Source: a virus. From it: a stretch of 64,000 bases of DNA. The notes under the pieces were generated by a model, which searched no databases, was not told where the DNA came from, and saw nothing but the letters and a program-made list of their open reading frames with translations. Positions 1 through 64,000 of this stretch are shown here, piece after piece. Every line of letters starts with the position of its first letter. Position 1 is the first letter of the stretch. The stretch lies in the IMG/VR virus record IMGVR_UViG_3300042882_000327, positions 1-64,000 of that record. One strand, given 5' to 3'. The translations under genes were made by a program, and so were the position numbers.

Positions 1-100
1 TCGTGGTAATGATGATATAGACTTACCAGAATGCTCCAGTATAGTAGATAACGCCTCTCCATAAGAAAATGGCTTGTTGCAAAGCTCGTTATATAATAAT

Positions 101-244
101 CTAGATGTGTTCATATGGGTTGTTTATATAATGTTTCTTGTTCTTCCTTGCAGGATCAAACTTGTTGTCTGGCTTGGGTTTCTTTTTCTTTCTTAGATCT
201 TCTAGATCTTGGTAATTCTTTTTTAAGGTTTGCTGATTCTTCAT
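101..244 (-). CDS. small basic hypothetical protein (47 aa), not in ORF track
   Basis: Hand-translated MKNQQTLKKNY...PYEHI*; the ATG overlaps the upstream stop (ATGA coupling). Confidence 0.5.
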   Translation of the reverse strand: MKNQQTLKKNYQDLEDLRKKKKPKPDNKFDPARKNKKHYINNPYEHI

Positions 245-690
245 TGTAGTAAATTTGGAAATGCCTCTTTAACTAGATTATGGGTTAGGTGTTTAATTTG
301 CAAATTTTTCTTCATCATATTTACAAAAACTTGCGCTTCTCTAGGTTCAAATGCTTCTAGCAATTCAACTAAGATTTGGTTACGTTTCGTTTCCGAAATA
401 ACATCGGCGGTTTCGTTTCCTTTCAAGAAAAGATATGCTCGACGGATTTCAGATTCGATACCAGCATATCGAATACCAGGATGGGTATCTGGCTGGATAT
501 AATTTTTCGGGAATTCTTTAATATAGAATTGATATTGTGGGTCAAAAGTATACTTTAGTACTTGCAGAAAATGTGGAATAGCATTGTCTTGTAATACTTT
601 AATTCGTTGTTCTTTATTTGTAGCTTGTTCGAATTCATCTAAAATTTCATATATATTTTTAATCATTTCATTCTCTTTAAAAATCTTCAA
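241..690 (-). CDS. conserved T4-like phage hypothetical protein
   Basis: 149-aa ORF directly downstream of rnh; resembles the helical protein often found beside RNase H in T4-like phages. Confidence 0.6.
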   Translation of the reverse strand: MKIFKENEMIKNIYEILDEFEQATNKEQRIKVLQDNAIPHFLQVLKYTFDPQYQFYIKEFPKNYIQPDTHPGIRYAGIESEIRRAYLFLKGNETADVISETKRNQILVELLEAFEPREAQVFVNMMKKNLQIKHLTHNLVKEAFPNLLQ

Positions 691-1522
691 TACATTCTAA
701 TAGGGAGATTAATTTATTATCTACCAGATATTTATACAACTTGCCTTTTGTAGAAGGTTTAACTGATTCGTATTCATCTACAATGTTCGCACGAATTTGT
801 TCTGGGATATTATCAAAATTAATCAGCAGATCATTACGTCTATAATTCCTATATATTTCTTCCGTTTCGCAAAAATCTTTAGGTTCTTTTTCTAGCCAGT
901 CTTCCATCTTCTTTTTGGAGATAGGAGATTGACGTTTACCAATAATAAAAGTATCATCTGCGGAAAGCATGGATGGAATTCCATCGCCTTTATCACCACG
1001 AATGACCTTTTCCTTCAAATCTCTAACTGGATGCTTAGAGGTTACATAAATGCCTAGCATTGGATTATATTGCTTGACATTATTATATCTATGTAGTTGC
1101 TTGAAATCTGCATCAGAAGAAAGAATAAGAACTTTTTCCGAAAGACTCAACCGAGGGGTCAAGGTTCCTATAATATCATCAGCCTCTGCTAAATCGACTT
1201 CGATTACTTTATAAGGGAAGTTTTCTTTAAAATCTGCCTTTAGTTTATTTAGAACCTTAAAAATCATATTCCAATCTAAGGGAGATTTCTCCCTAGCATC
1301 TTTACGATGTGCTTTATAATGAGGATACATTTGTTTCCTCCAATATTGCTTCGAATCACAACACAGTATGATTTCTCCATATTCTTTAAATTTCTTAATA
1401 TGAGAACGGAGAGTGTTTAGTACAACATGACGGATCAGGTCTTCTTCAAGTCTTTGCTTAGAATTAACTTGAGAAAGTAGCCCTGATATCATAACCTGAT
1501 TCAGATCAACTAAAATAGCCAT
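677..1522 (-). CDS. rnh: T4-type RNase H / 5'-3' exonuclease
   Basis: Motifs LVDLNQ, WRK..YP.YK..R, EADD, SSDADF, GDKGDGIP. Confidence 0.95.
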   Translation of the reverse strand: MAILVDLNQVMISGLLSQVNSKQRLEEDLIRHVVLNTLRSHIKKFKEYGEIILCCDSKQYWRKQMYPHYKAHRKDAREKSPLDWNMIFKVLNKLKADFKENFPYKVIEVDLAEADDIIGTLTPRLSLSEKVLILSSDADFKQLHRYNNVKQYNPMLGIYVTSKHPVRDLKEKVIRGDKGDGIPSMLSADDTFIIGKRQSPISKKKMEDWLEKEPKDFCETEEIYRNYRRNDLLINFDNIPEQIRANIVDEYESVKPSTKGKLYKYLVDNKLISLLECIEDF

Positions 1523-1525
1523 AAT

Positions 1526-2212
1526 TTAATTTATCAATAGTTTCGTGTTAGGGTAAGTAATTTGTACTGAATGTCCTAGTTTATTCTCTTGTATAAACTT
1601 TGCCAAGGGATAATCATTTCCATCCAATATTTGATTTCCATAGAAGATTATATATGCTTTTGGATCAAAAGTCAAGAGATCTTTGGCTACTAAAGATTTA
1701 TTAATTCCTTTTTTAGATATATCAATAGAAATCTCACCTCCAATAAGAAATTCCAAATCGGGAAATTTTTCTTGTAAGTTATTAACTATATATTTCCTTT
1801 CTTCTGTTAGACTATCATATAAACTATAATCTTTTCTCTGGTCATCTGTTGCATTCCTTCCAACTATAGAGAAGTTTATCATTCCGGGTCTTGGGTTTAT
1901 ATGGTTTCCGGTTTTGGGAAAGAACATGGAATTTTCTACTATATCTTCCAGAGATTCGATCAATTCTTCATTGTTCAAGGAATAATCTACATCATGACAT
2001 AATCCAACAACTCCAGAACAAGTATAAAGTTTAACCTTCTCCAAAATTTCCGAAGGTATTTGTTCTTCTATCATGCTAGAATCTGAACCAGATACCAATA
2101 CTACATTATTGAAATTACAATACTCCGAAAAAATAGGCACAAATTCCGGGTCCATAGGTTTTCTTGGTTCTGTTATTGTACCATCAACATCAAAAACATG
2201 ATATGTGGTCAT
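1526..2212 (-). CDS. HAD-IIB phosphomannomutase-like protein
   Basis: Motifs FDVDGTITEPR, R.GMINFS.VGRNA, GGEISIDI, GNDY, as in eukaryote-type PMM. Confidence 0.8.
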   Translation of the reverse strand: MTTYHVFDVDGTITEPRKPMDPEFVPIFSEYCNFNNVVLVSGSDSSMIEEQIPSEILEKVKLYTCSGVVGLCHDVDYSLNNEELIESLEDIVENSMFFPKTGNHINPRPGMINFSIVGRNATDDQRKDYSLYDSLTEERKYIVNNLQEKFPDLEFLIGGEISIDISKKGINKSLVAKDLLTFDPKAYIIFYGNQILDGNDYPLAKFIQENKLGHSVQITYPNTKLLIN

Positions 2213-3309
2213 CGAACTACCTTCAACAAAATAGTATCAGAGTTAATTCTGCCATTCAAAGGAGCCTCTTTACACTTGATATTAGCCATGAACTTCTTCA
2301 ATTCCGGTTTCTTAGCCTTCTTAAAATCTGTAAGAATCTCCAATGGTTTTCTTAGAGTCTTCTGAATAGAAAAAGTTTCATCATAACCTAAGAGGGTGGT
2401 TCCTTTGATACCAAAACCAGAATCATCTATGGCTTTGTAGTGTCCTAGTTTCTTATATTTTGTATTAAATACCCATAGCTCCATTGCCCCAATTATTTCT
2501 GTTGGAGCGATTGATGCCAATTTATATTCATTATCTTCTTTTTTGTATTGTACCTTGGCTACTTTCTTGTCCAATGTTATTACTTTCTTTTTCTTAACTT
2601 TTCGAACGGTCTTAACATTAGAACCAAAGTTCTCACAATCTTTGATAATGGATGTGATAAATGACAAATATGAGTTTAATTCTTTCTTACTCCAATGGGA
2701 ATAAGATTCAATTAATTGCTCGTCTTGTTTGTTAATAGTAAGAGTCAATTCTTCAATCAACGGATTGTAATGATCTTGAATGTGCTTTAAATATATAGGT
2801 TTAATAGAATTCGCCACCAACCAATCATAACATTTAAAATCAGATGTTTTATTCTTGATGAAGTTATCTACATGTTCTTCAATATCATTAATATATTGAG
2901 TTGTCTGATCAAACACTCTATCTTGAATAGTTCTATCTAATTTGGAAGGGACGACTTGCGAATCTACTACATCTTCTAATTTAAAGTCTAGTATTTCTTT
3001 AATTCTATAATTAACCCAATCAGATTTATCTAATTCTGCTCCCCTCTGCATTATCCTACATACAAATCCTAAATTCTTAAATAAAGAATCAGATGCAGAA
3101 GAAATCCCGTCAATAATTTCTTTCGAGTATTTGTTAGACTTAACATAATCCAATGTATACTTCTTGGATTCTTTCTCGGATAGCTGATTTGAATACCAAG
3201 AAAGTGCTCTTGTTAGTGGAAGTTCTGTTTTTTTATCTCCCCAAGTAGGCTCATCGCCTACAAACAATGATTCAATATTTATATTAACTTTAGGTTTTTT
3301 GGTTTGCAT
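2209..3309 (-). CDS. conserved T4-like hypothetical protein
   Basis: 366-aa ORF; C-terminal LWVFNTK...GTTL.G.D...KTLRKP...NGRIN segment recalled from T4-like phages. Confidence 0.65.
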   Translation of the reverse strand: MQTKKPKVNINIESLFVGDEPTWGDKKTELPLTRALSWYSNQLSEKESKKYTLDYVKSNKYSKEIIDGISSASDSLFKNLGFVCRIMQRGAELDKSDWVNYRIKEILDFKLEDVVDSQVVPSKLDRTIQDRVFDQTTQYINDIEEHVDNFIKNKTSDFKCYDWLVANSIKPIYLKHIQDHYNPLIEELTLTINKQDEQLIESYSHWSKKELNSYLSFITSIIKDCENFGSNVKTVRKVKKKKVITLDKKVAKVQYKKEDNEYKLASIAPTEIIGAMELWVFNTKYKKLGHYKAIDDSGFGIKGTTLLGYDETFSIQKTLRKPLEILTDFKKAKKPELKKFMANIKCKEAPLNGRINSDTILLKVVR

Positions 3310-3679
3310 AAAGTGGACTCATAACTGTAGATTTCAATAGACCGCTAAACATTTCTTTCATAAATTTATTGGATGCTTTAGTCTTTCTGGTAACTACACC
3401 ATAAAATCCACATTCAATAATAGATGAAACATATACATAAGGATCTGTTAATGTTGCAACAAAGTTGTCTGGATGAGTAATCATCCCATCATCATCACAT
3501 TTATAGATCATAATATGATATAAATGTCCAAGATTACTCGTTTCATATTTGGATTTCTTGCTGTATTTGAATCCTTTAATATCCAACTTTGTAAGATCTC
3601 CATTTGCTGGTAAAAATGTGACACCATCGGCATCATCAGCAAATATTTGTTTAATTGCTTCTTTAATTGTATTATGCAT
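3290..3679 (-). CDS. hypothetical protein
   Basis: 129-aa ORF packed in the operon. Confidence 0.55.
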   Translation of the reverse strand: MHNTIKEAIKQIFADDADGVTFLPANGDLTKLDIKGFKYSKKSKYETSNLGHLYHIMIYKCDDDGMITHPDNFVATLTDPYVYVSSIIECGFYGVVTRKTKASNKFMKEMFSGLLKSTVMSPLYANQKT

Positions 3680-3704
3680 ATATTACTTTGTTAATTGAAA
3701 TAAG

Positions 3705-4109
3705 TCAAGTCTTTTTGACTAGATGCGATCTTCTTACTCTCACAGAGATCCACGAATTATAAAATTTATCTGTTTCAAGGAGAACGTCATATTCAAATTG
3801 ATATTTCGCTTCATAATATGAACATTCTCCTTTAGATTTACAGAATTTAAGAATTTTCCGCTCAAAATTATCTTCACCATATAAAGTAATATCTGCTTTT
3901 AATTCTTCTGAAGAACCATAATACGATTTCCAATCAGATTCTACGGTAAATTTTTTCTTTTTCCCTTTGACAACTTTGGTTTTTTTGAAATTGAGTAATT
4001 TCTTCCCAATATATTGCCTACCGTTTAACTTATTGGTTATTAGATATACAAACCCAATGTAAGAAGAATCTACTTCTTCCAGAAGATTCCCTTCATATAT
4101 CCAAGACAT
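3705..4109 (-). CDS. small GIY-YIG family nuclease
   Basis: Motifs FVYLITN..NGRQYIGKK, YYGSS, catalytic-type E and YN. Confidence 0.8.
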   Translation of the reverse strand: MSWIYEGNLLEEVDSSYIGFVYLITNKLNGRQYIGKKLLNFKKTKVVKGKKKKFTVESDWKSYYGSSEELKADITLYGEDNFERKILKFCKSKGECSYYEAKYQFEYDVLLETDKFYNSWISVRVRRSHLVKKT

Positions 4110-4115
4110 TGGATA

Positions 4116-4301
4116 CTATTCTGTCCAAGAATCTTCTTCAAATAAATCGTACTCGTCTTGAACGTCTTCTTCAATGGTTTCGATCTTTTCACCACAAAAT
4201 GGACAAATGATATTTTCGTGTTCTAACACTAGATTTTCGTTGAATGTTAAAGTAAACTCTGATTCACATCCATCACAAATTGAACTTACAACTTTTGACA
4301 T
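4116..4301 (-). CDS. small zinc-ribbon protein with acidic tail
   Basis: CDGC...CPFC; start reassigned to MSKVVSS, downstream of a late promoter. Confidence 0.7.
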   Translation of the reverse strand: MSKVVSSICDGCESEFTLTFNENLVLEHENIICPFCGEKIETIEEDVQDEYDLFEEDSWTE

Positions 4302-4330
4302 AAAATTCCCTATAATTGTTATAAATGATA

Positions 4331-4338
4331 TATTTATA
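4331..4338 (-). promoter_or_regulatory. T4 late promoter
   Basis: Exact TATAAATA on the minus strand ahead of the Zn-ribbon gene. Confidence 0.65.
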
Positions 4339-4339
4339 A

Positions 4340-5194
4340 TCAATCATATCTTATAATATCATCCTCGCCTAGATATTCTCCGATCTGAACTTCAACGATT
4401 TGTAGCATTTTGTCGGTTTTATTGCTTAATTTATGTTTAGCTCCGATATCTACATAGATAGATTCGTTTCGTTCTACAGTTTCTTCATGCTTTACTTTAT
4501 CTGTTTCCAAATAAACAGAAGCAGTTCCTTCAACTACTACCCAATGTTCAGAACGTTGAGCATGTGTTTGTAATGAAATCGACTTTCCGGGTTCAATCTC
4601 AATAATTTTTACTTTCTTATTAGAGTCTTGGTAAATTACTTTATAATTTCCCCAAGATCGATCAGTCATTTCAAAATGCCAATCTCTGTAACGATTTAGA
4701 ATCCAAGAAGAGGAGTTACTTTTGTCACCGCCAACGCCCCAGACAAGATCAATTCCATTCTCTTCGCAATATTTTTGCTCTAGAGAAGGTGTTGTATTTG
4801 CATTTCTGTCTCCACCATTGGCAAAGATGAATTGAACTTCAATCGGTTCTTCGGAATATACTTCACCATCTGATAGCATTGTTCTATCAACAAAAGCATT
4901 TTTATACTTTTCTACTACGGCTTTAATGCCATTTACAGCAGAGCCAGCTTTGTCATCTTCGAACCCAATAACATCATCCACATAACGCATGGAATTAATG
5001 ATGTTTCTCCTATCTTCAAAGTCTAGGAAATTAATTCCTTTCTTCTTTTTTAGCCATTCGTCAGAATTTAAGCAAACAACTAGAAAATCTGCTTGAAGTC
5101 TAGCAGCAATAAACATATCTACATGACCAGAGTGGACAGGATCAAAGCCTCCACTCAAAATAATTACTCTTTTTTTATTCATATTTAATTCCAC
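4340..5194 (-). CDS. cytidylyltransferase-like (HxGH) domain fused to type II mannose-6-phosphate isomerase cupin
   Basis: N-terminal GGFDPVHSGH and ANGGDR; C-terminal R.WG.Y, SLQ.H..RSEHWVVV.G, EDDIIR. Confidence 0.85.
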   Translation of the reverse strand: MELNMNKKRVIILSGGFDPVHSGHVDMFIAARLQADFLVVCLNSDEWLKKKKGINFLDFEDRRNIINSMRYVDDVIGFEDDKAGSAVNGIKAVVEKYKNAFVDRTMLSDGEVYSEEPIEVQFIFANGGDRNANTTPSLEQKYCEENGIDLVWGVGGDKSNSSSWILNRYRDWHFEMTDRSWGNYKVIYQDSNKKVKIIEIEPGKSISLQTHAQRSEHWVVVEGTASVYLETDKVKHEETVERNESIYVDIGAKHKLSNKTDKMLQIVEVQIGEYLGEDDIIRYD

Positions 5195-5205
5195 TTTTTC
5201 ATAAG

Positions 5206-6186
5206 TTAATTAGCCCAAACTTCACTCCAAGACCCGGACAAAGCACCTTTGGCATAGGCAGTAGCCCTATTTTCAAAGAAATTAGTATGCTGTGGTGCGG
5301 AAATCATTTCATCAACCCAAGGGATAGGATTTTTCTTTACTTTAAAAATACCTTTTAGTCCCATAGCAATCAATCTACGATCACATATGTATCTAATGTA
5401 ATTCTTTAAGTCTTCCATTTCTAATCCTTCGCATTCACCAATGTCATAACATATATCAATGAATGCATCTTCTAGCTCAACCATCTTTTCGGCAATAGAA
5501 TATAGTTCAGATTTTAAATCATCTTTCCAAATATCTCTATTCTCTTCGATAAATGTTCTGAAAGTTTTAATCATTGCCTCGCAATGCAATTGTTCATCAA
5601 GAATTGACCAAGAAATAATCTGGCCCATTCCCTTCATTTTGCCGCGACGAGGGAAATTTAGTAACATTACAAAGGAAGAAAATAATTGCATACCTTCTGT
5701 GAAAGCGGAGAAGATAGCAATTTGTTGAGCAATATTCTTGGTGGAATCTAATTCTGAAATTTGTTCAATATACTCATGCTTATCTTTCATTGCTTGGTAC
5801 TTCAGAAATTCTGTATAAGTGGAATCTGGCATACCAAGAGTCTCAATAAGATGCGAATATGCCGCAATATGAACTGCTTCTCTAGCAGCAAAACCAAGAA
5901 GCATCATTCTTAATTCTGGTTGCTTTAGAATAGGAAGATAATTATTAACATATCCGCCAGCAACATCAATATCAGATTGAGTAAAAAATCTGAAAATGTT
6001 AGTTAGGAAATACTTTTCTTTTTCTGAAATATTATTTTGCCAATCCTTAATATCTTGAACCATTTCAACTTCAGAATGTAACCAGTGCATTTGTTCGTGT
6101 GCCAACCAATAATCATACGCCCAAGGATAGGTAAATGGTTTTAGAGCAGTTCTAGAATCTGTTAGTTTTAATTTTCTTTTTACCAT
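5206..6186 (-). CDS. nrdB: ribonucleotide reductase class I beta subunit
   Basis: Motifs EAVHIAAY, EG..LFSSF, DEQLH, NFFE.R.T.Y. Confidence 0.95.
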   Translation of the reverse strand: MVKRKLKLTDSRTALKPFTYPWAYDYWLAHEQMHWLHSEVEMVQDIKDWQNNISEKEKYFLTNIFRFFTQSDIDVAGGYVNNYLPILKQPELRMMLLGFAAREAVHIAAYSHLIETLGMPDSTYTEFLKYQAMKDKHEYIEQISELDSTKNIAQQIAIFSAFTEGMQLFSSFVMLLNFPRRGKMKGMGQIISWSILDEQLHCEAMIKTFRTFIEENRDIWKDDLKSELYSIAEKMVELEDAFIDICYDIGECEGLEMEDLKNYIRYICDRRLIAMGLKGIFKVKKNPIPWVDEMISAPQHTNFFENRATAYAKGALSGSWSEVWAN

Positions 6187-6206
6187 GATTTATTTCCTTA
6201 TATTCT

Positions 6207-8024
6207 TTAACTGTGACACGCCAAACAATCGGAACCATCAATAATGTCTTGCATATTAATTTCTTCGATTATATGACGTTCGATCTGTTTGGATACTTTA
6301 TCTGATTTCTTTAAACTATCACTTCTGCAATAATAAAGAGTAGGAATTTTCGATTTCCACGCCATAAAATGAACAGCGTGTAGATATTTAATATTAACAT
6401 CCGGTCTAAAGAATAAATTGATCGACTGGGTTTGATCAATAAACTTTTGCCTATCTGATGCCAAATCTACAACCCAACGTTGATCAATTTCCATAGCAGT
6501 TTTGAATACTTCTTTTTCTGCTTCGGTAAATATATCCATATGCTGGATAGAACCATCGTTAGAAATGATGTCTAACCAAATAGCATCATAATCTAACTTG
6601 GAATTACCTTTCATCTTTTCTTTAATTAGATCATCTAGGACATGATTCTTATTTAGATGAGAGCCAGACATAGTATCCTGACGATATGCATTTGCCCTAA
6701 TAGGTTCTATAGAAGGCGAAATATTACCCATAATAATAGAAGTAGATGCAGTTGGCGCGATTGCCATTAAATGGGAAAATCTCTTAAATGTTTCATTTTC
6801 TCCTCTATACCCTTCTTCAAAATCTGGACAATTTCCCCTTTCAAAACCCAATTCATAATTCGCCCTTTCAAGGTTTTCTCTGATATTCTTAAATATCTGC
6901 ATATTCTTTGATTTTGCCAAAGCACATTCAAAAGGAATATTATTCTGTTGTAGATATGTATGAAATCCTAAAGTACCAACGCCGATTGCTCGTTCTCTCA
7001 TTGCTGAATATTTTGCCCTTGAAATTGCTTCTGGAGCGTTATCAATAAAAGTAGTTAGTACATTATCTAACATTTCTGCTATGTCTCTAAAGAAAATTTG
7101 ATTATCTTTAAAAGCATCATAATATCTTAGATTAACTGAAGATAAACAACAAACCGCAGTTCTTTCATGATCAGTAGGAAGAAGAATTTCAGAACATATG
7201 TTTGATTGTTGAATCCTCAACCCTAGATTTTTTTGAAACTCTGGCATCTGCTCATTGGCAGTATCAATAAAGAGAATATAGGGTTCGCCAGTCTGCATTC
7301 TTAAATCCAAAATCTTTTGCCACAATTCTTTGGCAGAAACATTTTCTCTTACTCTATTGGTATCATGCTTATCATATAATTGCCAAGTATCATCAAAGTC
7401 CGGATCAATCATACATTGTTCGATAATATTCATGAATTTATCTGTCACAATAATCCCATGATGAAGATTTAAGCATTTAATATTTTGATCACCTGTTGGT
7501 TTACGCATTTCGAGGAACATTAAAACATCGGGATGATCAATTCTTAGATATGCCGCATACGAACCTCTGCGAGTCTTACCTTGACGATACGCTAGGCAAG
7601 ACGCATCGTAGATTTTTAAATGGGGCATAACACCAACAGATTTATCATCTGCCGAACGAATATCTACACCAATACCAACTCCACCACCAAGCATCGAAAG
7701 AGTATTAACCTCAGAAAGAGTATCAACAAGACCAGAAGAACTGTCTTGCATGTAAGAAAGGAAACAAGATATTGGTAAGCCATTTTTAGACTTACCGTAT
7801 GAAAGAATTGGAGTAGCAAAACTTAACCAGTGCTTGGAAGCATAATCATATAATCTCTGAGCATGTTCTAAATTGGAGCCAAAAGATTTTGCAACAAAAG
7901 CAAATCGCTCTTGTGGAGACGTTTCTGTATCTTTCATATAAGATTCTTGAAGTCTTTTGATGCCCAACGAGTCAAATAAATTATCTCGCTCTGGTGAAAT
8001 TTTAATGCCTAGATATTCTTCCAT
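6207..8024 (-). CDS. nrdA: ribonucleotide reductase class I alpha subunit (no ATP cone)
   Basis: Motifs PISCF, SNICSE, CCLSS, APTAS, TLYY, C-terminal CLAC. Confidence 0.95.
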   Translation of the reverse strand: MEEYLGIKISPERDNLFDSLGIKRLQESYMKDTETSPQERFAFVAKSFGSNLEHAQRLYDYASKHWLSFATPILSYGKSKNGLPISCFLSYMQDSSSGLVDTLSEVNTLSMLGGGVGIGVDIRSADDKSVGVMPHLKIYDASCLAYRQGKTRRGSYAAYLRIDHPDVLMFLEMRKPTGDQNIKCLNLHHGIIVTDKFMNIIEQCMIDPDFDDTWQLYDKHDTNRVRENVSAKELWQKILDLRMQTGEPYILFIDTANEQMPEFQKNLGLRIQQSNICSEILLPTDHERTAVCCLSSVNLRYYDAFKDNQIFFRDIAEMLDNVLTTFIDNAPEAISRAKYSAMRERAIGVGTLGFHTYLQQNNIPFECALAKSKNMQIFKNIRENLERANYELGFERGNCPDFEEGYRGENETFKRFSHLMAIAPTASTSIIMGNISPSIEPIRANAYRQDTMSGSHLNKNHVLDDLIKEKMKGNSKLDYDAIWLDIISNDGSIQHMDIFTEAEKEVFKTAMEIDQRWVVDLASDRQKFIDQTQSINLFFRPDVNIKYLHAVHFMAWKSKIPTLYYCRSDSLKKSDKVSKQIERHIIEEINMQDIIDGSDCLACHS

Positions 8025-8033
8025 TGTTCTTCC

Positions 8034-8213
8034 TTAATTATATGTTATTGGTTCTTCTCTTGCAAATTCTATCTTGTATCCATCCAAAGAAGCAAATACT
8101 TCTTCTAGACTATCAATATCTAAATTTCCTGATATGTAAATATCGGTATTTGAGAGTTGTTCAATGTCAACTTCTTGTTCTTGTAAATTCGTGGTAATTT
8201 TATTTAGTATCAT
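8034..8213 (-). CDS. small acidic hypothetical protein (59 aa), not in ORF track
   Basis: Hand-translated MILNKITTNLQEQEVDIE...PITYN*; fills the gap ahead of nrdA. Confidence 0.55.
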   Translation of the reverse strand: MILNKITTNLQEQEVDIEQLSNTDIYISGNLDIDSLEEVFASLDGYKIEFAREEPITYN

Positions 8214-8406
8214 TCAAAAATCCAAAGTATTCTAATAGATTTTGAACTGTAATAAAATCAATGTCTTCGGATTCTTCACTTTCTCTTATTAACAGTTCAA
8301 CAAATTTAATTAAATTTTTTTCTTCAAAACAAATGGTATCAGCATCGCAACAATCCTGATAGAATCCATTTGCTTCAAATATAAGTTTTTTAATTTTTAA
8401 ATCCAT
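8200..8406 (-). CDS. hypothetical protein
   Basis: 68-aa ORF with a KFVELLIRE motif typical of small phage proteins. Confidence 0.6.
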   Translation of the reverse strand: MDLKIKKLIFEANGFYQDCCDADTICFEEKNLIKFVELLIRESEESEDIDFITVQNLLEYFGFLNDTK

Positions 8407-8620
8407 TCTTTACGTCCCATTCTTCTAGGACAATATTATAAGGATATTCGTCGCAGGGTATTCCTTTTTTATAGTTTTTATAGTCTTTTTCGGCAGATTC
8501 CGGACTATCAAATATAGAAATAATCCTAAACCGTCTAGGTTTTATATACCTACTTTCTTCTATCAGTACATAAACCTTAGAGGTCGCCATCTTGTCGGTT
8601 TTCTGAATAATGAACATCAA
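8390..8620 (-). CDS. hypothetical protein
   Basis: 76-aa ORF overlapping both neighbours; start uncertain. Confidence 0.55.
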   Translation of the reverse strand: MMFIIQKTDKMATSKVYVLIEESRYIKPRRFRIISIFDSPESAEKDYKNYKKGIPCDEYPYNIVLEEWDVKNGFKN

Positions 8621-8993
8621 ATTTCCCGGCAGGATAACGATTAATTAACTTATTAACATTACCAGAAAGAACTTCATTTGGATCAAGACCAAGTGAACGA
8701 CACGCATTAATCCAGTACCACCCTATATCTCCAAGCTCCCTAGACATATGGTATTTGTTATCTTCATCTAAAGGTTTACCTTGGAAAACAATTTTCTTTA
8801 CAATTTCTTGAAATTCTCCACCTTCTGATCCAAGACCCAAAGCGGCGGTGAGCAATAAAGAAATATTAGCATCTTTCTGCTGTTGTAGACTCTGTAGGCG
8901 ATTAATTAGAAATTCGATATCATTGGATTCATTACTTGTTACTGAAGCAACAAATTCCATATAACGATTAAGATCAACGACATTTTTACTCAT
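8577..8993 (-). CDS. mazG: MazG-like nucleoside triphosphate pyrophosphohydrolase
   Basis: Motifs GL..E.GE..EIVKK..FQGK, ELGD..WY, N..KL..RYP; start reassigned to MSKNVV. Confidence 0.9.
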   Translation of the reverse strand: MSKNVVDLNRYMEFVASVTSNESNDIEFLINRLQSLQQQKDANISLLLTAALGLGSEGGEFQEIVKKIVFQGKPLDEDNKYHMSRELGDIGWYWINACRSLGLDPNEVLSGNVNKLINRYPAGKFDVHYSENRQDGDL

Positions 8994-8994
8994 A

Positions 8995-9819
8995 TTATAT
9001 ACCTCTTTTATTAAATTTATGTTCGATATCTGCTCTATGTTGTTTCCAACCTCTAAAATTCTTATTATATTCCTTATTTCTGGTTGGAGTTGCTTGATGT
9101 TCGGTTGGAGAAGCATGAATTGGAGTCGAACCAACTAAATCTTCATACAAGCCGAAATCTTTTTCTTTTGATGGTTTTTTTCCGTCATGTGTGAGAAAAC
9201 TAACTCTTGCACATCTTGCCGCAGACATTTGAATACAATCCACCATTAGATTATTACAAATTTCCTCATCAGTTACATATGGTAGGTGCCAATCTCCATA
9301 ATTTAACTTAGTTGGAATGGAATTTAGATATTCTGTATACATCAAAGCAGAAAGAGCATAAATTTCTGGTTGAGCATCTTCATGAACTCTCAATTCGAAA
9401 AAATTATCCCATTCGGTTGCAGTTACAATAGTTTTCGTCCACATCCAAGGTTCTATAATTCTATTGGCAATCTGCTTATGCAATCCTAACTTAGTCAATA
9501 TATAAGCAAAGATACAGGCTGGATATCTGGAGAATCTCCATAACATCTGCACCAAAGATAAACTATTACCATCAAGTTCTTCCTTTGCTTGCATTCCGGG
9601 TCGATTCTTACCCCAGAATACAGGAATTACAGGATCGGTAATAACATCTTTAATTAGTTTTTTTACTGGAATTGCTCTTGACGAAGCGGAATTCCTTGAA
9701 AATACTCTATGAGTATTAAATTCTGCTAGAATAAATCTAGGATATTTTAATTCAAAAGTGGTGAGTCTAACTCCTTCTGGCGATAGACTATCTTTTATAA
9801 CTTTCGCTTCAATCATCAT
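8995..9819 (-). CDS. thyX: flavin-dependent thymidylate synthase
   Basis: Motifs EFNTHR.FSRN.ASSR, HKQ.ANR, NFF.LR...AQPEI, HASP.EH. Confidence 0.85.
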   Translation of the reverse strand: MMIEAKVIKDSLSPEGVRLTTFELKYPRFILAEFNTHRVFSRNSASSRAIPVKKLIKDVITDPVIPVFWGKNRPGMQAKEELDGNSLSLVQMLWRFSRYPACIFAYILTKLGLHKQIANRIIEPWMWTKTIVTATEWDNFFELRVHEDAQPEIYALSALMYTEYLNSIPTKLNYGDWHLPYVTDEEICNNLMVDCIQMSAARCARVSFLTHDGKKPSKEKDFGLYEDLVGSTPIHASPTEHQATPTRNKEYNKNFRGWKQHRADIEHKFNKRGI

Positions 9820-10270
9820 TTACTCCAATTTTCTTTAAGTATTCTTTATCCAAGAAAGAATAATAATTAGTTTTTTTTAATTTATTTCTTGCGGCGTTTA
9901 ATATATTATTTTTTTGAGCTATTATAATTATATATTTGCCATTTCCCGTGTTAACCCCATTCATATATTGAGGATTATTATAATCATCAACAAAATACCT
10001 ATACTTGTCTGATATAGAATTATAAAAATTCACTAAAGATTCAGCAGATTCTGAAGTTAATTTTTTATTTTTATCTACCATCATAAACAAATTAACGCCT
10101 TCTTTTTCCTTTTTCAATATTTGGATCAAAAGTTCTTTATCGGACTTTATTATTTCAAAATTAATATTTTCAGACATGGCAAATGGGCAAATGGGAAGCC
10201 CATCTAGTTCTTTTTTTGGCGAGGATACATAGTTCTGCCAAGCTTTTAACTCTTCTAACATTTTTTCCAA
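9809..10270 (-). CDS. hypothetical protein (LDGLPICPFA motif)
   Basis: 153-aa ORF overlapping primase and thyX. Confidence 0.6.
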   Translation of the reverse strand: MEKMLEELKAWQNYVSSPKKELDGLPICPFAMSENINFEIIKSDKELLIQILKKEKEGVNLFMMVDKNKKLTSESAESLVNFYNSISDKYRYFVDDYNNPQYMNGVNTGNGKYIIIIAQKNNILNAARNKLKKTNYYSFLDKEYLKKIGVNDD

Positions 10271-11259
10271 TTAATAAATTCCATTTTGGCACGAAGACCT
10301 TCAAACGTATTATTATCTATAATACGATGAATCTCTGGTTTAGTCAAGCCATTTATCACAGCTTCATTGATATCTTTGTATCCGAAAGAATCCGGGAATA
10401 AACAAACCTTAAATCCTCTATCAATTGCTTTTTGAATTTGCTTTACGATATTTGAATTTCTAGGTTCGTTGTCATAGACCAATACTAATTTATCTTTTCC
10501 CAAGAATTCGGCAATCATTAAATTAGAATCCGCAGTTGCAACAGAATTTTTTAAAAACAATGAATCAATCGGCCCTTCTACTACATATATAGTTTCTTTT
10601 TTATCAACCTTATCAAGACCAAATAGCTTTAATTCATCATCCAGTTTTACAGTTATATATCTGAGAGAATTTTTACCCAAAGCCCTTCCTTGAAAAGCAA
10701 ATAAATCACCATTTTCTGTTCTAAACGGGATAATCAATCTATCGTCATTATCTAAAAGGTTCTTATTATAGTCAGGTTTTACTTCCGACACAAACTTTTT
10801 AAAATCCTGTGCAAAATAAAGGTCTTTATGACTTCCTTTGGGAAGTCTCCTTTCTATTGCATATTTTTTTGCGTAGTGACTATCTTGTAAAGAAGCAATA
10901 GATGGTATATTTAGCTCCGTTTTCTTTTTAAAGACTGGCTTTTTGAAGTTGAATGTGGGTTTTTTATAGTTTGCGTATTTACTCTTACCTTCTGCAAACC
11001 GTTCAAGTTGGTATTCCCTCGCAACCATAGGATCAAGAAACTCCAAGAACTTATAAAAAGTTGTCGAAACTTCACAATTAAAGCAACGATAGAACATGTC
11101 ATTGCCTTTCTTGTAAATAAATCCTCTTTTCTTAGTTTTTTTCTTCTGAGAGTCGCCACAGAAAGGACATCTACAGTTATAAAGGTCCGAATTCTTCTGA
11201 GTAAATCCTTCAAGACGAACAGAAACTAATTTCAAATATTTTAGATCAAGATAGAACAT
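10255..11259 (-). CDS. 61: DNA primase gp61
   Basis: Zn finger CPFCGDS...C.NC; TOPRIM VEGPIDS, DNEPRN, KDIN. Confidence 0.95.
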   Translation of the reverse strand: MFYLDLKYLKLVSVRLEGFTQKNSDLYNCRCPFCGDSQKKKTKKRGFIYKKGNDMFYRCFNCEVSTTFYKFLEFLDPMVAREYQLERFAEGKSKYANYKKPTFNFKKPVFKKKTELNIPSIASLQDSHYAKKYAIERRLPKGSHKDLYFAQDFKKFVSEVKPDYNKNLLDNDDRLIIPFRTENGDLFAFQGRALGKNSLRYITVKLDDELKLFGLDKVDKKETIYVVEGPIDSLFLKNSVATADSNLMIAEFLGKDKLVLVYDNEPRNSNIVKQIQKAIDRGFKVCLFPDSFGYKDINEAVINGLTKPEIHRIIDNNTFEGLRAKMEFINWKKC

Positions 11260-11290
11260 TGTTTATCCTAAAAGCAGATTACAAAAATAT

Positions 11291-11336
11291 ATTATACGCC
11301 AAAACGTAAAAAAGTCAAGCTAAAATAGCTTGACTT
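11291..11336 (-). promoter_or_regulatory. sigma70-type promoter for primase overlapping an inverted repeat
   Basis: TTGACT-N16-TATAAT on the minus strand; palindrome aagtcaagct-aaaat-agcttgactt at 11312-11336. Confidence 0.65.
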
Positions 11337-11368
11337 CTTAGAAAATAATATAAAAAATCTGTTTGATG

Positions 11369-11911
11369 TTATTTTTCTTCGTCTAATTCCCTAAAAGCTC
11401 TTGTACACACCAATCTATCAATACAATAAGAGAATCTTGTATCATAAGTCATGGTTAATGTTTTGGATAAACCAAAAACTTTATTAATTTGAATTGGTAT
11501 TTGACTATCTATTGTACAAGAACTGTTTATACTGCATAAAGTTAATTTGACTATTCCAAATAATCCATCTACTTTATCTATTGAAAGAACTTTAAAAGTT
11601 TCTTGTTTTTTGGGGTTTACAACTGTATTTTCTATTACTAAAAAACTTCCGTCAATATCAGAGTCATTAATATTTACTATTAAATCTCCTATCGAAGAAG
11701 TCCATCTTCCTTCTATATATTTAAGCAATTTTTCATTTGTTTCTGCTTGTAATATACTTAATTCTTCGTTTCGGTTCATATTATGAGGGAATATTTCTAT
11801 TGGCGATAATAATTCTTGCCAAATTAATCCACCTACACAACCCAAAATAATTCCCAACGAAAAAATTTTTAGTTTTTGTCTTAGAGACAGACAAGAAGGT
11901 TCTTTAGTCAT
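11369..11911 (-). CDS. membrane-anchored protein (N-terminal TM, Cys-containing soluble domain), lysis region
   Basis: Hydrophobic IFSLGIILGCVGGLIW; located downstream of the endolysin. Confidence 0.55.
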   Translation of the reverse strand: MTKEPSCLSLRQKLKIFSLGIILGCVGGLIWQELLSPIEIFPHNMNRNEELSILQAETNEKLLKYIEGRWTSSIGDLIVNINDSDIDGSFLVIENTVVNPKKQETFKVLSIDKVDGLFGIVKLTLCSINSSCTIDSQIPIQINKVFGLSKTLTMTYDTRFSYCIDRLVCTRAFRELDEEK

Positions 11912-12351
11912 TAGTGATTGCCTTTGTTAGTATATTCTTCTATAACCTTTTTGGCTATTTCTTGTGCGTTTTCTACTTTCATCCCATTTGTTTTTGTGGG
12001 ATTAATTACAGTAACATTCCAAATAACTCCAAGGAAAGCGGTTAGAACAAACGTTATCAATGCAAAAACTATTTTCCGTATTAAACGCATCTCTGGCATT
12101 TCTTGTCGCAAAGAATCAACCATCTCTTCTAAATCTTTAATTCTACTCTCAAAATCATCAATGTTTTTTTGACTTCTAATTTCGTCTTTTAATTTTTCTA
12201 GCTTATTTAAAACTTCACCATAAGAAGAATCTATTTTGTTTATGGTTTTTTGATTTTCTAATAGATCTCTTTCTATTATAAAAATTTTTGACCAGAAATC
12301 TTGATTATTGGGAGTTGACATCGTTTCCTTTATTTCTGTTTTATTATTCAA
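11911..12351 (-). CDS. coiled-coil protein with C-terminal TM, holin-like candidate
   Basis: Heptad-like N-terminal part, TM IVFALITFVLTAFLGVIW; adjacent to the endolysin; start may be 12321. Confidence 0.5.
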   Translation of the reverse strand: MNNKTEIKETMSTPNNQDFWSKIFIIERDLLENQKTINKIDSSYGEVLNKLEKLKDEIRSQKNIDDFESRIKDLEEMVDSLRQEMPEMRLIRKIVFALITFVLTAFLGVIWNVTVINPTKTNGMKVENAQEIAKKVIEEYTNKGNH

Positions 12352-12370
12352 TAAAGGGGATTATCCCCAA
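12352..12370 (-). terminator. possible intrinsic terminator after the endolysin
   Basis: GGGGA-TAA-TCCCC followed by TTTATT on the minus strand. Confidence 0.4.
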
Positions 12371-12392
12371 GACAATTATATAATTATTTATG

Positions 12393-13196
12393 CTATTTTA
12401 AAATTACAAGATATTTATTAAACCTAACTTTGCGGTCAGCTAATCCGTTTGTTCCGCCATTTATTGATTTCGTCATTCCTGTTATATCTTTTTTATCGCA
12501 ATATTTATTTATGTTTCTTGAACTCCAATACCAACAAGCTGTCATAATACAAATTTTTTTATCTTTTAGTATCAAATCTGGGTCTTCGATCAAAGCCAAA
12601 TTATTGAATAGAAATTTAGAGCAAGTAGTATAATTAGACTTACCAGTTAATTGAATTGGACCTCTTCCTCTAAATTTATATCCGTCACCGGAGGCAATAT
12701 TCCCATTACCCATTCTATTTCCATAAACATAGTTTGATATTTTAGACGGCTTCTTTGCATAAGAAGAAGCGGAGGCAACGGATTTGAAATACTTTGGAAA
12801 AGTTTTTCTAAGACCCGCAGCAGAATAGTATAGGTTTTCTTCTAGTAAAGTGTAGTCTAAACTTTCGTGGCATGTTTGTGCTAAAAATCCAGCAACTCTT
12901 TCCGGAGTATTTATACCGTATTTTGGTAACACTTCATACATAGCATCAAACCATTGCCTCTCTTGAGGATTTACTAGAATTTTACTAAATTTCTCAAAAG
13001 TAAAGTTAAATGTATATAGGTTTTCGCTTAAATTTTTAACGTCTTTTTCAGTAACTACAATCTTATCGACAGGTTTAACGTCTAATGGTTTGTTTATCAA
13101 AAGAAGATTTTTTTCTTCCAATGCATTTTGTATAATTACTTCGGTATTTGAAGTAGGGTTTCTAAATAACGATAAAAATTTAGTAAGTATGCTCAT
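12393..13196 (-). CDS. glycoside hydrolase family 19 endolysin
   Basis: Motifs FLAQ..HES, ENL.YS, YG.RMGN, FRGRG.IQLTG..NY, INGG.NGL.DR; start at MSILTK with a GAGGA SD. Confidence 0.9.
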   Translation of the reverse strand: MSILTKFLSLFRNPTSNTEVIIQNALEEKNLLLINKPLDVKPVDKIVVTEKDVKNLSENLYTFNFTFEKFSKILVNPQERQWFDAMYEVLPKYGINTPERVAGFLAQTCHESLDYTLLEENLYYSAAGLRKTFPKYFKSVASASSYAKKPSKISNYVYGNRMGNGNIASGDGYKFRGRGPIQLTGKSNYTTCSKFLFNNLALIEDPDLILKDKKICIMTACWYWSSRNINKYCDKKDITGMTKSINGGTNGLADRKVRFNKYLVILK

Positions 13197-13204
13197 AAAA
13201 TCCT

Positions 13205-14632
13205 CTAGTATATTTCTCTCCATTGCAAATCTACCCAAACTTTAACAGTTCCTCCAATTGCTTGACAACAAACTACATATATTTCTGAATCGGTAGAATC
13301 TTGGTTTTGGGCTATGAAATTTTTCTTCGCGTTGCTTGGTTGATTCACTGGAGCAGTTCCGAACCCTTTTGAACTTCCTCCCGGAGAAGCAGACCCAACT
13401 ATACCACCATCTAATACATCACCGCCTGAAATGGCAGTTCCAGTTAAATTATACTCCACAGCAGAATCCATTGCAGCAGAAACCCAAGTTGAATTTGCTA
13501 AAGTTATATTCGACGTGTTTGCTAGTTTAATAATTTTCCAATACGCTGGAAAATCTTCTGCATAAACGTTTACATTTCCGCTTCTGGCAATAACTCTATT
13601 TAGATATCCTCGGAAGGTATTTTTTAATCTGATGGCAAGTATTGGGTACAATCCATTTGCAACAGTCACAGATTGCGAGGTCGTTCCTGAATTTACTGCA
13701 AAATCAATACCTGATTCAACATAACCACCTTCTGAGGCTACAGAAGAACAAATCTGATCAAAATATCCTCCAGATGTTGGCCCAGTATTTCTAAGTTCAC
13801 ACCTAATTGGTAAATTAGGATTACTCATATAAACAGTCGGCAAATAATTATCATTATAAAATTCATGAGCTATCACAATATTTCCGTTATGAACAAAGCC
13901 GCATCTAACTCTACCAACGCCCAACCATTGAAAGTCTATAAAAAAGATTTGAGTTTTTGTTATATCCAAATTCCAACTTCCACCTTTTCCATAATTATTA
14001 CCTTCTGTGGAAGTTCCAATTATTGACGTATTACAAGTATCCATATTCCATTGGGATTGCACGACTCTACGAGAATCTGAAGGGGAACCGCTAGTATCAG
14101 TTCTGATAACAAAACTTAATACTCCGTTTCCATCTTGTTCAAAATATATCCCATTTAAATCGTCAAAATATCCAGTTCGTTTCACAACATTGGTAACATT
14201 TGAATAAAAATTAACCGTCGTCTTTATAAATTGACTTTTTCCTGGCATATAATTATGATACATTTTTGTTTGATGTATAGCATAACTTGATGCATTATTT
14301 GATGTAGACAGCCTTGCCGCAGATTGGTTTGTAATATGCGTTATTAATCCGCCGTTAGACATCGTATCTCTGAAGTTTGGATCTATACCATAGGTATGTT
14401 TATAATCGCCTAGTGTAAATTCTTCGGAAACTCTTAATCTACCAAAAGCGTCGGATTGAGAGTTAGAAAAAAAACTTGTATTATACGAACCAGTTACAAA
14501 AATAGGGTTTTCAGTTGAATTTACTAGAGTGTTTTTTGATATTGGAATGGAATTTCCTGAATCGTTTTTAATTTCTACTTCATTAATAACATTAATATTA
14601 GAATCAAAAAGATATGTCATATTATTCTCCAT
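13205..14632 (-). CDS. putative virion structural protein
   Basis: DAFGRLRVS motif; beta-rich, G/S/T/N-rich; late region. Confidence 0.65.
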   Translation of the reverse strand: MENNMTYLFDSNINVINEVEIKNDSGNSIPISKNTLVNSTENPIFVTGSYNTSFFSNSQSDAFGRLRVSEEFTLGDYKHTYGIDPNFRDTMSNGGLITHITNQSAARLSTSNNASSYAIHQTKMYHNYMPGKSQFIKTTVNFYSNVTNVVKRTGYFDDLNGIYFEQDGNGVLSFVIRTDTSGSPSDSRRVVQSQWNMDTCNTSIIGTSTEGNNYGKGGSWNLDITKTQIFFIDFQWLGVGRVRCGFVHNGNIVIAHEFYNDNYLPTVYMSNPNLPIRCELRNTGPTSGGYFDQICSSVASEGGYVESGIDFAVNSGTTSQSVTVANGLYPILAIRLKNTFRGYLNRVIARSGNVNVYAEDFPAYWKIIKLANTSNITLANSTWVSAAMDSAVEYNLTGTAISGGDVLDGGIVGSASPGGSSKGFGTAPVNQPSNAKKNFIAQNQDSTDSEIYVVCCQAIGGTVKVWVDLQWREIY

Positions 14633-15546
14633 CCATTTCTATAAACCATTTGAACAGCACCATTATCAATTTTTAAAATAAAACCGCCGATATCGTTATC
14701 CACATTTCCGACAACAGAAATTGGATTTATGGAACAGTTACCGGATTCATCTTTTATCACTATTATTTTTCCGTCTTGAGCAGTTGTTTGTAAAAATATT
14801 GTAGTAGATTCGGGAGAATTTACTCCAACATAATAATCAGTTGAAACTAAAGAATATGTGTTACTTGTAACAACGGTTGTATTATTGACTATCGTATTAC
14901 TGGTAATATAATCGAAATAAAATTTTCTATTATCTTGATTATATGTTAGATATTTATTTTCCCCAATAGAACCCGAATTAACATCGTCAAGATACCTGAA
15001 ATTAACTTCGCCTCCTCCGGGACCAGCCATTGAAATTTTCGAAACCCAATCCTCAAGCATTTTTAATTTATTTTGTAATGCTCGTATATTAGGATCTGGT
15101 TTATTTACATTAGGTTCCGAAAACAGGTTAGTAATTTCTTTTATAGATTTAACGGACTCTTCTTTCGAAATAGAATCGATTGATAGAGCTATCAAATCCG
15201 TTGTGATAGAATCTTCTATATGTTCTTCCGAATGAAAGATTTCTGTTTGATCGATAGATACATGTATATCCTTTTCTTCGACGAGAGAAGTTATAATCTC
15301 GTCTTTTGAGGATTCTTGCTTTGTTTCTTCTAATAACTTGAAAAAATCTGCTGGAGAATTAGTTTGCAGTTTTTGTTCTTTGCGATGTTCGGATATAGTT
15401 TTTTTGAATTTCAGGACAGGGTTATGTTCTATTTCCGATTCAATTTGTTCGGATAATTTTTCGAATAACTTCGATGGGGATGGGCCAAAATCCATCCCCT
15501 TTGTTTTTTGTTTTAGATTATTCTTAAAATCTTCTTTAAAGTCCAT
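14617..15546 (-). CDS. putative virion structural/fibre protein
   Basis: GGGEVNFRYLDDV motif and C-terminal DYYVGVN...IVIKDESG...GW domain; start reassigned to MDFKEDF. Confidence 0.6.
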   Translation of the reverse strand: MDFKEDFKNNLKQKTKGMDFGPSPSKLFEKLSEQIESEIEHNPVLKFKKTISEHRKEQKLQTNSPADFFKLLEETKQESSKDEIITSLVEEKDIHVSIDQTEIFHSEEHIEDSITTDLIALSIDSISKEESVKSIKEITNLFSEPNVNKPDPNIRALQNKLKMLEDWVSKISMAGPGGGEVNFRYLDDVNSGSIGENKYLTYNQDNRKFYFDYITSNTIVNNTTVVTSNTYSLVSTDYYVGVNSPESTTIFLQTTAQDGKIIVIKDESGNCSINPISVVGNVDNDIGGFILKIDNGAVQMVYRNGWRII

Positions 15547-15550
15547 TATA

Positions 15551-15691
15551 TTACCATTTTCCCACAGGACATTTGGCATCCTTCAATTTAACTTTTGCGG
15601 GCATGAAACACCCACATTTTCCACAAGTTCTTAATAAAGCATTAAAAAATTCACATCCTTTGCATGTTACATAGCGAGTATCACTATCCAT
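15551..15691 (-). CDS. 46-aa Cys-rich metal-binding protein, not in ORF track
   Basis: Hand-translated MDSDTRYVTCKGCEFF...CGKCGCFMPAKVKLKDAKCPVGKW. Confidence 0.75.
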   Translation of the reverse strand: MDSDTRYVTCKGCEFFNALLRTCGKCGCFMPAKVKLKDAKCPVGKW

Positions 15692-15696
15692 ACCTA

Positions 15697-16116
15697 TTAC
15701 TTTAATTCTCTTAACTTATAAGCTGTAGAATTACACAAAGAAAGAATAGTATCAATATCGTTTTGAATTTCAGAAAGATCGGAAATCAATGCTCTGTTAG
15801 CATCAATCCATTTAGTTAGATTTCCTATAATTTGCAAACCGTCAGTAGAAGATTCTTTGACATTTGGAAATGCTTCAAATCTACCATATCTACCAATCAT
15901 AGATTCTGCAACAGCATCTGCTAGTGGAATGATACCATCGTAAAACGCATTTAGTGCCATATGAGCAGCATAGCTTGAAGTCATTAAATGTGCATAATGG
16001 GCAGCGGTAGAGGCGGCTCTACAACGAGCAAACAATTCTGCTCCTTTGGCTTTAGGAGAACCCGGATCTTGTACATCTTCAGCGATTTCTTCTTGAATTT
16101 CTCTAAACGTAATCAT
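15697..16116 (-). CDS. ferritin/Dps-like four-helix protein (DUF5856-like)
   Basis: Motifs AHYAHL.T.SYA.H.AL..FYD, D...E..IG.YG, N..D.I......T.YKL. Confidence 0.7.
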   Translation of the reverse strand: MITFREIQEEIAEDVQDPGSPKAKGAELFARCRAASTAAHYAHLMTSSYAAHMALNAFYDGIIPLADAVAESMIGRYGRFEAFPNVKESSTDGLQIIGNLTKWIDANRALISDLSEIQNDIDTILSLCNSTAYKLRELK

Positions 16117-16128
16117 CTAAAATTCCTC

Positions 16129-16335
16129 TTATATTTGTGGTTTTGATCTTCTGATATTTGGAAAGTCAGGAACTCTTTTCTTTTTAGTCATTCTTACAGG
16201 GGGAGATTCTCCCGGAACAGCCCCAGAAATATTTCCAGTCCCAACATTACTAGCAGGAATAGCTCCAGCAACTCCTTCTTCTTTGATATGTTTGATTTCT
16301 CTTAATATCTTTCTTAACTTTTTTAATTTGCTCAT
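16129..16335 (-). CDS. small virion-associated hypothetical protein
   Basis: IKEE followed by a N.VG.G.I.G....PP motif typical of T4-like head-associated proteins. Confidence 0.55.
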   Translation of the reverse strand: MSKLKKLRKILREIKHIKEEGVAGAIPASNVGTGNISGAVPGESPPVRMTKKKRVPDFPNIRRSKPQI

Positions 16336-16718
16336 ATTTGTCTCAATACGTTAGCTATGTTAAAATCTATCGGAATATCAGAAGAAATGATATGTTTTCC
16401 ATTAACATTTCTTATAATATCGGGCATATAATTCAAGTATACTAAAAACGTTTTAAGACAAGAATAATCTTTCGGTCTAATTTTTAGAAACAACATTTTA
16501 GTACAGGGTTCAGTTTCGAACACATTATATACTAATATAATATGATTGAGAATTAATCTTTCTCTCAATTCTCCAGAAGTACTATATTTCTGAATAAGTC
16601 GTTTTATATATTTAATACGTTTTAGATCAGAAAAAAACTCTTGTTCAATATAATGCGGCGAAATGTAATTTTTCGCCGCATACAAAACAAAATTATCACA
16701 CGTTAAATTTTCAATCAT
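16332..16718 (-). CDS. conserved T4-like hypothetical protein
   Basis: Motifs YA.K.Y, EF..DL.RIKYIKRL, ERLILNHII. Confidence 0.75.
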   Translation of the reverse strand: MIENLTCDNFVLYAAKNYISPHYIEQEFFSDLKRIKYIKRLIQKYSTSGELRERLILNHIILVYNVFETEPCTKMLFLKIRPKDYSCLKTFLVYLNYMPDIIRNVNGKHIISSDIPIDFNIANVLRQI

Positions 16719-16724
16719 TATAAA

Positions 16725-17135
16725 TTAAATAGCTTTTACCTCGGCTGAGACATCGTATTTCCCGCCATTCAATTTATATTTCAAAATTAATTTATATTCA
16801 GAATCTTCTTCATCCGGACTATCGACGGAACCATCGAATTTTTCTCCCGAAACATTTCTAAAATGAAACAACGTAGAAAAAGTTCCTTCTTTATCTGACC
16901 AATCCATATCTTCGTCTTCGATTTTAGGTAACTCAATACCATACATAGAAAGAATCTTTCTGGCTTTCATTACAGCATTACCTACCGATGGAAATCCAAC
17001 CGATAAAGCAATAGAAAGATTTTTATTGAGTTCTCGAAGAGTTTCTGGTCTATTTAAACTAGTGCGTCTTCTTTCGATAGAAACAACTGGGACATTATAT
17101 CCAACCGATTCTAAAAATTTTTTGAATGTTTTCAT
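16725..17135 (-). CDS. putative internal head protein
   Basis: N-terminus MKTFKKFLE resembles the T4 capsid-targeting sequence MKTYQEFIAE. Confidence 0.6.
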   Translation of the reverse strand: MKTFKKFLESVGYNVPVVSIERRRTSLNRPETLRELNKNLSIALSVGFPSVGNAVMKARKILSMYGIELPKIEDEDMDWSDKEGTFSTLFHFRNVSGEKFDGSVDSPDEEDSEYKLILKYKLNGGKYDVSAEVKAI

Positions 17136-17141
17136 AGTTTA

Positions 17142-17657
17142 TTAGGTGAAATATGGTAGTCCAGAATTCGCAGAATCTGTAATAGTAGGATTGGAAAGAG
17201 CTACCAAGGTTTCTGCTTGGACTCGACCCATTCTTCCACCAGGAACTACTGTGAAGATTAATCCAGTATTGTTAGCACCAGAAGCGGTAACAGTTGGAGC
17301 AGTATTATATCCGGAACCAGGAGAATTCAGAACAATAGTAACATTATTTCCATTATAAACTACGATTTGAGCATTAGCAGGAGTAGTATTAGCTCCAGTA
17401 AATGATAGATATGTGTTAGAATATTTTAAGGTTGATACAACATTTGCTACTGTTAGACCAGCAACAAACCCCTTTCCTTGTATTACTTTAACCCATCCTT
17501 GATGTGCAACAGCTTTCCCATTACCAAAAGTAGCATTTGCAATTCTTCTAGAATCTACTAAAAAAACATTACTGTTGGAAATATAAGCGCCAGAAGCACC
17601 TGTGTTTAAATATTTTGGTACGTTATTAGCGTAATCTTTATTACCCCATTGTGACAT
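17142..17657 (-). CDS. putative virion structural protein
   Basis: MSQWG.KD start, AH.GWV and GSGY...PTVT motifs; late promoter upstream. Confidence 0.65.
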   Translation of the reverse strand: MSQWGNKDYANNVPKYLNTGASGAYISNSNVFLVDSRRIANATFGNGKAVAHQGWVKVIQGKGFVAGLTVANVVSTLKYSNTYLSFTGANTTPANAQIVVYNGNNVTIVLNSPGSGYNTAPTVTASGANNTGLIFTVVPGGRMGRVQAETLVALSNPTITDSANSGLPYFT

Positions 17658-17696
17658 ATTCGTTTCCTTTTTAAAAAGTTGAAAAATTTATACTTA

Positions 17697-17704
17697 TATT
17701 TATA
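17697..17704 (-). promoter_or_regulatory. T4 late promoter
   Basis: Exact intergenic TATAAATA. Confidence 0.8.
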
Positions 17705-17726
17705 ATAATTAAAAGTTTGGTAATTA

Positions 17727-18491
17727 TCAAGATTTAGGATTGATTTCTATCACATCTTGACCTTTTTTCCCCGATAAAGTTTTTGAAACCTCGTATTCAC
17801 AGTGATTGTTGCTACTAGTATCATTTACTTTAACTTTGAGTTCTCTGTTTTTAGAGACTAATTTATCAACCTTCGAAGGAAAGCTATAGTCTCTATCAGG
17901 AGTTTCTTGTTCTAAAATATTATTCATATTCTGTGTCTCTTTATATTCAGCAATTTTAAATTTCCTGGCGGTTTTACCAAGTAATTCTCTGCGGGTTCTT
18001 GGCAATCGTGTAGTTAAGGTGCTACCAACTCTTGTAGGAGATTTTATAGATTTCCTAAAACGAATTTCGCCTTTTTTTGGTGGTCTATACGCATGTTTTC
18101 CCACAACCACTTTGGCTCTACCAAATTTGTTATATTTTCTGGCGGTTCTTATATACTGATCCACAGAATATCCCTTTCCGATTAAACTAACAATAGCCTG
18201 TTTCTTTGATAATTTACTAGAATCTAAGTGTTTATACTTCTTATGAGGTTCTATATCAATTGATTTATAACTGGATTCTATTTGGAGTTGCCCATTCCTA
18301 GCCATAATTTTTTGAACATGTTTAATTCTTTTCCATTGCTTATATCTTTTCTGTCTAGAAATTTTATTTAATTTCTTTCTATCCATATGAGTATAATCCA
18401 TTCCAGTAGAATTAATGAATTTATGAAGAGCACTAATTCTTCTCCCTTCGTGTAGATATATATCTAATAATTTATCCGAAAAATCCATCAT
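17727..18491 (-). CDS. basic hypothetical protein
   Basis: 254-aa K/R-rich ORF in the late region. Confidence 0.6.
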   Translation of the reverse strand: MMDFSDKLLDIYLHEGRRISALHKFINSTGMDYTHMDRKKLNKISRQKRYKQWKRIKHVQKIMARNGQLQIESSYKSIDIEPHKKYKHLDSSKLSKKQAIVSLIGKGYSVDQYIRTARKYNKFGRAKVVVGKHAYRPPKKGEIRFRKSIKSPTRVGSTLTTRLPRTRRELLGKTARKFKIAEYKETQNMNNILEQETPDRDYSFPSKVDKLVSKNRELKVKVNDTSSNNHCEYEVSKTLSGKKGQDVIEINPKS

Positions 18492-19327
18492 TTTTCTCTC
18501 TTAAATACTATACGTTTTACTTTAGAAAACGTGGGCGTTCTAATTTCTTTTTCTACTTCCTTATCCTTCTCGAAATTAGTTCTTTTTTTATTCTTATTGA
18601 ACGGTTCTGTAGCAGAATGAGAAGTATCTATAAATTCTTGTTTAGAAATATTTCCGTATGTCGATCCAAATCCTATACCAGAATCCATAACAGGACCGGG
18701 GTCCATCGCTTCATAATTTTGCATTAATGCCCCATTTCCAGCATCTCTAGTATCAAATGTTTGATTAAAACCATCTTTTGATGGTGATGTAGGATTCCAA
18801 GGAACTTCTTTAATATTATCATTCTTCATTCGTTTTTTACCCACTATCTTTATCAAATGTTTTTTGAATTTGACTTCGGGTAATTCTTCGGAAATTTTTA
18901 GTTTTTCTTGTAAAGATTCTATTTGGACTCTTGTTAATGAGGACTTCAAGTTATAACTATTATTGAAATAATAGACTTCCGAAAACATTTCTCGGAAAAT
19001 TTCTAAATTAGTTTTGGATTCGGCTAAACGGTCTTTCCTAACATCTTCGTTTATATTTCTTGACGCCATTCTATGATAACTAGCGGAATCGGAAACATCG
19101 ACATAAATCATAGATGTTTTATAGTATAAAGATTCTAGTAAATCTTTGGCGAGTTTAATCTTATCACAATTATATGAGTTCGCAGTTATTACTATTCTGT
19201 TCTCTGATATAATCGACTTTAACTGTTCTATATTATATTCAGAATATTGTTCGAATTGTGGCAAATTCTTTAGGATAATATCCTTGCCAGAACCGGGACC
19301 ACCAACTAAAAATATTGCTTGTTTCAT
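18488..19327 (-). CDS. P-loop NTPase (kinase/zeta-like fold) with low-complexity tail
   Basis: Walker A GGPGSGKD, MIYVDV, lid R...R. Confidence 0.7.
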   Translation of the reverse strand: MKQAIFLVGGPGSGKDIILKNLPQFEQYSEYNIEQLKSIISENRIVITANSYNCDKIKLAKDLLESLYYKTSMIYVDVSDSASYHRMASRNINEDVRKDRLAESKTNLEIFREMFSEVYYFNNSYNLKSSLTRVQIESLQEKLKISEELPEVKFKKHLIKIVGKKRMKNDNIKEVPWNPTSPSKDGFNQTFDTRDAGNGALMQNYEAMDPGPVMDSGIGFGSTYGNISKQEFIDTSHSATEPFNKNKKRTNFEKDKEVEKEIRTPTFSKVKRIVFKREK

Positions 19328-19341
19328 GCTTTTTCTTATGT

Positions 19342-19385
19342 AAAAAAAAATACTCTATAAAACGGAATTCTATAGAGTATTTATA
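19342..19385 (-). terminator. intrinsic terminator of the sugar cluster overlapped by a late promoter
   Basis: Stem ATACTCTATA/TATAGAGTAT plus a long U tract; TATAAATA at 19378-19385. Confidence 0.75.
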
Positions 19386-19402
19386 ATAAATTGATTTTGT
19401 TA

Positions 19403-20197
19403 TTAATTATTTTTGATATTAATCATTTCGGAATTAATGAATATTTTACCCCCTTTTGCTTTAATATTTCTATTAAATTCTAAAAGGTCCGACTCTTCAA
19501 AATTTAATTGTTCATTATATCCTTTATATCTACATCCTCTAGCCATAGCGGATTTAAACATAGATATTCCTCCATGAGCAGAATCTACTTCTATCAAGCC
19601 ATAATTTTTCGGAATCTTGATAAATCTAGAACCGACAAAGATATTCTTAGCATCTTCTAACGACATATAATCTGGTTTATTCTGAACGGCATACCAACAA
19701 TCATAGTCTAACCATCCTTCCTTTCTTAAAGTCCATAAATCATAATAGGTGTTTTGATTTGCAGTCATACCATCCCAAGTATCTAAATCATACTTAAAAC
19801 AACTTAAAATAGCTTCTTCATCCATTTCCTGTGCAGAAACATCGTCAACATCGATCTGAATAAAGAACTCATGTGTATCTAAAATACCTTGATCTTCGCA
19901 AAATTTAATGCCACAATTTCTTGCCGTGGCAATTCTAATTGTTCTGGAATTTATAGTTTGTTCCAATTTCCCCAATGATAATGCATACACATTACTATTT
20001 GTCTTTGAATAATCTTCTAGAACTTGAACACTGTTATCCGTAGAATCGCTTTCTACAAACACACAAGAATAAGATTTGAATAAATTCCCAATCTTTTCTA
20101 TATTTTTAAATACGTCCGGAAGAAATTTTCCGCAATTTCTTACAGGACCAACAAAAACAACCGAGTATTGTTTAGTAATTTCTCTCAAATCTTTCAT
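19403..20197 (-). CDS. GT-A fold glycosyltransferase
   Basis: Motifs ESDS.DNS, IA.ARN, DVDD, YYD.W.LR, V.SAHGG. Confidence 0.75.
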   Translation of the reverse strand: MKDLREITKQYSVVFVGPVRNCGKFLPDVFKNIEKIGNLFKSYSCVFVESDSTDNSVQVLEDYSKTNSNVYALSLGKLEQTINSRTIRIATARNCGIKFCEDQGILDTHEFFIQIDVDDVSAQEMDEEAILSCFKYDLDTWDGMTANQNTYYDLWTLRKEGWLDYDCWYAVQNKPDYMSLEDAKNIFVGSRFIKIPKNYGLIEVDSAHGGISMFKSAMARGCRYKGYNEQLNFEESDLLEFNRNIKAKGGKIFINSEMINIKNN

Positions 20198-21360
20198 AAT
20201 GATTCCAATATATTTTCTAGTTTATCTAGATGTTTAGTATTAACGAACTGACTATTTCCTATGTATAACCCATTATTATGAATTAAATCTGCATTTGTAG
20301 TTTTCTTATCAGTACAAATTTCATATCCTTTTAAGAACGGCTGTTTAAGGAGATTTCCAGAAACAATAGGTCTATATTCAATGTTCTCTTCTTGAAATTT
20401 TTCTTGTAAAATTAACTTAGTATTTTTAGATTTAGCCACAAATGGCAGACAAAAATTACTGGATGTATATGAGAAATCTACCGGATGGAATAATTTATTA
20501 TACTTATCCATGATAGTACAAAATCTCTTGAAATTTTTATTTCTTATTTCAATAGATTTATCCAATTTCTTTAATTGAGATAGTCCCAATACGGCTCCAA
20601 TCTCTGTGTTCCGAAAGTTATATCCATCAGTTATGAATAAAAAAGATTTGTCTATATTGGTATATTTCTTTGCATAATAATCAAAATTGGAAGATTCTCT
20701 AGCCATCCCATGACTTCTCTTCATTTTCATGAGATCATATAACTTCTTATCGCATGTAGAAACAAATCCTCCTTCAACGGAGGTTAAGTGATGACCAAAA
20801 TATGTTGAAAATGTTGCTCCAAGACTATTCGAACCTATACGATTTCCAAGATTATCTAAACATCCATGAGATTCGCAAACATCGTCAATAACCATCGCAT
20901 TAGGAAACAGATCTTGAAAAATGCCAGTTATTCTTGCGGTAGAAGTAAATCCTAGAAGATGCGTGACAAAAATTAATTTAATATCTGGATGTTTTGCTGA
21001 AATATAATCTAAGTTATCATAATTAAAGCTAAAATCCGAAGTATTAATATCGCAAAATATTGGAGTCAATCCAAGTTGCATAATAGGAGCTACATTAGTC
21101 ATCCAAGTACATGCTGGCACAAGAACTTTATCACCATCTTTAAGTTTTAGATACTCTTTAAGTGCTGCGATAAGTAAAAAATTTGCTGTACTACCAGAAG
21201 AGACAAACAAAGAATGTTCACTTCCTAGCCATTCGTTCCATTTATGCTCTAATTCTCTTACCTTTTCTCCATTGGTAAATCTATCAGCCGTCAAAGCAAA
21301 TTTTGCTAGTTTAAATCTATCAGAAAAAGATATTGCATCTTCCATTAATTGCCATTTCAT
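20194..21360 (-). CDS. PLP/PMP-dependent DegT-family enzyme, ColD-like GDP-4-keto-6-deoxymannose 3-dehydratase
   Basis: Motifs SSGSTAN, DDVCESHG, FSTYFGHHLTSVEGG (His replaces the catalytic Lys), GYNFR. Confidence 0.8.
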   Translation of the reverse strand: MKWQLMEDAISFSDRFKLAKFALTADRFTNGEKVRELEHKWNEWLGSEHSLFVSSGSTANFLLIAALKEYLKLKDGDKVLVPACTWMTNVAPIMQLGLTPIFCDINTSDFSFNYDNLDYISAKHPDIKLIFVTHLLGFTSTARITGIFQDLFPNAMVIDDVCESHGCLDNLGNRIGSNSLGATFSTYFGHHLTSVEGGFVSTCDKKLYDLMKMKRSHGMARESSNFDYYAKKYTNIDKSFLFITDGYNFRNTEIGAVLGLSQLKKLDKSIEIRNKNFKRFCTIMDKYNKLFHPVDFSYTSSNFCLPFVAKSKNTKLILQEKFQEENIEYRPIVSGNLLKQPFLKGYEICTDKKTTNADLIHNNGLYIGNSQFVNTKHLDKLENILESL

Positions 21361-22298
21361 TTACAAATCTCCCGATTGTTTCTGAACCATTCTATAGTAA
21401 TTTTCAACCCTTCTTCTAAGTTATACTTAGGTCGCCAACCAAGAGCATATAATTTTTCATTGCATACTTTTCTGCGAGGAGTTCCATTAGGCTTAGAGGT
21501 ATCCCAAATAATTTCTCCCTCAAATTCTGTTAATTCTTTCAACTTCTCTGCCAATTCTTTCATTGTAATCTCATTATCAATTCCAACATTGATAATTTCT
21601 TCAGAATCGTAATTATTCATAGCAAAAATACAAGCGTCTGCTAGATCGTCGCCAAATAAAAACTCTCTTGTAGGAGAACCATCACCCCAACAAGTTATAG
21701 TATCAGCATTATTTTCTTTAGCCGTTACAAACTTATTAATCAATCCGGGGATAACATGACCGTGTTCAATATTGAACCTGTCACCAATACCATACAAATT
21801 AGTAGGCATTAAACTAATACAATTGAATCCATATTGCTTCCTATACTTTTGACACATGGTCAATCCAGCAATTTTAGCTATAGCATATCCATCATTAGTT
21901 GGTTCTAAAGGACCAGTCATCAAATATTCTTCTTTAATAGGTTGTTCGGTGATCTTTGGATAAATACATGCGGAACCGAGGAATAAAAGTTTCTTCACTT
22001 TATAGTCATGAGAACTTTTAATAACATTAGTCTGAATCTGTAAATTTTCTGTAATAAAATCTGCAGGATATAACTTATTATAATTAATTCCTCCAACTTT
22101 AGCAGCCGCTAGAAACACATATTCCGGTCTTTCTGAATCAAAAAACCTTTCTACAGCAAACTGATCAGTCAAATCTAACTCTTTTCTGGATTTAACTAGA
22201 ACATTATTATATCCTTCATCATTCAATTTTCTTAAAATTGCCGACCCTACTAACCCAGTATGACCAGCAACATAAATTTTACTATTCTTTTCCATCAT
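21357..22298 (-). CDS. fcl: GDP-L-fucose synthase / ColC-like epimerase-reductase
   Basis: Motifs AGHTGLVGSA, AAAKVGGI, LGSACIYPK, YAIAK, PTNLYG, WGDGSPTREF. Confidence 0.93.
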   Translation of the reverse strand: MMEKNSKIYVAGHTGLVGSAILRKLNDEGYNNVLVKSRKELDLTDQFAVERFFDSERPEYVFLAAAKVGGINYNKLYPADFITENLQIQTNVIKSSHDYKVKKLLFLGSACIYPKITEQPIKEEYLMTGPLEPTNDGYAIAKIAGLTMCQKYRKQYGFNCISLMPTNLYGIGDRFNIEHGHVIPGLINKFVTAKENNADTITCWGDGSPTREFLFGDDLADACIFAMNNYDSEEIINVGIDNEITMKELAEKLKELTEFEGEIIWDTSKPNGTPRRKVCNEKLYALGWRPKYNLEEGLKITIEWFRNNREICK

Positions 22299-23128
22299 TT
22301 AACTCCAAAATAATCTTTATGCTTAATAACCAAATATCTTCTATTCCTTTCATATATAGCACCAACTTGGTCATTGTATGATGACGGTTTGTCCGACCTC
22401 ATAGTTCCCCAATTAACATCACTTCTAAATTTAAGACCATAAACTCCATTGACATAGCCCGATTTATTGAGGCGAATGCTCATATCATGACAATCGAATC
22501 CACATGGAGCTAAATTCATATCAAAGAAACCAACTTCTCTATATCTTCCCCATAGCATACAAGTAGGGCTTCTAATAGCAATCTCGGAGACTTTAAATTC
22601 GTTATGCTTTACAACTTCATGAAAATTCCATTGTAGTTGGTTCCAATGTCCAAACTCCGATTCTTTATAATTCTCTTCTTTCAAATCTCCACCAGAAGTA
22701 TATACATCAACACCCAATCGCATAGATATATAACCTAGATTGGTATTGTCATTGAATAAAGTATCGAATTTCAAATCAATATCCGGTTCATCTAAGATCA
22801 CATCATCTTGAATAGAGAATATTAAATCTTCATCCTTTGGGGAAAAGTTTTTCTCAATGAATTCCAATCCCGTATTAAGACATTCAATTTCATGAACGTC
22901 GTTCATACGCAGGATATGAAAATTATTTTTATACTTATAATTTTCTTTAAATGCTAAAACCTTTTCTTCTGTTTTATCATAACAACCATCCAAAATACAT
23001 ATGACAGTAGGTTCGGTTTTATTAGAATGACTTGTTTCAATACCTTTTAGTACATTTTCAATAAGTTCTTCTTTGTTATGTACAGGTAAAATATAATATG
23101 AATTACTCATAGAGAATGCCCTCGTCAA
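22295..23128 (-). CDS. GT2-like glycosyltransferase
   Basis: Motifs LPVHN, DGC.DKT, QDD, GFFD..LAP. Confidence 0.75.
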   Translation of the reverse strand: MTRAFSMSNSYYILPVHNKEELIENVLKGIETSHSNKTEPTVICILDGCYDKTEEKVLAFKENYKYKNNFHILRMNDVHEIECLNTGLEFIEKNFSPKDEDLIFSIQDDVILDEPDIDLKFDTLFNDNTNLGYISMRLGVDVYTSGGDLKEENYKESEFGHWNQLQWNFHEVVKHNEFKVSEIAIRSPTCMLWGRYREVGFFDMNLAPCGFDCHDMSIRLNKSGYVNGVYGLKFRSDVNWGTMRSDKPSSYNDQVGAIYERNRRYLVIKHKDYFGVK

Positions 23129-23804
23129 ATTTATACTCTAATGGAACAGATTTGGAATTGAACTTTTTCATTTCTTCGAGTGACGGAGCATATAACGGCA
23201 TATCATTTTCGTCATATCCATTCCCGCAGAATGAATATGGGTTTTTCAATTGTTTTCTAGTTTCTTTAAACCACCCTTCGTCATCCATACTGTGAATCAT
23301 CATCGATTCTTTTACTACTGGATATATATGATCCCTGAGATAAAATTGATCGGACAGATAATACTTTTGAGTGAACATGTAGTATTTCATAATTTCATAC
23401 AAATTGTTATCAAAACATCCTTTATACGCAAAAGCACATCCTATAATTGGAAATTCAAAATGAGCATCATGATCCCTAAAAACGTGAAAGTCTTTGTCAG
23501 AATCCAACCATTCAGTAATAGCTTTAACTTCCCTAATAGTTATTCTACTATCAGAATCTCGTACCATAACAATATTATTAGAATCTTCAAACATAGGAAT
23601 AAACCTATGAAACATAGCAAAACTTCCATCATTAATTACAACGATTTCAATTTCTGTTTGATCGTTAAATTTACTAGCTTCATCAGTATAAATTCTAACT
23701 TTCCAATCTGGATAATACCTATTACAGAGTTCAATTTGCTTTTTAGCTCCGATAATATATCTGGGGTCATTACCCCAGACACTCATAGAAATAATTTTAT
23801 TCAT
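23103..23804 (-). CDS. putative GT-A-like protein
   Basis: Motifs S.S.WG..PRY, YPDW..RIY, RD.DSR, RDH..H, DQ.YL; inside the sugar cluster. Confidence 0.6.
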   Translation of the reverse strand: MNKIISMSVWGNDPRYIIGAKKQIELCNRYYPDWKVRIYTDEASKFNDQTEIEIVVINDGSFAMFHRFIPMFEDSNNIVMVRDSDSRITIREVKAITEWLDSDKDFHVFRDHDAHFEFPIIGCAFAYKGCFDNNLYEIMKYYMFTQKYYLSDQFYLRDHIYPVVKESMMIHSMDDEGWFKETRKQLKNPYSFCGNGYDENDMPLYAPSLEEMKKFNSKSVPLEYKFDEGILYE

Positions 23805-23805
23805 A

Positions 23806-24825
23806 TTAGCCCTTATTTCTCTCATGATTACACATTTCAATTACCAAGTCTTCGAAAGAATACTTAGGTTTCCAATTCAAGATGGTTCGTGCCTTTGTTG
23901 AATCACCTAGTAATGTTGCTACTTCAGTAGGTCTGAAATATTTTGGATCTACCCTAACTACTGTTTTTCCGGAATTAACATCAATCCCAACTTCGTCCAA
24001 CCCTTCTCCAGACCATTCGATCTTCATATCAAATTGAGGAGCACAGGATTCTACAAATTGTCTGACGGAATATTGCTCTCCAGTTGCAACAACATAGTCA
24101 TCTGGCTTGTCATGCTGTAGCATCAAATACATTGCTTCGCAATAATCTTTTGCATGTCCCCAATCTCTAAGAGCATTAAGATTACCAAGATATAAGCAAT
24201 CGTCTTTGTTATTTCTAATTGCATTCAATCCCATGACAATTTTTTGAGTTACAAAGGTTTCACCTCTTCGCGGAGATTCATGATTGAATAGAATACCATT
24301 ACAAGCAAAAATATTATATGCTTCTCTATAGTTCTTGAGAATCCAGAATCCATAAAGTTTAGCAACCCCATATGGACTTCTTGGATAGAAGGGAGTTGTT
24401 TCCGATTGAGGGATTTCTTGAACAAGCCCATATAATTCCGATGTGGACGCTTGATAGAACTTCACTTTATCTTCCATTCCAAGAAGACGAATAGATTCAA
24501 GAATTCTAAGAGTTCCCAATGCATCTACGTTTCCAGTATATTCTGGAATTTCAAATGAAACTTTCACATGAGATTGTGCTGCAAGATTATAAATCTCGTC
24601 CGGTTTAATTGCTTGAATCAATCCAGTGACATTAAGAGAATCGGTCACATCCCCATAGTGCAATTTAAATTTCTTATTACTATATAAATGATTGACACGA
24701 TCAGTATTGAAGGAAGAACTCCTACGCTTAACACCGTGTACTTCGTATCCTTTTTCTAAAAGGATTTCTGACAAATATGAACCATCTTGACCAGTGATTC
24801 CTAGAATTAACGCCACTTTACTCAT
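23806..24825 (-). CDS. gmd: GDP-mannose 4,6-dehydratase
   Basis: Motifs [41 protein letters not shown]. Confidence 0.97.
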
Positions 24826-24840
24826 AATACCTCCAAATCA

Positions 24841-25794
24841 TTACCAAATAAAATTATTTTTATAATAATCCACTACATGTTGAATTTCTTGCTCGAAGTT
24901 GGTGTCCGGTTGCCACCCAAGAGACTTCAATTTTGAATCGTCTATCGAATATCGTACATCTTGTCCGAGCCTGTTATAATTATAGTCTATAAAGTCAGAA
25001 TAGTCACTATATTTTTCATCGAAAAAATTGTCGATGATCATTTTTATCACATTGATGTTCTTATCTTCATAATTTCCGGATATGTTATATATATCATTCA
25101 TAACACCAGCTTCTATAATTTTCATTACAGCGGAAGCAGTATCCTTCACTGATAGCCAAGTTCTTTTAGGTTCTCCCTTTTCATGTAAAGGAATTTTTCT
25201 GTTTAATGTAAGATTTTTACATGCTTTTGGAATTAATTTTTCCACATATTGCCCAATACCATAGTTATTAGTTGGTCGAACAATAATATACGGAACACTA
25301 AAAGTTCTAGCCCATGCAAGAATAAGCATATCCGCAGAGGCTTTTGATGCCGAATAGGGGTTGGATGGTTTTAATAGATCAGTTTCTTTATGAGAACCAA
25401 CATTTATATCCCCATACACTTCATCTGTACTGAAATGTAAAAATATAGGCATTTTAAATTTATGCTTCTGTTTAATCAATTCTAGTAAATGATGCACACC
25501 ATTTATATTAGAGTTTAGAAATACATTAGAACTAATAATAGAATTATCTACGTGTGTTTCTGCGGCAGTATTAATAACATAATCACAATCATATAGATAG
25601 TCCAAATCATTAATATCAGATTCTATAAATTTGAATTTTTCATATTCTAAGAAAGTTTTTAATAGATTTTGATTTGCCGCATATGTAATTTTATCAACCC
25701 CAATTACATACCATCCTTTATCTAAACATTCTTTTGTTATATGAGATCCGATAAATCCCAAACATCCCGTAACATATACTATCTTTTTAGACAC
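24841..25794 (-). CDS. rmlB: dTDP-glucose 4,6-dehydratase-like enzyme
   Basis: Motifs TG..GFIG, DKITYAA, AAETHVDNSI, STDEVYG, PYSASK, NNYG..Q..EK.IP. Confidence 0.88.
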   Translation of the reverse strand: MSKKIVYVTGCLGFIGSHITKECLDKGWYVIGVDKITYAANQNLLKTFLEYEKFKFIESDINDLDYLYDCDYVINTAAETHVDNSIISSNVFLNSNINGVHHLLELIKQKHKFKMPIFLHFSTDEVYGDINVGSHKETDLLKPSNPYSASKASADMLILAWARTFSVPYIIVRPTNNYGIGQYVEKLIPKACKNLTLNRKIPLHEKGEPKRTWLSVKDTASAVMKIIEAGVMNDIYNISGNYEDKNINVIKMIIDNFFDEKYSDYSDFIDYNYNRLGQDVRYSIDDSKLKSLGWQPDTNFEQEIQHVVDYYKNNFIW

Positions 25795-25806
25795 TAAACT
25801 TCTCCA

Positions 25807-26592
25807 TTATATTTTATAATCAATTAGTCCTTGATTCATACCTTTTAAGTTCAATTTTAAAGAACTCAATCTAGAACCATTACCAGTATAATTAAGACCT
25901 ACATTTTTTATAATTACTTTATTAGGTAAATTATGTATTTTTATAAATTCGTCAACAACTTCACTCAATAGCAATTTAGTAGTATAAACAAGATTCAAAT
26001 CTTTATAAAAACATTCTTTATCTATATAGTTCTCAACCACAGTAAGAACATCATCCAATGAAATATAATCAAAATATTTGTTATCTATTTTTATAGGTTC
26101 TTTAGTCAGAATTTTTTTGAATAGTTTACTATTATTTTCAGTATCATGGAAGCATCCAAACAACCGTAAATTATAAAAATTATCTATAGGAAACATCATA
26201 CGGGATATAATATTTTTACTCATCCCATAATGATCAAAAGGAGAACACGCAAATATGCTCTCCTCTTTTAAATTATTGATATGAAATCTCCTATCAAACT
26301 CCGCTCCAGATCCGAAATTAATTAATTTCCCAAATTCTTCTCTTAGTAGATATAAATTATTAAACATTACCAAATTCTGATGATATGCTTTTGCATTAAA
26401 CATCATTTTGGTATCTGTATTAGAAGCGCAATTTATAATAACATCTGGTTTATGAATTTTTAATAAACTTCTAACTTCGTTAAAATCTTCCAAGTCTACA
26501 TCTTTTCTGGATACTGGAATAGCTTCTAAGTTTTTAGACAGAAACTTTCCAATAAATCCAGAAGCCCCTAAAACAAGTATTTTATTTTCCAT
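25807..26592 (-). CDS. extended SDR NDP-sugar reductase/epimerase
   Basis: Motifs GASGFIG, FGSGAE, YGMSK, LRLFG. Confidence 0.8.
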   Translation of the reverse strand: MENKILVLGASGFIGKFLSKNLEAIPVSRKDVDLEDFNEVRSLLKIHKPDVIINCASNTDTKMMFNAKAYHQNLVMFNNLYLLREEFGKLINFGSGAEFDRRFHINNLKEESIFACSPFDHYGMSKNIISRMMFPIDNFYNLRLFGCFHDTENNSKLFKKILTKEPIKIDNKYFDYISLDDVLTVVENYIDKECFYKDLNLVYTTKLLLSEVVDEFIKIHNLPNKVIIKNVGLNYTGNGSRLSSLKLNLKGMNQGLIDYKI

Positions 26593-27124
26593 AATCGGAA
26601 AATTCTACTAGTATAGTATTCTTTCGATCAGTTCTAGTATATGCAAGTTTATATGATGGTAGTATTTTATCGGGGGAATCTAGTTCCAAAACATCCGTAT
26701 TTTGCAACATTTTTCTAAAAGATTCTGAAAAATTACCTTTGTGTTGATCTTGAGGATTAATAGGGGTTTCAGAACCGACTGCAACTCTAATAATTACCTT
26801 TGGTACATATCCCATATCAGACATAGAAACCATTTTATCCAAATGATTTACTAACTGATCTGCAGCACATAATAGAAAATTCCATCTTGGGAAGATAGAT
26901 ACCGGAATAAAACCATTTAAAGCCATTCCAATAGAAAACCCAACTTGGAAATTTTCTGCAATTGGGAATTCCATTTTTCTTTCGGGAGGAACAAGATTCA
27001 TAGTGTCGTACAATCCAGTACCTTCATATTCTATCGCCTGTCCAATAAAAATTGTATCCGGTTGCTTGGAAAGCCATTCCATAGCAGAAGATAATTCATT
27101 TTTGTATATTAATTGATCGTTCAT
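26582..27124 (-). CDS. TPP-dependent E1 beta-like subunit (pyrimidine-binding domain only)
   Basis: Motifs E.PIAEN...G..IG.A..G, ADQLVN, QH; lacks the C-terminal domain. Confidence 0.85.
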   Translation of the reverse strand: MNDQLIYKNELSSAMEWLSKQPDTIFIGQAIEYEGTGLYDTMNLVPPERKMEFPIAENFQVGFSIGMALNGFIPVSIFPRWNFLLCAADQLVNHLDKMVSMSDMGYVPKVIIRVAVGSETPINPQDQHKGNFSESFRKMLQNTDVLELDSPDKILPSYKLAYTRTDRKNTILVEFSDYGK

Positions 27125-27753
27125 TAGAATTGTACCCTCACACCAGCCCCGGCATGGGGATATACTTTATTACTATATTCATAATAAATCAAATTGGAAG
27201 ATTCGTACCATTTTCTAGAGTAATTTTTCGGAAGATACCAAGGTACAGTTCTCCCCCAAATCTTTTCCGTTGGAGTAGTTACAGAAAGTTTATTATTTTC
27301 AACCACAAATGTAATTGGTAATTCATGATTTACAGAATACTTATATGCTTCATGAAAAGCGCCCGTTTCAGCACTCATATCCCCTACCCAACACCAAACT
27401 CTAGATCCAGATTCTTTATTTCTTAAAATAGATTCCGCAATACCAACTGCAATAGACGGAATGCCTCCGACGATAGAAGAAGAAACAATCTTATACTCAG
27501 CAAGATTCATTACCATACTTTTTCCAGCAATAATTTTATCCAATAAAACATTTTCCGGAACACCTTTCAATAGGCATTGGTAATGATTTCTCCAAGTACA
27601 ACAAACCCAATCATTATGTATATCAATTTTTTCAAAAACTTTGAGAATTTGTTTTTCGTTTCCGTGATATAAATGGACGGGAGATCGTATTTCTTTATTA
27701 TTAAATCGTCTAGCAACTTCCGTCTCAAATTTAATTAATTGTTTAACGTTCAT
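27124..27753 (-). CDS. TPP-dependent E1 alpha-like subunit (short)
   Basis: Motifs HL..GNE, T.RNH, SIVGG, GD...ETG..HEA...N (TPP motif). Confidence 0.85.
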   Translation of the reverse strand: MNVKQLIKFETEVARRFNNKEIRSPVHLYHGNEKQILKVFEKIDIHNDWVCCTWRNHYQCLLKGVPENVLLDKIIAGKSMVMNLAEYKIVSSSIVGGIPSIAVGIAESILRNKESGSRVWCWVGDMSAETGAFHEAYKYSVNHELPITFVVENNKLSVTTPTEKIWGRTVPWYLPKNYSRKWYESSNLIYYEYSNKVYPHAGAGVRVQF

Positions 27754-29087
27754 AGTTTACTCATAAATTCATCGACACAAATTCCAATATACTTAATCTG
27801 TTCTGGAGTTATAACAGGACTAGTTCCATGAAATAATGTATTTGTTGTGGAGAAAGTTGCATTCGGATATTCATTTCTAGCAGTTTCCAAATCCATTAAA
27901 TGCGAATATGCAGGTTGTAACATAATATTACCAGCAAAATATGGTCTAGTCTGGATCTTTTTATCTTCCAAAAAATTCACATAATCAAACCGTTTAAAAG
28001 GGGCATCCTTTTTAATTGTAAGAGGGAATGCAAACCAACTAGGATCTGATCCATTTGTCGCCCTTGGTAGATGAAAATATTCTTCATACTTTTTATATAT
28101 ATCAAATAAAAGATTATAATTTCTTTTGCGAAGAGTTGTAATCTCATCAAGCTTTTCAAGTTGATGTAACCCCATCGATGCTTGAAGTTCAATGGGCTTT
28201 AAGTTGTAACCAATTTCATCATAAACATATTTGTGATCAAAAGTCTCATCAGGAAGAGCAGGAATCCAATTTTTAAAACGAGATTTACAAGTTCCGCATT
28301 TAAGCGTGTTTGCCTTTGGACCAACACAATAACATCCTCTCCCCCATTCTCTAAGACTTCTTAAAATAACTTCGATTTCAGCAGATTTGGAAGCAACAAA
28401 TCCTCCTTCTCCCATAGTAATATGATGAGCGGGATAAAAACTACATGATGCCATTTCTCCAAAACTTCCTAATGGTTCACCATTATATGTAGAACCTAAA
28501 GCATCGCAACAATCTTCAAGAAGAACAAGGTTATACTTCTTAACTAAATCCATTACTTGATCCATGTTAGGAGGATTTCCCAATACATGTGCAAATGTGA
28601 TTACTTTTACATCATGTTTCTTTATTAAATCTTCTGCTTTAGTCAAATCCAAATTGAGAGTATCTAATTCAATATCCAAAAATACTGGATCAAAGCCCAT
28701 TTGTAATGTTGGATTTAGTGTCGTGGGAAATCCAGCAATAGGCATTAATACTTTTGTTCCTTTTGGAAATCCATAATAACTCTTGGATGCCAAAGCATTC
28801 ATCATTAATAAATTTGAACTAGAACCACTATTAGTTAGAATACCATATTTTTTACCAAAAAATTTAGGGAATTTTCTCTCAAACTTTAGAGAATCTTCAC
28901 CCATTACTAACCACCCAGCCAATAACGTTTTTACTGCTGCAACATATTCATTATGATCAAAATACGGACCAGCATAATTAACATAATTTTCCCCAGCTAC
29001 CCAATTTCTTGAAGCGTTTTTATTCCTAATAAACGCTTCAACTTGCGACAGAATCGAATCCAAATGTTCCATAATAATTATCCCCAA
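27750..29087 (-). CDS. rfbH: CDP-4-keto-6-deoxyglucose 3-dehydratase (E1, RfbH/DdhC)
   Basis: Motifs NSGSSSNLL, FAHVLGNP, EDCCDALG, SFYPAHHITMGEGG, WGRGCYC...C, DHKY.Y..IGYNLK. Confidence 0.9.
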   Translation of the reverse strand: MGIIIMEHLDSILSQVEAFIRNKNASRNWVAGENYVNYAGPYFDHNEYVAAVKTLLAGWLVMGEDSLKFERKFPKFFGKKYGILTNSGSSSNLLMMNALASKSYYGFPKGTKVLMPIAGFPTTLNPTLQMGFDPVFLDIELDTLNLDLTKAEDLIKKHDVKVITFAHVLGNPPNMDQVMDLVKKYNLVLLEDCCDALGSTYNGEPLGSFGEMASCSFYPAHHITMGEGGFVASKSAEIEVILRSLREWGRGCYCVGPKANTLKCGTCKSRFKNWIPALPDETFDHKYVYDEIGYNLKPIELQASMGLHQLEKLDEITTLRKRNYNLLFDIYKKYEEYFHLPRATNGSDPSWFAFPLTIKKDAPFKRFDYVNFLEDKKIQTRPYFAGNIMLQPAYSHLMDLETARNEYPNATFSTTNTLFHGTSPVITPEQIKYIGICVDEFMSKL

Positions 29088-30010
29088 TAAGCAAATGTAG
29101 TTTCTAGAAAAGAGAATTCTTTTCTTCGTTGTGGAGCATCAATTTCTAATGGATATATCCAATGTTCATTAAACATTTCTTGCCATTTTGCATATCCAAC
29201 ATTTTGAGTCCATCTATTTCCTTTAATTCCAAAATATAATTGTAATATTCCTCCCGTTTGAATTCCCACTTTTCCTTGTTGTTTCGCATGGTCTGCGTAA
29301 AAAGGAGATTGATGAGACACCGAAGTTAACAAAACATCATAATCATATTTGTCAATTTCTCGTTTAATATAATCCAACAACTTTTCAAAAGTATTACAAC
29401 CTTGATATTGCCTATCATCTAACATAGGATGATAAGGAGAACGAATACAACCAACCAAATCGAATGGAACTATTTTATCTTTTCTATCTCCCCAAATCAA
29501 GTCTATCTTTTCCCACTGACTCATTATGGATTCATAATGAGAAGAAATTACCAAAACTTTTTTTCCTTTCAGATATTGGGTCCAAGGATTTTCGACATAT
29601 CCAACTTCTGCTTCGCCAACTAATAATCCAGGATCTAATACATGATACGTATGCCCAGAATAAAAAATAGGTATATTTGAAAATTGCGATAGGAATTTCT
29701 GATTGCGCGAAATGTCGCCAGAAATATCAACAAATCCAAGGATATCCGAATTTTTCATCACTTTAATTGTTTCCGGATATACATACGAATATACATAATC
29801 CATTGATCTGGGATTAATTCCAGCTTCAATTAGTGTATTCTCATTGAAGAATTGATGGACAGGAAGAGTTCCTTTATCCATACAATCCAAAACATATCCT
29901 GCAGTATTATCTATACGAACAATAGAAAATGATTTATCTTCTTTTAGCCATGCGGCAATAGTATCATTCAACTCAACAAAATTATTAGAAACGTACATAT
30001 CACTTACCAA
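29078..30010 (-). CDS. putative glycosyltransferase (GT-D-like?)
   Basis: Motifs S.VR, PW...LKGKKVLVIS, GGILQL.FGI.G.RW; inside the sugar cluster. Confidence 0.5.
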   Translation of the reverse strand: MVSDMYVSNNFVELNDTIAAWLKEDKSFSIVRIDNTAGYVLDCMDKGTLPVHQFFNENTLIEAGINPRSMDYVYSYVYPETIKVMKNSDILGFVDISGDISRNQKFLSQFSNIPIFYSGHTYHVLDPGLLVGEAEVGYVENPWTQYLKGKKVLVISSHYESIMSQWEKIDLIWGDRKDKIVPFDLVGCIRSPYHPMLDDRQYQGCNTFEKLLDYIKREIDKYDYDVLLTSVSHQSPFYADHAKQQGKVGIQTGGILQLYFGIKGNRWTQNVGYAKWQEMFNEHWIYPLEIDAPQRRKEFSFLETTFAYWG

Positions 30011-30848
30011 TAATGTATCTTAAAAAACTATATAGTCCATTCAAATCCGGTGTTCTGTGGAACAATGGTTGAGAAGCTATTGACGAAAACGCATTAAGAC
30101 TTCTTTCATATCTAACTATCGTATCTAATATTGATTCTGTTGAATCATAATCGGCATAGTTAATATAACACCTATCATTAAAATCTAATGCTGTACTTTG
30201 AGGTCCGTAATATATTGGTATACATCCGGCAATTTTCGCTTCGAATAACTTTTCCGTTGTGTAGCCGTCAGTAATAGAATTTTCGAAACAAATATTCCAT
30301 CGATAATTTTCTAAAAGTTTAACTTTACACCCTTCATATGGATTGCCAAATGCTCTTCCAAATGTATGAACTCCTTTAAACTCATTCAATTTACTAGCAA
30401 CATCAAACCTATTCTGAACTGCGTTTCCTATAACAATAGCACAAAAGTTTTCTCTATCCCAAATCTCTTTCGGTTGCCATTTATGATTCATCTGATCTAA
30501 TGATATTCTTGCGTGGGGAAAATTGGGTTCATTCCACCAATTAACATAGAGATACCAATGAGGAAGTCTAAAATTTCTACCACTATAAGTATCAAAATCA
30601 AAGGAAAGAGTATAATCAGCAAAAGCGAATTCTGCTCTTTCATTTTCGCCAGTATAGAAAATCTTGACAGCTTTAGAATTTTTATGTTTAAATCGTTCTT
30701 TACCAAATGAAGAAGCAAATATAATATCCGCTTCTTTCGGAGAAGAATTAAAATTAAATTCTTTATTAAAGCAATCTTTAAATACTAGATTAAACCAATT
30801 AGAATTTGGATCAAATCCGGGCCAAAAGTCTAAATAGCAAATATTCAT
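30000..30848 (-). CDS. GT10 alpha-1,3-fucosyltransferase-like protein
   Basis: Motifs KIFYTGEN, R.P.W, Y.WNICFENS..DGY.TEKL, IPIYYG. Confidence 0.88.
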   Translation of the reverse strand: MNICYLDFWPGFDPNSNWFNLVFKDCFNKEFNFNSSPKEADIIFASSFGKERFKHKNSKAVKIFYTGENERAEFAFADYTLSFDFDTYSGRNFRLPHWYLYVNWWNEPNFPHARISLDQMNHKWQPKEIWDRENFCAIVIGNAVQNRFDVASKLNEFKGVHTFGRAFGNPYEGCKVKLLENYRWNICFENSITDGYTTEKLFEAKIAGCIPIYYGPQSTALDFNDRCYINYADYDSTESILDTIVRYERSLNAFSSIASQPLFHRTPDLNGLYSFLRYIIGK

Positions 30849-31613
30849 TTAAAATCTCGCATTAGTATCATATACAAAAATATTATTTTTTTCTTCATTA
30901 ACATGATATAAAGCATTCAATGCTTTGTGATCCATTTTCATATCATAAATTACAGATTTTAACAGATCATTACATTTTTGGAACATTTCTGCCATTTCTT
31001 GTTCGGCTTGTTCTTTTTTATACCCCGTTCCAGCGGGATGTTTAATTTCGAAATTATAATCTCTAATTACATATTTTCTTCTAAGATGTGAAAATGCACA
31101 GATCAGAAGATCCCAGCCCCAACCAAGATGATTTGTTTCCATCAAACTCACTTCACTCTTCATGTCAGAAATAATATCTTTATGAACCATCCAGCATGTA
31201 TTATCTGTATCAGCTACTACTCGGAGATTATTTTCAAGATCAAACATATCCGTTCTTTCCGAAATATAGTAGGTGTCATTTACATTTGGAGCATAAACTC
31301 CCCATTGATATTTTTCATATGATTTTTCTGCCGACTTTAGAATATTTTCCCAATTATCATAAGAAGCATCTGATTGAACATGCCAAAAGAAATCATATTC
31401 CGACTCATCAAATAATTCAAGAGCTTTTCTAAATTGATCCGAAAAATAGCATTCATTGCCTATATTGATCCAATGATCGTGTTTATTATCATCATCGGAA
31501 TTAATAACCGTGACATCAACCATCGACGATAGATATTCTTCTAAAAATATTGTATTTTTATATTGCCCCTTCCACGAAAATATAAAACATTTAATTCTCA
31601 TTTTTTTCTCCAA
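30849..31613 (-). CDS. putative GT-A glycosyltransferase
   Basis: Motifs SDA, WGVYAP, GWG.D, I.HP; inside the sugar cluster. Confidence 0.6.
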   Translation of the reverse strand: MEKKMRIKCFIFSWKGQYKNTIFLEEYLSSMVDVTVINSDDDNKHDHWINIGNECYFSDQFRKALELFDESEYDFFWHVQSDASYDNWENILKSAEKSYEKYQWGVYAPNVNDTYYISERTDMFDLENNLRVVADTDNTCWMVHKDIISDMKSEVSLMETNHLGWGWDLLICAFSHLRRKYVIRDYNFEIKHPAGTGYKKEQAEQEMAEMFQKCNDLLKSVIYDMKMDHKALNALYHVNEEKNNIFVYDTNARF

Positions 31614-32338
31614 GGAAATTCGCCTTTATATTTTTCAATCATAATTTCATTACCATTAATAAAGAATTCTTTTTTAACCGACCTTTCGGTATTACCCGCA
31701 CGATAATTTACAGTATATTGACCCGTACATTCTTGTGCTAGATTATTACTTCTTAAAACATGAGTCAAAAATCTATCTACTTCCGGCACTCCGGGTTCTC
31801 TTGCTTTACGATACCAAATGGGAGAAGTTTGTAGAGCTACCTCTTTGGGCAAAAAGAAGCAATTAACATCAACAAAATAATCTCGTTCATCCAGTATAGA
31901 TGGATAATTCCCCAAAGATTCGCAATCATCATTGCAAACATAATTGCCTTCGGCATCAACAATCTTCCTCAAAGAATATGCCCATCCCTTTCCGGAAATT
32001 GCTTCCATCAAAGATTCTACATGAGTTTCATCATACCAGTTATCTTCGTCTAGGAAACAAACAAAATCTCCTTTACAGAGATAAATAGATGCTCCATAAA
32101 TTCTGTGACCATTAAATCTATCTTCGCCAGTTGGATATGGAAGAGGAATAACATCTACTAGCCTATTAGAAATATCAGTATCTTTTAAAATATCAGCAAC
32201 TTTGTCAAGATACTTCTTTCCATCAACTACAATTAGATGTTGAATATGTTTGTAAGTTTGTTTTTGAATTGATTCAACTGCTTTTTTTAGATACTGAGTA
32301 CCTGTGGTTGGTGTAATCACCGTCACTGTTTGATTCAT
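31598..32338 (-). CDS. GT2 glycosyltransferase
   Basis: Motifs VITPT, S...QTY, VVDG, FLDEDNW, T..YR. Confidence 0.85.
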   Translation of the reverse strand: MNQTVTVITPTTGTQYLKKAVESIQKQTYKHIQHLIVVDGKKYLDKVADILKDTDISNRLVDVIPLPYPTGEDRFNGHRIYGASIYLCKGDFVCFLDEDNWYDETHVESLMEAISGKGWAYSLRKIVDAEGNYVCNDDCESLGNYPSILDERDYFVDVNCFFLPKEVALQTSPIWYRKAREPGVPEVDRFLTHVLRSNNLAQECTGQYTVNYRAGNTERSVKKEFFINGNEIMIEKYKGEFPWRKK

Positions 32339-32346
32339 AATAAGTC

Positions 32347-32811
32347 CTATAATCTTAAAATTCCAAAATGTTCTTTTGATCCTTCAATCGGATCAATGGT
32401 ATATATAACTGTTTTTATCCCATAATCTTTTATACATCTAATACACCCATCACAAGGCATACAAATGCCGGAGATAAAAGAGTCTTTTTTTGTGGACTCG
32501 TATTTCACTCTAGCAACATATAGAGTGGACTTTTCAAATTTATCGAAATGTATTTTTTTATCGGCATTAAAAATAGCAGAAGTTTCAGAATGCCAATAAA
32601 TAGCTTCTTCATTTCTTGAATATCTACTTTGATATGGATGGGATTTCATTTGATTCACCCCATAGGATATTATTTTATTTCTATAAACAAGTGCTGACGC
32701 AATCCAGACTTTTGGATGAGTTCCAGAAAGCGCCAGAGTTTTTAGATCATCTATCAATTTTAAATCAATCTTCATAGGATCATTATACCACGAAGATATA
32801 CAAATTGTCAA
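32347..32811 (-). CDS. zinc-dependent cytidine/deoxycytidylate deaminase family protein
   Basis: Motifs G.N, HSE, LYVAR, PCDGC. Confidence 0.8.
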   Translation of the reverse strand: MTICISSWYNDPMKIDLKLIDDLKTLALSGTHPKVWIASALVYRNKIISYGVNQMKSHPYQSRYSRNEEAIYWHSETSAIFNADKKIHFDKFEKSTLYVARVKYESTKKDSFISGICMPCDGCIRCIKDYGIKTVIYTIDPIEGSKEHFGILRL

Positions 32812-33362
32812 ATGTATTCGTTATATGTAGTTATTATGTACTTTGGTCCAGAAATTGGTTTTTTTCCTGTATGAATATTAGTCCACAAGGGAGGAAACAT
32901 TAAAAGATTTCCCATTTCTGGTTTGATAATTATCTCATCTTCTCTACCGAAAGTAGTTTCTCCCCCAATTTCCACATTATTTAAATAAAATAAAAATGAC
33001 AAATACCTTTTTGCAGATTCTTTATTCTGAACATCTACATGCAATTTAAACTCATGAAAATCATTTGGTAAATACTTCTTGATTCTAATCTCTTCAAATG
33101 CATAAGTATTGGGAAATTGGTGTTCGTCTATACCAAAATGTTCTTTATAATCTTTTGTATATTCCTTGCAAAGATATAGAAAATATTCGATCAAGTCTCC
33201 CCATTTCTGGGGATTTTTATTGATATTCAATTCTGTAAACTTGATGTAATCATTTATATTTCGTTCTTCATGCTCTTCCGGAGAAGATTCGAACATATTA
33301 ATAATAGTATCACACGTCTGTTGATTTAAAACATTTTTATAAAGTCTAGTGAAATCAAACAT
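32808..33362 (-). CDS. 2OG-Fe(II) oxygenase, prolyl-4-hydroxylase-like
   Basis: Motifs HVD, YLN....GGET.F, FPP.W..H, KY. Confidence 0.85.
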   Translation of the reverse strand: MFDFTRLYKNVLNQQTCDTIINMFESSPEEHEERNINDYIKFTELNINKNPQKWGDLIEYFLYLCKEYTKDYKEHFGIDEHQFPNTYAFEEIRIKKYLPNDFHEFKLHVDVQNKESAKRYLSFLFYLNNVEIGGETTFGREDEIIIKPEMGNLLMFPPLWTNIHTGKKPISGPKYIITTYNEYI

Positions 33363-34741
33363 TATATTTTAAATCCTTCAAATTTATCTTTCATACTTTT
33401 GTGTTGAGGCATTTGTGGCATTTGTCCGGAATCAGTAATTCCTACTTGAGCAGAATTTTCAACGTCATATAATCTCATCTTTGCTCTATCAATGCCTACA
33501 ACAAATCGCTTATTAATATTCTTGTCCGCATATCTACTTTTAATTTGCTTAATCATAATCTGTCCCAGAGAATCTAATTCTTCAGTAGATATGAGAGCAA
33601 CAATCCAGTCTGCCGTCATACTTGTACCATGAGATTCTGAAACATCTTCCATATTAGGATCAGAGCTTGATCCGCCCCCACGATTAAATTGAGAAGAACT
33701 TAAAATTGGAACTTTAAATTCGACTGCAAGTCCTCGTAACTCTTCGGCAATTGCTTTAACATAAGAATACATATTAACCGAAGAACTTAGTTTTAATCGA
33801 GAAGAAGAACAGATGTTCATATAGTCTACAACGATTATATCCGGAATAAAATTCTTTTTTAAATTTAATTCATTCAACAAGTTTCTAAAATGAATAACTC
33901 CAGCAGACGAAGTTGGGTATTGTTTGATAATCAGCTTTCCAACGGTATTAGATCTGATCTTGCCTATCTTCCTATCAAACAATTCTTTTGGCATACTCAT
34001 CAACTCGTCCATAGAAACATTCATTAGATTAGCATCGATTCTTTTACCAATTTCTTCTTCGGACATTTCTAATGTGATATACAAAACATTCTTGCCTATC
34101 TGTAGGTAGTGAGAGGCAAAATGACACTTAGTCAACGTCTTACCAACATTTGTTCCAGAAATTAAAAGATTAAGTGTTCCTTTGGGAAGTCCACCATTAG
34201 TAATTTTATTAAAGTATTCCAAATCAAACGGAATTCTTTCTTCTTTACGATGATAGTATTCATATCTAGAATCAAAGTCTTCAATGAAGTCATGCCCAAC
34301 GCTTTGATCAAAAGATACTGCCAAAGCATCAGACAAAATCTTAGGAATGGAACCTTTATCTAGAGTTTTATTCTTTCCGTCCAATATAGAAATTGACTCC
34401 AAAACTCCGTTGTAGATTGCCTGATCTTGGCAGAATTTTTCGGTCTTATCGACTAACCATTCTTGTTTACATAATTCATCTTTAGTAGATTGTATCTCAT
34501 TCAGAACTTCGATACTTTGTGTATATTCTTCTTCAGATAAATTGTTTTCATTCAACTGAATGATTAAAGACTCGTAGGTAGGATTTGTATTATATTCTCC
34601 CACAAAGTCTTTAATCTGCTCATAAATTGTCTTTTCAGTTCTATCAGAGAAATATTCGGATTTAATAAAAGGCAAAACCTTTCTAGTATAATCCTCATCA
34701 TATATTAAATGCTTTAAAATAGCATGTTCAATTCTCATCAA
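33362..34741 (-). CDS. 41: replicative helicase gp41
   Basis: Motifs GTNVGKT, TLEMSEE, VDYMN, SQ.NR, K.R. Confidence 0.95.
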   Translation of the reverse strand: MMRIEHAILKHLIYDEDYTRKVLPFIKSEYFSDRTEKTIYEQIKDFVGEYNTNPTYESLIIQLNENNLSEEEYTQSIEVLNEIQSTKDELCKQEWLVDKTEKFCQDQAIYNGVLESISILDGKNKTLDKGSIPKILSDALAVSFDQSVGHDFIEDFDSRYEYYHRKEERIPFDLEYFNKITNGGLPKGTLNLLISGTNVGKTLTKCHFASHYLQIGKNVLYITLEMSEEEIGKRIDANLMNVSMDELMSMPKELFDRKIGKIRSNTVGKLIIKQYPTSSAGVIHFRNLLNELNLKKNFIPDIIVVDYMNICSSSRLKLSSSVNMYSYVKAIAEELRGLAVEFKVPILSSSQFNRGGGSSSDPNMEDVSESHGTSMTADWIVALISTEELDSLGQIMIKQIKSRYADKNINKRFVVGIDRAKMRLYDVENSAQVGITDSGQMPQMPQHKSMKDKFEGFKI

Positions 34742-35034
34742 ACCTCCTCGGTTTCTGATTTCAGCCTTTGTTCAATCAATGAAACTAAAATATTTCCAAT
34801 ATGATTTTTAAAATCATCTTCGCTCTCCAAATCATCATTACCATTATTATCTATAATATCATAATTAAAAGATAGCACTGGATTATTTGGATCTTCATCA
34901 ATCGAAACACCACCATATCGATAGACAACTCCAGCATATTCTCCAGCTAGTAATTTTATATCAATATTATCAGACACCTCTTCTGGAATAACAAATTTGA
35001 AATCCACTCCTTCCAAATATTCTTTATTAATCAT
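34738..35034 (-). CDS. gp40-like head vertex assembly chaperone (probable)
   Basis: Sits between uvsX and 41 as in T4; I.L..G.Y.GVVYRYG.V motif; start reassigned to MINKEYL. Confidence 0.5.
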   Translation of the reverse strand: MINKEYLEGVDFKFVIPEEVSDNIDIKLLAGEYAGVVYRYGGVSIDEDPNNPVLSFNYDIIDNNGNDDLESEDDFKNHIGNILVSLIEQRLKSETEEV

Positions 35035-35632
35035 CTTCTTCTTCTCCATATTCACTATCTTGATTTTTGTTAAACTCTTCTTCAATATCATTATCAGAAA
35101 TGATAGCATGAGAAGAAATAGCGTAGCGTTCATAAATGTCATTCTTAAACCTTTCAGAATTCAAAATTGGTTCCCAAAACTCTTTTGTATTGGTTTCTTT
35201 TAATCTATATTTTTTATCTTCAACTTCTCCAGTTTCTTTATTAACTCTGGAATACCATCCATTAGATGGTTTCATAACAAACCCAAGTTCCAAAGCAATA
35301 TCAATCAAACCAGAATATTTACTAACCCCATTATCAAAAGAAATATTAATTGGAATTTTGGACTTTTCTCTAACATACCTGGATTTTTCTACATTAATAA
35401 TGAAGTTATATCCAGACAATTCTGTACCATCCTTTTCTTGTTGGCGACCAAGGATATAAATATTGTCTGCCGAATAATAACTCCCCGTGTTGTGTGTTAC
35501 CACATTATTTTCAAGCACATAATGTTCAGCGTCTTTAACTGAAATATCATAAACTTTATGTCTTCCAACCGACTTAATTGATTTAATAGTTTTAGTCCAT
35601 TTATTAGACCATTTAACTGATTTAATTTTCAT
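35027..35632 (-). CDS. uvsX: UvsX C-terminal part preceded by split-intein C fragment (IntC, 48 aa)
   Basis: VYDISV....HYVL....THN|TGSYYSADNI...EKSR; has its own GAGGA SD. Confidence 0.92.
   Translation of the reverse strand: MKIKSVKWSNKWTKTIKSIKSVGRHKVYDISVKDAEHYVLENNVVTHNTGSYYSADNIYILGRQQEKDGTELSGYNFIINVEKSRYVREKSKIPINISFDNGVSKYSGLIDIALELGFVMKPSNGWYSRVNKETGEVEDKKYRLKETNTKEFWEPILNSERFKNDIYERYAISSHAIISDNDIEEEFNKNQDSEYGEEEDD
35489..35632 (-). mobile_element. split intein C fragment
   Basis: Block F VYDISV, block G THN, +1 Thr. Confidence 0.9.
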
Positions 35633-35840
35633 AATTTAGTTTCCTCTTACAATTTTCATTATGCCATCTTTTCAAATTAGAAGCTGTTGTTACTACATCA
35701 CAATACTCACCTTTATACTTTGGTTCTGGATTCAATTTTCTAGGATTAACCCAATCAGGACTATTACACAATTCATCATTTTTAGAAACTCTTACAATTT
35801 CTTTTGTATATAAATTCTGAATCTTAATATATTGCCGATT
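35624..35840 (-). pseudogene. start-less C-terminal remnant of a homing endonuclease
   Basis: Open frame IKIQNLYTKEIVRVSK...KYKGEYCDVVTTASNLKRWHNENCK; no ATG and an in-frame TAG just upstream; the Zn-finger first Cys reads Gly. Confidence 0.65.
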
Positions 35841-36744
35841 CCATTCCTACTTTAAGATCTTTTGCTTCAATCCATTCCCCATTAATTTCCCCACCAATTA
35901 AGAATTTGTGTCTATCAGAACAAATAACTTTGTATCCATCCTCAAACTCTATCTCAAAACATTCTGGTTCACCATCATCCAATGTATCAGGATTCCATGT
36001 TGCCGTAACTTCTTTATCGCCAATCAAAGTTTTAACAAAGTCTCCCACAGAAATTTCTTCAATATTTTTAAATGTATCGTTCGAAAGTTGGATTTTAGTT
36101 CCTGCAACCAAACAACCACCACCAACAATATCCTTTGCATACAATTCCATAGTTTTGTATGTATGATTTACTGCTACCAAAGGAATATCCTTTAGAGTCA
36201 AATGTGGAGTAACCATACGGAACAGACTCTTTAATTGTTTTGCACGAGTCATATCAGCAGCAGACTTTCCTTCCAATGCATCATCCACCTCTTTCTTGGA
36301 GGCAAGATTACCAATAGAATCGATAAGAATAATAATCTTATCTCCGCGTTCAATGTTATTCATTTGCTGCATAATATCAAACTTCAGTTCTTCCACATTT
36401 ACAATAGGAACGTGGAAAACACGATTCAAATCAATCCCAAAAGATTTGAAATATGATTGCGGCGATCCAAATTCGGAATCATAAAACATTAATACAGCAT
36501 CTGGATATTTATCCATATATGCCTTTGCCATCAAGAGGGAAAATCCAGTCTTGAACATCTTGGAAACTCCAGCCCACATGGTAAACCCGGAGTGGAATCC
36601 ACCATCGATTCTAGCAGAAAATGCAATGTTTAATACAGGAATTGATGTAGTAACAAAATCCTTATCCGCAAAGAATTTCGATTTGGCAAGGATAGAAGAT
36701 TCTTTAATAGTGGAATTCTTCTTCAATTTATCTAATACACTCAT
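35824..36744 (-). CDS. uvsX: UvsX (RecA-like) N-terminal part fused to split-intein N fragment (IntN, 96 aa)
   Basis: P-loop AG.SK.FKT, DSEFG, IDSIGNL, VNHTY, ...VGGG|CLVAGT. Confidence 0.93.
   Translation of the reverse strand: MSVLDKLKKNSTIKESSILAKSKFFADKDFVTTSIPVLNIAFSARIDGGFHSGFTMWAGVSKMFKTGFSLLMAKAYMDKYPDAVLMFYDSEFGSPQSYFKSFGIDLNRVFHVPIVNVEELKFDIMQQMNNIERGDKIIILIDSIGNLASKKEVDDALEGKSAADMTRAKQLKSLFRMVTPHLTLKDIPLVAVNHTYKTMELYAKDIVGGGCLVAGTKIQLSNDTFKNIEEISVGDFVKTLIGDKEVTATWNPDTLDDGEPECFEIEFEDGYKVICSDRHKFLIGGEINGEWIEAKDLKVGMESAIY
35827..36114 (-). mobile_element. split intein N fragment
   Basis: Block A CLVAGTKI, block B CSDRHKF, W.EA.DL..G. Confidence 0.9.
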
Positions 36745-36759
36745 AATAACCTCTTTTAA

Positions 36760-39348
36760 CTAAAAAAAATCTTCAATAGTATTTCTCTTTTCCGTATCCC
36801 ACCCAACAATTTCTGTCAACGGTTTTAGTGGTTCCAGAAAGACCTTCTCAAACATCATATTATAATCCACATAGCCCAATAAATCAAATTCTTTTGGAAG
36901 TTTTTCTGGGAAAGCTATAACATTTTCCCGAATTGGGTTTGGGACTCGTAAATAACAATATTTGATCTTATCCCCATCCTTTATATATTCATAAGTTGAA
37001 TTCAATTTTGAATCATCAAGAAATTTATTATACATGATAGATGCTCTTACATGTATTGGAGTTCCTTTCTTATAAATCATGCTTGAGTCATGATACTTGT
37101 TTATACCATTAACTCCCTTGGAAAAAGATATTTGTTCAATTTTAAATTGATTGAACTTATTCTTAAAATCGACTACAAATGATTGAAACTTTACTTTATC
37201 TTCGTCTAGAATCATCTTTAAACAATCCTTCAAAGCAACTCTAACCAATGCGGGGGTTGTCGATTGAACAATCTGTAATCCTGTTACTTTAATCTTGGGT
37301 TCCGAGTAAATTACACCTTCGTTAGAATATACATTAAGAGCATATCGCTTTTTTCTCGTAAAGATCGAAGTTGAGCAAATCTTCTCTAATTTATACTTGA
37401 GTTTGTTATCATAAGAGTTTACATAATCTGATAACTCATCACAAAATTTATCAATTTCTGGTTGTATTTTGTTTGTAGCAGACTTTAGCAAAAAATCGAC
37501 AATCTTATTGGGAGGAGTGCCTTCTGGACATACATTATTTACCAAACCATTCAAAGATAAAAACAATGAATCAGTATCACCACCAATAATATAATCTTCA
37601 TCGGTTTTAAGAATATTATTAAGATATGCATTAATCTTATTAGCAACCCATCTATTAGAAAGCTGTCCTTCCATAGTAATTGCTTCGGCTTGACGAACAT
37701 CAAAGAATCTAAAAAATTTAGTTCCAAGACATCCATACAAACTATTCAAACAAAGTTTCATAGCATTTTGAAGATTGTTAAATCTTGATATCTCAAAACT
37801 CAACCTTTCTTTTTCGAGAATTAAATTGGGATCTGTCTTATCCGTCTTCAGTTTAGCATCAATAACTTCATATTCCTGTTGAGCAGAAATCATTTTCTTT
37901 TTATATTCTTGTCTAGCCTTGAACATCTTTTCAACCATTTCTGGAAGAAATCCTTTACGATCAGTCCTAAAGAATTGTCCATTGGGTGTCAGAGTCACAT
38001 TATTCTCTTTTAACTTATCTAACTGAATCTTTTTTTCTAGAAGATTATCAACGGATATTGGCTGAGAAAGAATATTCTTCATATCATCAGTATAATCTTT
38101 GGGATCTACTAATGTTTCTGGAGAAACATTTTTACCCATAATAATAGATGGATATAGACTGGTTGCATCTAGAGTTACAATCCATTTATGCATTCCGGGT
38201 TTAGTCGGCTTTACAAAAGCTCCCTCATACTGTTGATCTTCGCCAATTACATTTTGTGGAATTTGGATATTCTTCTTTTTCAAATAATCATAAACAAGAG
38301 CATCCCACATTTTAGTCTGTTGAAATATATCATCGAAATTGGTTTTTGAATTATATGAAAGAGTTAATCCAAGTTCGAATAACTTACATTTATGATCTAA
38401 ACTCTCAACCAACTCAACGTCTTTTAAGTTATATTCATAGAACTTTTGTTTATCTTCCTCATATAATTTATGAAGAGAACCCTCAAATTCAATCTTATTT
38501 TCACCAATTTCCACTTCGGCAATATAGTCTAATTTATAGCTCTCTTGAGAACTTCCTCCCGGTTGATACTTCTTATATAAATCTATATAATCCAAAGATG
38601 ACACCCCAACAATAGTATATGTCTTATCTTCGTCATATCTACCAAACTTCTCATTAAATTTTCTTGTCGATTTTTCTTGGATAAATCCCCAAGGAGAAAG
38701 TTTCTTCGTTTCTTGTACTCCAACAATTTTATTAAATCTATTAACTATGTAAGGAATATCGAATCCGGCAGTATTCCATCCAGAAACTGCATTTGGATAA
38801 TCCATACTCCAAACATCAATAAACTTTTTAATCAAAGTATATTCATCTTTACATTTGATATAATATACATTATCAGGAGATTTGAAATCATGGTATCCGA
38901 ACAAATAATATTTCTCTTCTCCATAGAATTTTAGAGCAATAGAAATTATTGGTTGATGAGGATCATCTGCTGATGCGAAACCTCCCCGTTCCGGATCAGA
39001 GTTTACTTCAATATCGACAATGGCAATACGAATTTTAGAAAAATCCCATTCTATATCATCAGGAAACAAATCAGAAATAAAACAATATTCATACTTAGTA
39101 TTCCCGTAAATCGAAAAATTGTCAACTTGAGAATACTGAGCAATGAATTCTTTACACTTCTTTATAGACCCCGGCTTCCTCTTTTGAAGATATTCTCCAT
39201 AAATTGTTTTATAAGGAGATTTCTCTGTAGTTGGAACATAAAGCGAGGGCGAATATGGAACTTTGGTTCTTATCTTTTTCCCGTTTTTAATACCAATATA
39301 CAAAATATTATCGCCATATTGCTTGGCATTCAAATAAAAACTGGACAT
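36760..39348 (-). CDS. 43: family B DNA polymerase gp43
   Basis: Exonuclease DIE, GWN..GFD, Y...D; polymerase D.TSLYPS, K...NSLYG, DTDS, KKRY. Confidence 0.97.
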   Translation of the reverse strand: MSSFYLNAKQYGDNILYIGIKNGKKIRTKVPYSPSLYVPTTEKSPYKTIYGEYLQKRKPGSIKKCKEFIAQYSQVDNFSIYGNTKYEYCFISDLFPDDIEWDFSKIRIAIVDIEVNSDPERGGFASADDPHQPIISIALKFYGEEKYYLFGYHDFKSPDNVYYIKCKDEYTLIKKFIDVWSMDYPNAVSGWNTAGFDIPYIVNRFNKIVGVQETKKLSPWGFIQEKSTRKFNEKFGRYDEDKTYTIVGVSSLDYIDLYKKYQPGGSSQESYKLDYIAEVEIGENKIEFEGSLHKLYEEDKQKFYEYNLKDVELVESLDHKCKLFELGLTLSYNSKTNFDDIFQQTKMWDALVYDYLKKKNIQIPQNVIGEDQQYEGAFVKPTKPGMHKWIVTLDATSLYPSIIMGKNVSPETLVDPKDYTDDMKNILSQPISVDNLLEKKIQLDKLKENNVTLTPNGQFFRTDRKGFLPEMVEKMFKARQEYKKKMISAQQEYEVIDAKLKTDKTDPNLILEKERLSFEISRFNNLQNAMKLCLNSLYGCLGTKFFRFFDVRQAEAITMEGQLSNRWVANKINAYLNNILKTDEDYIIGGDTDSLFLSLNGLVNNVCPEGTPPNKIVDFLLKSATNKIQPEIDKFCDELSDYVNSYDNKLKYKLEKICSTSIFTRKKRYALNVYSNEGVIYSEPKIKVTGLQIVQSTTPALVRVALKDCLKMILDEDKVKFQSFVVDFKNKFNQFKIEQISFSKGVNGINKYHDSSMIYKKGTPIHVRASIMYNKFLDDSKLNSTYEYIKDGDKIKYCYLRVPNPIRENVIAFPEKLPKEFDLLGYVDYNMMFEKVFLEPLKPLTEIVGWDTEKRNTIEDFF

Positions 39349-39357
39349 TAAGACCTC

Positions 39358-39666
39358 TTAATTAAATAGAATATTTTTTGAAGGTGTGATGATTCCGGAA
39401 CCAAAAATAGAATTATATTGTTGTAGGAACTCTTCGCCAGCTTCGCATTCAAATATAATATGATTCTTGTTAAGAGTCAAGACGGTATTTTTACTTTGCC
39501 CCGTATGTACAGGAAACGGCAAAAATCCAAATGTTGGAATAGCATCAGTTCTTGAGGGTATTACAGAAATTTGTACAGGATTCGTTAATGTGATCTTATC
39601 TCCCGATTCTTCGAATTCGGCCATAATATCTTCACCAGAAACCAATTTAAAACATTTTACATTCAT
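39358..39666 (-). CDS. conserved T4-like small beta-barrel (Sm-like) protein
   Basis: Motifs KL.SGE.I.AE, L.NP, Y...FG.GI. Confidence 0.7.
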   Translation of the reverse strand: MNVKCFKLVSGEDIMAEFEESGDKITLTNPVQISVIPSRTDAIPTFGFLPFPVHTGQSKNTVLTLNKNHIIFECEAGEEFLQQYNSIFGSGIITPSKNILFN

Positions 39667-40058
39667 TATTTTTCTCCATTAGTAACTTTCAAAACCGGCG
39701 AACCATTCCTAACTTGGATGGGAATAATCCTATCACCAAGACTTTCGTTTAATTTAAATTTAATGTAGTCTTCATAATTATTAGCTTTTTCGTCATCCAT
39801 AGACGAAACATCCATGTAAACAACTACTTGATCTGTATCACCCAATCTTAAAATTTCAAAATCCAATCCAGAATAAGAAACCAATACAGGATTTCCTTTT
39901 TCTTTAATATATTTTACAAATTCGTCATCTCTTACAAAAGCTAACTTTTCAGTCGCTTCGTCCGGAGTCATCTCTGATGTATCAACTTTAATAATTAAAA
40001 TATCATCTTTTTGTAGTTTAAGTTTTAAAAACTCAATTTCTTTTTCCCTATCTTCCAT
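39666..40058 (-). CDS. hypothetical protein with an internal tandem duplication
   Basis: Two L...D...I..D.S.M...A repeats. Confidence 0.6.
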   Translation of the reverse strand: MEDREKEIEFLKLKLQKDDILIIKVDTSEMTPDEATEKLAFVRDDEFVKYIKEKGNPVLVSYSGLDFEILRLGDTDQVVVYMDVSSMDDEKANNYEDYIKFKLNESLGDRIIPIQVRNGSPVLKVTNGEK

Positions 40059-40066
40059 TTTCACCT

Positions 40067-40483
40067 CTATAATTTTACTACTGGAATCCCACAATCTTGT
40101 AGGAATTTAATACCAGAAGAATCTCTATAATCTTGATCATAATAGACTTTCGTAATTTTTGCTCCGTAAATTAATCTAGAGCAAACATAACATGGATTGT
40201 GTGTTACAAACATTATTCCCCCTTCTGAGGATTCGTGCGAACACGCCAATTTCATTATTAGATTTTCTTCCGCATGAGAAACTTCTGGTTTTGTTTTTAA
40301 CCCAATTACAGGATCTATATACTCACAAATATTATCCCAACCGCGAGGAGTACCATTATAAGAAAACCCTATAATATTATCATTTTTCACAATGATAGCT
40401 CCAACTTTTAATTTAGTTGCTGTCGAGAGTTCCGCCGTTCTTTTAGCTACATCCATATAGTATCGGATTAGTTTTTCTTTCAT
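40067..40483 (-). CDS. cd: dCMP deaminase
   Basis: Motifs KVGA.IV, YNGTP.G, HAE.N, PC..C. Confidence 0.9.
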   Translation of the reverse strand: MKEKLIRYYMDVAKRTAELSTATKLKVGAIIVKNDNIIGFSYNGTPRGWDNICEYIDPVIGLKTKPEVSHAEENLIMKLACSHESSEGGIMFVTHNPCYVCSRLIYGAKITKVYYDQDYRDSSGIKFLQDCGIPVVKL

Positions 40484-40875
40484 ACATCAAAATCTTCTTT
40501 TTCAAAGACACTCTCCCAAGTAGGTTTTCCATGTAGAGCACATTCTGTAAAATATCTAAGATCATCATGAATATCTTCCAAATACTTCTTAGGAGTCGAA
40601 GGATTTACTAAAATCTCCGAAAGAATGATTGCAGCAATATGATAGAATTTAACCTCTTCGGTTTCAAAAATAGTACTATAATTCGGATCAGAAGAATTCA
40701 ATCTTTCGAATGCCAAATTTCTGCCTTCTCGTTTAATAAATTTATCGTGATTGCATCTAAAAGCCCATGCTGCTTTTACATAAGTCTTTCCATCTTGATC
40801 GAATACATCCGATGCAATAGTAATATCACGTTTACGATATAAATTTCTAACATACAAATATTTCAAATTGGACAT
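40480..40875 (-). CDS. hypothetical phage protein
   Basis: D.F....G...A..R motif common in phage small proteins. Confidence 0.6.
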   Translation of the reverse strand: MSNLKYLYVRNLYRKRDITIASDVFDQDGKTYVKAAWAFRCNHDKFIKREGRNLAFERLNSSDPNYSTIFETEEVKFYHIAAIILSEILVNPSTPKKYLEDIHDDLRYFTECALHGKPTWESVFEKEDFDV

Positions 40876-40886
40876 AAAAACCTCAA

Positions 40887-41090
40887 TTATTTGTTGGGAA
40901 CAATTTCCATGCTATCTTTTTTCATGTAGAAAATCTGACTATCCTTCTCAGATTTTTTAACTCCTATGAAATCATTGCCATCGATAGTTTTGGATGGAAA
41001 ATCTTTTGATGTGTAATACACAACATTATTAATTTTGCTACGTACCATTGTTAATGGTACAGAAGTCTTCTTTCTCATGTCTAGCCTCAT
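40887..41090 (-). CDS. small hypothetical protein
   Basis: 67-aa ORF with K.IDG..FIGV motif. Confidence 0.6.
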   Translation of the reverse strand: MRLDMRKKTSVPLTMVRSKINNVVYYTSKDFPSKTIDGNDFIGVKKSEKDSQIFYMKKDSMEIVPNK

Positions 41091-41100
41091 GCAATAAGTT

Positions 41101-41150
41101 ATTATAATATATATTGCCTTAAAAGTAAAGGGGGCATAAGCCCCCTTTGC
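41101..41150 (-). terminator. hsp20 terminator overlapping a sigma70-type promoter
   Basis: Stem AAAGGGGGC/GCCCCCTTT then a T run; TTTACT-N17-TATAAT at 41129-41101. Confidence 0.75.
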
Positions 41151-41627
41151 TTATTTTTCTTTGTCTGCAGTATCTTCTGTAAGAAGAGCAGTGTTTTGCG
41201 AGATTCCGATTGGAATCTTTCTTGGTCGTTTTTCTTCTGGAATTACATTTTCAATAGAAATTTTCAAAATTCCATCTACAACATCAGCATATCTTACAAC
41301 TGATGTATCAGATAAAGTGAAAACGTGTTTAAAATCGCGTTTAGCTAAACCATGATGTAAATACTCTACTTCAGAATCCGATTTCTCAGAAACACCAGAA
41401 ACATGAAGTTTGTTGTGGTTTGTTTCTACGCTAATATCGTCTTTGCTAAATCCAGCAACAGCAATTTGAATTTCATAATTATACATATCAAATTTGACGA
41501 TATTATATGGTGGATATGTTGGTGCTTTGTTTGTTCCTACCATTCTGTCTAGCTCTTCCATCGTAGAAAATAGACGATCAAAGCCAACAGTTGCGGGTAG
41601 TAATGATTTTCCGTATGGATATGTCAT
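41151..41627 (-). CDS. small heat shock protein Hsp20/IbpA-like
   Basis: Motifs GFDRLF, YPPYNI, IAVAGF, YLH.G.A.R.F, DGIL.I, PE..RP..I.I. Confidence 0.95.
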   Translation of the reverse strand: MTYPYGKSLLPATVGFDRLFSTMEELDRMVGTNKAPTYPPYNIVKFDMYNYEIQIAVAGFSKDDISVETNHNKLHVSGVSEKSDSEVEYLHHGLAKRDFKHVFTLSDTSVVRYADVVDGILKISIENVIPEEKRPRKIPIGISQNTALLTEDTADKEK

Positions 41628-41747
41628 GATGTTTCTCCTAATTTATAGCGAGTTATTGTAAATAACTTCCCCGAAGGCGAAGTTTGACGAGAGGAATATT
41701 TTAATTGCCTATCCTCTCACTGCAATTCCCATCCCGATGGGTATAAC
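41628..41747 (-). promoter_or_regulatory. structured 5' UTR of hsp20, ROSE-like RNA thermometer
   Basis: Three hairpins (one with a UUCG loop), then CUCGCU-AUAAAU-UAGGAG pairing the SD. Confidence 0.7.
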
Positions 41748-41755
41748 TATTTATA
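41748..41755 (-). promoter_or_regulatory. T4 late promoter for hsp20
   Basis: Exact TATAAATA directly after the regA stop. Confidence 0.8.
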
Positions 41756-42172
41756 TCAAATGTTATTATTTTTCTTAGATCCAATTGAATATTTATGATG
41801 TATTTCCCAATCAGATTTTTCTTTATGCGTCAAAATTTTAATTTGACTCAAATCTACTGTATTATTTTTGATTGCATTTTCATTAGAAATTTTTAATAGT
41901 TCCCAATCTTGTAGAAGCAATGAGATACTATTTCTTCTAGCCAAATCGTTTTCGGAAATATCTGTAGGTCTTCCATCTAACGCAAAAAGCTCTTTAAAAT
42001 GAACAATACGATAAAATCCTCTCTTATGTAGAATGTAGCAACTAGGATATAATGTTCTTTCTTTTCTAGATGCTACTCCGATTCTACTTAGAGTTTCTCT
42101 AATTTTTAGAAATGCTTCTTCGTTGTCTAATAGAATTTCAACTCCATGTCCCTTAAATATATCATCCGTCAT
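41756..42172 (-). CDS. regA: translational repressor RegA
   Basis: Motifs FLKIRETL.RIG.A, LY.SC.ILHK.G.Y.IVHFKELF.LDG. Confidence 0.95.
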   Translation of the reverse strand: MTDDIFKGHGVEILLDNEEAFLKIRETLSRIGVASRKERTLYPSCYILHKRGFYRIVHFKELFALDGRPTDISENDLARRNSISLLLQDWELLKISNENAIKNNTVDLSQIKILTHKEKSDWEIHHKYSIGSKKNNNI

Positions 42173-42201
42173 AATTTTCTCCAAATAACAATGTGTATAA
42201 G

Positions 42202-42597
42202 TTATTTATTATTTGGAGTTTTTCCACCTTTATCTAATTTTTCTCTAATGATTTTAACATCTTCTGGCGATAATAATGATAAAACTTGCTTTGCTTTGTT
42301 GGAAGAATATCCAAAATATTCCTTAATATACTTAATATCGGGATTTTCCGTATATTTAACCCATTTTGCGTATCCTCTTTTATAGCCTTTAATGGAATAA
42401 AAAAGATAGTCATACTGTAATTTCTTATCTAAATGTGGATTCATGTTCATCTGATTAACATAAAAAATCGCATCTATATGACTAGATAGTGCTTTATTAA
42501 CAATAAATGGATTATATTCTTTTTCTTCTTCTTGGGAGAGTATATACTCCTTAGTTTGTAATATAGATGGGACTATATCTTTAAATATGTCCATCAC
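42202..42597 (-). CDS. 62: clamp loader small subunit gp62
   Basis: Motifs Y.PF.VN.ALS, N.MN, LQYD.L, YFGYS..KA; between 44 and regA. Confidence 0.9.
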   Translation of the reverse strand: MMDIFKDIVPSILQTKEYILSQEEEKEYNPFIVNKALSSHIDAIFYVNQMNMNPHLDKKLQYDYLFYSIKGYKRGYAKWVKYTENPDIKYIKEYFGYSSNKAKQVLSLLSPEDVKIIREKLDKGGKTPNNK

Positions 42598-43532
42598 TTA
42601 AACTCCGCTTCAATCATTAACTCCGTGAAAAATCCCATAAATTGTATTTCTTGATCGGCAACAAACCCGCTTTGAAATTGATACTTAGCCAAAATTAGAA
42701 TAACTGCAGGTATAGAGCTAGGTTTTAGAAAATCATATAATCCGTCATACACTTTTCTATAAATGATATTATGATCATTATCCACGTTAGCAACAATCCA
42801 TTCCTTAACAGCAGTAAGGTTCTTTTCTTTAAGACTTTTAATCAATTCTTTCAGTTGAAGTTCGCCAACTTGAGATAAAATACCCGAATCAATTTTTCCA
42901 TGAATGGAATATCTCTGAATCTCATTAAGAATACGTCTGTTATCGGGATACCATTTGTTTACAAATGTGGCAACAACTTCCTTATCAAACTCGATCCCTT
43001 CTGCTTCAAGTATAGTACAAACTCGTTTGAAAAATTGTATAATAAGTTTCTTCTTTTCTATTTTGTTAATAGTAAAGTTAACTACAGCACACCTAGAATG
43101 AATTGGTTCAATAATTTTATTCGCATAATTACATGTAAGAATAAAAGTACAATTACTTGAATATTTCTCCAAAAAATTTCTAAAAGCATCTTGAAAATTT
43201 CGAGTTGCGGCATCAAATTCATCCAGAATAACAACTTTTCTTCCTCCAGAAAGAGATACCGAAGAAGCGTAGTTTGAAATTTTGGTTCTTAGAGTATCAA
43301 TACCATTCTCATCAGAAGCATTGATAAAAAGATAGTCACAACCAACCTCATTACAGAGAGCTTTAGCAATAGTAGTCTTTCCAGTACCAGCACCACCAAC
43401 CAATAGTAGATTAGGAATTTCCTTTCGATTTACATATTCTTGAAAAGTACTTTTTGTATTTTCGGGAAGAATACAATCTTGTACTTTCGACGGGCGATAT
43501 TTTTCAACAAATAAGAAATTATCAACATTCAT
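42594..43532 (-). CDS. 44: clamp loader large subunit gp44
   Basis: Motifs EKYRP, GTGKTT, LDEFD, HSRC. Confidence 0.95.
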   Translation of the reverse strand: MNVDNFLFVEKYRPSKVQDCILPENTKSTFQEYVNRKEIPNLLLVGGAGTGKTTIAKALCNEVGCDYLFINASDENGIDTLRTKISNYASSVSLSGGRKVVILDEFDAATRNFQDAFRNFLEKYSSNCTFILTCNYANKIIEPIHSRCAVVNFTINKIEKKKLIIQFFKRVCTILEAEGIEFDKEVVATFVNKWYPDNRRILNEIQRYSIHGKIDSGILSQVGELQLKELIKSLKEKNLTAVKEWIVANVDNDHNIIYRKVYDGLYDFLKPSSIPAVILILAKYQFQSGFVADQEIQFMGFFTELMIEAEFK

Positions 43533-43589
43533 AACAAAGACCTCAAATATAAATCATCAAATAAAAGCCGTCCTTGGCTCGAAAGTTAC

Positions 43590-43871
43590 TTAACTATTTT
43601 CAGTAACAATTCCTTCATAGAGTAATTCAAACTCTTCTTGTTCTGCAACCACTTCGTTATAATTCTTCTTGTGATATGTCTTTGCCATTTTTCGAATAAT
43701 TTTCTTCGGAATCTTCAATTCTTCGTGAACTGAATTGATAATTTCCTTCAGAGTATCGCGTTGAGCTTCTTGCATTGTCATAACATCGGACAACTCTTTC
43801 ATGCCAGTCTTTAAAACGCGAAGTTCTTCTTCAGTAAATGTTCCAAATGTAGAAGCGACAGTCTTAGTCAT
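43590..43871 (-). CDS. DsbA-like double-stranded DNA-binding protein
   Basis: Helical ...K.I.KMAKTYHK.NY.E...E..E...LYE pattern. Confidence 0.65.
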   Translation of the reverse strand: MTKTVASTFGTFTEEELRVLKTGMKELSDVMTMQEAQRDTLKEIINSVHEELKIPKKIIRKMAKTYHKKNYNEVVAEQEEFELLYEGIVTENS

Positions 43872-43882
43872 ATAATCCTCTG

Positions 43883-44560
43883 TTAGTTATAAGTTGATGA
43901 GTTTTCGGTAGCAATGTAATAAACAAGCCCCAATGCAGATTCTGTAAATTTAGCCAATCCCTTAGAACAAATTTCTACTTCATAACTTCCGGGAAGAATC
44001 TTCAGATTCTCAGTTCTAAAAACGGTTTTATACTTAGCTCCATTAGCATCTACATTCATGGAAATAGAGTTTGTATGAACCGAGTCATCATTTACATCAA
44101 AAGTAATTAAACTTACTACCTCCCCATCACTTTCAATAGCTACATTAGGAGATCCCAAAACATTTGCAGTTCTAAGTAACCAATTAAAATCTTCCTCCGA
44201 AAGAGTAAACTTTACATCTACAGTTGGAATTTGTGGACGTACATTAGGAGCCGCGACAATCATAGACGGATCTGTAAATCTATACTTGATCTTAGATCGT
44301 CCACCATATCCCTTGATGATAATATGCTTAGAATCAAATTCTAGTTCCGCTCCGTCCTTAAAAAGTGACATGACAGATAAAAAGTTATTCAGATCATAAA
44401 TCCCAAAATTTTGGGGAATAGTTTCCGAAATCGTAGCATCTGCCAAGATATTCTTTTGCGGAGATACTGTTGATAGGATATTACCTTCCTTAAAATAAAT
44501 TCCAGGATTGATACTGGAAAAATTTTTAAGGACATTTATTGTCTCACTACTTAGTTTCAT
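43883..44560 (-). CDS. 45: sliding clamp gp45
   Basis: Motifs MKLS.ET..LKNF..IN, F.IYDL..FL, Y.IA.E. Confidence 0.95.
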   Translation of the reverse strand: MKLSSETINVLKNFSSINPGIYFKEGNILSTVSPQKNILADATISETIPQNFGIYDLNNFLSVMSLFKDGAELEFDSKHIIIKGYGGRSKIKYRFTDPSMIVAAPNVRPQIPTVDVKFTLSEEDFNWLLRTANVLGSPNVAIESDGEVVSLITFDVNDDSVHTNSISMNVDANGAKYKTVFRTENLKILPGSYEVEICSKGLAKFTESALGLVYYIATENSSTYN

Positions 44561-44578
44561 TATATACCTCAATTATTA

Positions 44579-44935
44579 TCAATAACACAAATTATAATAC
44601 CCTGTAGGTCCAGTTGTCCTGACATTAGAAACAGTACAATTATCTAGATAATGATAGTCCATACTTCCTACTGGTCCTATATTAGTTTTAATGTCCGAAG
44701 AAACAGTCGATACGAAAGTTTCGTCTTCCTTTCTCATTTCGATCCATCTATTAAGAGAAACAATAGCTTCTTTAACATCCTTTTCAAGATCTTTGTGACC
44801 TCTTCCACCAGCCACCAACAGCTTTTTTACAGCATGTTGAATAGCTGGATCGGTCACGCCAAATAATTCCAAAACCCTATAAACATCAACACATTCGTAG
44901 GGAACTTTTTTATAATAGTGGGAATATTCTTTCAT
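44579..44935 (-). CDS. DUF3310-like phage protein
   Basis: Motifs HY, DVY.V...F.V, HA.KK.L..G.RG.KD...D..EA. Confidence 0.65.
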   Translation of the reverse strand: MKEYSHYYKKVPYECVDVYRVLELFGVTDPAIQHAVKKLLVAGGRGHKDLEKDVKEAIVSLNRWIEMRKEDETFVSTVSSDIKTNIGPVGSMDYHYLDNCTVSNVRTTGPTGYYNLCY

Positions 44936-44967
44936 TATATACTATCCATCAATTAAAGTAAAGGATT

Positions 44968-45765
44968 TTATAGTTCACCAAGATGTTGTGCAACTGCTGG
45001 TAGATTACCCGTGAAGATGTAAGTTCCTACATGGGAAAGTTGTAGCCAAGGACACATCCAAACTTTAATTCCTAACTTTCTCATCTGATGGCAGTTACAA
45101 TAATCTTCTGAAAGAGTTCTCTTGGATTCTGGATCGATGAATACATTAAAGAATGAACAAATTTCACGATCACCACCAAAATGAGCTTGTCCGACGTGAT
45201 CTGGCTTATACATATATTCTGGATGAGCTTCTTGGAACTTCTCAAATACTTCTCTACGATACATACAAAATCCAGTACCAACTTCAGAAACTTCTAGAGG
45301 TTCTGTAACAGAAAATCTCTGCATTCCACCAACAGGATTAAATACCATAGATCCTACCAACTTTTGATACTCTTCAATAGGCAGAGCAGGATTCTTTTGA
45401 ATTGCTTTGTGGAGTTGACCCCATTCAATACTCTTCTTGGGATACGGACCACCTATGATTTCTTTATCAAGCGCAAGCATGGCTACAATATCTTGTGCAT
45501 TGAATGCGATATCGGCATCAATAAACATCATATGAGTACAATCAGAACGATTTAAGAATTCATCAACAATATAATTCCTAGCACGTTGAATTAAACTTTC
45601 ATTAAAAAGAAAGCTAAACCTAACATCCACACCATATTGAACCATCATCGCTTGTAGATCCAAAAGACTCTTAGCAGTCATCCCAGTCATCTGACCGCCA
45701 TAACAAGGCATTCCAATAAATAGTTTTTTAGATCTTAATGTTTCTGCAGAAATTTCAATTTTCAT
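44968..45765 (-). CDS. GT-A fold glycosyltransferase-like protein
   Basis: Motifs P.YGG, NESLI.RARN, FIDADI, YPKK, GTGF, SEDY, H.G. Confidence 0.75.
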   Translation of the reverse strand: MKIEISAETLRSKKLFIGMPCYGGQMTGMTAKSLLDLQAMMVQYGVDVRFSFLFNESLIQRARNYIVDEFLNRSDCTHMMFIDADIAFNAQDIVAMLALDKEIIGGPYPKKSIEWGQLHKAIQKNPALPIEEYQKLVGSMVFNPVGGMQRFSVTEPLEVSEVGTGFCMYRREVFEKFQEAHPEYMYKPDHVGQAHFGGDREICSFFNVFIDPESKRTLSEDYCNCHQMRKLGIKVWMCPWLQLSHVGTYIFTGNLPAVAQHLGEL

Positions 45766-45785
45766 AATTTACCTATCAAGTTATA

Positions 45786-47102
45786 TTAAATTTTTTCACC
45801 AACTTCAAATCCCCTTAATCTAACAAATCTAGGGAATCGAAGACTATAAGTTCCATTTTGATTCTGTGTTATAGCATCGCACTCAATTTCTGCGATTTTG
45901 CCAATAACCTTGGAAGAATTATTCCAATATAATTCTCGTTCCTTGTCCGTAAGTCCAGACCCAACATTGACTAAAATTTCTTTTTCGTCTTCATACCCAT
46001 TACAGACAAGAGCACCCAATTTGCCCTTATATTTATCATCGCCCTCCTGTAAATTAATAATTTCTAAATCTATTGTCATTACGGGTTTTAACTTTAACCA
46101 TGCTGCAGACCGCTTACACTCATAAGGCGCACTCAAGTCTTTAATCATGATTCCTTCTTTTCCAGCATCAATACATTTCTTATTAAACTCGTTAAATTTT
46201 TTTATTCCTACTTCTGAATCCATATCAATAGAAATACATTCCAACACTTTAATATTATCTAAACCAACTGTCCGCGAAGTAATTTCAGCCAAATTTAAAA
46301 ATCTTTCATGTTGTGGTATATCAGATTTACCACATTGAAAATCTCTTAGAGGAATCATATCAAACAAATAAAGCATAGAATCGTTTGTTTGAATATCGGT
46401 CTTTCTATACAATTGCGTCATCAATGCTTGAAAAGACTCCGACATAATTTCTCCATCGAAAACAGTTGGTTCATCTAACATAGACCCCAAATCGGACAAC
46501 TGTCCTCTGATTTTATCAAAGTTCAGAACCTCTTTTCCATTTCTAGAAAACTGATCAACTCTCCCATTAGGATAAACAATAGATAAAATTCTAGTACCAT
46601 CTAATTTCTCTTGTAGAATTTTATTTCCTGTTAATTTAGTTTCGTGTAACTTGGAATCAAACGCCAACTGACAAGAAAATACAGGAATATTATATTTCTC
46701 CGATTTAAGTTTTTTAGCAACGTTGTTTACAGTCTTTACATCTACACCACATTTAAGATCTTTCATCAAAATTCTACGATACCAATTATTCCACATGTGC
46801 ATAGATGAACTGATAGCCATTTCAAGAACCATTTTTCTAGCATCATTGCCAGTTACCTTTCTATCAATCAATAGGCTAACATTTTCAAAAAACTCTTCTT
46901 GAGTCAATTTATGTTCGGTATCAGAAATTTTCTCCGGTACTTGTTTAATACCGAAAGTAACCAATTTATCTAATGCAAGAGAAATACCTTTAAAAAATTC
47001 ATCATTTTCACCTTGCATTTCTCTAAAAATAACAGACTCTTTGAATAGTCTACTATTATCAGATTCCAGTTCTAAAATAATATCAGATGGAATTTTTGTC
47101 AC
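45786..47102 (-). CDS. 30: ATP-dependent DNA ligase gp30
   Basis: Motifs KLDG.R, SRNG, FDGEI, EGIMIK, W.K.K, SLRFPRF. Confidence 0.95.
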   Translation of the reverse strand: MTKIPSDIILELESDNSRLFKESVIFREMQGENDEFFKGISLALDKLVTFGIKQVPEKISDTEHKLTQEEFFENVSLLIDRKVTGNDARKMVLEMAISSSMHMWNNWYRRILMKDLKCGVDVKTVNNVAKKLKSEKYNIPVFSCQLAFDSKLHETKLTGNKILQEKLDGTRILSIVYPNGRVDQFSRNGKEVLNFDKIRGQLSDLGSMLDEPTVFDGEIMSESFQALMTQLYRKTDIQTNDSMLYLFDMIPLRDFQCGKSDIPQHERFLNLAEITSRTVGLDNIKVLECISIDMDSEVGIKKFNEFNKKCIDAGKEGIMIKDLSAPYECKRSAAWLKLKPVMTIDLEIINLQEGDDKYKGKLGALVCNGYEDEKEILVNVGSGLTDKERELYWNNSSKVIGKIAEIECDAITQNQNGTYSLRFPRFVRLRGFEVGEKI

Positions 47103-47688
47103 TCTCTATTCTCCGTTGTTGGATCAATTCACGAGCAAAACTTTTAATTCTTTTTTCTCTCCTTTTTAAAGAAGATTTCAGAGCCAAAGGTTTTGCGACT
47201 TTATCAAACGTAATACCATTCAAATGGTCGATTTCATGTTGGGCGACTCTAGCCGAAATGCCCGTCAAATTAATCTCTTTATTATTCCCATCTACATCCT
47301 GATACGAAACAGTAACATCTTTAGGTCTTGTAATAGCCATACTCAAAAATGGAAATGATAAGCAACCTTCCTCCATATGCACTGTTTCTAAAGAAGATCG
47401 GACAATTTTAGGATTAAATAATGTCATATATTCTTTATCAAATCCCATGACAAAAACTTTTCTAGAAATTCCACACTGAGGAGCAGCGACACCATATGCT
47501 CTATGCGTCTTCAAAGTTTCTGTTAATCTACCAGACAACTCTACAGCATTTTCGGAAGAAAAATTAAACTCTTCAGCAATCTGCTTCAAGATAGGATCGT
47601 TCTCTTCAACAAGTTCAAAACGATCATATTTATGTTCGATAATCTTTGTAGCCGATTCGCCCGTATCAATTGTAATCATTCCACTCAT
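47083..47688 (-). CDS. def: peptide deformylase
   Basis: Motifs G.AAPQ.G, EGCLS, QHE.DHL.G. Confidence 0.95.
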   Translation of the reverse strand: MSGMITIDTGESATKIIEHKYDRFELVEENDPILKQIAEEFNFSSENAVELSGRLTETLKTHRAYGVAAPQCGISRKVFVMGFDKEYMTLFNPKIVRSSLETVHMEEGCLSFPFLSMAITRPKDVTVSYQDVDGNNKEINLTGISARVAQHEIDHLNGITFDKVAKPLALKSSLKRREKRIKSFARELIQQRRIESDKNSI

Positions 47689-47693
47689 ATATT

Positions 47694-49412
47694 TTACCTT
47701 AGTTCTATTAGTTTTGTAAAGTCTTTTTTCTTCTGAAACTTCAATGTTCTATCAAATTTATCGCCCAGAGTGTCTCCTTTATGCGAAATCACAATGACAT
47801 TAGTATTAACATCTAACGATTCAATCAAATCCATAAATTGATCAATTCCATTCAAGTCCAAAGAAGAATCCAATGTCTCGTCAAAAATCAATAAATTAGT
47901 ATTCACTGAATTTTTCATTTTAGCAATTTGTCTAAATGTAAACAGAATTGCCAAATCAATTCTTAATTTTTCCCCCTCAGAAAAATTCTCGTATTTAAAT
48001 TCATCCCTATGCCTACTTTTAATAACTTCTTCGAAATTTTCGTTGATATTGAAATTAACAAAGAAATTCATCTGCGAAAGGTAAGCATTGATTAACTTAT
48101 TCATTACAGGAATATATTGCTTAACAATTCTTGTCTTTATTCCTCCATCTTTTAATAGGACGGCAGAGAAATCATAATACTTTTTAGTATTTGTTAAATC
48201 ATCTTGGTTTGATATATGCTTATCTAACTCCGTAGTTAATATAGTCAATTTCCCATCATTTTCATCAATCGCATTATTAGATATTTCAGAAATGGCTTTT
48301 AACTCTTTTTGAATATAATTTTGAATTGCCGAGATGGAGGCATTTAATTTTACGATCTCTGAATTGTGATCTTGTATATTTTTGTTAATTAATCTTATCT
48401 CATCCAATCTTTCTTCTAGTTTTGTTGCTTCTTCAGTTAATTTGGAAAGCCCGGTTTTCAATTCTAATTTCTTTTTATTATTCACTTCAATCTGCGTCGA
48501 TTTAAACTCTTCATCAATAGATTGCCTACATGTAGGGCAACTATGATTTTTTTCAAAGAAATCACATTCTCTTCTCAATTTACTCAAATTAGTCTCAAGT
48601 TTAGATTCTATAGAAATCATTTTGCTTCTTTTGGTTTCTATAGAAGTTTTATCTATAATTTGTACTTGTAAAACATTTATATGTTTTTGAATAGAATCTA
48701 TATCTTTTTGTAGAGAAGTAATTTGTTCATTGGATTTAGCTATTTCTTCCTGCTTCCTTTTAATTTCTTCTTGTGTATGTTCTTTATGTTCTTTGAGATT
48801 CTGTTTCTGCAATTCGATCTTTTCTGTTGTCAATTCTATATTATATTTTAGATCGTTACTTTCTTCTTTCAATTTAGAAAGTTTATCTTTGACCAAAACA
48901 TTCATTGTAGAGAATATTTGAATATCTAACAATTCTTCTATAATAGATCTTCTATCTGCCGCTGGCATCTGCATAAAAGGATTATATCTAGCAGACCCCA
49001 AAATTACTACATTAATGAAAGACTTGTAATTGACTTTCAGAATATACTTCTCTAGATATTCTTGATAATCTTTAGAAGAAGCATCTTGATTAACAAGAAC
49101 ATCATTACAATATATTTCAAATACTGTTGGTTTCATTCCTCTCACAACCTTATACTCTCTATTACCAATAGAGAATTCAATTGTGACTAACATATTTGCT
49201 TTATTCTTAGAATTCAATAGATTTGGTTTATTTGCTTTACGAAAGGGTTTTCCATATAAAGCAAAGCAAATAGAATCCAGAATACAAGAAGATTTCCCAG
49301 ATCCATTGACACCAACAGATAAAGTCTTCTTATGAGAATTGAGATTTATTTCTATAGGAGAATTTCCTACAGAAAAGAAGTTACGCATGGAAACGCGAGA
49401 AAATACTATCAT
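47694..49412 (-). CDS. 46: recombination endonuclease ATPase subunit gp46 (Rad50-like)
   Basis: Walker A NGSGKS, Zn hook CPTC, signature FSEGE, DE, SH. Confidence 0.95.
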   Translation of the reverse strand: MIVFSRVSMRNFFSVGNSPIEINLNSHKKTLSVGVNGSGKSSCILDSICFALYGKPFRKANKPNLLNSKNKANMLVTIEFSIGNREYKVVRGMKPTVFEIYCNDVLVNQDASSKDYQEYLEKYILKVNYKSFINVVILGSARYNPFMQMPAADRRSIIEELLDIQIFSTMNVLVKDKLSKLKEESNDLKYNIELTTEKIELQKQNLKEHKEHTQEEIKRKQEEIAKSNEQITSLQKDIDSIQKHINVLQVQIIDKTSIETKRSKMISIESKLETNLSKLRRECDFFEKNHSCPTCRQSIDEEFKSTQIEVNNKKKLELKTGLSKLTEEATKLEERLDEIRLINKNIQDHNSEIVKLNASISAIQNYIQKELKAISEISNNAIDENDGKLTILTTELDKHISNQDDLTNTKKYYDFSAVLLKDGGIKTRIVKQYIPVMNKLINAYLSQMNFFVNFNINENFEEVIKSRHRDEFKYENFSEGEKLRIDLAILFTFRQIAKMKNSVNTNLLIFDETLDSSLDLNGIDQFMDLIESLDVNTNVIVISHKGDTLGDKFDRTLKFQKKKDFTKLIELR

Positions 49413-49421
49413 AATATACTA

Positions 49422-50513
49422 CTAAATTGATTCAAGGGACATCGCTTCGTCATAAAGCGAACTTAATATATTTTTTAATTTATTAGCATCTAACTCTTTT
49501 GTTTTTACATTATCTATATATCTGGATAAAATAGTAAGTGTGTCTTCTGTCTCATCAATATCATTGATTTCTTCGTTAAGAACATCAGCAGTATCCTCAA
49601 TTATAACAAGATCTAGGGGATTAATCTTATATAAAGCATCAATGAATAAATCAAATAGATATGGATTTTGTTTATTCTTGACAACCACTTTAATGTAGGA
49701 ACTTGCATATATATCAAGTTTAGATTGTTCTATCTGTTCTTTTATACTATCCTCGTTTAATAGATCATCATAAAAGATCTTATTAAACATTTTATAAGGA
49801 TTCTGTACAAAATCTAAATCTCTTGTTTCGAAATTAAATACATGAAATCCTTTTGGATCAGCATCATCTTGCCATGTCAATTCATACGGGGTTCCCAAAT
49901 AATATATATTACCTCTAGTAGAACGATGATGATAATGACCAGTAAAAACAAATTCAAATCTTTCGAATAACTTCCAATCCATGCCTTCGTCAGAGATAAA
50001 TCCTTTATACATAGCGAAGTCACGCAGTTCCAAGTGACCGAAACAAATATCGGATGAACTCTTTCCTATCTTACGGATAGACTCTTCATAATTATCTTTA
50101 CAAATCCAAGGAAGAAATAATGGTTTTATATTTGGAGCCAATTCAACATAATCTGGTTTTTCAATAGAGATAATATTTCTGTATTCTTTCAATAACAAAT
50201 TTTGAGAATTTACATTGATAGTATCTCTATAAAAACTATCATGATTTCCAACCAAAGTATATAATGTAATATCGTATTCTTCTAACTTATCAAAGAAATA
50301 TTTTTTGCATTCGGAGAGTCCTTGCAAATGGGCTTGTTTTCTGTTGTCAAAGATATCTCCGAGTTGTACGACAGTTTTTATATTATTATGCAATAAATAC
50401 GGGAAAAATACATTGGTATAAAATTTTTCAAAGTATTCATTGAATGACTTTGAACCAGATCTAGCCAAAAAGTGTGAATCTCCAAGTATAGCAATTTTCA
50501 TGTTATTTGTCAA
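49422..50513 (-). CDS. 47: recombination endonuclease nuclease subunit gp47 (Mre11-like)
   Basis: Motifs D.H, GD.FD.R, GNHD, GH.E, GHYH. Confidence 0.95.
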   Translation of the reverse strand: MTNNMKIAILGDSHFLARSGSKSFNEYFEKFYTNVFFPYLLHNNIKTVVQLGDIFDNRKQAHLQGLSECKKYFFDKLEEYDITLYTLVGNHDSFYRDTINVNSQNLLLKEYRNIISIEKPDYVELAPNIKPLFLPWICKDNYEESIRKIGKSSSDICFGHLELRDFAMYKGFISDEGMDWKLFERFEFVFTGHYHHRSTRGNIYYLGTPYELTWQDDADPKGFHVFNFETRDLDFVQNPYKMFNKIFYDDLLNEDSIKEQIEQSKLDIYASSYIKVVVKNKQNPYLFDLFIDALYKINPLDLVIIEDTADVLNEEINDIDETEDTLTILSRYIDNVKTKELDANKLKNILSSLYDEAMSLESI

Positions 50514-52292
50514 CTATCCTTTCATGATATTTTCAATTTGAACTTCATCAATGGTTTCGCGTTCCATTAATAGTTCAGCCATTTGTTCAACTTTATTCCA
50601 ATTTTTCTTTAAAATTCTTTCGGCGGCTTTATAATTCTTGTTAATCAAAACTTGAATTTCTTTTTGTACCAAAGTAGTGATTTCTTCCATTCCAGATTTT
50701 AATTGCGAGGAATTAGTTAATCCATTCATTTCTACAAATTTAATTGGCGGGACTTTTTTACTCATTCCCCATTCAGTTACCATTTTAGTAGCAAGCGAAG
50801 TTGCACGTTCAATATCATTCGAAGCACCAGTAGTAACACCATCAAATCCAGCATAAATTTCCTCTGCAATCCTACCTCCATATAAAGAAGCAATTTGACT
50901 TTCCAATTTTATTTTACTAACTGAAACCGAATCTCTTTCTGGTAGGAACATAGTAATACCAAGTGCTCTGCCGCGAGGAATGATAGAAACTTTATAAATC
51001 GGATCATGTTCTTTAGAAAAATATCCTACAACAGCGTGTCCAGCTTCATGTATTGCTGTAAGTTTTCGTTCATCTTCTGACATTGTAAATGTCTTTCTTT
51101 CAACGCCCATCAAAATCTTATCCTTGGCTTTTTCAAAATTATGTTTCGAAACAACATCAGAATCTTCTCTAGAAGCGAAAATAGTAGCTTCATTTACAAG
51201 ATTGGCTAATTCTGCCCCAGAGAAGCCAGATGTTCCTCTAGCAATACTATGCAAATCCACATCCTCGGACATAGGAATATTCTTTGTATGAACTTCAAGA
51301 ATTTGAGTTCTGCCATTCAAATCCGGTAATCCAACCGCGATTTGACGATCAAATCTTCCGGGTCTTAATAATGCCTTATCTAAGATATCCGCACGATTTG
51401 TTGCGGCAATAACAATAATCCTAGAATTAGTACCAAATCCATCCATTTCTACCAGCAATGCATTTAATGTTTGGTCGCGTTCGTCATTTGAAACCATACC
51501 AGAACTTCTTGATTTACCGACAGCATCAATCTCGTCAATGAATAAAATAGCAGATTCATTTTTCTTCAATTCGACAAACATATCACGAACTCTAGAAGAC
51601 CCCACACCAACAAACATTTCAACAAAGTCGGAACCGGAACAATAATAAAACGGTACACCAGCTTCATGAGCAACCGCTTTGGATAGCAATGTTTTACCAG
51701 TTCCGGGATCTCCTGTCAAGAGAACACCTTTCGGGACTTTACCGCCAAGCTTATTAAATTTTTCGGGATTTCTAAGAAAATCAATAACTTCTCGTAGTTC
51801 ATCTTTTGCTTCATCACAACCAGCAACATCGGCAAAGGTAACTTCATTGTGTTCATCTTTTTCGAGAAGTTTAGCTTTGGAATTTCCAATAGATCCTAAT
51901 CTACTACCAGCCTGTCTCCTAGCAAACCAAATCCATGCACAAATTAATAATACAATAGGAATTGAGTTAATTAAAATATCCATCCAAATACTTCTCTTTG
52001 GAGGATCTAAAACTACAACATCTACATTATGTGATAATAAATCATTAATTAATTGTGGATCATTATCTGGAGTATTAACTACAAACTCTTCGCCAGTTTT
52101 TGCAATAGCATGTAGACTACTTCCTTGAATCCTAACCTTAAAGATTCCATCGTGTTTAACAATATTCAAAAATCTAGTATAAGATGGTTGATATTGTTGC
52201 ATTATTGGCTTAGTCATTCTATTATAAAATGTTACCGCAGCAAATACTACAGCAAATAGAATAACTGCCTTGATTAAAATTTGTTTATTCAT
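50514..52292 (-). CDS. ftsH: ATP-dependent membrane zinc metalloprotease FtsH
   Basis: Two TM helices, GDPGTGKT, EMFVG pore, FIDEID, SRH TNR...LLRPGRFDR, HEAGH, GASND. Confidence 0.97.
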   Translation of the reverse strand: MNKQILIKAVILFAVVFAAVTFYNRMTKPIMQQYQPSYTRFLNIVKHDGIFKVRIQGSSLHAIAKTGEEFVVNTPDNDPQLINDLLSHNVDVVVLDPPKRSIWMDILINSIPIVLLICAWIWFARRQAGSRLGSIGNSKAKLLEKDEHNEVTFADVAGCDEAKDELREVIDFLRNPEKFNKLGGKVPKGVLLTGDPGTGKTLLSKAVAHEAGVPFYYCSGSDFVEMFVGVGSSRVRDMFVELKKNESAILFIDEIDAVGKSRSSGMVSNDERDQTLNALLVEMDGFGTNSRIIVIAATNRADILDKALLRPGRFDRQIAVGLPDLNGRTQILEVHTKNIPMSEDVDLHSIARGTSGFSGAELANLVNEATIFASREDSDVVSKHNFEKAKDKILMGVERKTFTMSEDERKLTAIHEAGHAVVGYFSKEHDPIYKVSIIPRGRALGITMFLPERDSVSVSKIKLESQIASLYGGRIAEEIYAGFDGVTTGASNDIERATSLATKMVTEWGMSKKVPPIKFVEMNGLTNSSQLKSGMEEITTLVQKEIQVLINKNYKAAERILKKNWNKVEQMAELLMERETIDEVQIENIMKG

Positions 52293-52831
52293 TATTCTTC
52301 CTCTAGGAAATTTTCTAGACCCTTTTTCTTCTTGGAGTTCTCTTTCTTCTCCTTAACATTAGATTCATACTGCTCAATAAATTCATACAGATTATCATAA
52401 ATTTGAATTTGGTTTATTGTGCCATCACCGAGTTCTAATAACTCTTCTTCATCAAGAATCCCAAAATTCTCGGTGGCTTTATATTTCACATATTGTTGTT
52501 TCTTTTCTTTTGCTATTCTTCTTACAAAAGCATACCAACAAATTTGGGTAAAATATGCAAATGGATTTGTTGACTTTGCCGGATCAAAATTCTCAAAATA
52601 CATCAAACAATTTTCTATAGCATCCGAAACCATTTCGTCCTTATACGTATAACAGCAAAAATTAGGACGTTTCGCCAGATTCATAGCAATCTTTAAGAAA
52701 CATTCACCAATATAATTGGGAATCCGGGGTTTCTTTTGTCCCGCGCTTTTAGAAACGTCCAAAGCGGTTTTATATTCGACAAGAGCTTTTAAAAAATCGT
52801 CATTATTAATATATTGTGTTGTAGTTTTCAA
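52292..52831 (-). CDS. 55: late sigma factor gp55
   Basis: Motifs Y.NN.DF, IG.CF.KIA..L...PNF..Y.Y..EM..D.IE, NPFAYFTQI. Confidence 0.95.
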   Translation of the reverse strand: MKTTTQYINNDDFLKALVEYKTALDVSKSAGQKKPRIPNYIGECFLKIAMNLAKRPNFCCYTYKDEMVSDAIENCLMYFENFDPAKSTNPFAYFTQICWYAFVRRIAKEKKQQYVKYKATENFGILDEEELLELGDGTINQIQIYDNLYEFIEQYESNVKEKKENSKKKKGLENFLEEE

Positions 52832-52863
52832 TTTATTCTCCTAATAATCCTACTCATTGTATT

Positions 52864-52935
52864 ATTATACCGCACTAATCGAAATAAGTAAAGGAAAAAA
52901 TAATTCTTGACTTTTCCAAAAAATAGTAAGATAAT
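52864..52935. promoter_or_regulatory. back-to-back sigma70-type promoters upstream of gene 55
   Basis: Minus strand TTTACT-N17-TATAAT (52892-52864); plus strand TTGACT-N17-GATAAT (52907-52935). Confidence 0.6.
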
Positions 52936-52963
52936 AAGTATGTATTCAGTTGATGTACAATCT

Positions 52964-53338
52964 TTAATGCATCTTGTTTAAGCTCTTAGCATCCATACCT
53001 TCTAGCATAAGTTTTATATCTTTTTTATCTATTTCTGTCTTTTCTTCTTTTTCGAATTCGAAATCATTCAAGAAGTTAAGATAATATTCTTTAAAGTCTT
53101 GTTTTGGTTCTAACAGCAATAAAACCTCTGACAGAGGTAAAACTGCAAAGTTATTTTCCAACAAATTTAATGGTAGCCAGAAACTCAACATCATTTCTTG
53201 TGTATCTTCTTTAGTGTTGAAAGTTAAAAGAACATTCAACGGATACGTTAATCTGATGGTATCTGACTTTAAATCTTTTTCTACAAAAGAAATAATATCT
53301 TCTCCGCTTCTCAATCTTACAAATTTGATATGTCCCAT
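52964..53338 (-). CDS. conserved T4-like hypothetical protein between uvsW and 55
   Basis: Motifs RL.SGED.I, W.P; conserved synteny. Confidence 0.75.
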   Translation of the reverse strand: MGHIKFVRLRSGEDIISFVEKDLKSDTIRLTYPLNVLLTFNTKEDTQEMMLSFWLPLNLLENNFAVLPLSEVLLLLEPKQDFKEYYLNFLNDFEFEKEEKTEIDKKDIKLMLEGMDAKSLNKMH

Positions 53339-53348
53339 AATTGTCTCT

Positions 53349-54848
53349 TTAAGAAAAATCTACATTAATAATTTTATAATCAAATTGTTCTTGATTATAT
53401 GTTTTTATACGTTCTAAGAAATGAGAGAGTACAAAATTTTGATGTTTACCTACGCTTAGATTATCAACAATATCATATAGAGTTGCAACATCTTTTGATT
53501 CGTGAAGACGCAAAATTCTTCCTATTGATTGAAGATTTCTGATTCTAGATTTTCCTGAAATTGCAGAAATAATATTATGAAGATTTTTAATTGACACTCC
53601 AGTGCTCATTGTACCATAACTCGCTACGATAATAGCATTTAATTCCGATTCCATAATTTGACGAATCTTTTCTCTTTCGTCACCAGCAATGCCTCCGTGA
53701 ATAAAATATACGTTTCTATTATTAAGATGTTTTGAATTTTTAATCATTTCGTATATTACTTTTCCGTGAGTTTCTACAAAATTAAATAGAATGATTGTAT
53801 TTTTATCCAAAGAAAGAGATAGGTTTTTAATAAATGTATTTCTCTTGGTATTTGATACTAGATACTTTATCTCTTCTTGATATTTGAATTTTTTAATTGC
53901 TTTGCAAGTTTCTTTATCATATTTTAATACCAGACATTTGATATTAAATGCTGCAACTTGTTTTCTATCTATTAGTTCTTTTGTAGTTATCAGTTTATTA
54001 ATAGGACCAAATAATCCAATTAATGTTTTTTCATTAACTTTTAAATTATCTAAAGTTCCTGTTAATCCTATTCTATAAGAAGCGTTAGTACATCTTTCTA
54101 ATATACCAGTCAAAGAAGTAGCTTTGGCTGTATGAACTTCATCTGTAATAACAAAATCATATTGAGTAAAAAAGTTATTTTCTTTTATAGTATGAAGCGA
54201 TTGCCATGTAGAAATAGTTATAATCTTGCTTGCATTTTTATCCTGTCCTTGATATATTTTATGGACATGTTTATCGCAATCCCAACAATTAAAATGAGAA
54301 TAATCTTGAAAATCCGAATATAATTGATGAACTAATGATATACTAGGAACTATAATAAGTCCTTTTAATCCAGAATCAGACAAAAATTTGGCAATAAGAT
54401 ATATCGTAAGAGATTTGCCAGAAGAGGTCGGACTTAATATCAATTGTCTTTTATTGGAAACAGCATCAACAAATCCTTTTATTTGATAATCTCTAGGCTC
54501 TATTTCTTGTCCTTTTGATGATGGTTTTGTATTTTTTATGAAGTTTTCTGCGTCGAGTTCTAATCGTTTGGATTTTAAATTATCGGAAATTTCATAAGTA
54601 TAGTCTCTGCTTTTACAGAAAGCAATTACCTGATTAAATAATCCAAAATATAGTTCTCCCCTATTTTTAGATGTTAATCTCAATAGTCTTAACTTCCCAT
54701 CCCACATCTTAGCTCTATATTTTGGATGATATTTATAACCTTCCGCATAAAATGTAAATACATCTTGTAATTCATATAGAGTTGATTGTTCTCCGGAAAC
54801 TATTATATAACTCTCATTTTTCTTTTCTATATGTAAATCAGCCATCAT
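53349..54848 (-). CDS. uvsW: SF2 helicase UvsW
   Basis: Motifs WDG..RL, PR.YQ, PT.SGKS, DEVH, TGT, QSIGR.LR. Confidence 0.96.
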   Translation of the reverse strand: MMADLHIEKKNESYIIVSGEQSTLYELQDVFTFYAEGYKYHPKYRAKMWDGKLRLLRLTSKNRGELYFGLFNQVIAFCKSRDYTYEISDNLKSKRLELDAENFIKNTKPSSKGQEIEPRDYQIKGFVDAVSNKRQLILSPTSSGKSLTIYLIAKFLSDSGLKGLIIVPSISLVHQLYSDFQDYSHFNCWDCDKHVHKIYQGQDKNASKIITISTWQSLHTIKENNFFTQYDFVITDEVHTAKATSLTGILERCTNASYRIGLTGTLDNLKVNEKTLIGLFGPINKLITTKELIDRKQVAAFNIKCLVLKYDKETCKAIKKFKYQEEIKYLVSNTKRNTFIKNLSLSLDKNTIILFNFVETHGKVIYEMIKNSKHLNNRNVYFIHGGIAGDEREKIRQIMESELNAIIVASYGTMSTGVSIKNLHNIISAISGKSRIRNLQSIGRILRLHESKDVATLYDIVDNLSVGKHQNFVLSHFLERIKTYNQEQFDYKIINVDFS

Positions 54849-55282
54849 GCACCCGATAAAAATTTCTCATAATCAACCAAGGTTTTAAGTTGCCAAGTCC
54901 TTGATTTGAGTTCGTTTAAAATAGATTCACAGGTAGAAATGACCTGATCGTGATATATCTTTTTTTGGAGGAGTTTGATTAGAATTTCATCACAATTCAA
55001 ATATTTTTCTAACCCAGTTTTTGTGACATGAAGATCAAATTGTTCCCATCCATATTCTTCTAGTGATTCTTGATCTAGTTGTCCAAGGTAATATTCAGAG
55101 CGAATATTTTTCATTTTATCGTAATCGAATTTGGCTTTAAAAGAAGCCATTTTGTGTTCATTAAGATACTTAATATATTTGGCATGTAATTTTGGAATGC
55201 CAATCAATTCAAGTTTTATCTTTCCTTCATCAATAACACAATCTTGCGCCCATTCTTCAAGCAATTGTTCCAGTTTTATCAT
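54845..55282 (-). CDS. uvsY: recombination mediator UvsY
   Basis: Motifs W..D..ID, P.LHAKY, YY.G, R.WQ.K. Confidence 0.9.
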   Translation of the reverse strand: MIKLEQLLEEWAQDCVIDEGKIKLELIGIPKLHAKYIKYLNEHKMASFKAKFDYDKMKNIRSEYYLGQLDQESLEEYGWEQFDLHVTKTGLEKYLNCDEILIKLLQKKIYHDQVISTCESILNELKSRTWQLKTLVDYEKFLSGA

Positions 55283-55298
55283 AATATAGTCTCATAAT

Positions 55299-55829
55299 TT
55301 AAATACGTTCAAAGTTATATAGTTGATATTTAAACGACGCTTTTGCAGTTAAAATATCATCTGCGCTTTGTGCCGAACTCATAGTTATTCCGGATAACGA
55401 AACCGGAAAAACATCTACAAATTTAACATTGGTTTTAAAATTATTTAGTGCCGTTAATGTAGACATATATGCATCCGAATATTGAGGAGTCATAGATTTC
55501 ATAGTAATTATAGACTCTCTATTCAAGGTTTTATATTCCTCAAAAGAACACGGAAAAGAATATTTTCTAATCCAATCATGAATCACTTGCCATGACCAAA
55601 GTTCCTCGTCTACAATGAATTCGATATCCAATGTTTCATAAATTGCTTTATCTCCGGGTCTATACAAATCTACAAATGGTGTAGATTGTGTTACTGGCGT
55701 AGATGATATTCCCGGAATATTGACAGATCTGCAGAAATAAGTTACACTACTAATTCTCGGAAAAATAATCTGAAACTTTGTAGATTGTAAATAATTAGAA
55801 TTCGGTGGATTTCTGGTTAATGCTGACAT
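55299..55829 (-). CDS. 3: tail completion / sheath stabilizer gp3
   Basis: Motifs N.L....F, YFC..VNIPG, PGD, F.VDE, FP.SL; start reassigned to MSALTRNP. Confidence 0.9.
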   Translation of the reverse strand: MSALTRNPPNSNYLQSTKFQIIFPRISSVTYFCRSVNIPGISSTPVTQSTPFVDLYRPGDKAIYETLDIEFIVDEELWSWQVIHDWIRKYSFPCSFEEYKTLNRESIITMKSMTPQYSDAYMSTLTALNNFKTNVKFVDVFPVSLSGITMSSAQSADDILTAKASFKYQLYNFERI

Positions 55830-55855
55830 ATTATTTTTATAGGTAAATAAAGTAG

Positions 55856-55863
55856 TATTTATA
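55856..55863 (-). promoter_or_regulatory. T4 late promoter for gene 3
   Basis: Exact TATAAATA. Confidence 0.8.
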
Positions 55864-55903
55864 AACAATATAAAGGATGGGTTTGTAAAAAAATTAGATT
55901 AAT

Positions 55904-55931
55904 AAAAAAAGGGAGCCGAAGCTCCCTTTTT
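55904..55931 (-). terminator. intrinsic terminator after gene 23
   Basis: GGGAGC-TTCG-GCTCCC followed by T7. Confidence 0.92.
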
Positions 55932-55951
55932 GTTTTCCGTTTTAAACGGTA

Positions 55952-57232
55952 TTACATAATATTGCGAACGGCAAAGATTCTGTAATAAACGTTCTTACGA
56001 GCAGTTAGTCTACCTTGACCAACATCTAGACCTTCCGCAAATGGGTTTGCAACCATTCCGTAACGAGTCTTGAAGCCAATCTTAGGTTGGAAAGTAGCTG
56101 GATCAACTGCACGAACCATTTGTAGAGGAACGTATGGGCAGTAGAATAGACCAGCATCATAAGGGGAAGTACCCTTATAACCAACTGTAACTAGTTCAGT
56201 ACCAGCAGACATACCGCCGAAGTAAGGATCGATATAGACCTTAATACGACCATGTAGCATACCAGCATAGGTGTTACCAGTATCGTCAACTTGTAGATCA
56301 GCAGATAGTGCTGGGGTGTATTGTAGAACACCAGCCATAGCTAGAGCGGAAGCTACGTCAGAAGAAACGATAAGGATATTACCTTTCCCTCTACGAGTTT
56401 CTTTTGCAATTGCGTTGGCTTCTCTTTCGATATGATAGATTAGACCTTTGAAACGTTCAACGGACCAACGACCATTAGAGTCGGTATCTAGATCGAACAC
56501 ACCAGGAGTTACAGTACCCCATTGAGCACCAGGCTTTGCAACTTGGTAAATGGTACGGATAACTTCACGGTTGATTTCAGCAAGAATTTCTGTAGAAAGA
56601 ATATTGCTTAGTTCGGTTTCTGCATCTAGACCATGAATTGCTTTTAGGTCTTGTGCTAGTTCGATTGAATATTCAGCCTTTAACGCACGAGTGTTAGCTG
56701 TTACAGTAACCTTGTCGATTGTAACTGCCATGTTTGCAGGTTCAATACCTTCACCAGTAGCAGTAGACATTCCTTTACCAGAAGTAAAGATATCGGTATT
56801 AGCGATATTAGCAACTGGGTTATTGGAAGTGTCAGAATCGTAACCACGACCGATAATACCAGAGAAAATGGTATTAGCTTCGTTGTAGAATGCTTCGTTA
56901 TTGTTTTGTGAAGTATAACGTGAACGTAGAGCAAAGATTAGTCCAGTAGGACCAGTCATTGGCTGTACACCAGCAACATCATACGCAATTAGGTTAGGAA
57001 GCGAACGACGAACTAGACTGATTAGAATAGGATCGAAGTTTTGGATTCCACCAGCAACGTTAGTTGGTGCGGTTTCGTTAATGGCCTGACGTTCAGCATC
57101 CATAGCTTTTTGTTGGTTCTCAAGAACCATAGCTGTGACTGCCTTCTTGTAGGGGTCTTTAATTGGGTCTAGTTCTGGATGTTCCAGAATTGGACTCCAC
57201 TTGTTTACAACTTCTTCTTCGTTTAAATACAT
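55952..57232 (-). CDS. 23: major capsid protein gp23
   Basis: Motifs GVQPMTGPTGLIFALR, RALKAEYS.ELAQDL.A.HG, YCPYVPL, FQP.IGFKTRYG. Confidence 0.98.
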   Translation of the reverse strand: MYLNEEEVVNKWSPILEHPELDPIKDPYKKAVTAMVLENQQKAMDAERQAINETAPTNVAGGIQNFDPILISLVRRSLPNLIAYDVAGVQPMTGPTGLIFALRSRYTSQNNNEAFYNEANTIFSGIIGRGYDSDTSNNPVANIANTDIFTSGKGMSTATGEGIEPANMAVTIDKVTVTANTRALKAEYSIELAQDLKAIHGLDAETELSNILSTEILAEINREVIRTIYQVAKPGAQWGTVTPGVFDLDTDSNGRWSVERFKGLIYHIEREANAIAKETRRGKGNILIVSSDVASALAMAGVLQYTPALSADLQVDDTGNTYAGMLHGRIKVYIDPYFGGMSAGTELVTVGYKGTSPYDAGLFYCPYVPLQMVRAVDPATFQPKIGFKTRYGMVANPFAEGLDVGQGRLTARKNVYYRIFAVRNIM

Positions 57233-57264
57233 TGTAGGTTTCTCCTTAATAAAATATTATTTAA

Positions 57265-57272
57265 TATTTATA
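57265..57272 (-). promoter_or_regulatory. T4 late promoter for gene 23
   Basis: Exact TATAAATA. Confidence 0.85.
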
Positions 57273-57277
57273 AAAAA

Positions 57278-58672
57278 TTAAAATTTAGCGAGTCTAGTAA
57301 TCTTGTTAACATAAGATTCGATTAAGGGATCGACTACTTTAGTCGTATTGTCTTCATCGATTTCAATCATGTCGTTTAAAGAATCTGTAGATGCTGTTCT
57401 GATTTCTGTTGGGAAATAGCTTTCCTTGATAGAAACTAATTTTTCTGAAAAATCTTCTTCAGAAACGAACTCAACATTCTTAGCTAGTGCTCTAACTTTC
57501 TCAGCTTGAGATAGTGTTAGACCTTCACATGCTAGATGAACTACTTCTTCTTTTCTGTGTTCGGATAGAGACTTCTTTAGATCAATATTCTTTAGATGTT
57601 GTTCATTGATTTGATCTTCTAGCTCTTCAACGCGATCAGCTAGTTGTTCAACGATATCAACTTTATCTTCTGGAATATCAATATAATGTTCTACGAACAC
57701 ATTCTTTAATGCTCCGATGAAATCTTCTACGATCTCAGAACGAAGTCCTTTTTCGATAGCTAATTCATTTTCAGCCATCCAATTTTCAACAACGTAGTCT
57801 AGGTAAGAATCTAGCTTAGATGCAAAATCTTCCTTAACTACTTCTAGAGTTTCTTCAAACTCAGCAATATACTTTTCTTCTAGTTCAGAAGCGATTTCTT
57901 CAACACGAGCTTCAACAGCCGCTTCGAAGATCATAGAAGCCTTTTCTTTGAATTCTTCAGAAAGGTTTTCGCCAGAAAGCATGGCATCAACGTCTTCTTT
58001 AACCTTCATTTTCATTTCGTCTTTCTTTGCTTTTTTTGCTTTCTTATTTTCTTCTTCGTCTTCGTCTTCATCGTCATAGGAATCGCAACTGTCGCCTTCC
58101 ATGATTCTTACTGCTTCGTCTTTATCGCAACCATATTTTTCCATGAAAGATTCATCTTCCATATTTTCTAAGTCTTCCATAACTTCTTCAATGGTAGCTT
58201 CTTCCAATTCTTCCTCTTCTTCGTACTCTTCTTCTTCTTCTCCTTCGCAAGCTGCAACAGCTTTAGGATTGCCTTGCTTCTTGACGGAAGCTAGAGTGGC
58301 CTTAGTACGTTCGCCCTTTTCGGCGGATTTAGAAGTTTCTGGTTCGATTTCTGGGGACTTAGCTAGATCAGAACGACCAGCCTTTTCGCCTGGTTGAGTT
58401 GATAACTTCTTCATTGGTTCGGAACCAACTGGTGGGGTTTTACCCGGAGCAGTTGCTGTAGGAACTCCATTAGTAGGATCTAGAGCACTGTCATCAGTTG
58501 AATAACCATTTCTACCAATATCTTTTGTAGACTGCTGTGGAGCAGTTACGCTTGGCTTATATCCATCTCCGAAAGATGCAGATGGAGCAGCCTTTTTGCT
58601 GGCAGCAAGATTAGCAGAAGCATCACCTTCTAGAATCTTTGCAGCAGCTTCAGATAAATTTAATTTAGACAT
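57278..58672 (-). CDS. 22: prohead core scaffold gp22
   Basis: Motifs LSEEFK.KA..IFEAAV, YL.YVVE.W..EN.LAIE.G, F.EHYID.P; between 21 and 23. Confidence 0.93.
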   Translation of the reverse strand: MSKLNLSEAAAKILEGDASANLAASKKAAPSASFGDGYKPSVTAPQQSTKDIGRNGYSTDDSALDPTNGVPTATAPGKTPPVGSEPMKKLSTQPGEKAGRSDLAKSPEIEPETSKSAEKGERTKATLASVKKQGNPKAVAACEGEEEEEYEEEEELEEATIEEVMEDLENMEDESFMEKYGCDKDEAVRIMEGDSCDSYDDEDEDEEENKKAKKAKKDEMKMKVKEDVDAMLSGENLSEEFKEKASMIFEAAVEARVEEIASELEEKYIAEFEETLEVVKEDFASKLDSYLDYVVENWMAENELAIEKGLRSEIVEDFIGALKNVFVEHYIDIPEDKVDIVEQLADRVEELEDQINEQHLKNIDLKKSLSEHRKEEVVHLACEGLTLSQAEKVRALAKNVEFVSEEDFSEKLVSIKESYFPTEIRTASTDSLNDMIEIDEDNTTKVVDPLIESYVNKITRLAKF

Positions 58673-58712
58673 TTATAATCTCCTTAAATATGCTTAAATA
58701 TATTATATAAGT

Positions 58713-58720
58713 TATTTATA
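58713..58720 (-). promoter_or_regulatory. T4 late promoter for gene 22
   Basis: Exact TATAAATA. Confidence 0.85.
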
Positions 58721-58733
58721 AGAATGGATTTTT

Positions 58734-59399
58734 TTACAATCTATTCATATAGTTTTCAAAAATCTTTAAAGCTACTGCTTCAATATCTTTTGATTTTACT
58801 TTCTTCAATGTTTGCTTCGCTTCTTCTCTGTACTGTTGTACCCAACCTTTGCCATCGACAAACATCCACTCGGCATCTTCCATAATGCCATCAACCCAAC
58901 AGGACAATCCTGATGGTTGTAGAACTGCATCTACACAAGAAATTGTAAAGTCTCCTTGTACAACTTTAATACCATTCTCTCCTTCTTTAATAGAACCTAA
59001 TGCTCTAGAAGAACAACCAAAAGAAACTCCTCCCTCGATTAGAGCTTGTAGTTCTTTTCCTGCGGCGGTTTCTAAAATTTTCGCTTTACCATAAACATCT
59101 CCTTTATCGGAACCTTTTCTTTCCAATCTAAGTTCTGTGATGATGTGAGAAATCTTGCCTTCGGAAATTCTTGGACTATCTTCGTGGCCCAATGTACCAA
59201 CCGCTCTATTACGATCTACATAATCTTCAATATATTTCTCTACCGCTGGAAACATTACGTTTTCTTGATAGATTCTATTGTTTCTGTTAGCAACTCCCCA
59301 TTCCATAAATGGACCTTGGATATAATAATTCTTTTTTCCAGAAGCAGTAGATTCTGTCAAAACTTCAAAATCTTCTATATCTTCTCTTAGTAATTTCAT
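58734..59399 (-). CDS. 21: prohead protease gp21
   Basis: Motifs N.N.R.Y, G.LGH, SH.I, G.SSR.LGS, D.V..PS. Confidence 0.93.
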   Translation of the reverse strand: MKLLREDIEDFEVLTESTASGKKNYYIQGPFMEWGVANRNNRIYQENVMFPAVEKYIEDYVDRNRAVGTLGHEDSPRISEGKISHIITELRLERKGSDKGDVYGKAKILETAAGKELQALIEGGVSFGCSSRALGSIKEGENGIKVVQGDFTISCVDAVLQPSGLSCWVDGIMEDAEWMFVDGKGWVQQYREEAKQTLKKVKSKDIEAVALKIFENYMNRL

Positions 59400-59427
59400 T
59401 TATATTCCTCTTTAATTTGAAATTGTT

Positions 59428-59919
59428 TTATATTGAATCAGAATCCAATTTTTTTAATTGTTTTTTATATAAATTTGGTTCGTGTTCCTTAACTTTTTCT
59501 TTTCTAATGTGAGATAAAGTAGATCTAACAAGCAATGATGGTTTGTATGGCTCGTTTTGTTCTTTGATAGAAGCATGTTTTCTCCATGCAGAATATACAT
59601 CTCTTGTAGAAAATGGAGAAACATCTTTTCCATGTGGAGAAAGAACTATATCTTCATGTCCTGGTTTTTTATATACTTTATGACTTGTCTTATTTTGTCT
59701 AGCAAATCTATAACCAATACCAGTCAATATATTATGAGCTTGTGAAAATTTCATAATTGTTGGTCTATTACTCGTCAACATAGAAGAAGATATATCAATT
59801 CTTTTTTCTTGTAATTTTAAACATATTTTTTCTTTAATAATATCTTCTAATATGATATTAGCCCGATCTATATCATTTTCTACCAAACAATTTATTAAAT
59901 TTTTTATTTTTTCGGACAT
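59428..59919 (-). CDS. prohead-core-like (gp67/68-type) N-terminal helix fused to a HicA-like domain
   Basis: Residues 1-48 parallel the N-terminus of 61277..62176; residues 56-114 MKFSQ..IL..IGY.F.RQ..SH.VYK.PG...IV..PH.KD match the HicA pattern. Confidence 0.7.
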   Translation of the reverse strand: MSEKIKNLINCLVENDIDRANIILEDIIKEKICLKLQEKRIDISSSMLTSNRPTIMKFSQAHNILTGIGYRFARQNKTSHKVYKKPGHEDIVLSPHGKDVSPFSTRDVYSAWRKHASIKEQNEPYKPSLLVRSTLSHIRKEKVKEHEPNLYKKQLKKLDSDSI

Positions 59920-59931
59920 TTTTAAATTACC

Positions 59932-60354
59932 TTAAATCGTTGCTAATTGAAAATGCATACCATCTGGTTTTTTCCAATAACCACCCCATGCAAATCCCGC
60001 ATCTGTAAAACATTTTACTAATTCCGGAGACATGGTTGGGGGTTTTCCAAATCTATTCCATGCAGCATTGATATCAATAGCAATTCCCCAAGAATGGAGA
60101 GACATTGATTTCGCCCCACGTTTTGATCTAATATTAAAACAACCATCCCATGTTTTGAGTTGGTCTGTTAGTCCTCTATGTAATATATTTTCAAATGCAT
60201 TTGTTAAAGGAATTATCATATCTTTATTACAATAAATCTTTTTTGGGATAACTCCTACGTGTAAATAATTTGGAACGACCCAAAGAGTCATATTAGACTC
60301 TTTAAATGGGTTTCCATATTTTTTCCAACATTGTTCAGAAGTCACCAAAGACAT
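59932..60354 (-). CDS. M15 family Zn peptidoglycan peptidase
   Basis: Motifs G.FN.R, S.HSWG.AID.N, F.WGG.W...D.MHFQ. Confidence 0.88.
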   Translation of the reverse strand: MSLVTSEQCWKKYGNPFKESNMTLWVVPNYLHVGVIPKKIYCNKDMIIPLTNAFENILHRGLTDQLKTWDGCFNIRSKRGAKSMSLHSWGIAIDINAAWNRFGKPPTMSPELVKCFTDAGFAWGGYWKKPDGMHFQLATI

Positions 60355-60355
60355 A

Positions 60356-60880
60356 TTATTCTCCGGTCATTATTACCAAGTTGGTATTTGCACCAATAGC
60401 AGTAACATTAGCTCTCATATAAGCCCAGCCTGGTTTTAGTGTGATATATGTAGTATTGCCAGAATCTGATCCATGAGTTACAGTATTCGAAGCAATCCAA
60501 TGATTTCCATCCAAGGAAACATCAACTTTATATGAAGCACCGCCAGTACCATTTACATAAGATTGTACAATAGTATCGGTTCCGGTTGCTCTTGGTAAAG
60601 TATGTTCTGGCTTTGTTCCAGTTTGTCCGGATAAAAATCCATTAATACAATAATTATCAATTCCTTGCATATGTTTATTGCATTGAACTGTAAATGTATT
60701 TGAGGATGTTACTGTTGCAGTTGCTGTATACGCATCATAACTTGCACCAGATGTTAATGTGACTTCTGCTCCTGTAAATAATCCGTGATTATTGGCTGTT
60801 ATAGTGATGACATTATTAGTATAAGTAAATGAATTTACTGGAAAAAATTGTTTAATGTATCTTACTCGTGAAACGCTCAT
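60356..60880 (-). CDS. putative virion structural protein
   Basis: T/G/S/N-rich; HGL..G..V, V...NTFT and S.DG..W motifs. Confidence 0.6.
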   Translation of the reverse strand: MSVSRVRYIKQFFPVNSFTYTNNVITITANNHGLFTGAEVTLTSGASYDAYTATATVTSSNTFTVQCNKHMQGIDNYCINGFLSGQTGTKPEHTLPRATGTDTIVQSYVNGTGGASYKVDVSLDGNHWIASNTVTHGSDSGNTTYITLKPGWAYMRANVTAIGANTNLVIMTGE

Positions 60881-61273
60881 TTATGTTTCCTTATTAAATT
60901 TATCTACAGAATATTTTAACATCTGTAAAAAGTTAGTTTCTGATTCAAGTATATATTCTTCAAATTCTACCTTACCATCGGAAATGGATTCATATAATTC
61001 TAGAATAGACTTTGAACATTCTTCGTTAATATTCAATGTAGAACCATCATGAAAATATAATGGTTCTACTTCTTCTATGGATTTTAACTGTTCTATGATA
61101 GAAAAATCGCATTCCATTAGTTCTAGGCCATTCTTCTCGTAATTTAAAGAAAAATACTTTTTTAACTGTTCGCAAAAATACAAAGCAACTTTTTGACCTC
61201 CCGGAAAGGTCTGAATAGCAGTTCTTCTCAGAACTAGATTTACAGGAGGTTCTCTAAAAGTTTTCTTTTTCAT
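60881..61273 (-). CDS. conserved T4-like head-region protein
   Basis: PP..LVL.R..I..FP.GQ.VALY motif; lies between 20 and 21. Confidence 0.65.
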   Translation of the reverse strand: MKKKTFREPPVNLVLRRTAIQTFPGGQKVALYFCEQLKKYFSLNYEKNGLELMECDFSIIEQLKSIEEVEPLYFHDGSTLNINEECSKSILELYESISDGKVEFEEYILESETNFLQMLKYSVDKFNKET

Positions 61274-61276
61274 TTA

Positions 61277-62176
61277 TTATTCTTCTACTTCTTCATTAGT
61301 AGCTTTCTTCTTTGCGGCATAATATGCACCAAGAGCCATTTGTCTTCTTTCTTCTTTAGATTTTCCTTCAAATCTGGAATCGTCAGAATGGACAAAATCT
61401 TTAATCCAAGCAGAAACGCCATCAGAAACTGATAATTTTTCTTCCAATTCTTCAGATTCTTTTCTAATCATTTTAAAATCTTGAGAATCTAATCTTCCGT
61501 TTTTATTTTTATCCAGTTTACGCTGTTTTCCTATAAGTTTTTCTTCTAAAGATTCATTAGCAGATTTTTCGGATGCAATTTTTACACCATGATATGTGTG
61601 GTCTGGAAATTTTGTATGCATTATTTTAATAGCTTTATCATTGGCATGTTTTGTAGTTTTTGCTTTAACTTCAAAATCGTGTCTATTACTTCGGTCATCA
61701 TGCGGACTATTAGAAGCATATCCTGTAAATTTGAAAGTGGCTTCTTCCAAAGATTCATTAGCAGATTTTTTTAAATATCTTTGCATATACCAATCAGGAG
61801 TACCATTGTTTTTTCTCCAATATAAAACACCAGAAGCATCATTTACTTGATCTAAATATTTTGCTTCTGCTTTGTCTCCAGAAATTGTACCATGTGTTCT
61901 CATGGCTTTTGCAGCTTCGCCAGCATCTTTCATGATAAATCTTAGTTGATCATCAGATTTACTGTGATATTCGTGGCCTTCTAATGGATGTTGTTTAGAT
62001 TTTCTGGCTTCTTCCAAAGATTCATTAGTATTCATGAATGATTGAGCAACTTCAATTCTTTTTGATTCTAGAGCATCAACAATTTTAGATTGAATGGCCG
62101 CTGTAATTGATGCTTGCATATCAGCAATATTATCGGACGAAGCATATTCAATAGCGTTTTTAATGTTTTCTTCCAT
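61277..62176 (-). CDS. gp67-like prohead core protein, modular
   Basis: Directly after the portal gene; N-terminal core helix, EF-hand-like DKNKNGRLDSQDF, repeated NESLEE linkers. Confidence 0.75.
   Translation of the reverse strand: MEENIKNAIEYASSDNIADMQASITAAIQSKIVDALESKRIEVAQSFMNTNESLEEARKSKQHPLEGHEYHSKSDDQLRFIMKDAGEAAKAMRTHGTISGDKAEAKYLDQVNDASGVLYWRKNNGTPDWYMQRYLKKSANESLEEATFKFTGYASNSPHDDRSNRHDFEVKAKTTKHANDKAIKIMHTKFPDHTYHGVKIASEKSANESLEEKLIGKQRKLDKNKNGRLDSQDFKMIRKESEELEEKLSVSDGVSAWIKDFVHSDDSRFEGKSKEERRQMALGAYYAAKKKATNEEVEE
61541..62028. repeat. three dispersed direct repeats encoding (SA/T)NESLEE
   Basis: 61541-61569 vs 61742-61770 match at 28/29 nt; 61738-61761 and 62005-62028 are identical over 24 nt. 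Confidence 0.9.
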
Positions 62177-62219
62177 TTAAGATTCCTCTTAATATTAGTT
62201 ATTAATTATTAGTTATTTA

Positions 62220-63881
62220 TTACTGTTGTATATTATACGGATTATTATTTCTTGATGTCGATTGTTGTGGTTGTTGCGATTGTTCTTGCTCTGCTCCAGC
62301 ATCTATTTGTTGATCTGGTTGTGGCATTAACTTATTAGTAAGTTCCGCAGCTTGCGCCTGAAGAGTAATTTGCTTTTCTTGATCTTCGGATTGCTGTGTA
62401 AAGTCGGTGATTCTTTCTTCTGCAATTTCCTCGTCCATCAACTTCATTTCTTCTTCGTTCAAACGAAGAATATTTTCTCTAATCCATTTCTTAGAATAAT
62501 ATTTACCAACAAAAGGATCTACTGTAGCTAGAATATTTAACCTTTCGGTCATTAATTCGGATTCTTTCAATTCTACGAAATTATTATCAACCGTAAAATC
62601 GAAATAAATGTCTTGTTTAAATTGTTCCCATTCTTCTTCTGTGCAAATTCCTTTTAGAACTAACTGCACTCTCATAGCTTGATAGAAAATATCAGAGAAT
62701 TTCTTCCTTAGTTTATCAACAAATTTAGAGAATTTTAATTCATCTCTAGTAATTTCCATTGAACGTCCAATGGATACTGCTTGACCCGGATCTAGTCTTG
62801 TAACAGGAACATTCAATGATTTATATAGTTTTTGCTGGAAATATTCCACCATTGCCATATCATTGAAATTGTCTGTCGATTGAAGGGTGGTAATTTCCGT
62901 GCCTTTTCCCCCATCAGAACGACGAGGTAGCCAAAAATCTTCCAACATGGAAAGATGTCTTCTATCATCTCTAACTTCGCCGGTGTTCGCATCATATACC
63001 AATTTATTTTTATATTTGGTCATGATATCACGAACATATTGTTCGGCTTTTTGTTTAGGTAAATTACCAACATCAATATAGAACACTCTTCTTTGTGGTG
63101 CTCTAGAAATTTTGTAAATGACTGAAGCATCTTCAATCATTCGTAATTGGTTTAATGGTTTAATTGCTTTATGTAAATAACTCAATACCATCGATCTTCT
63201 AGGGTCCATTAATCCCGAAGTGACGTAAATTATTGAATCTGTTGCTATTTTTACTCCAAGAGTAGTTAGACTTTGTGTTACCTTGTCATTATAGACGTAG
63301 TATTCTTCCACTTTATCAATTAGATCGACACCAGTTTGCGGGTCTTTTACTTTTTTGATTTGCCTAACTTTTTTAATTCTTCTTGGGTCGATATATCGTA
63401 ATTCGAGAATTCCCTTTTGGGGATTATTAACATCAATAATAATTTGATAAAATAAACGTCCATCGACATAATATCTTCTGAATATATCAGAAGACATATT
63501 ACTATAGTTTAGTAGTCTCTGGACGTTATCGAATTCGTCATAAATGGCTTTTTTGATTTTGTCTGATTGCTTTAAATCGTCTGTTACTAATTTAATGCTT
63601 TTACCATCGTCATCATTAACGATAGCTTCGTTAACAACATCTTCGATGGCAGCTTCAATTTCGGGTTGCATACTCATCTCTCTATAACGAGTGATAAGTT
63701 CAATTTCGTTTTTAGCAACGCCTTCGACATCTATAGATGCAGAACCAAAGAATGCCGAAGAAGATATAGTAAGAGAACCATCATCGTCAGGTGGTTGGAC
63801 AAAGGTTTTATTATCTACTTCCTCTTCGGATTTTCTTCGAATTTTAAATCCAAATAAAGAAAAACTATTTTTATCAGCCAT
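62220..63881 (-). CDS. 20: portal protein gp20
   Basis: Motifs LFGF.I, YR.M...PE, Y.DGR, SYLHKAIK..NQL.M.EDA, RAP.RR.FYIDVGNLP, EDFWLPRR. Confidence 0.97.
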   Translation of the reverse strand: MADKNSFSLFGFKIRRKSEEEVDNKTFVQPPDDDGSLTISSSAFFGSASIDVEGVAKNEIELITRYREMSMQPEIEAAIEDVVNEAIVNDDDGKSIKLVTDDLKQSDKIKKAIYDEFDNVQRLLNYSNMSSDIFRRYYVDGRLFYQIIIDVNNPQKGILELRYIDPRRIKKVRQIKKVKDPQTGVDLIDKVEEYYVYNDKVTQSLTTLGVKIATDSIIYVTSGLMDPRRSMVLSYLHKAIKPLNQLRMIEDASVIYKISRAPQRRVFYIDVGNLPKQKAEQYVRDIMTKYKNKLVYDANTGEVRDDRRHLSMLEDFWLPRRSDGGKGTEITTLQSTDNFNDMAMVEYFQQKLYKSLNVPVTRLDPGQAVSIGRSMEITRDELKFSKFVDKLRKKFSDIFYQAMRVQLVLKGICTEEEWEQFKQDIYFDFTVDNNFVELKESELMTERLNILATVDPFVGKYYSKKWIRENILRLNEEEMKLMDEEIAEERITDFTQQSEDQEKQITLQAQAAELTNKLMPQPDQQIDAGAEQEQSQQPQQSTSRNNNPYNIQQ

Positions 63882-63917
63882 GAATACCTCTAATTACATA
63901 ACAAAAAAATACAAATA

Positions 63918-64000
63918 TTAGATAAAATCAGTGGTTTCTATATGCTGCCACCAGTTCATCGCAAAAGTAACAGAAAATTCTGCAATTCTGTCATTATCGC
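63918..64000 (-). CDS. 19: tail tube protein gp19, C-terminal end (partial)
   Basis: Hand-translated ...DNDRIAEFSVTFAMNWWQHIETTDFI*, upstream of gene 20. Confidence 0.8.
   Translation of the reverse strand, partial: DNDRIAEFSVTFAMNWWQHIETTDFI

What the first reader, a model, noticed from the sequence alone, without database searches (positions are those of the whole stretch)
59428..59919. HicA-like RNase toxin domain fused to a prohead-core targeting helix beside the head protease
Seen: the gene just before gp21 starts with a 48-aa helix (..II.EKI.L.LQEKRIDISSSM) that parallels the N-terminus of the gp67-like core protein (..AIQSKIVDALESKRIEVAQSF). Residues 56-114 (59578-59754) read MKFSQAHNILTGIGYRFARQNKTSHKVYKKPGHEDIVLSPHGKDVSPFSTRDV, flanked by LQE and IKE. 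No HicB-like gene is visible in the window. Known: HicA toxins are ~60-aa dsRBD-fold RNases with an L...G(F/Y)...RQ.GSH...(K/H)P....V.P.H..D pattern and a catalytic His, and T4 gp21 cleaves core proteins after (L/I)-X-E. Inference: the core helix loads the domain into proheads, gp21 frees it, and it may be injected as an RNase for host shut-off or counter-defence. It could instead be a non-catalytic decoy for host HicB or a nucleic-acid binder, since GSH reads TSH here. I know of no description of this fusion.
Basis: partly seen in the sequence, partly recalled or inferred. Interest (0 to 1): 0.87.

Follow-up and report, generated by a model that had tools for sequence, protein, structure and literature searches.

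The report
Head-core protein carrying a HicA domain
A T4-like phage from lake water encodes, just before its head protease gene, a small protein that joins a head-core anchoring helix to a HicA toxin-type RNA-binding domain; the phage may carry this domain inside its capsid into the next host, but no experiment shows that yet.

Summary
ORF 59428-59919 (-), 163 aa, lies between an M15 peptidase gene and the gp21-type head protease.

It has three parts:
- Residues 1-50: a helical hairpin, paralogous to the N-terminus of the post-portal 299-aa protein and weakly but consistently like T4 gp67.
- Residues 55-115: a HicA-family domain. Pfam gives 24.1 bits, under the cut-off of 27, but relatives score above it. 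The family profile hits solved HicAs at 2.5e-8, and the AF2 model matches four HicA structures at Z 5.9-7.5.
- Residues 121-163: a basic tail shared with relatives that lack HicA.

His80 sits at the catalytic position. The Gly needed for toxicity in Burkholderia HicA is Lys here.

Seventeen distinct proteins join this helix to HicA, in two arrangements. Near the protease genes of close relatives, 4 of 16 loci carry the HicA module and 7 carry the helix gene without it. Module junctions carry hydrophobic-x-Glu motifs. No HicB was found in the 90-kb record, which is about half complete.

Core loading, gp21 cleavage, ejection and RNase activity remain inference.

I call it a new variant of known kinds (T4 packaged internal proteins, MuF toxins, HicA). 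The scan noted it before only on this same stretch. Interest 0.62.

The parts
59428..59919 (-). Whole gene, 163 aa plus stop: gp67-type helix + HicA-family domain + basic tail
   Evidence: ORF list. Conserved in synteny in L001 and L002. Identical stretches in contigs of non-source lake-water runs.
59770..59919 (-). Residues 1-50: N-terminal helical hairpin, the putative prohead-core anchor
   Evidence: AF2 helices 3-13 and 17-50, pLDDT 93-98 over residues 1-40. BLASTP E 8e-6 to residues 1-51 of the 299-aa protein. phrog_1064 (T4 gp67) E 0.064, in register. hhalign of A4 against T4 gp67: probability 89.5%, E 2e-6, 47 columns.
59806..59814 (-). LQE (residues 36-38): candidate gp21 site inside the helix, kept as L-x-E-K/R in most helix bearers
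   Evidence: Site lists. T4 gp21 specificity L/I-X-E from PMC9026906 passages. Cleavage itself is not tested.
59575..59757 (-). Residues 55-115: HicA-family dsRBD-like domain (alpha-beta-beta-beta-alpha)
   Evidence: Pfam PF07927 E 4.1e-5, 24.1 bits, below the cut-off of 27. 29 of 29 A3 members hit PF07927. A3 profile against PDB HicA 4c26 at 2.5e-8. VIA-align: 5yrz_B Z 7.5, rmsd 2.2, 57 aligned of 58; 6g26_E Z 7.2; 1whz Z 7.0; 4p78_C Z 5.9.
59680..59691 (-). KTSH (residues 77-80): His80 at the catalytic-His position; Lys77 where relatives have Gly
   Evidence: Motif table: His in 29 of 29, Gly before it in 27 of 29, absent from this copy and P0021. The profile His aligns with the H24A position of BpsHicA and with the His of 'GSH' in YpHicA3. 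Roles of Gly22 and His24 from PMC11594946 section 5.
59560..59568 (-). IKE (residues 118-120): candidate gp21 site between the HicA domain and the tail, followed by QNEP
   Evidence: (I/L)KE-QNEP is kept in P0001-P0004. V/L-x-E-Q stands before the tail in HicA-less relatives. Cleavage is not tested.
59431..59559 (-). Residues 121-163: basic helical tail (pI 9.6) shared with HicA-less pre-protease proteins
   Evidence: AF2 helices 129-146 and 148-161, pLDDT 65-81. Full-length profile matches to P0014, P0017 and P0019. dN/dS 0.10 against L001. pI.
58734..59399 (-). gp21-type prohead serine protease, 28 nt downstream of the gene
   Evidence: Peptidase_S77 E 6.5e-27. phrog_207 E 9.8e-55.
61277..62176 (-). 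Post-portal 299-aa paralogue (gp67 position): same N-terminal helix, then modules separated by NESLEE (x3) and SEELEE
   Evidence: Homologues carry other module sets.
57278..58672 (-). gp22-type scaffolding protein, the proposed docking partner of the helix
   Evidence: T4_CASP E 1e-65. Complex prediction of residues 224-464 with the helix alignment gave weak support: 0.44 against a best control of 0.00.
55952..57232 (-). gp23-type major capsid protein, with I-N-E before TAPTN near residue 53
   Evidence: Pfam Gp23 E 3e-140. N-terminal sequence. That this is the maturation site is inference.
62220..63881 (-). gp20-type portal protein, first gene of the block
   Evidence: Portal_T4 E 1.4e-167.

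Best explanation
The gene encodes an accessory prohead-core (internal head) protein of an uncultured freshwater T4-like phage.

**Shown**
- It is a real, conserved late-block gene with three parts: a gp67-type N-terminal helical hairpin, a HicA-family domain with the catalytic-position His, and a basic tail.
- The same helix heads a family of proteins whose modules (basic module, HicA, tail) are shuffled.
- The HicA module is sporadic among close relatives.

**Inferred**
- The helix docks the protein into the gp22 scaffolding core as the prohead forms.
- The gp21-type protease cuts after Glu at hydrophobic-x-E junctions, here LQE38 and IKE120.
- This frees a basic fragment of about 9.4 kDa (residues 39-120, pI 10.3) that stays with the packaged DNA.
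- The fragment enters the next host with the DNA, where it binds and probably cuts RNA for host shut-off or counter-defence.
- Keeping it in the capsid would stand in for an antitoxin.

**My odds**
- About 0.85 that it is a gp67-helix/HicA fusion belonging to the head-core gene set.
- About 0.5 that it is packaged and processed.
- About 0.3-0.35 that this particular copy is an active, ejected RNase.
For: **Anatomy and place**
- The ORF lies in the portal-to-capsid block, 28 nt before the protease gene.
- The synteny is the same in L001 and L002.

**HicA membership**
- Pfam E 4.1e-5. Three of 5 scanned relatives score above the cut-off: 29.0, 28.0 and 29.1 bits.
- A full scan of 1.84 billion representatives gave 29 hits at E <= 1e-3, including free-standing 60-95-aa GSH proteins such as P0016 at 5.7e-9.
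- 29 of 29 A3 members hit PF07927, best 1.7e-16.
- The A3 profile hits PDB HicAs: 4c26 at 2.5e-8, 6g26 at 7.9e-8, 1whz at 2.8e-5, 4p78 at 3.5e-3.
- The AF2 model has pLDDT 85.9. The top four of 680 chains aligned by VIA-align are HicAs at Z 7.5, 7.2, 7.0 and 5.9; the best unrelated chain scores 4.9.
- His is kept in 29 of 29 members.

**Helix**
- BLASTP E 8e-6 to the neighbouring paralogue.
- phrog_1064 (T4 gp67) hits in register at 0.064, 0.017 and 7.4e-4.
- hhalign probability 89.5%, E 2e-6.
- Small gp67-like helix proteins follow the portal gene in HTVC008M and Melnitz.

**Cargo-like behaviour**
- Of 53 collected proteins, 17 have helix and HicA, 24 helix only and 12 HicA only.
- HicA sits either after the helix or inside the hairpin.
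- Of 16 close-clade loci, 4 have helix + HicA before the protease, 7 have helix without HicA, 4 have no such gene and 1 is other. None of 20 distant loci has HicA.
- Between the window and L001 the two helix genes are 62% and 53% identical, against 78-99% for their seven neighbours.
- Contigs of a relative about 85% alike, in 3 of 4 lake runs, place the protease and M15 anchors 433 letters apart, against 939 here. That fits absence of the gene.

**Processing**
- Hydrophobic-x-E stands at module junctions; 10 of 12 helix-first fusions have one within 6 residues before HicA.
- The paralogue has NESLEE x3, and the capsid protein has INE before TAPTN.
- T4 gp21 cuts after L/I-X-E, and the T4 core holds gp67, gp68, the IPs and Alt (PMC9026906 passages).

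**Docking**
- Complex prediction of gp22 residues 224-464 with the helix scored 0.44, best of 3 controls 0.00. Verdict: weak support.
- That mark was reached by 58 of 80 solved complexes and 2 of 110 mismatched pairs. At 0.60 or under it was reached by only 7 of those 80 and by both mismatches that passed.
- The runs agree in at least 88% of contacts and the partner's pLDDT is at least 75. My own alignments were used, so these counts hold only roughly.

**Charge**
- Residues 39-120 have pI 10.3; residues 1-38 have pI 4.9.
Against: - This copy scores under Pfam's cut-off (24.1 bits against 27; 25.2 in the six-frame search).
- Lys77 stands where 27 of 29 relatives keep Gly, and Gly22 is required for BpsHicA toxicity (PMC11594946 section 5).
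- dN/dS of the HicA part against L001 is 0.88, compared with 0.29 for the helix and 0.10 for the tail. This is one pair and about 44 synonymous sites, so it is noisy.
- This copy and P0019 lack the x-E junction directly before the domain.
- In T4 the fragments of gp67 and gp68 mostly leave the head, so a gp67-type anchor does not by itself predict retention.
- Likeness to T4 gp67 is weak. BLASTP is not significant and Pfam GP67 gives no hit for either helix segment.
- There is no virion proteome and no expression data.
- The record is only about 50% complete, so a HicB elsewhere is not excluded.
- An unspecific RNase brought in with the DNA would also threaten the phage's own early transcripts (inference).
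Confidence: 0.5

Rival explanations
1. The protein is a packaged or core protein, but its HicA fold no longer cuts RNA. The basic dsRBD-like domain, like the basic module and the tail, serves as a nucleic-acid binder that neutralises or organises DNA in the head, or as an extra scaffolding mass, as the basic T4 internal proteins are thought to do.
For: - Lys replaces the Gly that BpsHicA needs.
- dN/dS is 0.88 in the domain.
- All three non-helix modules of the family are strongly basic: pI 10.2-11.8 in relatives' modules and 9.6 for this copy's tail.
- HicA is interchangeable with, or absent beside, other basic modules.
- No antitoxin gene was found.
Against: - The catalytic-position His is kept in 29 of 29 members, this copy included, and the PHG motif in 27 of 29. 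This is hard to explain if only charge matters.
- Close relatives keep G-S-S-H.
Confidence: 0.22
2. The protein enters the prohead core and is cut by the protease, but the HicA fragment leaves the head with the other core fragments before DNA packaging. It then acts in the producing cell. This would be an RNase released only once heads mature, not an ejected protein.
For: - T4 gp67, gp68 and gp22 fragments mostly exit the head (PMC9026906 passages).
- The anchor here is of the gp67 type, not the T4 IP targeting signal.
Against: - A folded basic fragment of about 9 kDa is less likely to escape than short peptides, and would bind incoming DNA (inference; pI).
- A late cytoplasmic RNase has no obvious gain over a free gene.
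Confidence: 0.1
3. The protein is not a head component at all. It is a late-expressed cytoplasmic HicA RNase whose flanking helices regulate or oligomerise it, and its place in the head block is an accident of insertion.
For: - Phage genomes often carry stray toxin-antitoxin-like genes (PMC11594946 section 5.2 passages).
- The block also holds an M15 peptidase gene with no head role known to me.
Against: - The helix is paralogous to the gp67-position protein, and 17 proteins join it to HicA in two arrangements.
- HicA-less versions of the same gene sit at the same place in 7 of 16 close loci.
- Junction motifs fit the head protease.
Confidence: 0.08

Closest known systems
T4 gp67 (PIP), prohead core protein (Pfam GP67 PF17634, phrog_1064)
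   Same: The N-terminal helical segment aligns in register. It is encoded in the portal-to-protease interval, and L/I-x-E motifs lie in and after the helix.
   Different: - T4 gp67 is 80 aa with an acidic tail and directly follows the portal gene.
- Here that place is held by the 299-aa paralogue, and this gene sits before the protease.
- This protein carries a folded HicA domain and a basic tail.
- Pfam GP67 does not hit it.
T4 internal proteins IPI, IPII, IPIII and Alt: capsid-targeted, gp21-trimmed, ejected host-takeover or anti-defence proteins
   Same: The proposed logic is the same: a conserved targeting part, variable cargo, cutting at L/I-x-E, small basic products, and a polymorphic locus among relatives (PMC3012670 and PMC9026906 passages).
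   Different: - The anchor here is a 50-aa gp67-type hairpin. The T4 signal is, as I recall, a short N-terminal targeting sequence; I did not compare them.
- No T4 internal protein is a HicA, to my knowledge.
- Packaging and ejection are shown for T4 and not shown here.
HicA toxins of type II HicAB systems (PF07927, COG1724)
   Same: Fold, profile similarity and the catalytic-position His.
   Different: - It is not a 50-100-aa single-domain protein.
- No HicB was found.
- Gly is replaced by Lys in this copy.
- The gene sits in a lytic-type phage's late head operon rather than a two-gene toxin-antitoxin cassette.
MuF polymorphic toxins of temperate phages (Jamet et al. 2017, PMC5576092)
   Same: A head-morphogenesis or internal protein part is joined to a swappable toxin domain, proposed to travel in the capsid (abstract and passages).
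   Different: - There is no MuF domain here (none listed).
- No small immunity ORF follows; only 28 nt separate the gene from the protease gene.
- The phage is T4-like rather than temperate.
- HicA occurs 0 times in that paper's main text.

Membership tests
HicA toxin family (PF07927 / COG1724) | Significant profile similarity to HicA sequences | tested here: met
   - This copy: E 4.1e-5 but 24.1 bits, under Pfam's curated 27.
- Three of 5 scanned relatives are above the cut-off.
- 29 of 29 A3 members hit at E <= 0.01.
- The A3 profile hits solved HicAs at 2.5e-8 to 3.5e-3.
- The A1 profile alone gave only E 0.8 to 4c26.
HicA toxin family (PF07927 / COG1724) | dsRBD-like alpha-beta-beta-beta-alpha fold | tested here: met
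   - AF2 elements: H58-67, E71-75, E81-84, E91-93, H102-115.
- VIA-align: 5yrz_B Z 7.5 (rmsd 2.2, 57 aligned of 58), 6g26_E Z 7.2 (2.7, 60 aligned), 1whz Z 7.0 (3.2, 65 aligned), 4p78_C Z 5.9 (2.6, 59 aligned). The best unrelated chain scores Z 4.9.
- Foldseek E-values are only 0.2-1.6.
HicA toxin family (PF07927 / COG1724) | Catalytic His in the G-S-H loop (His24 of BpsHicA, His28 of YpHicA3) | tested here: met
   His80 is present, and His is kept in 29 of 29 family members. The profile His aligns with the mutated H24A position of 4c26 and 6g26 and with the His of 'GSH' in 4p78. No 3-D superposition of side chains was possible.
HicA toxin family (PF07927 / COG1724) | Conserved Gly two residues before the His (Gly22 of BpsHicA, needed for toxicity) | tested here: not met
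   This copy reads N-K-T-S-H. Twenty-seven of 29 members keep a Gly, and the closest relatives read G-S-S-H. The requirement is from PMC11594946 section 5.
HicA toxin family (PF07927 / COG1724) | RNase activity or toxicity | not testable with these tools
   Needs expression and an RNA cleavage assay.
HicAB type II toxin-antitoxin system | Adjacent HicB antitoxin gene; small single-domain toxin of 50-100 aa | tested here: not met
   - No PF15919 or PF05534 match at E <= 1 in the 89,959-base record, which is about 50% complete.
- The neighbours are an M15 peptidase gene and the protease gene.
- The protein is 163 aa with three parts.
T4 gp67-type prohead core protein (phrog_1064 / PF17634) | Homology of the N-terminal helical segment | tested here: met
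   The signal is weak but consistent.
- phrog_1064: E 0.064 (this protein), 0.017 (299-aa paralogue) and 7.4e-4 (L001 paralogue), all in register.
- hhalign of A4 against T4 gp67: probability 89.5%, E 2e-6, 47 columns.
- Against it: BLASTP is not significant and Pfam GP67 gives no hit.
T4 gp67-type prohead core protein (phrog_1064 / PF17634) | Gene directly after the portal gene; short protein with an acidic tail | tested here: not met
   This gene lies before the protease, and its non-helix parts are basic. The 299-aa paralogue holds the gp67 position.
T4 gp67-type prohead core protein (phrog_1064 / PF17634) | Presence in the prohead core and cleavage by the head protease | not testable with these tools
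   There are only indirect signs: junction motifs and weak support for helix-scaffold docking, 0.44 against a best control of 0.00.
T4 gp68 (the gene before gene 21 in T4) | Sequence homology | tested here: not met
   hhalign of HicA-less pre-protease proteins (A8) against T4 gp68: probability 0.16%, E 0.38. The phrogs that T4 gp68 hit (phrog_1049, 14114, 3503) are not among this protein's hits. It is a positional analogue only.
T4 internal proteins with a capsid targeting sequence | Short N-terminal targeting sequence removed at L/I-x-E; ejection with the DNA | not tested
   I fetched no T4 IP sequences. The short length of the T4 signal is recalled, not from a call. The function is not testable here.
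MuF polymorphic toxins | N-terminal MuF (SPP1 gp7-like) domain and a downstream immunity ORF | tested here: not met
   The Pfam scan lists only HicA_toxin and two chance-level rows. Only 28 nt separate the gene from the protease gene.

The most novel reading that the evidence does not exclude
A lineage of freshwater T4-like phages runs a polymorphic capsid-cargo locus beside the head protease. In it a gp67-type core anchor delivers a HicA RNase with no antitoxin. The flanking propeptides and confinement in the prohead keep it harmless in the producing cell. The head protease arms it, and it is ejected with the DNA to cut host RNA, for shut-off or against an RNA-based defence. On this reading a toxin-antitoxin toxin has been turned into a virion-borne weapon of a lytic phage.
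Probability: 0.25. Interest if true: 0.8.

Novelty: new variant of a known kind. Interest (0 to 1): 0.62.

Why it matters
- **New use of a HicA toxin.** HicA toxins are known as halves of bacterial toxin-antitoxin pairs. Phage-borne HicAB pairs have been tied to prophage maintenance or defence (PMC11594946 passages). A HicA domain built into a head-core protein of a T4-like phage, without HicB, would be a different use: protein cargo brought in by the virion.
- **A wider principle.** It would extend the T4 principle of targeted, protease-trimmed, ejected internal proteins to a new anchor (the gp67-type hairpin) and a new cargo class.
- **A possible arms-race spot.** The pre-protease gene is fast-evolving and present or absent among co-occurring lake strains.
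- **It is testable.** The tests are toxicity and RNase assays with and without His80, cutting by the cloned protease, and prohead co-assembly.
- **A practical use.** If the anchor works as proposed, it is also a candidate tag for loading foreign proteins into T4-like capsids.

Tried and rejected
- **Phage record collection.** tblastn of the protein against 50,697 phage records found no match at E <= 1e-3.
- **Single-sequence PDB search.** It gave only a chance row.
- **NCBIfam.** It returned nothing relevant for 7 proteins.
- **T4 gp68 homology.** Rejected for the pre-protease family: hhalign probability 0.16%.
- **Late promoter.** TATAAATA occurs 12 times in the window against 13.6 expected, and none lies just upstream of this gene. 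Copies do lie before the scaffold and capsid genes. I infer co-transcription with the upstream genes.
- **Context of the HicA-inside-hairpin forms (P0006-P0010).** This could not be obtained. The viral-contig scan with P0007 found none of 22 candidates confirmed.
- **Expression.** No RNA holder was listed among the 22 runs, so I make no statement on expression.
- **Cover in laid runs.** Some bins of the gene had no cover in runs X11 and X14. I draw nothing from that.
- **'Decoy for host HicB'.** Rejected on logic: binding HicB would free host HicA. This is inference only.
- **Other points.** The opposite-strand ORFs inside the gene (46 and 62 aa) have no support. Supplementary files were not opened; virion-proteome tables of related aquatic T4-like phages, if they exist, would be there.
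Full report
**What is there**

The window holds the head-gene block of a T4-like phage on its minus strand. In order it reads:
- portal (62220-63881)
- a 299-aa protein (61277-62176)
- two genes of unknown function (130 and 174 aa)
- an M15 peptidase gene (59932-60354)
- the 163-aa gene in question (59428-59919)
- a gp21-type protease (58734-59399)
- a gp22-type scaffold (57278-58672)
- a gp23-type capsid protein (55952-57232)

The assignments rest on Pfam and PHROG scans. The record is an 89,959-base virus contig that CheckV rates at 50% completeness.

Its capsid protein is 60-65% identical to those of Melnitz, HTVC008M and some cyanophages. The stretch recurs in 20 public runs labelled lake water or freshwater metagenome. 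Nine of them may be the source. Seven further runs from seven studies hold at least half of the sampled words.

**The middle part is a HicA-family domain**

- This copy scores E 4.1e-5 and 24.1 bits against Pfam HicA_toxin, under the curated 27 bits.
- The word-indexed search found five relatives besides the protein itself (6 hits among 41 candidates). Four carry a precomputed PF07927.
- Of five relatives I scanned, three exceed the cut-off at 29.0, 28.0 and 29.1 bits, and two do not (26.5 and 24.0).
- A full HMMER pass over 1.84 billion representatives with the A1 profile gave 29 proteins at E <= 1e-3. They include ordinary free-standing 60-95-aa HicA-like proteins with G-S-H.
- I aligned 29 sequences as A3, leaving out four helix-only hits. 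All 29 hit PF07927 at E <= 0.01, best 1.7e-16.
- The A3 profile hits solved HicA chains: 4c26 at 2.5e-8, 6g26 at 7.9e-8, 1whz at 2.8e-5 and 4p78 at 3.5e-3.
- AlphaFold2 with A3 gave mean pLDDT 85.9 and an alpha-beta-beta-beta-alpha unit at residues 58-115.
- Foldseek ranked HicA chains first, but only at E 0.2-1.6.
- VIA-align gave Z 7.5, 7.2, 7.0 and 5.9 for four HicA entries that cover the whole domain. The best unrelated chain scored 4.9.

**Active-site residues**

A review of HicAB (PMC11594946, section 5 read in full) states that His24 and Gly22 of BpsHicA are needed for toxicity. These correspond to His28 and Gly26 of YpHicA3.

The family His aligns with that His and is present in 29 of 29 members, including His80 here. 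The Gly is present in 27 of 29. This copy reads N-K-T-S-H, while its nearest relatives read G-S-S-H.

Contigs from three non-source runs cover these codons without a listed difference, so the Lys is real. Against the closest relative with DNA in hand (L001), dN/dS is 0.88 for the HicA part, 0.29 for the helix and 0.10 for the tail. This is a single pair with few sites. It points to relaxed or diversifying change in this copy's domain.

**The N-terminus is a gp67-type helix**

- Residues 1-51 align without gaps to residues 1-51 of the 299-aa protein, at E 8e-6.
- The PHROG built on T4 gp67 (phrog_1064; T4 gp67 itself scores 1.7e-30) hits three of these helices in register, at 0.064, 0.017 and 7.4e-4.
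- A profile of nine helix segments from five contigs (A4) matches T4 gp67 residues 3-49 by hhalign at probability 89.5%, E 2e-6.
- Pairwise BLASTP to T4 gp67 and Pfam GP67 find nothing.
- In HTVC008M and Melnitz a small protein with the same helix and an acidic tail follows the portal gene, as gp67 does in T4.

So the 299-aa protein is the gp67-position gene, and the 163-aa protein carries a second, paralogous copy of its anchor. The family shows no likeness to T4 gp68, which holds the pre-protease place in T4.

**A modular family**

Searching with the helix profile among longer proteins gave 28 hits at E <= 0.01, among the 8000 candidates that were scored. Together with the earlier hits, I collected 53 proteins: 17 with helix and HicA, 24 with the helix only and 12 with HicA only. 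The HicA model in that count was built from the same sequences; the helix model was not.

- **Post-portal type.** The helix is followed by varied modules separated by E-rich L-E-E linkers. This window has NESLEE three times and SEELEE once.
- **Pre-protease type.** The helix is followed by an optional basic module, an optional HicA domain and a basic tail.
- **Third arrangement.** In five proteins the HicA domain sits inside the hairpin, right after L-I-E-S.
- **Junctions.** Module junctions carry hydrophobic-x-Glu. Ten of 12 helix-first fusions have one within six residues before the HicA domain. This copy and P0019 do not. This copy retains LQE38, which is kept across the family, and IKE120 before the tail.

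**Distribution**

Around protease genes in IMG/VR I found 36 loci. Five are contigs I had already fetched, and several look like the same phage sampled repeatedly.

| Clade | Loci | Helix + HicA before protease | Helix, no HicA | M15-type gene directly upstream | Other |
|---|---|---|---|---|---|
| Close (protease 68-92% identical) | 16 | 4 | 7 | 4 (one confirmed by PHROG) | 1 |
| Distant | 20 | 0 | - | - | 17 have a 60-85-aa helix protein about 500-600 nt upstream |

Between the window and L001 the two helix-bearing genes are 62% and 53% identical, while the seven other genes of the block are 78-99% identical. In 3 of 4 laid lake-water runs, a contig of a relative about 85% alike places the protease and M15 anchors 433 letters apart instead of 939. 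That fits a strain without the gene. The joint has a short side of 27 letters and comes from another strain, so it is a hint only.

**Mechanism**

From the T4 literature (passages of PMC9026906 and PMC3012670):
- The prohead core holds gp21, gp22, gp67, gp68, Alt and the internal proteins.
- gp21 cuts after L/I-X-E.
- Internal proteins share a targeting sequence, vary in cargo and are ejected.
- Fragments of gp67 and gp68 mostly leave the head.

By analogy I propose the following, all of it inference:
- The helix docks the protein in the core.
- The protease trims it at E38 and E120.
- The basic 82-residue product (pI 10.3) stays with the DNA and is ejected.

A fold of the scaffold's conserved domain with the helix alignment gave weak support. 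The score was 0.44 against a best control of 0.00. That mark was reached by 58 of 80 solved complexes and 2 of 110 mismatched pairs, but at 0.60 or under by only 7 of those 80 and by both mismatches that passed. The runs agree in at least 88% of contacts and the partner's pLDDT is at least 75. My own alignments were used, so these counts hold only roughly.

No HicB gene was found, and no small ORF follows the gene.

**Novelty**

I searched the paper library three times:
- HicA + prohead + phage: 9 papers.
- HicA / virion / packaged / ejected: 213 papers hold at least 3 of the 4 terms, 15 were listed, and of those only an unrelated HIV paper holds 'hica'.
- HicA + T4-like + marine: 5 papers.

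I judged the listings by title and abstract. I read passages of PMC12619734 and PMC5795418. None describes a HicA domain fused to a head-core protein.

The nearest concept is the MuF polymorphic toxins of temperate phages (PMC5576092, abstract and passages). They have another anchor and usually an immunity ORF, and that paper's main text does not mention HicA.

I therefore class this as a new variant of known kinds. The library lacks most subscription journals, and supplements were closed.

Noticed in passing
window 61277-62176 (-); relatives P0035-P0053: The post-portal 299-aa protein is a string of modules after the gp67-type helix, separated by NESLEE (x3) and SEELEE. Homologues swap modules: some carry an EF-hand-like KLDKNKNGKLD loop and a PF18974 module, and lengths run from 149 to 453 aa. 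It looks like a second, even more variable cargo or core polyprotein.
   Followed up: partly
window 59932-60354 (-): An M15_4 peptidase (endolysin-like) gene sits inside the portal-to-protease head block. In four related loci (L021-L024) it directly abuts the protease gene. It has no gp67-type helix. Why a wall hydrolase sits among core genes is open.
   Followed up: partly
window 59330-60029, seen in runs X10, X11, X14: Contigs of a co-occurring relative about 85% alike place the protease and M15 genes about 506 letters closer together. That fits strains with and without the HicA-fusion gene in the same lakes.
   Followed up: partly
P0006-P0010 (proteins only, no DNA context): In five proteins the HicA domain is inserted between helix 1 (M..LIES) and helix 2 of the hairpin, a second and independent-looking way of joining the two parts. 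Two of them read G-S-H instead of G-S-S-H.
   Followed up: partly
P0031 (409 aa), P0028 (306 aa): These are distant HicA-domain hits in other fusions. P0031 carries a dual-specificity phosphatase domain (Pfam DSPc 2.6e-7) upstream of the HicA domain.
   Followed up: no
window 60356-60880 and 60881-61273 (-): Two conserved genes of unknown function (174 and 130 aa) lie between the gp67-position gene and the M15 gene. They are 83% and 78% identical in L001. HTVC008M has two proteins of about 130 aa at the same place.
   Followed up: no
window 58713-58720 and 57265-57272 (-): TATAAATA (the T4 late-promoter consensus) lies just upstream of the scaffold and capsid genes. None lies before the HicA-fusion gene. 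The total count in the window is not above chance.
   Followed up: partly
L019 (IMGVR_UViG_3300033121_000786), 484-1280 and 2553-3467: One close-clade contig has two adjacent helix genes (102 and 162 aa) and a 304-aa gene with no helix and no family match directly before the protease.
   Followed up: no
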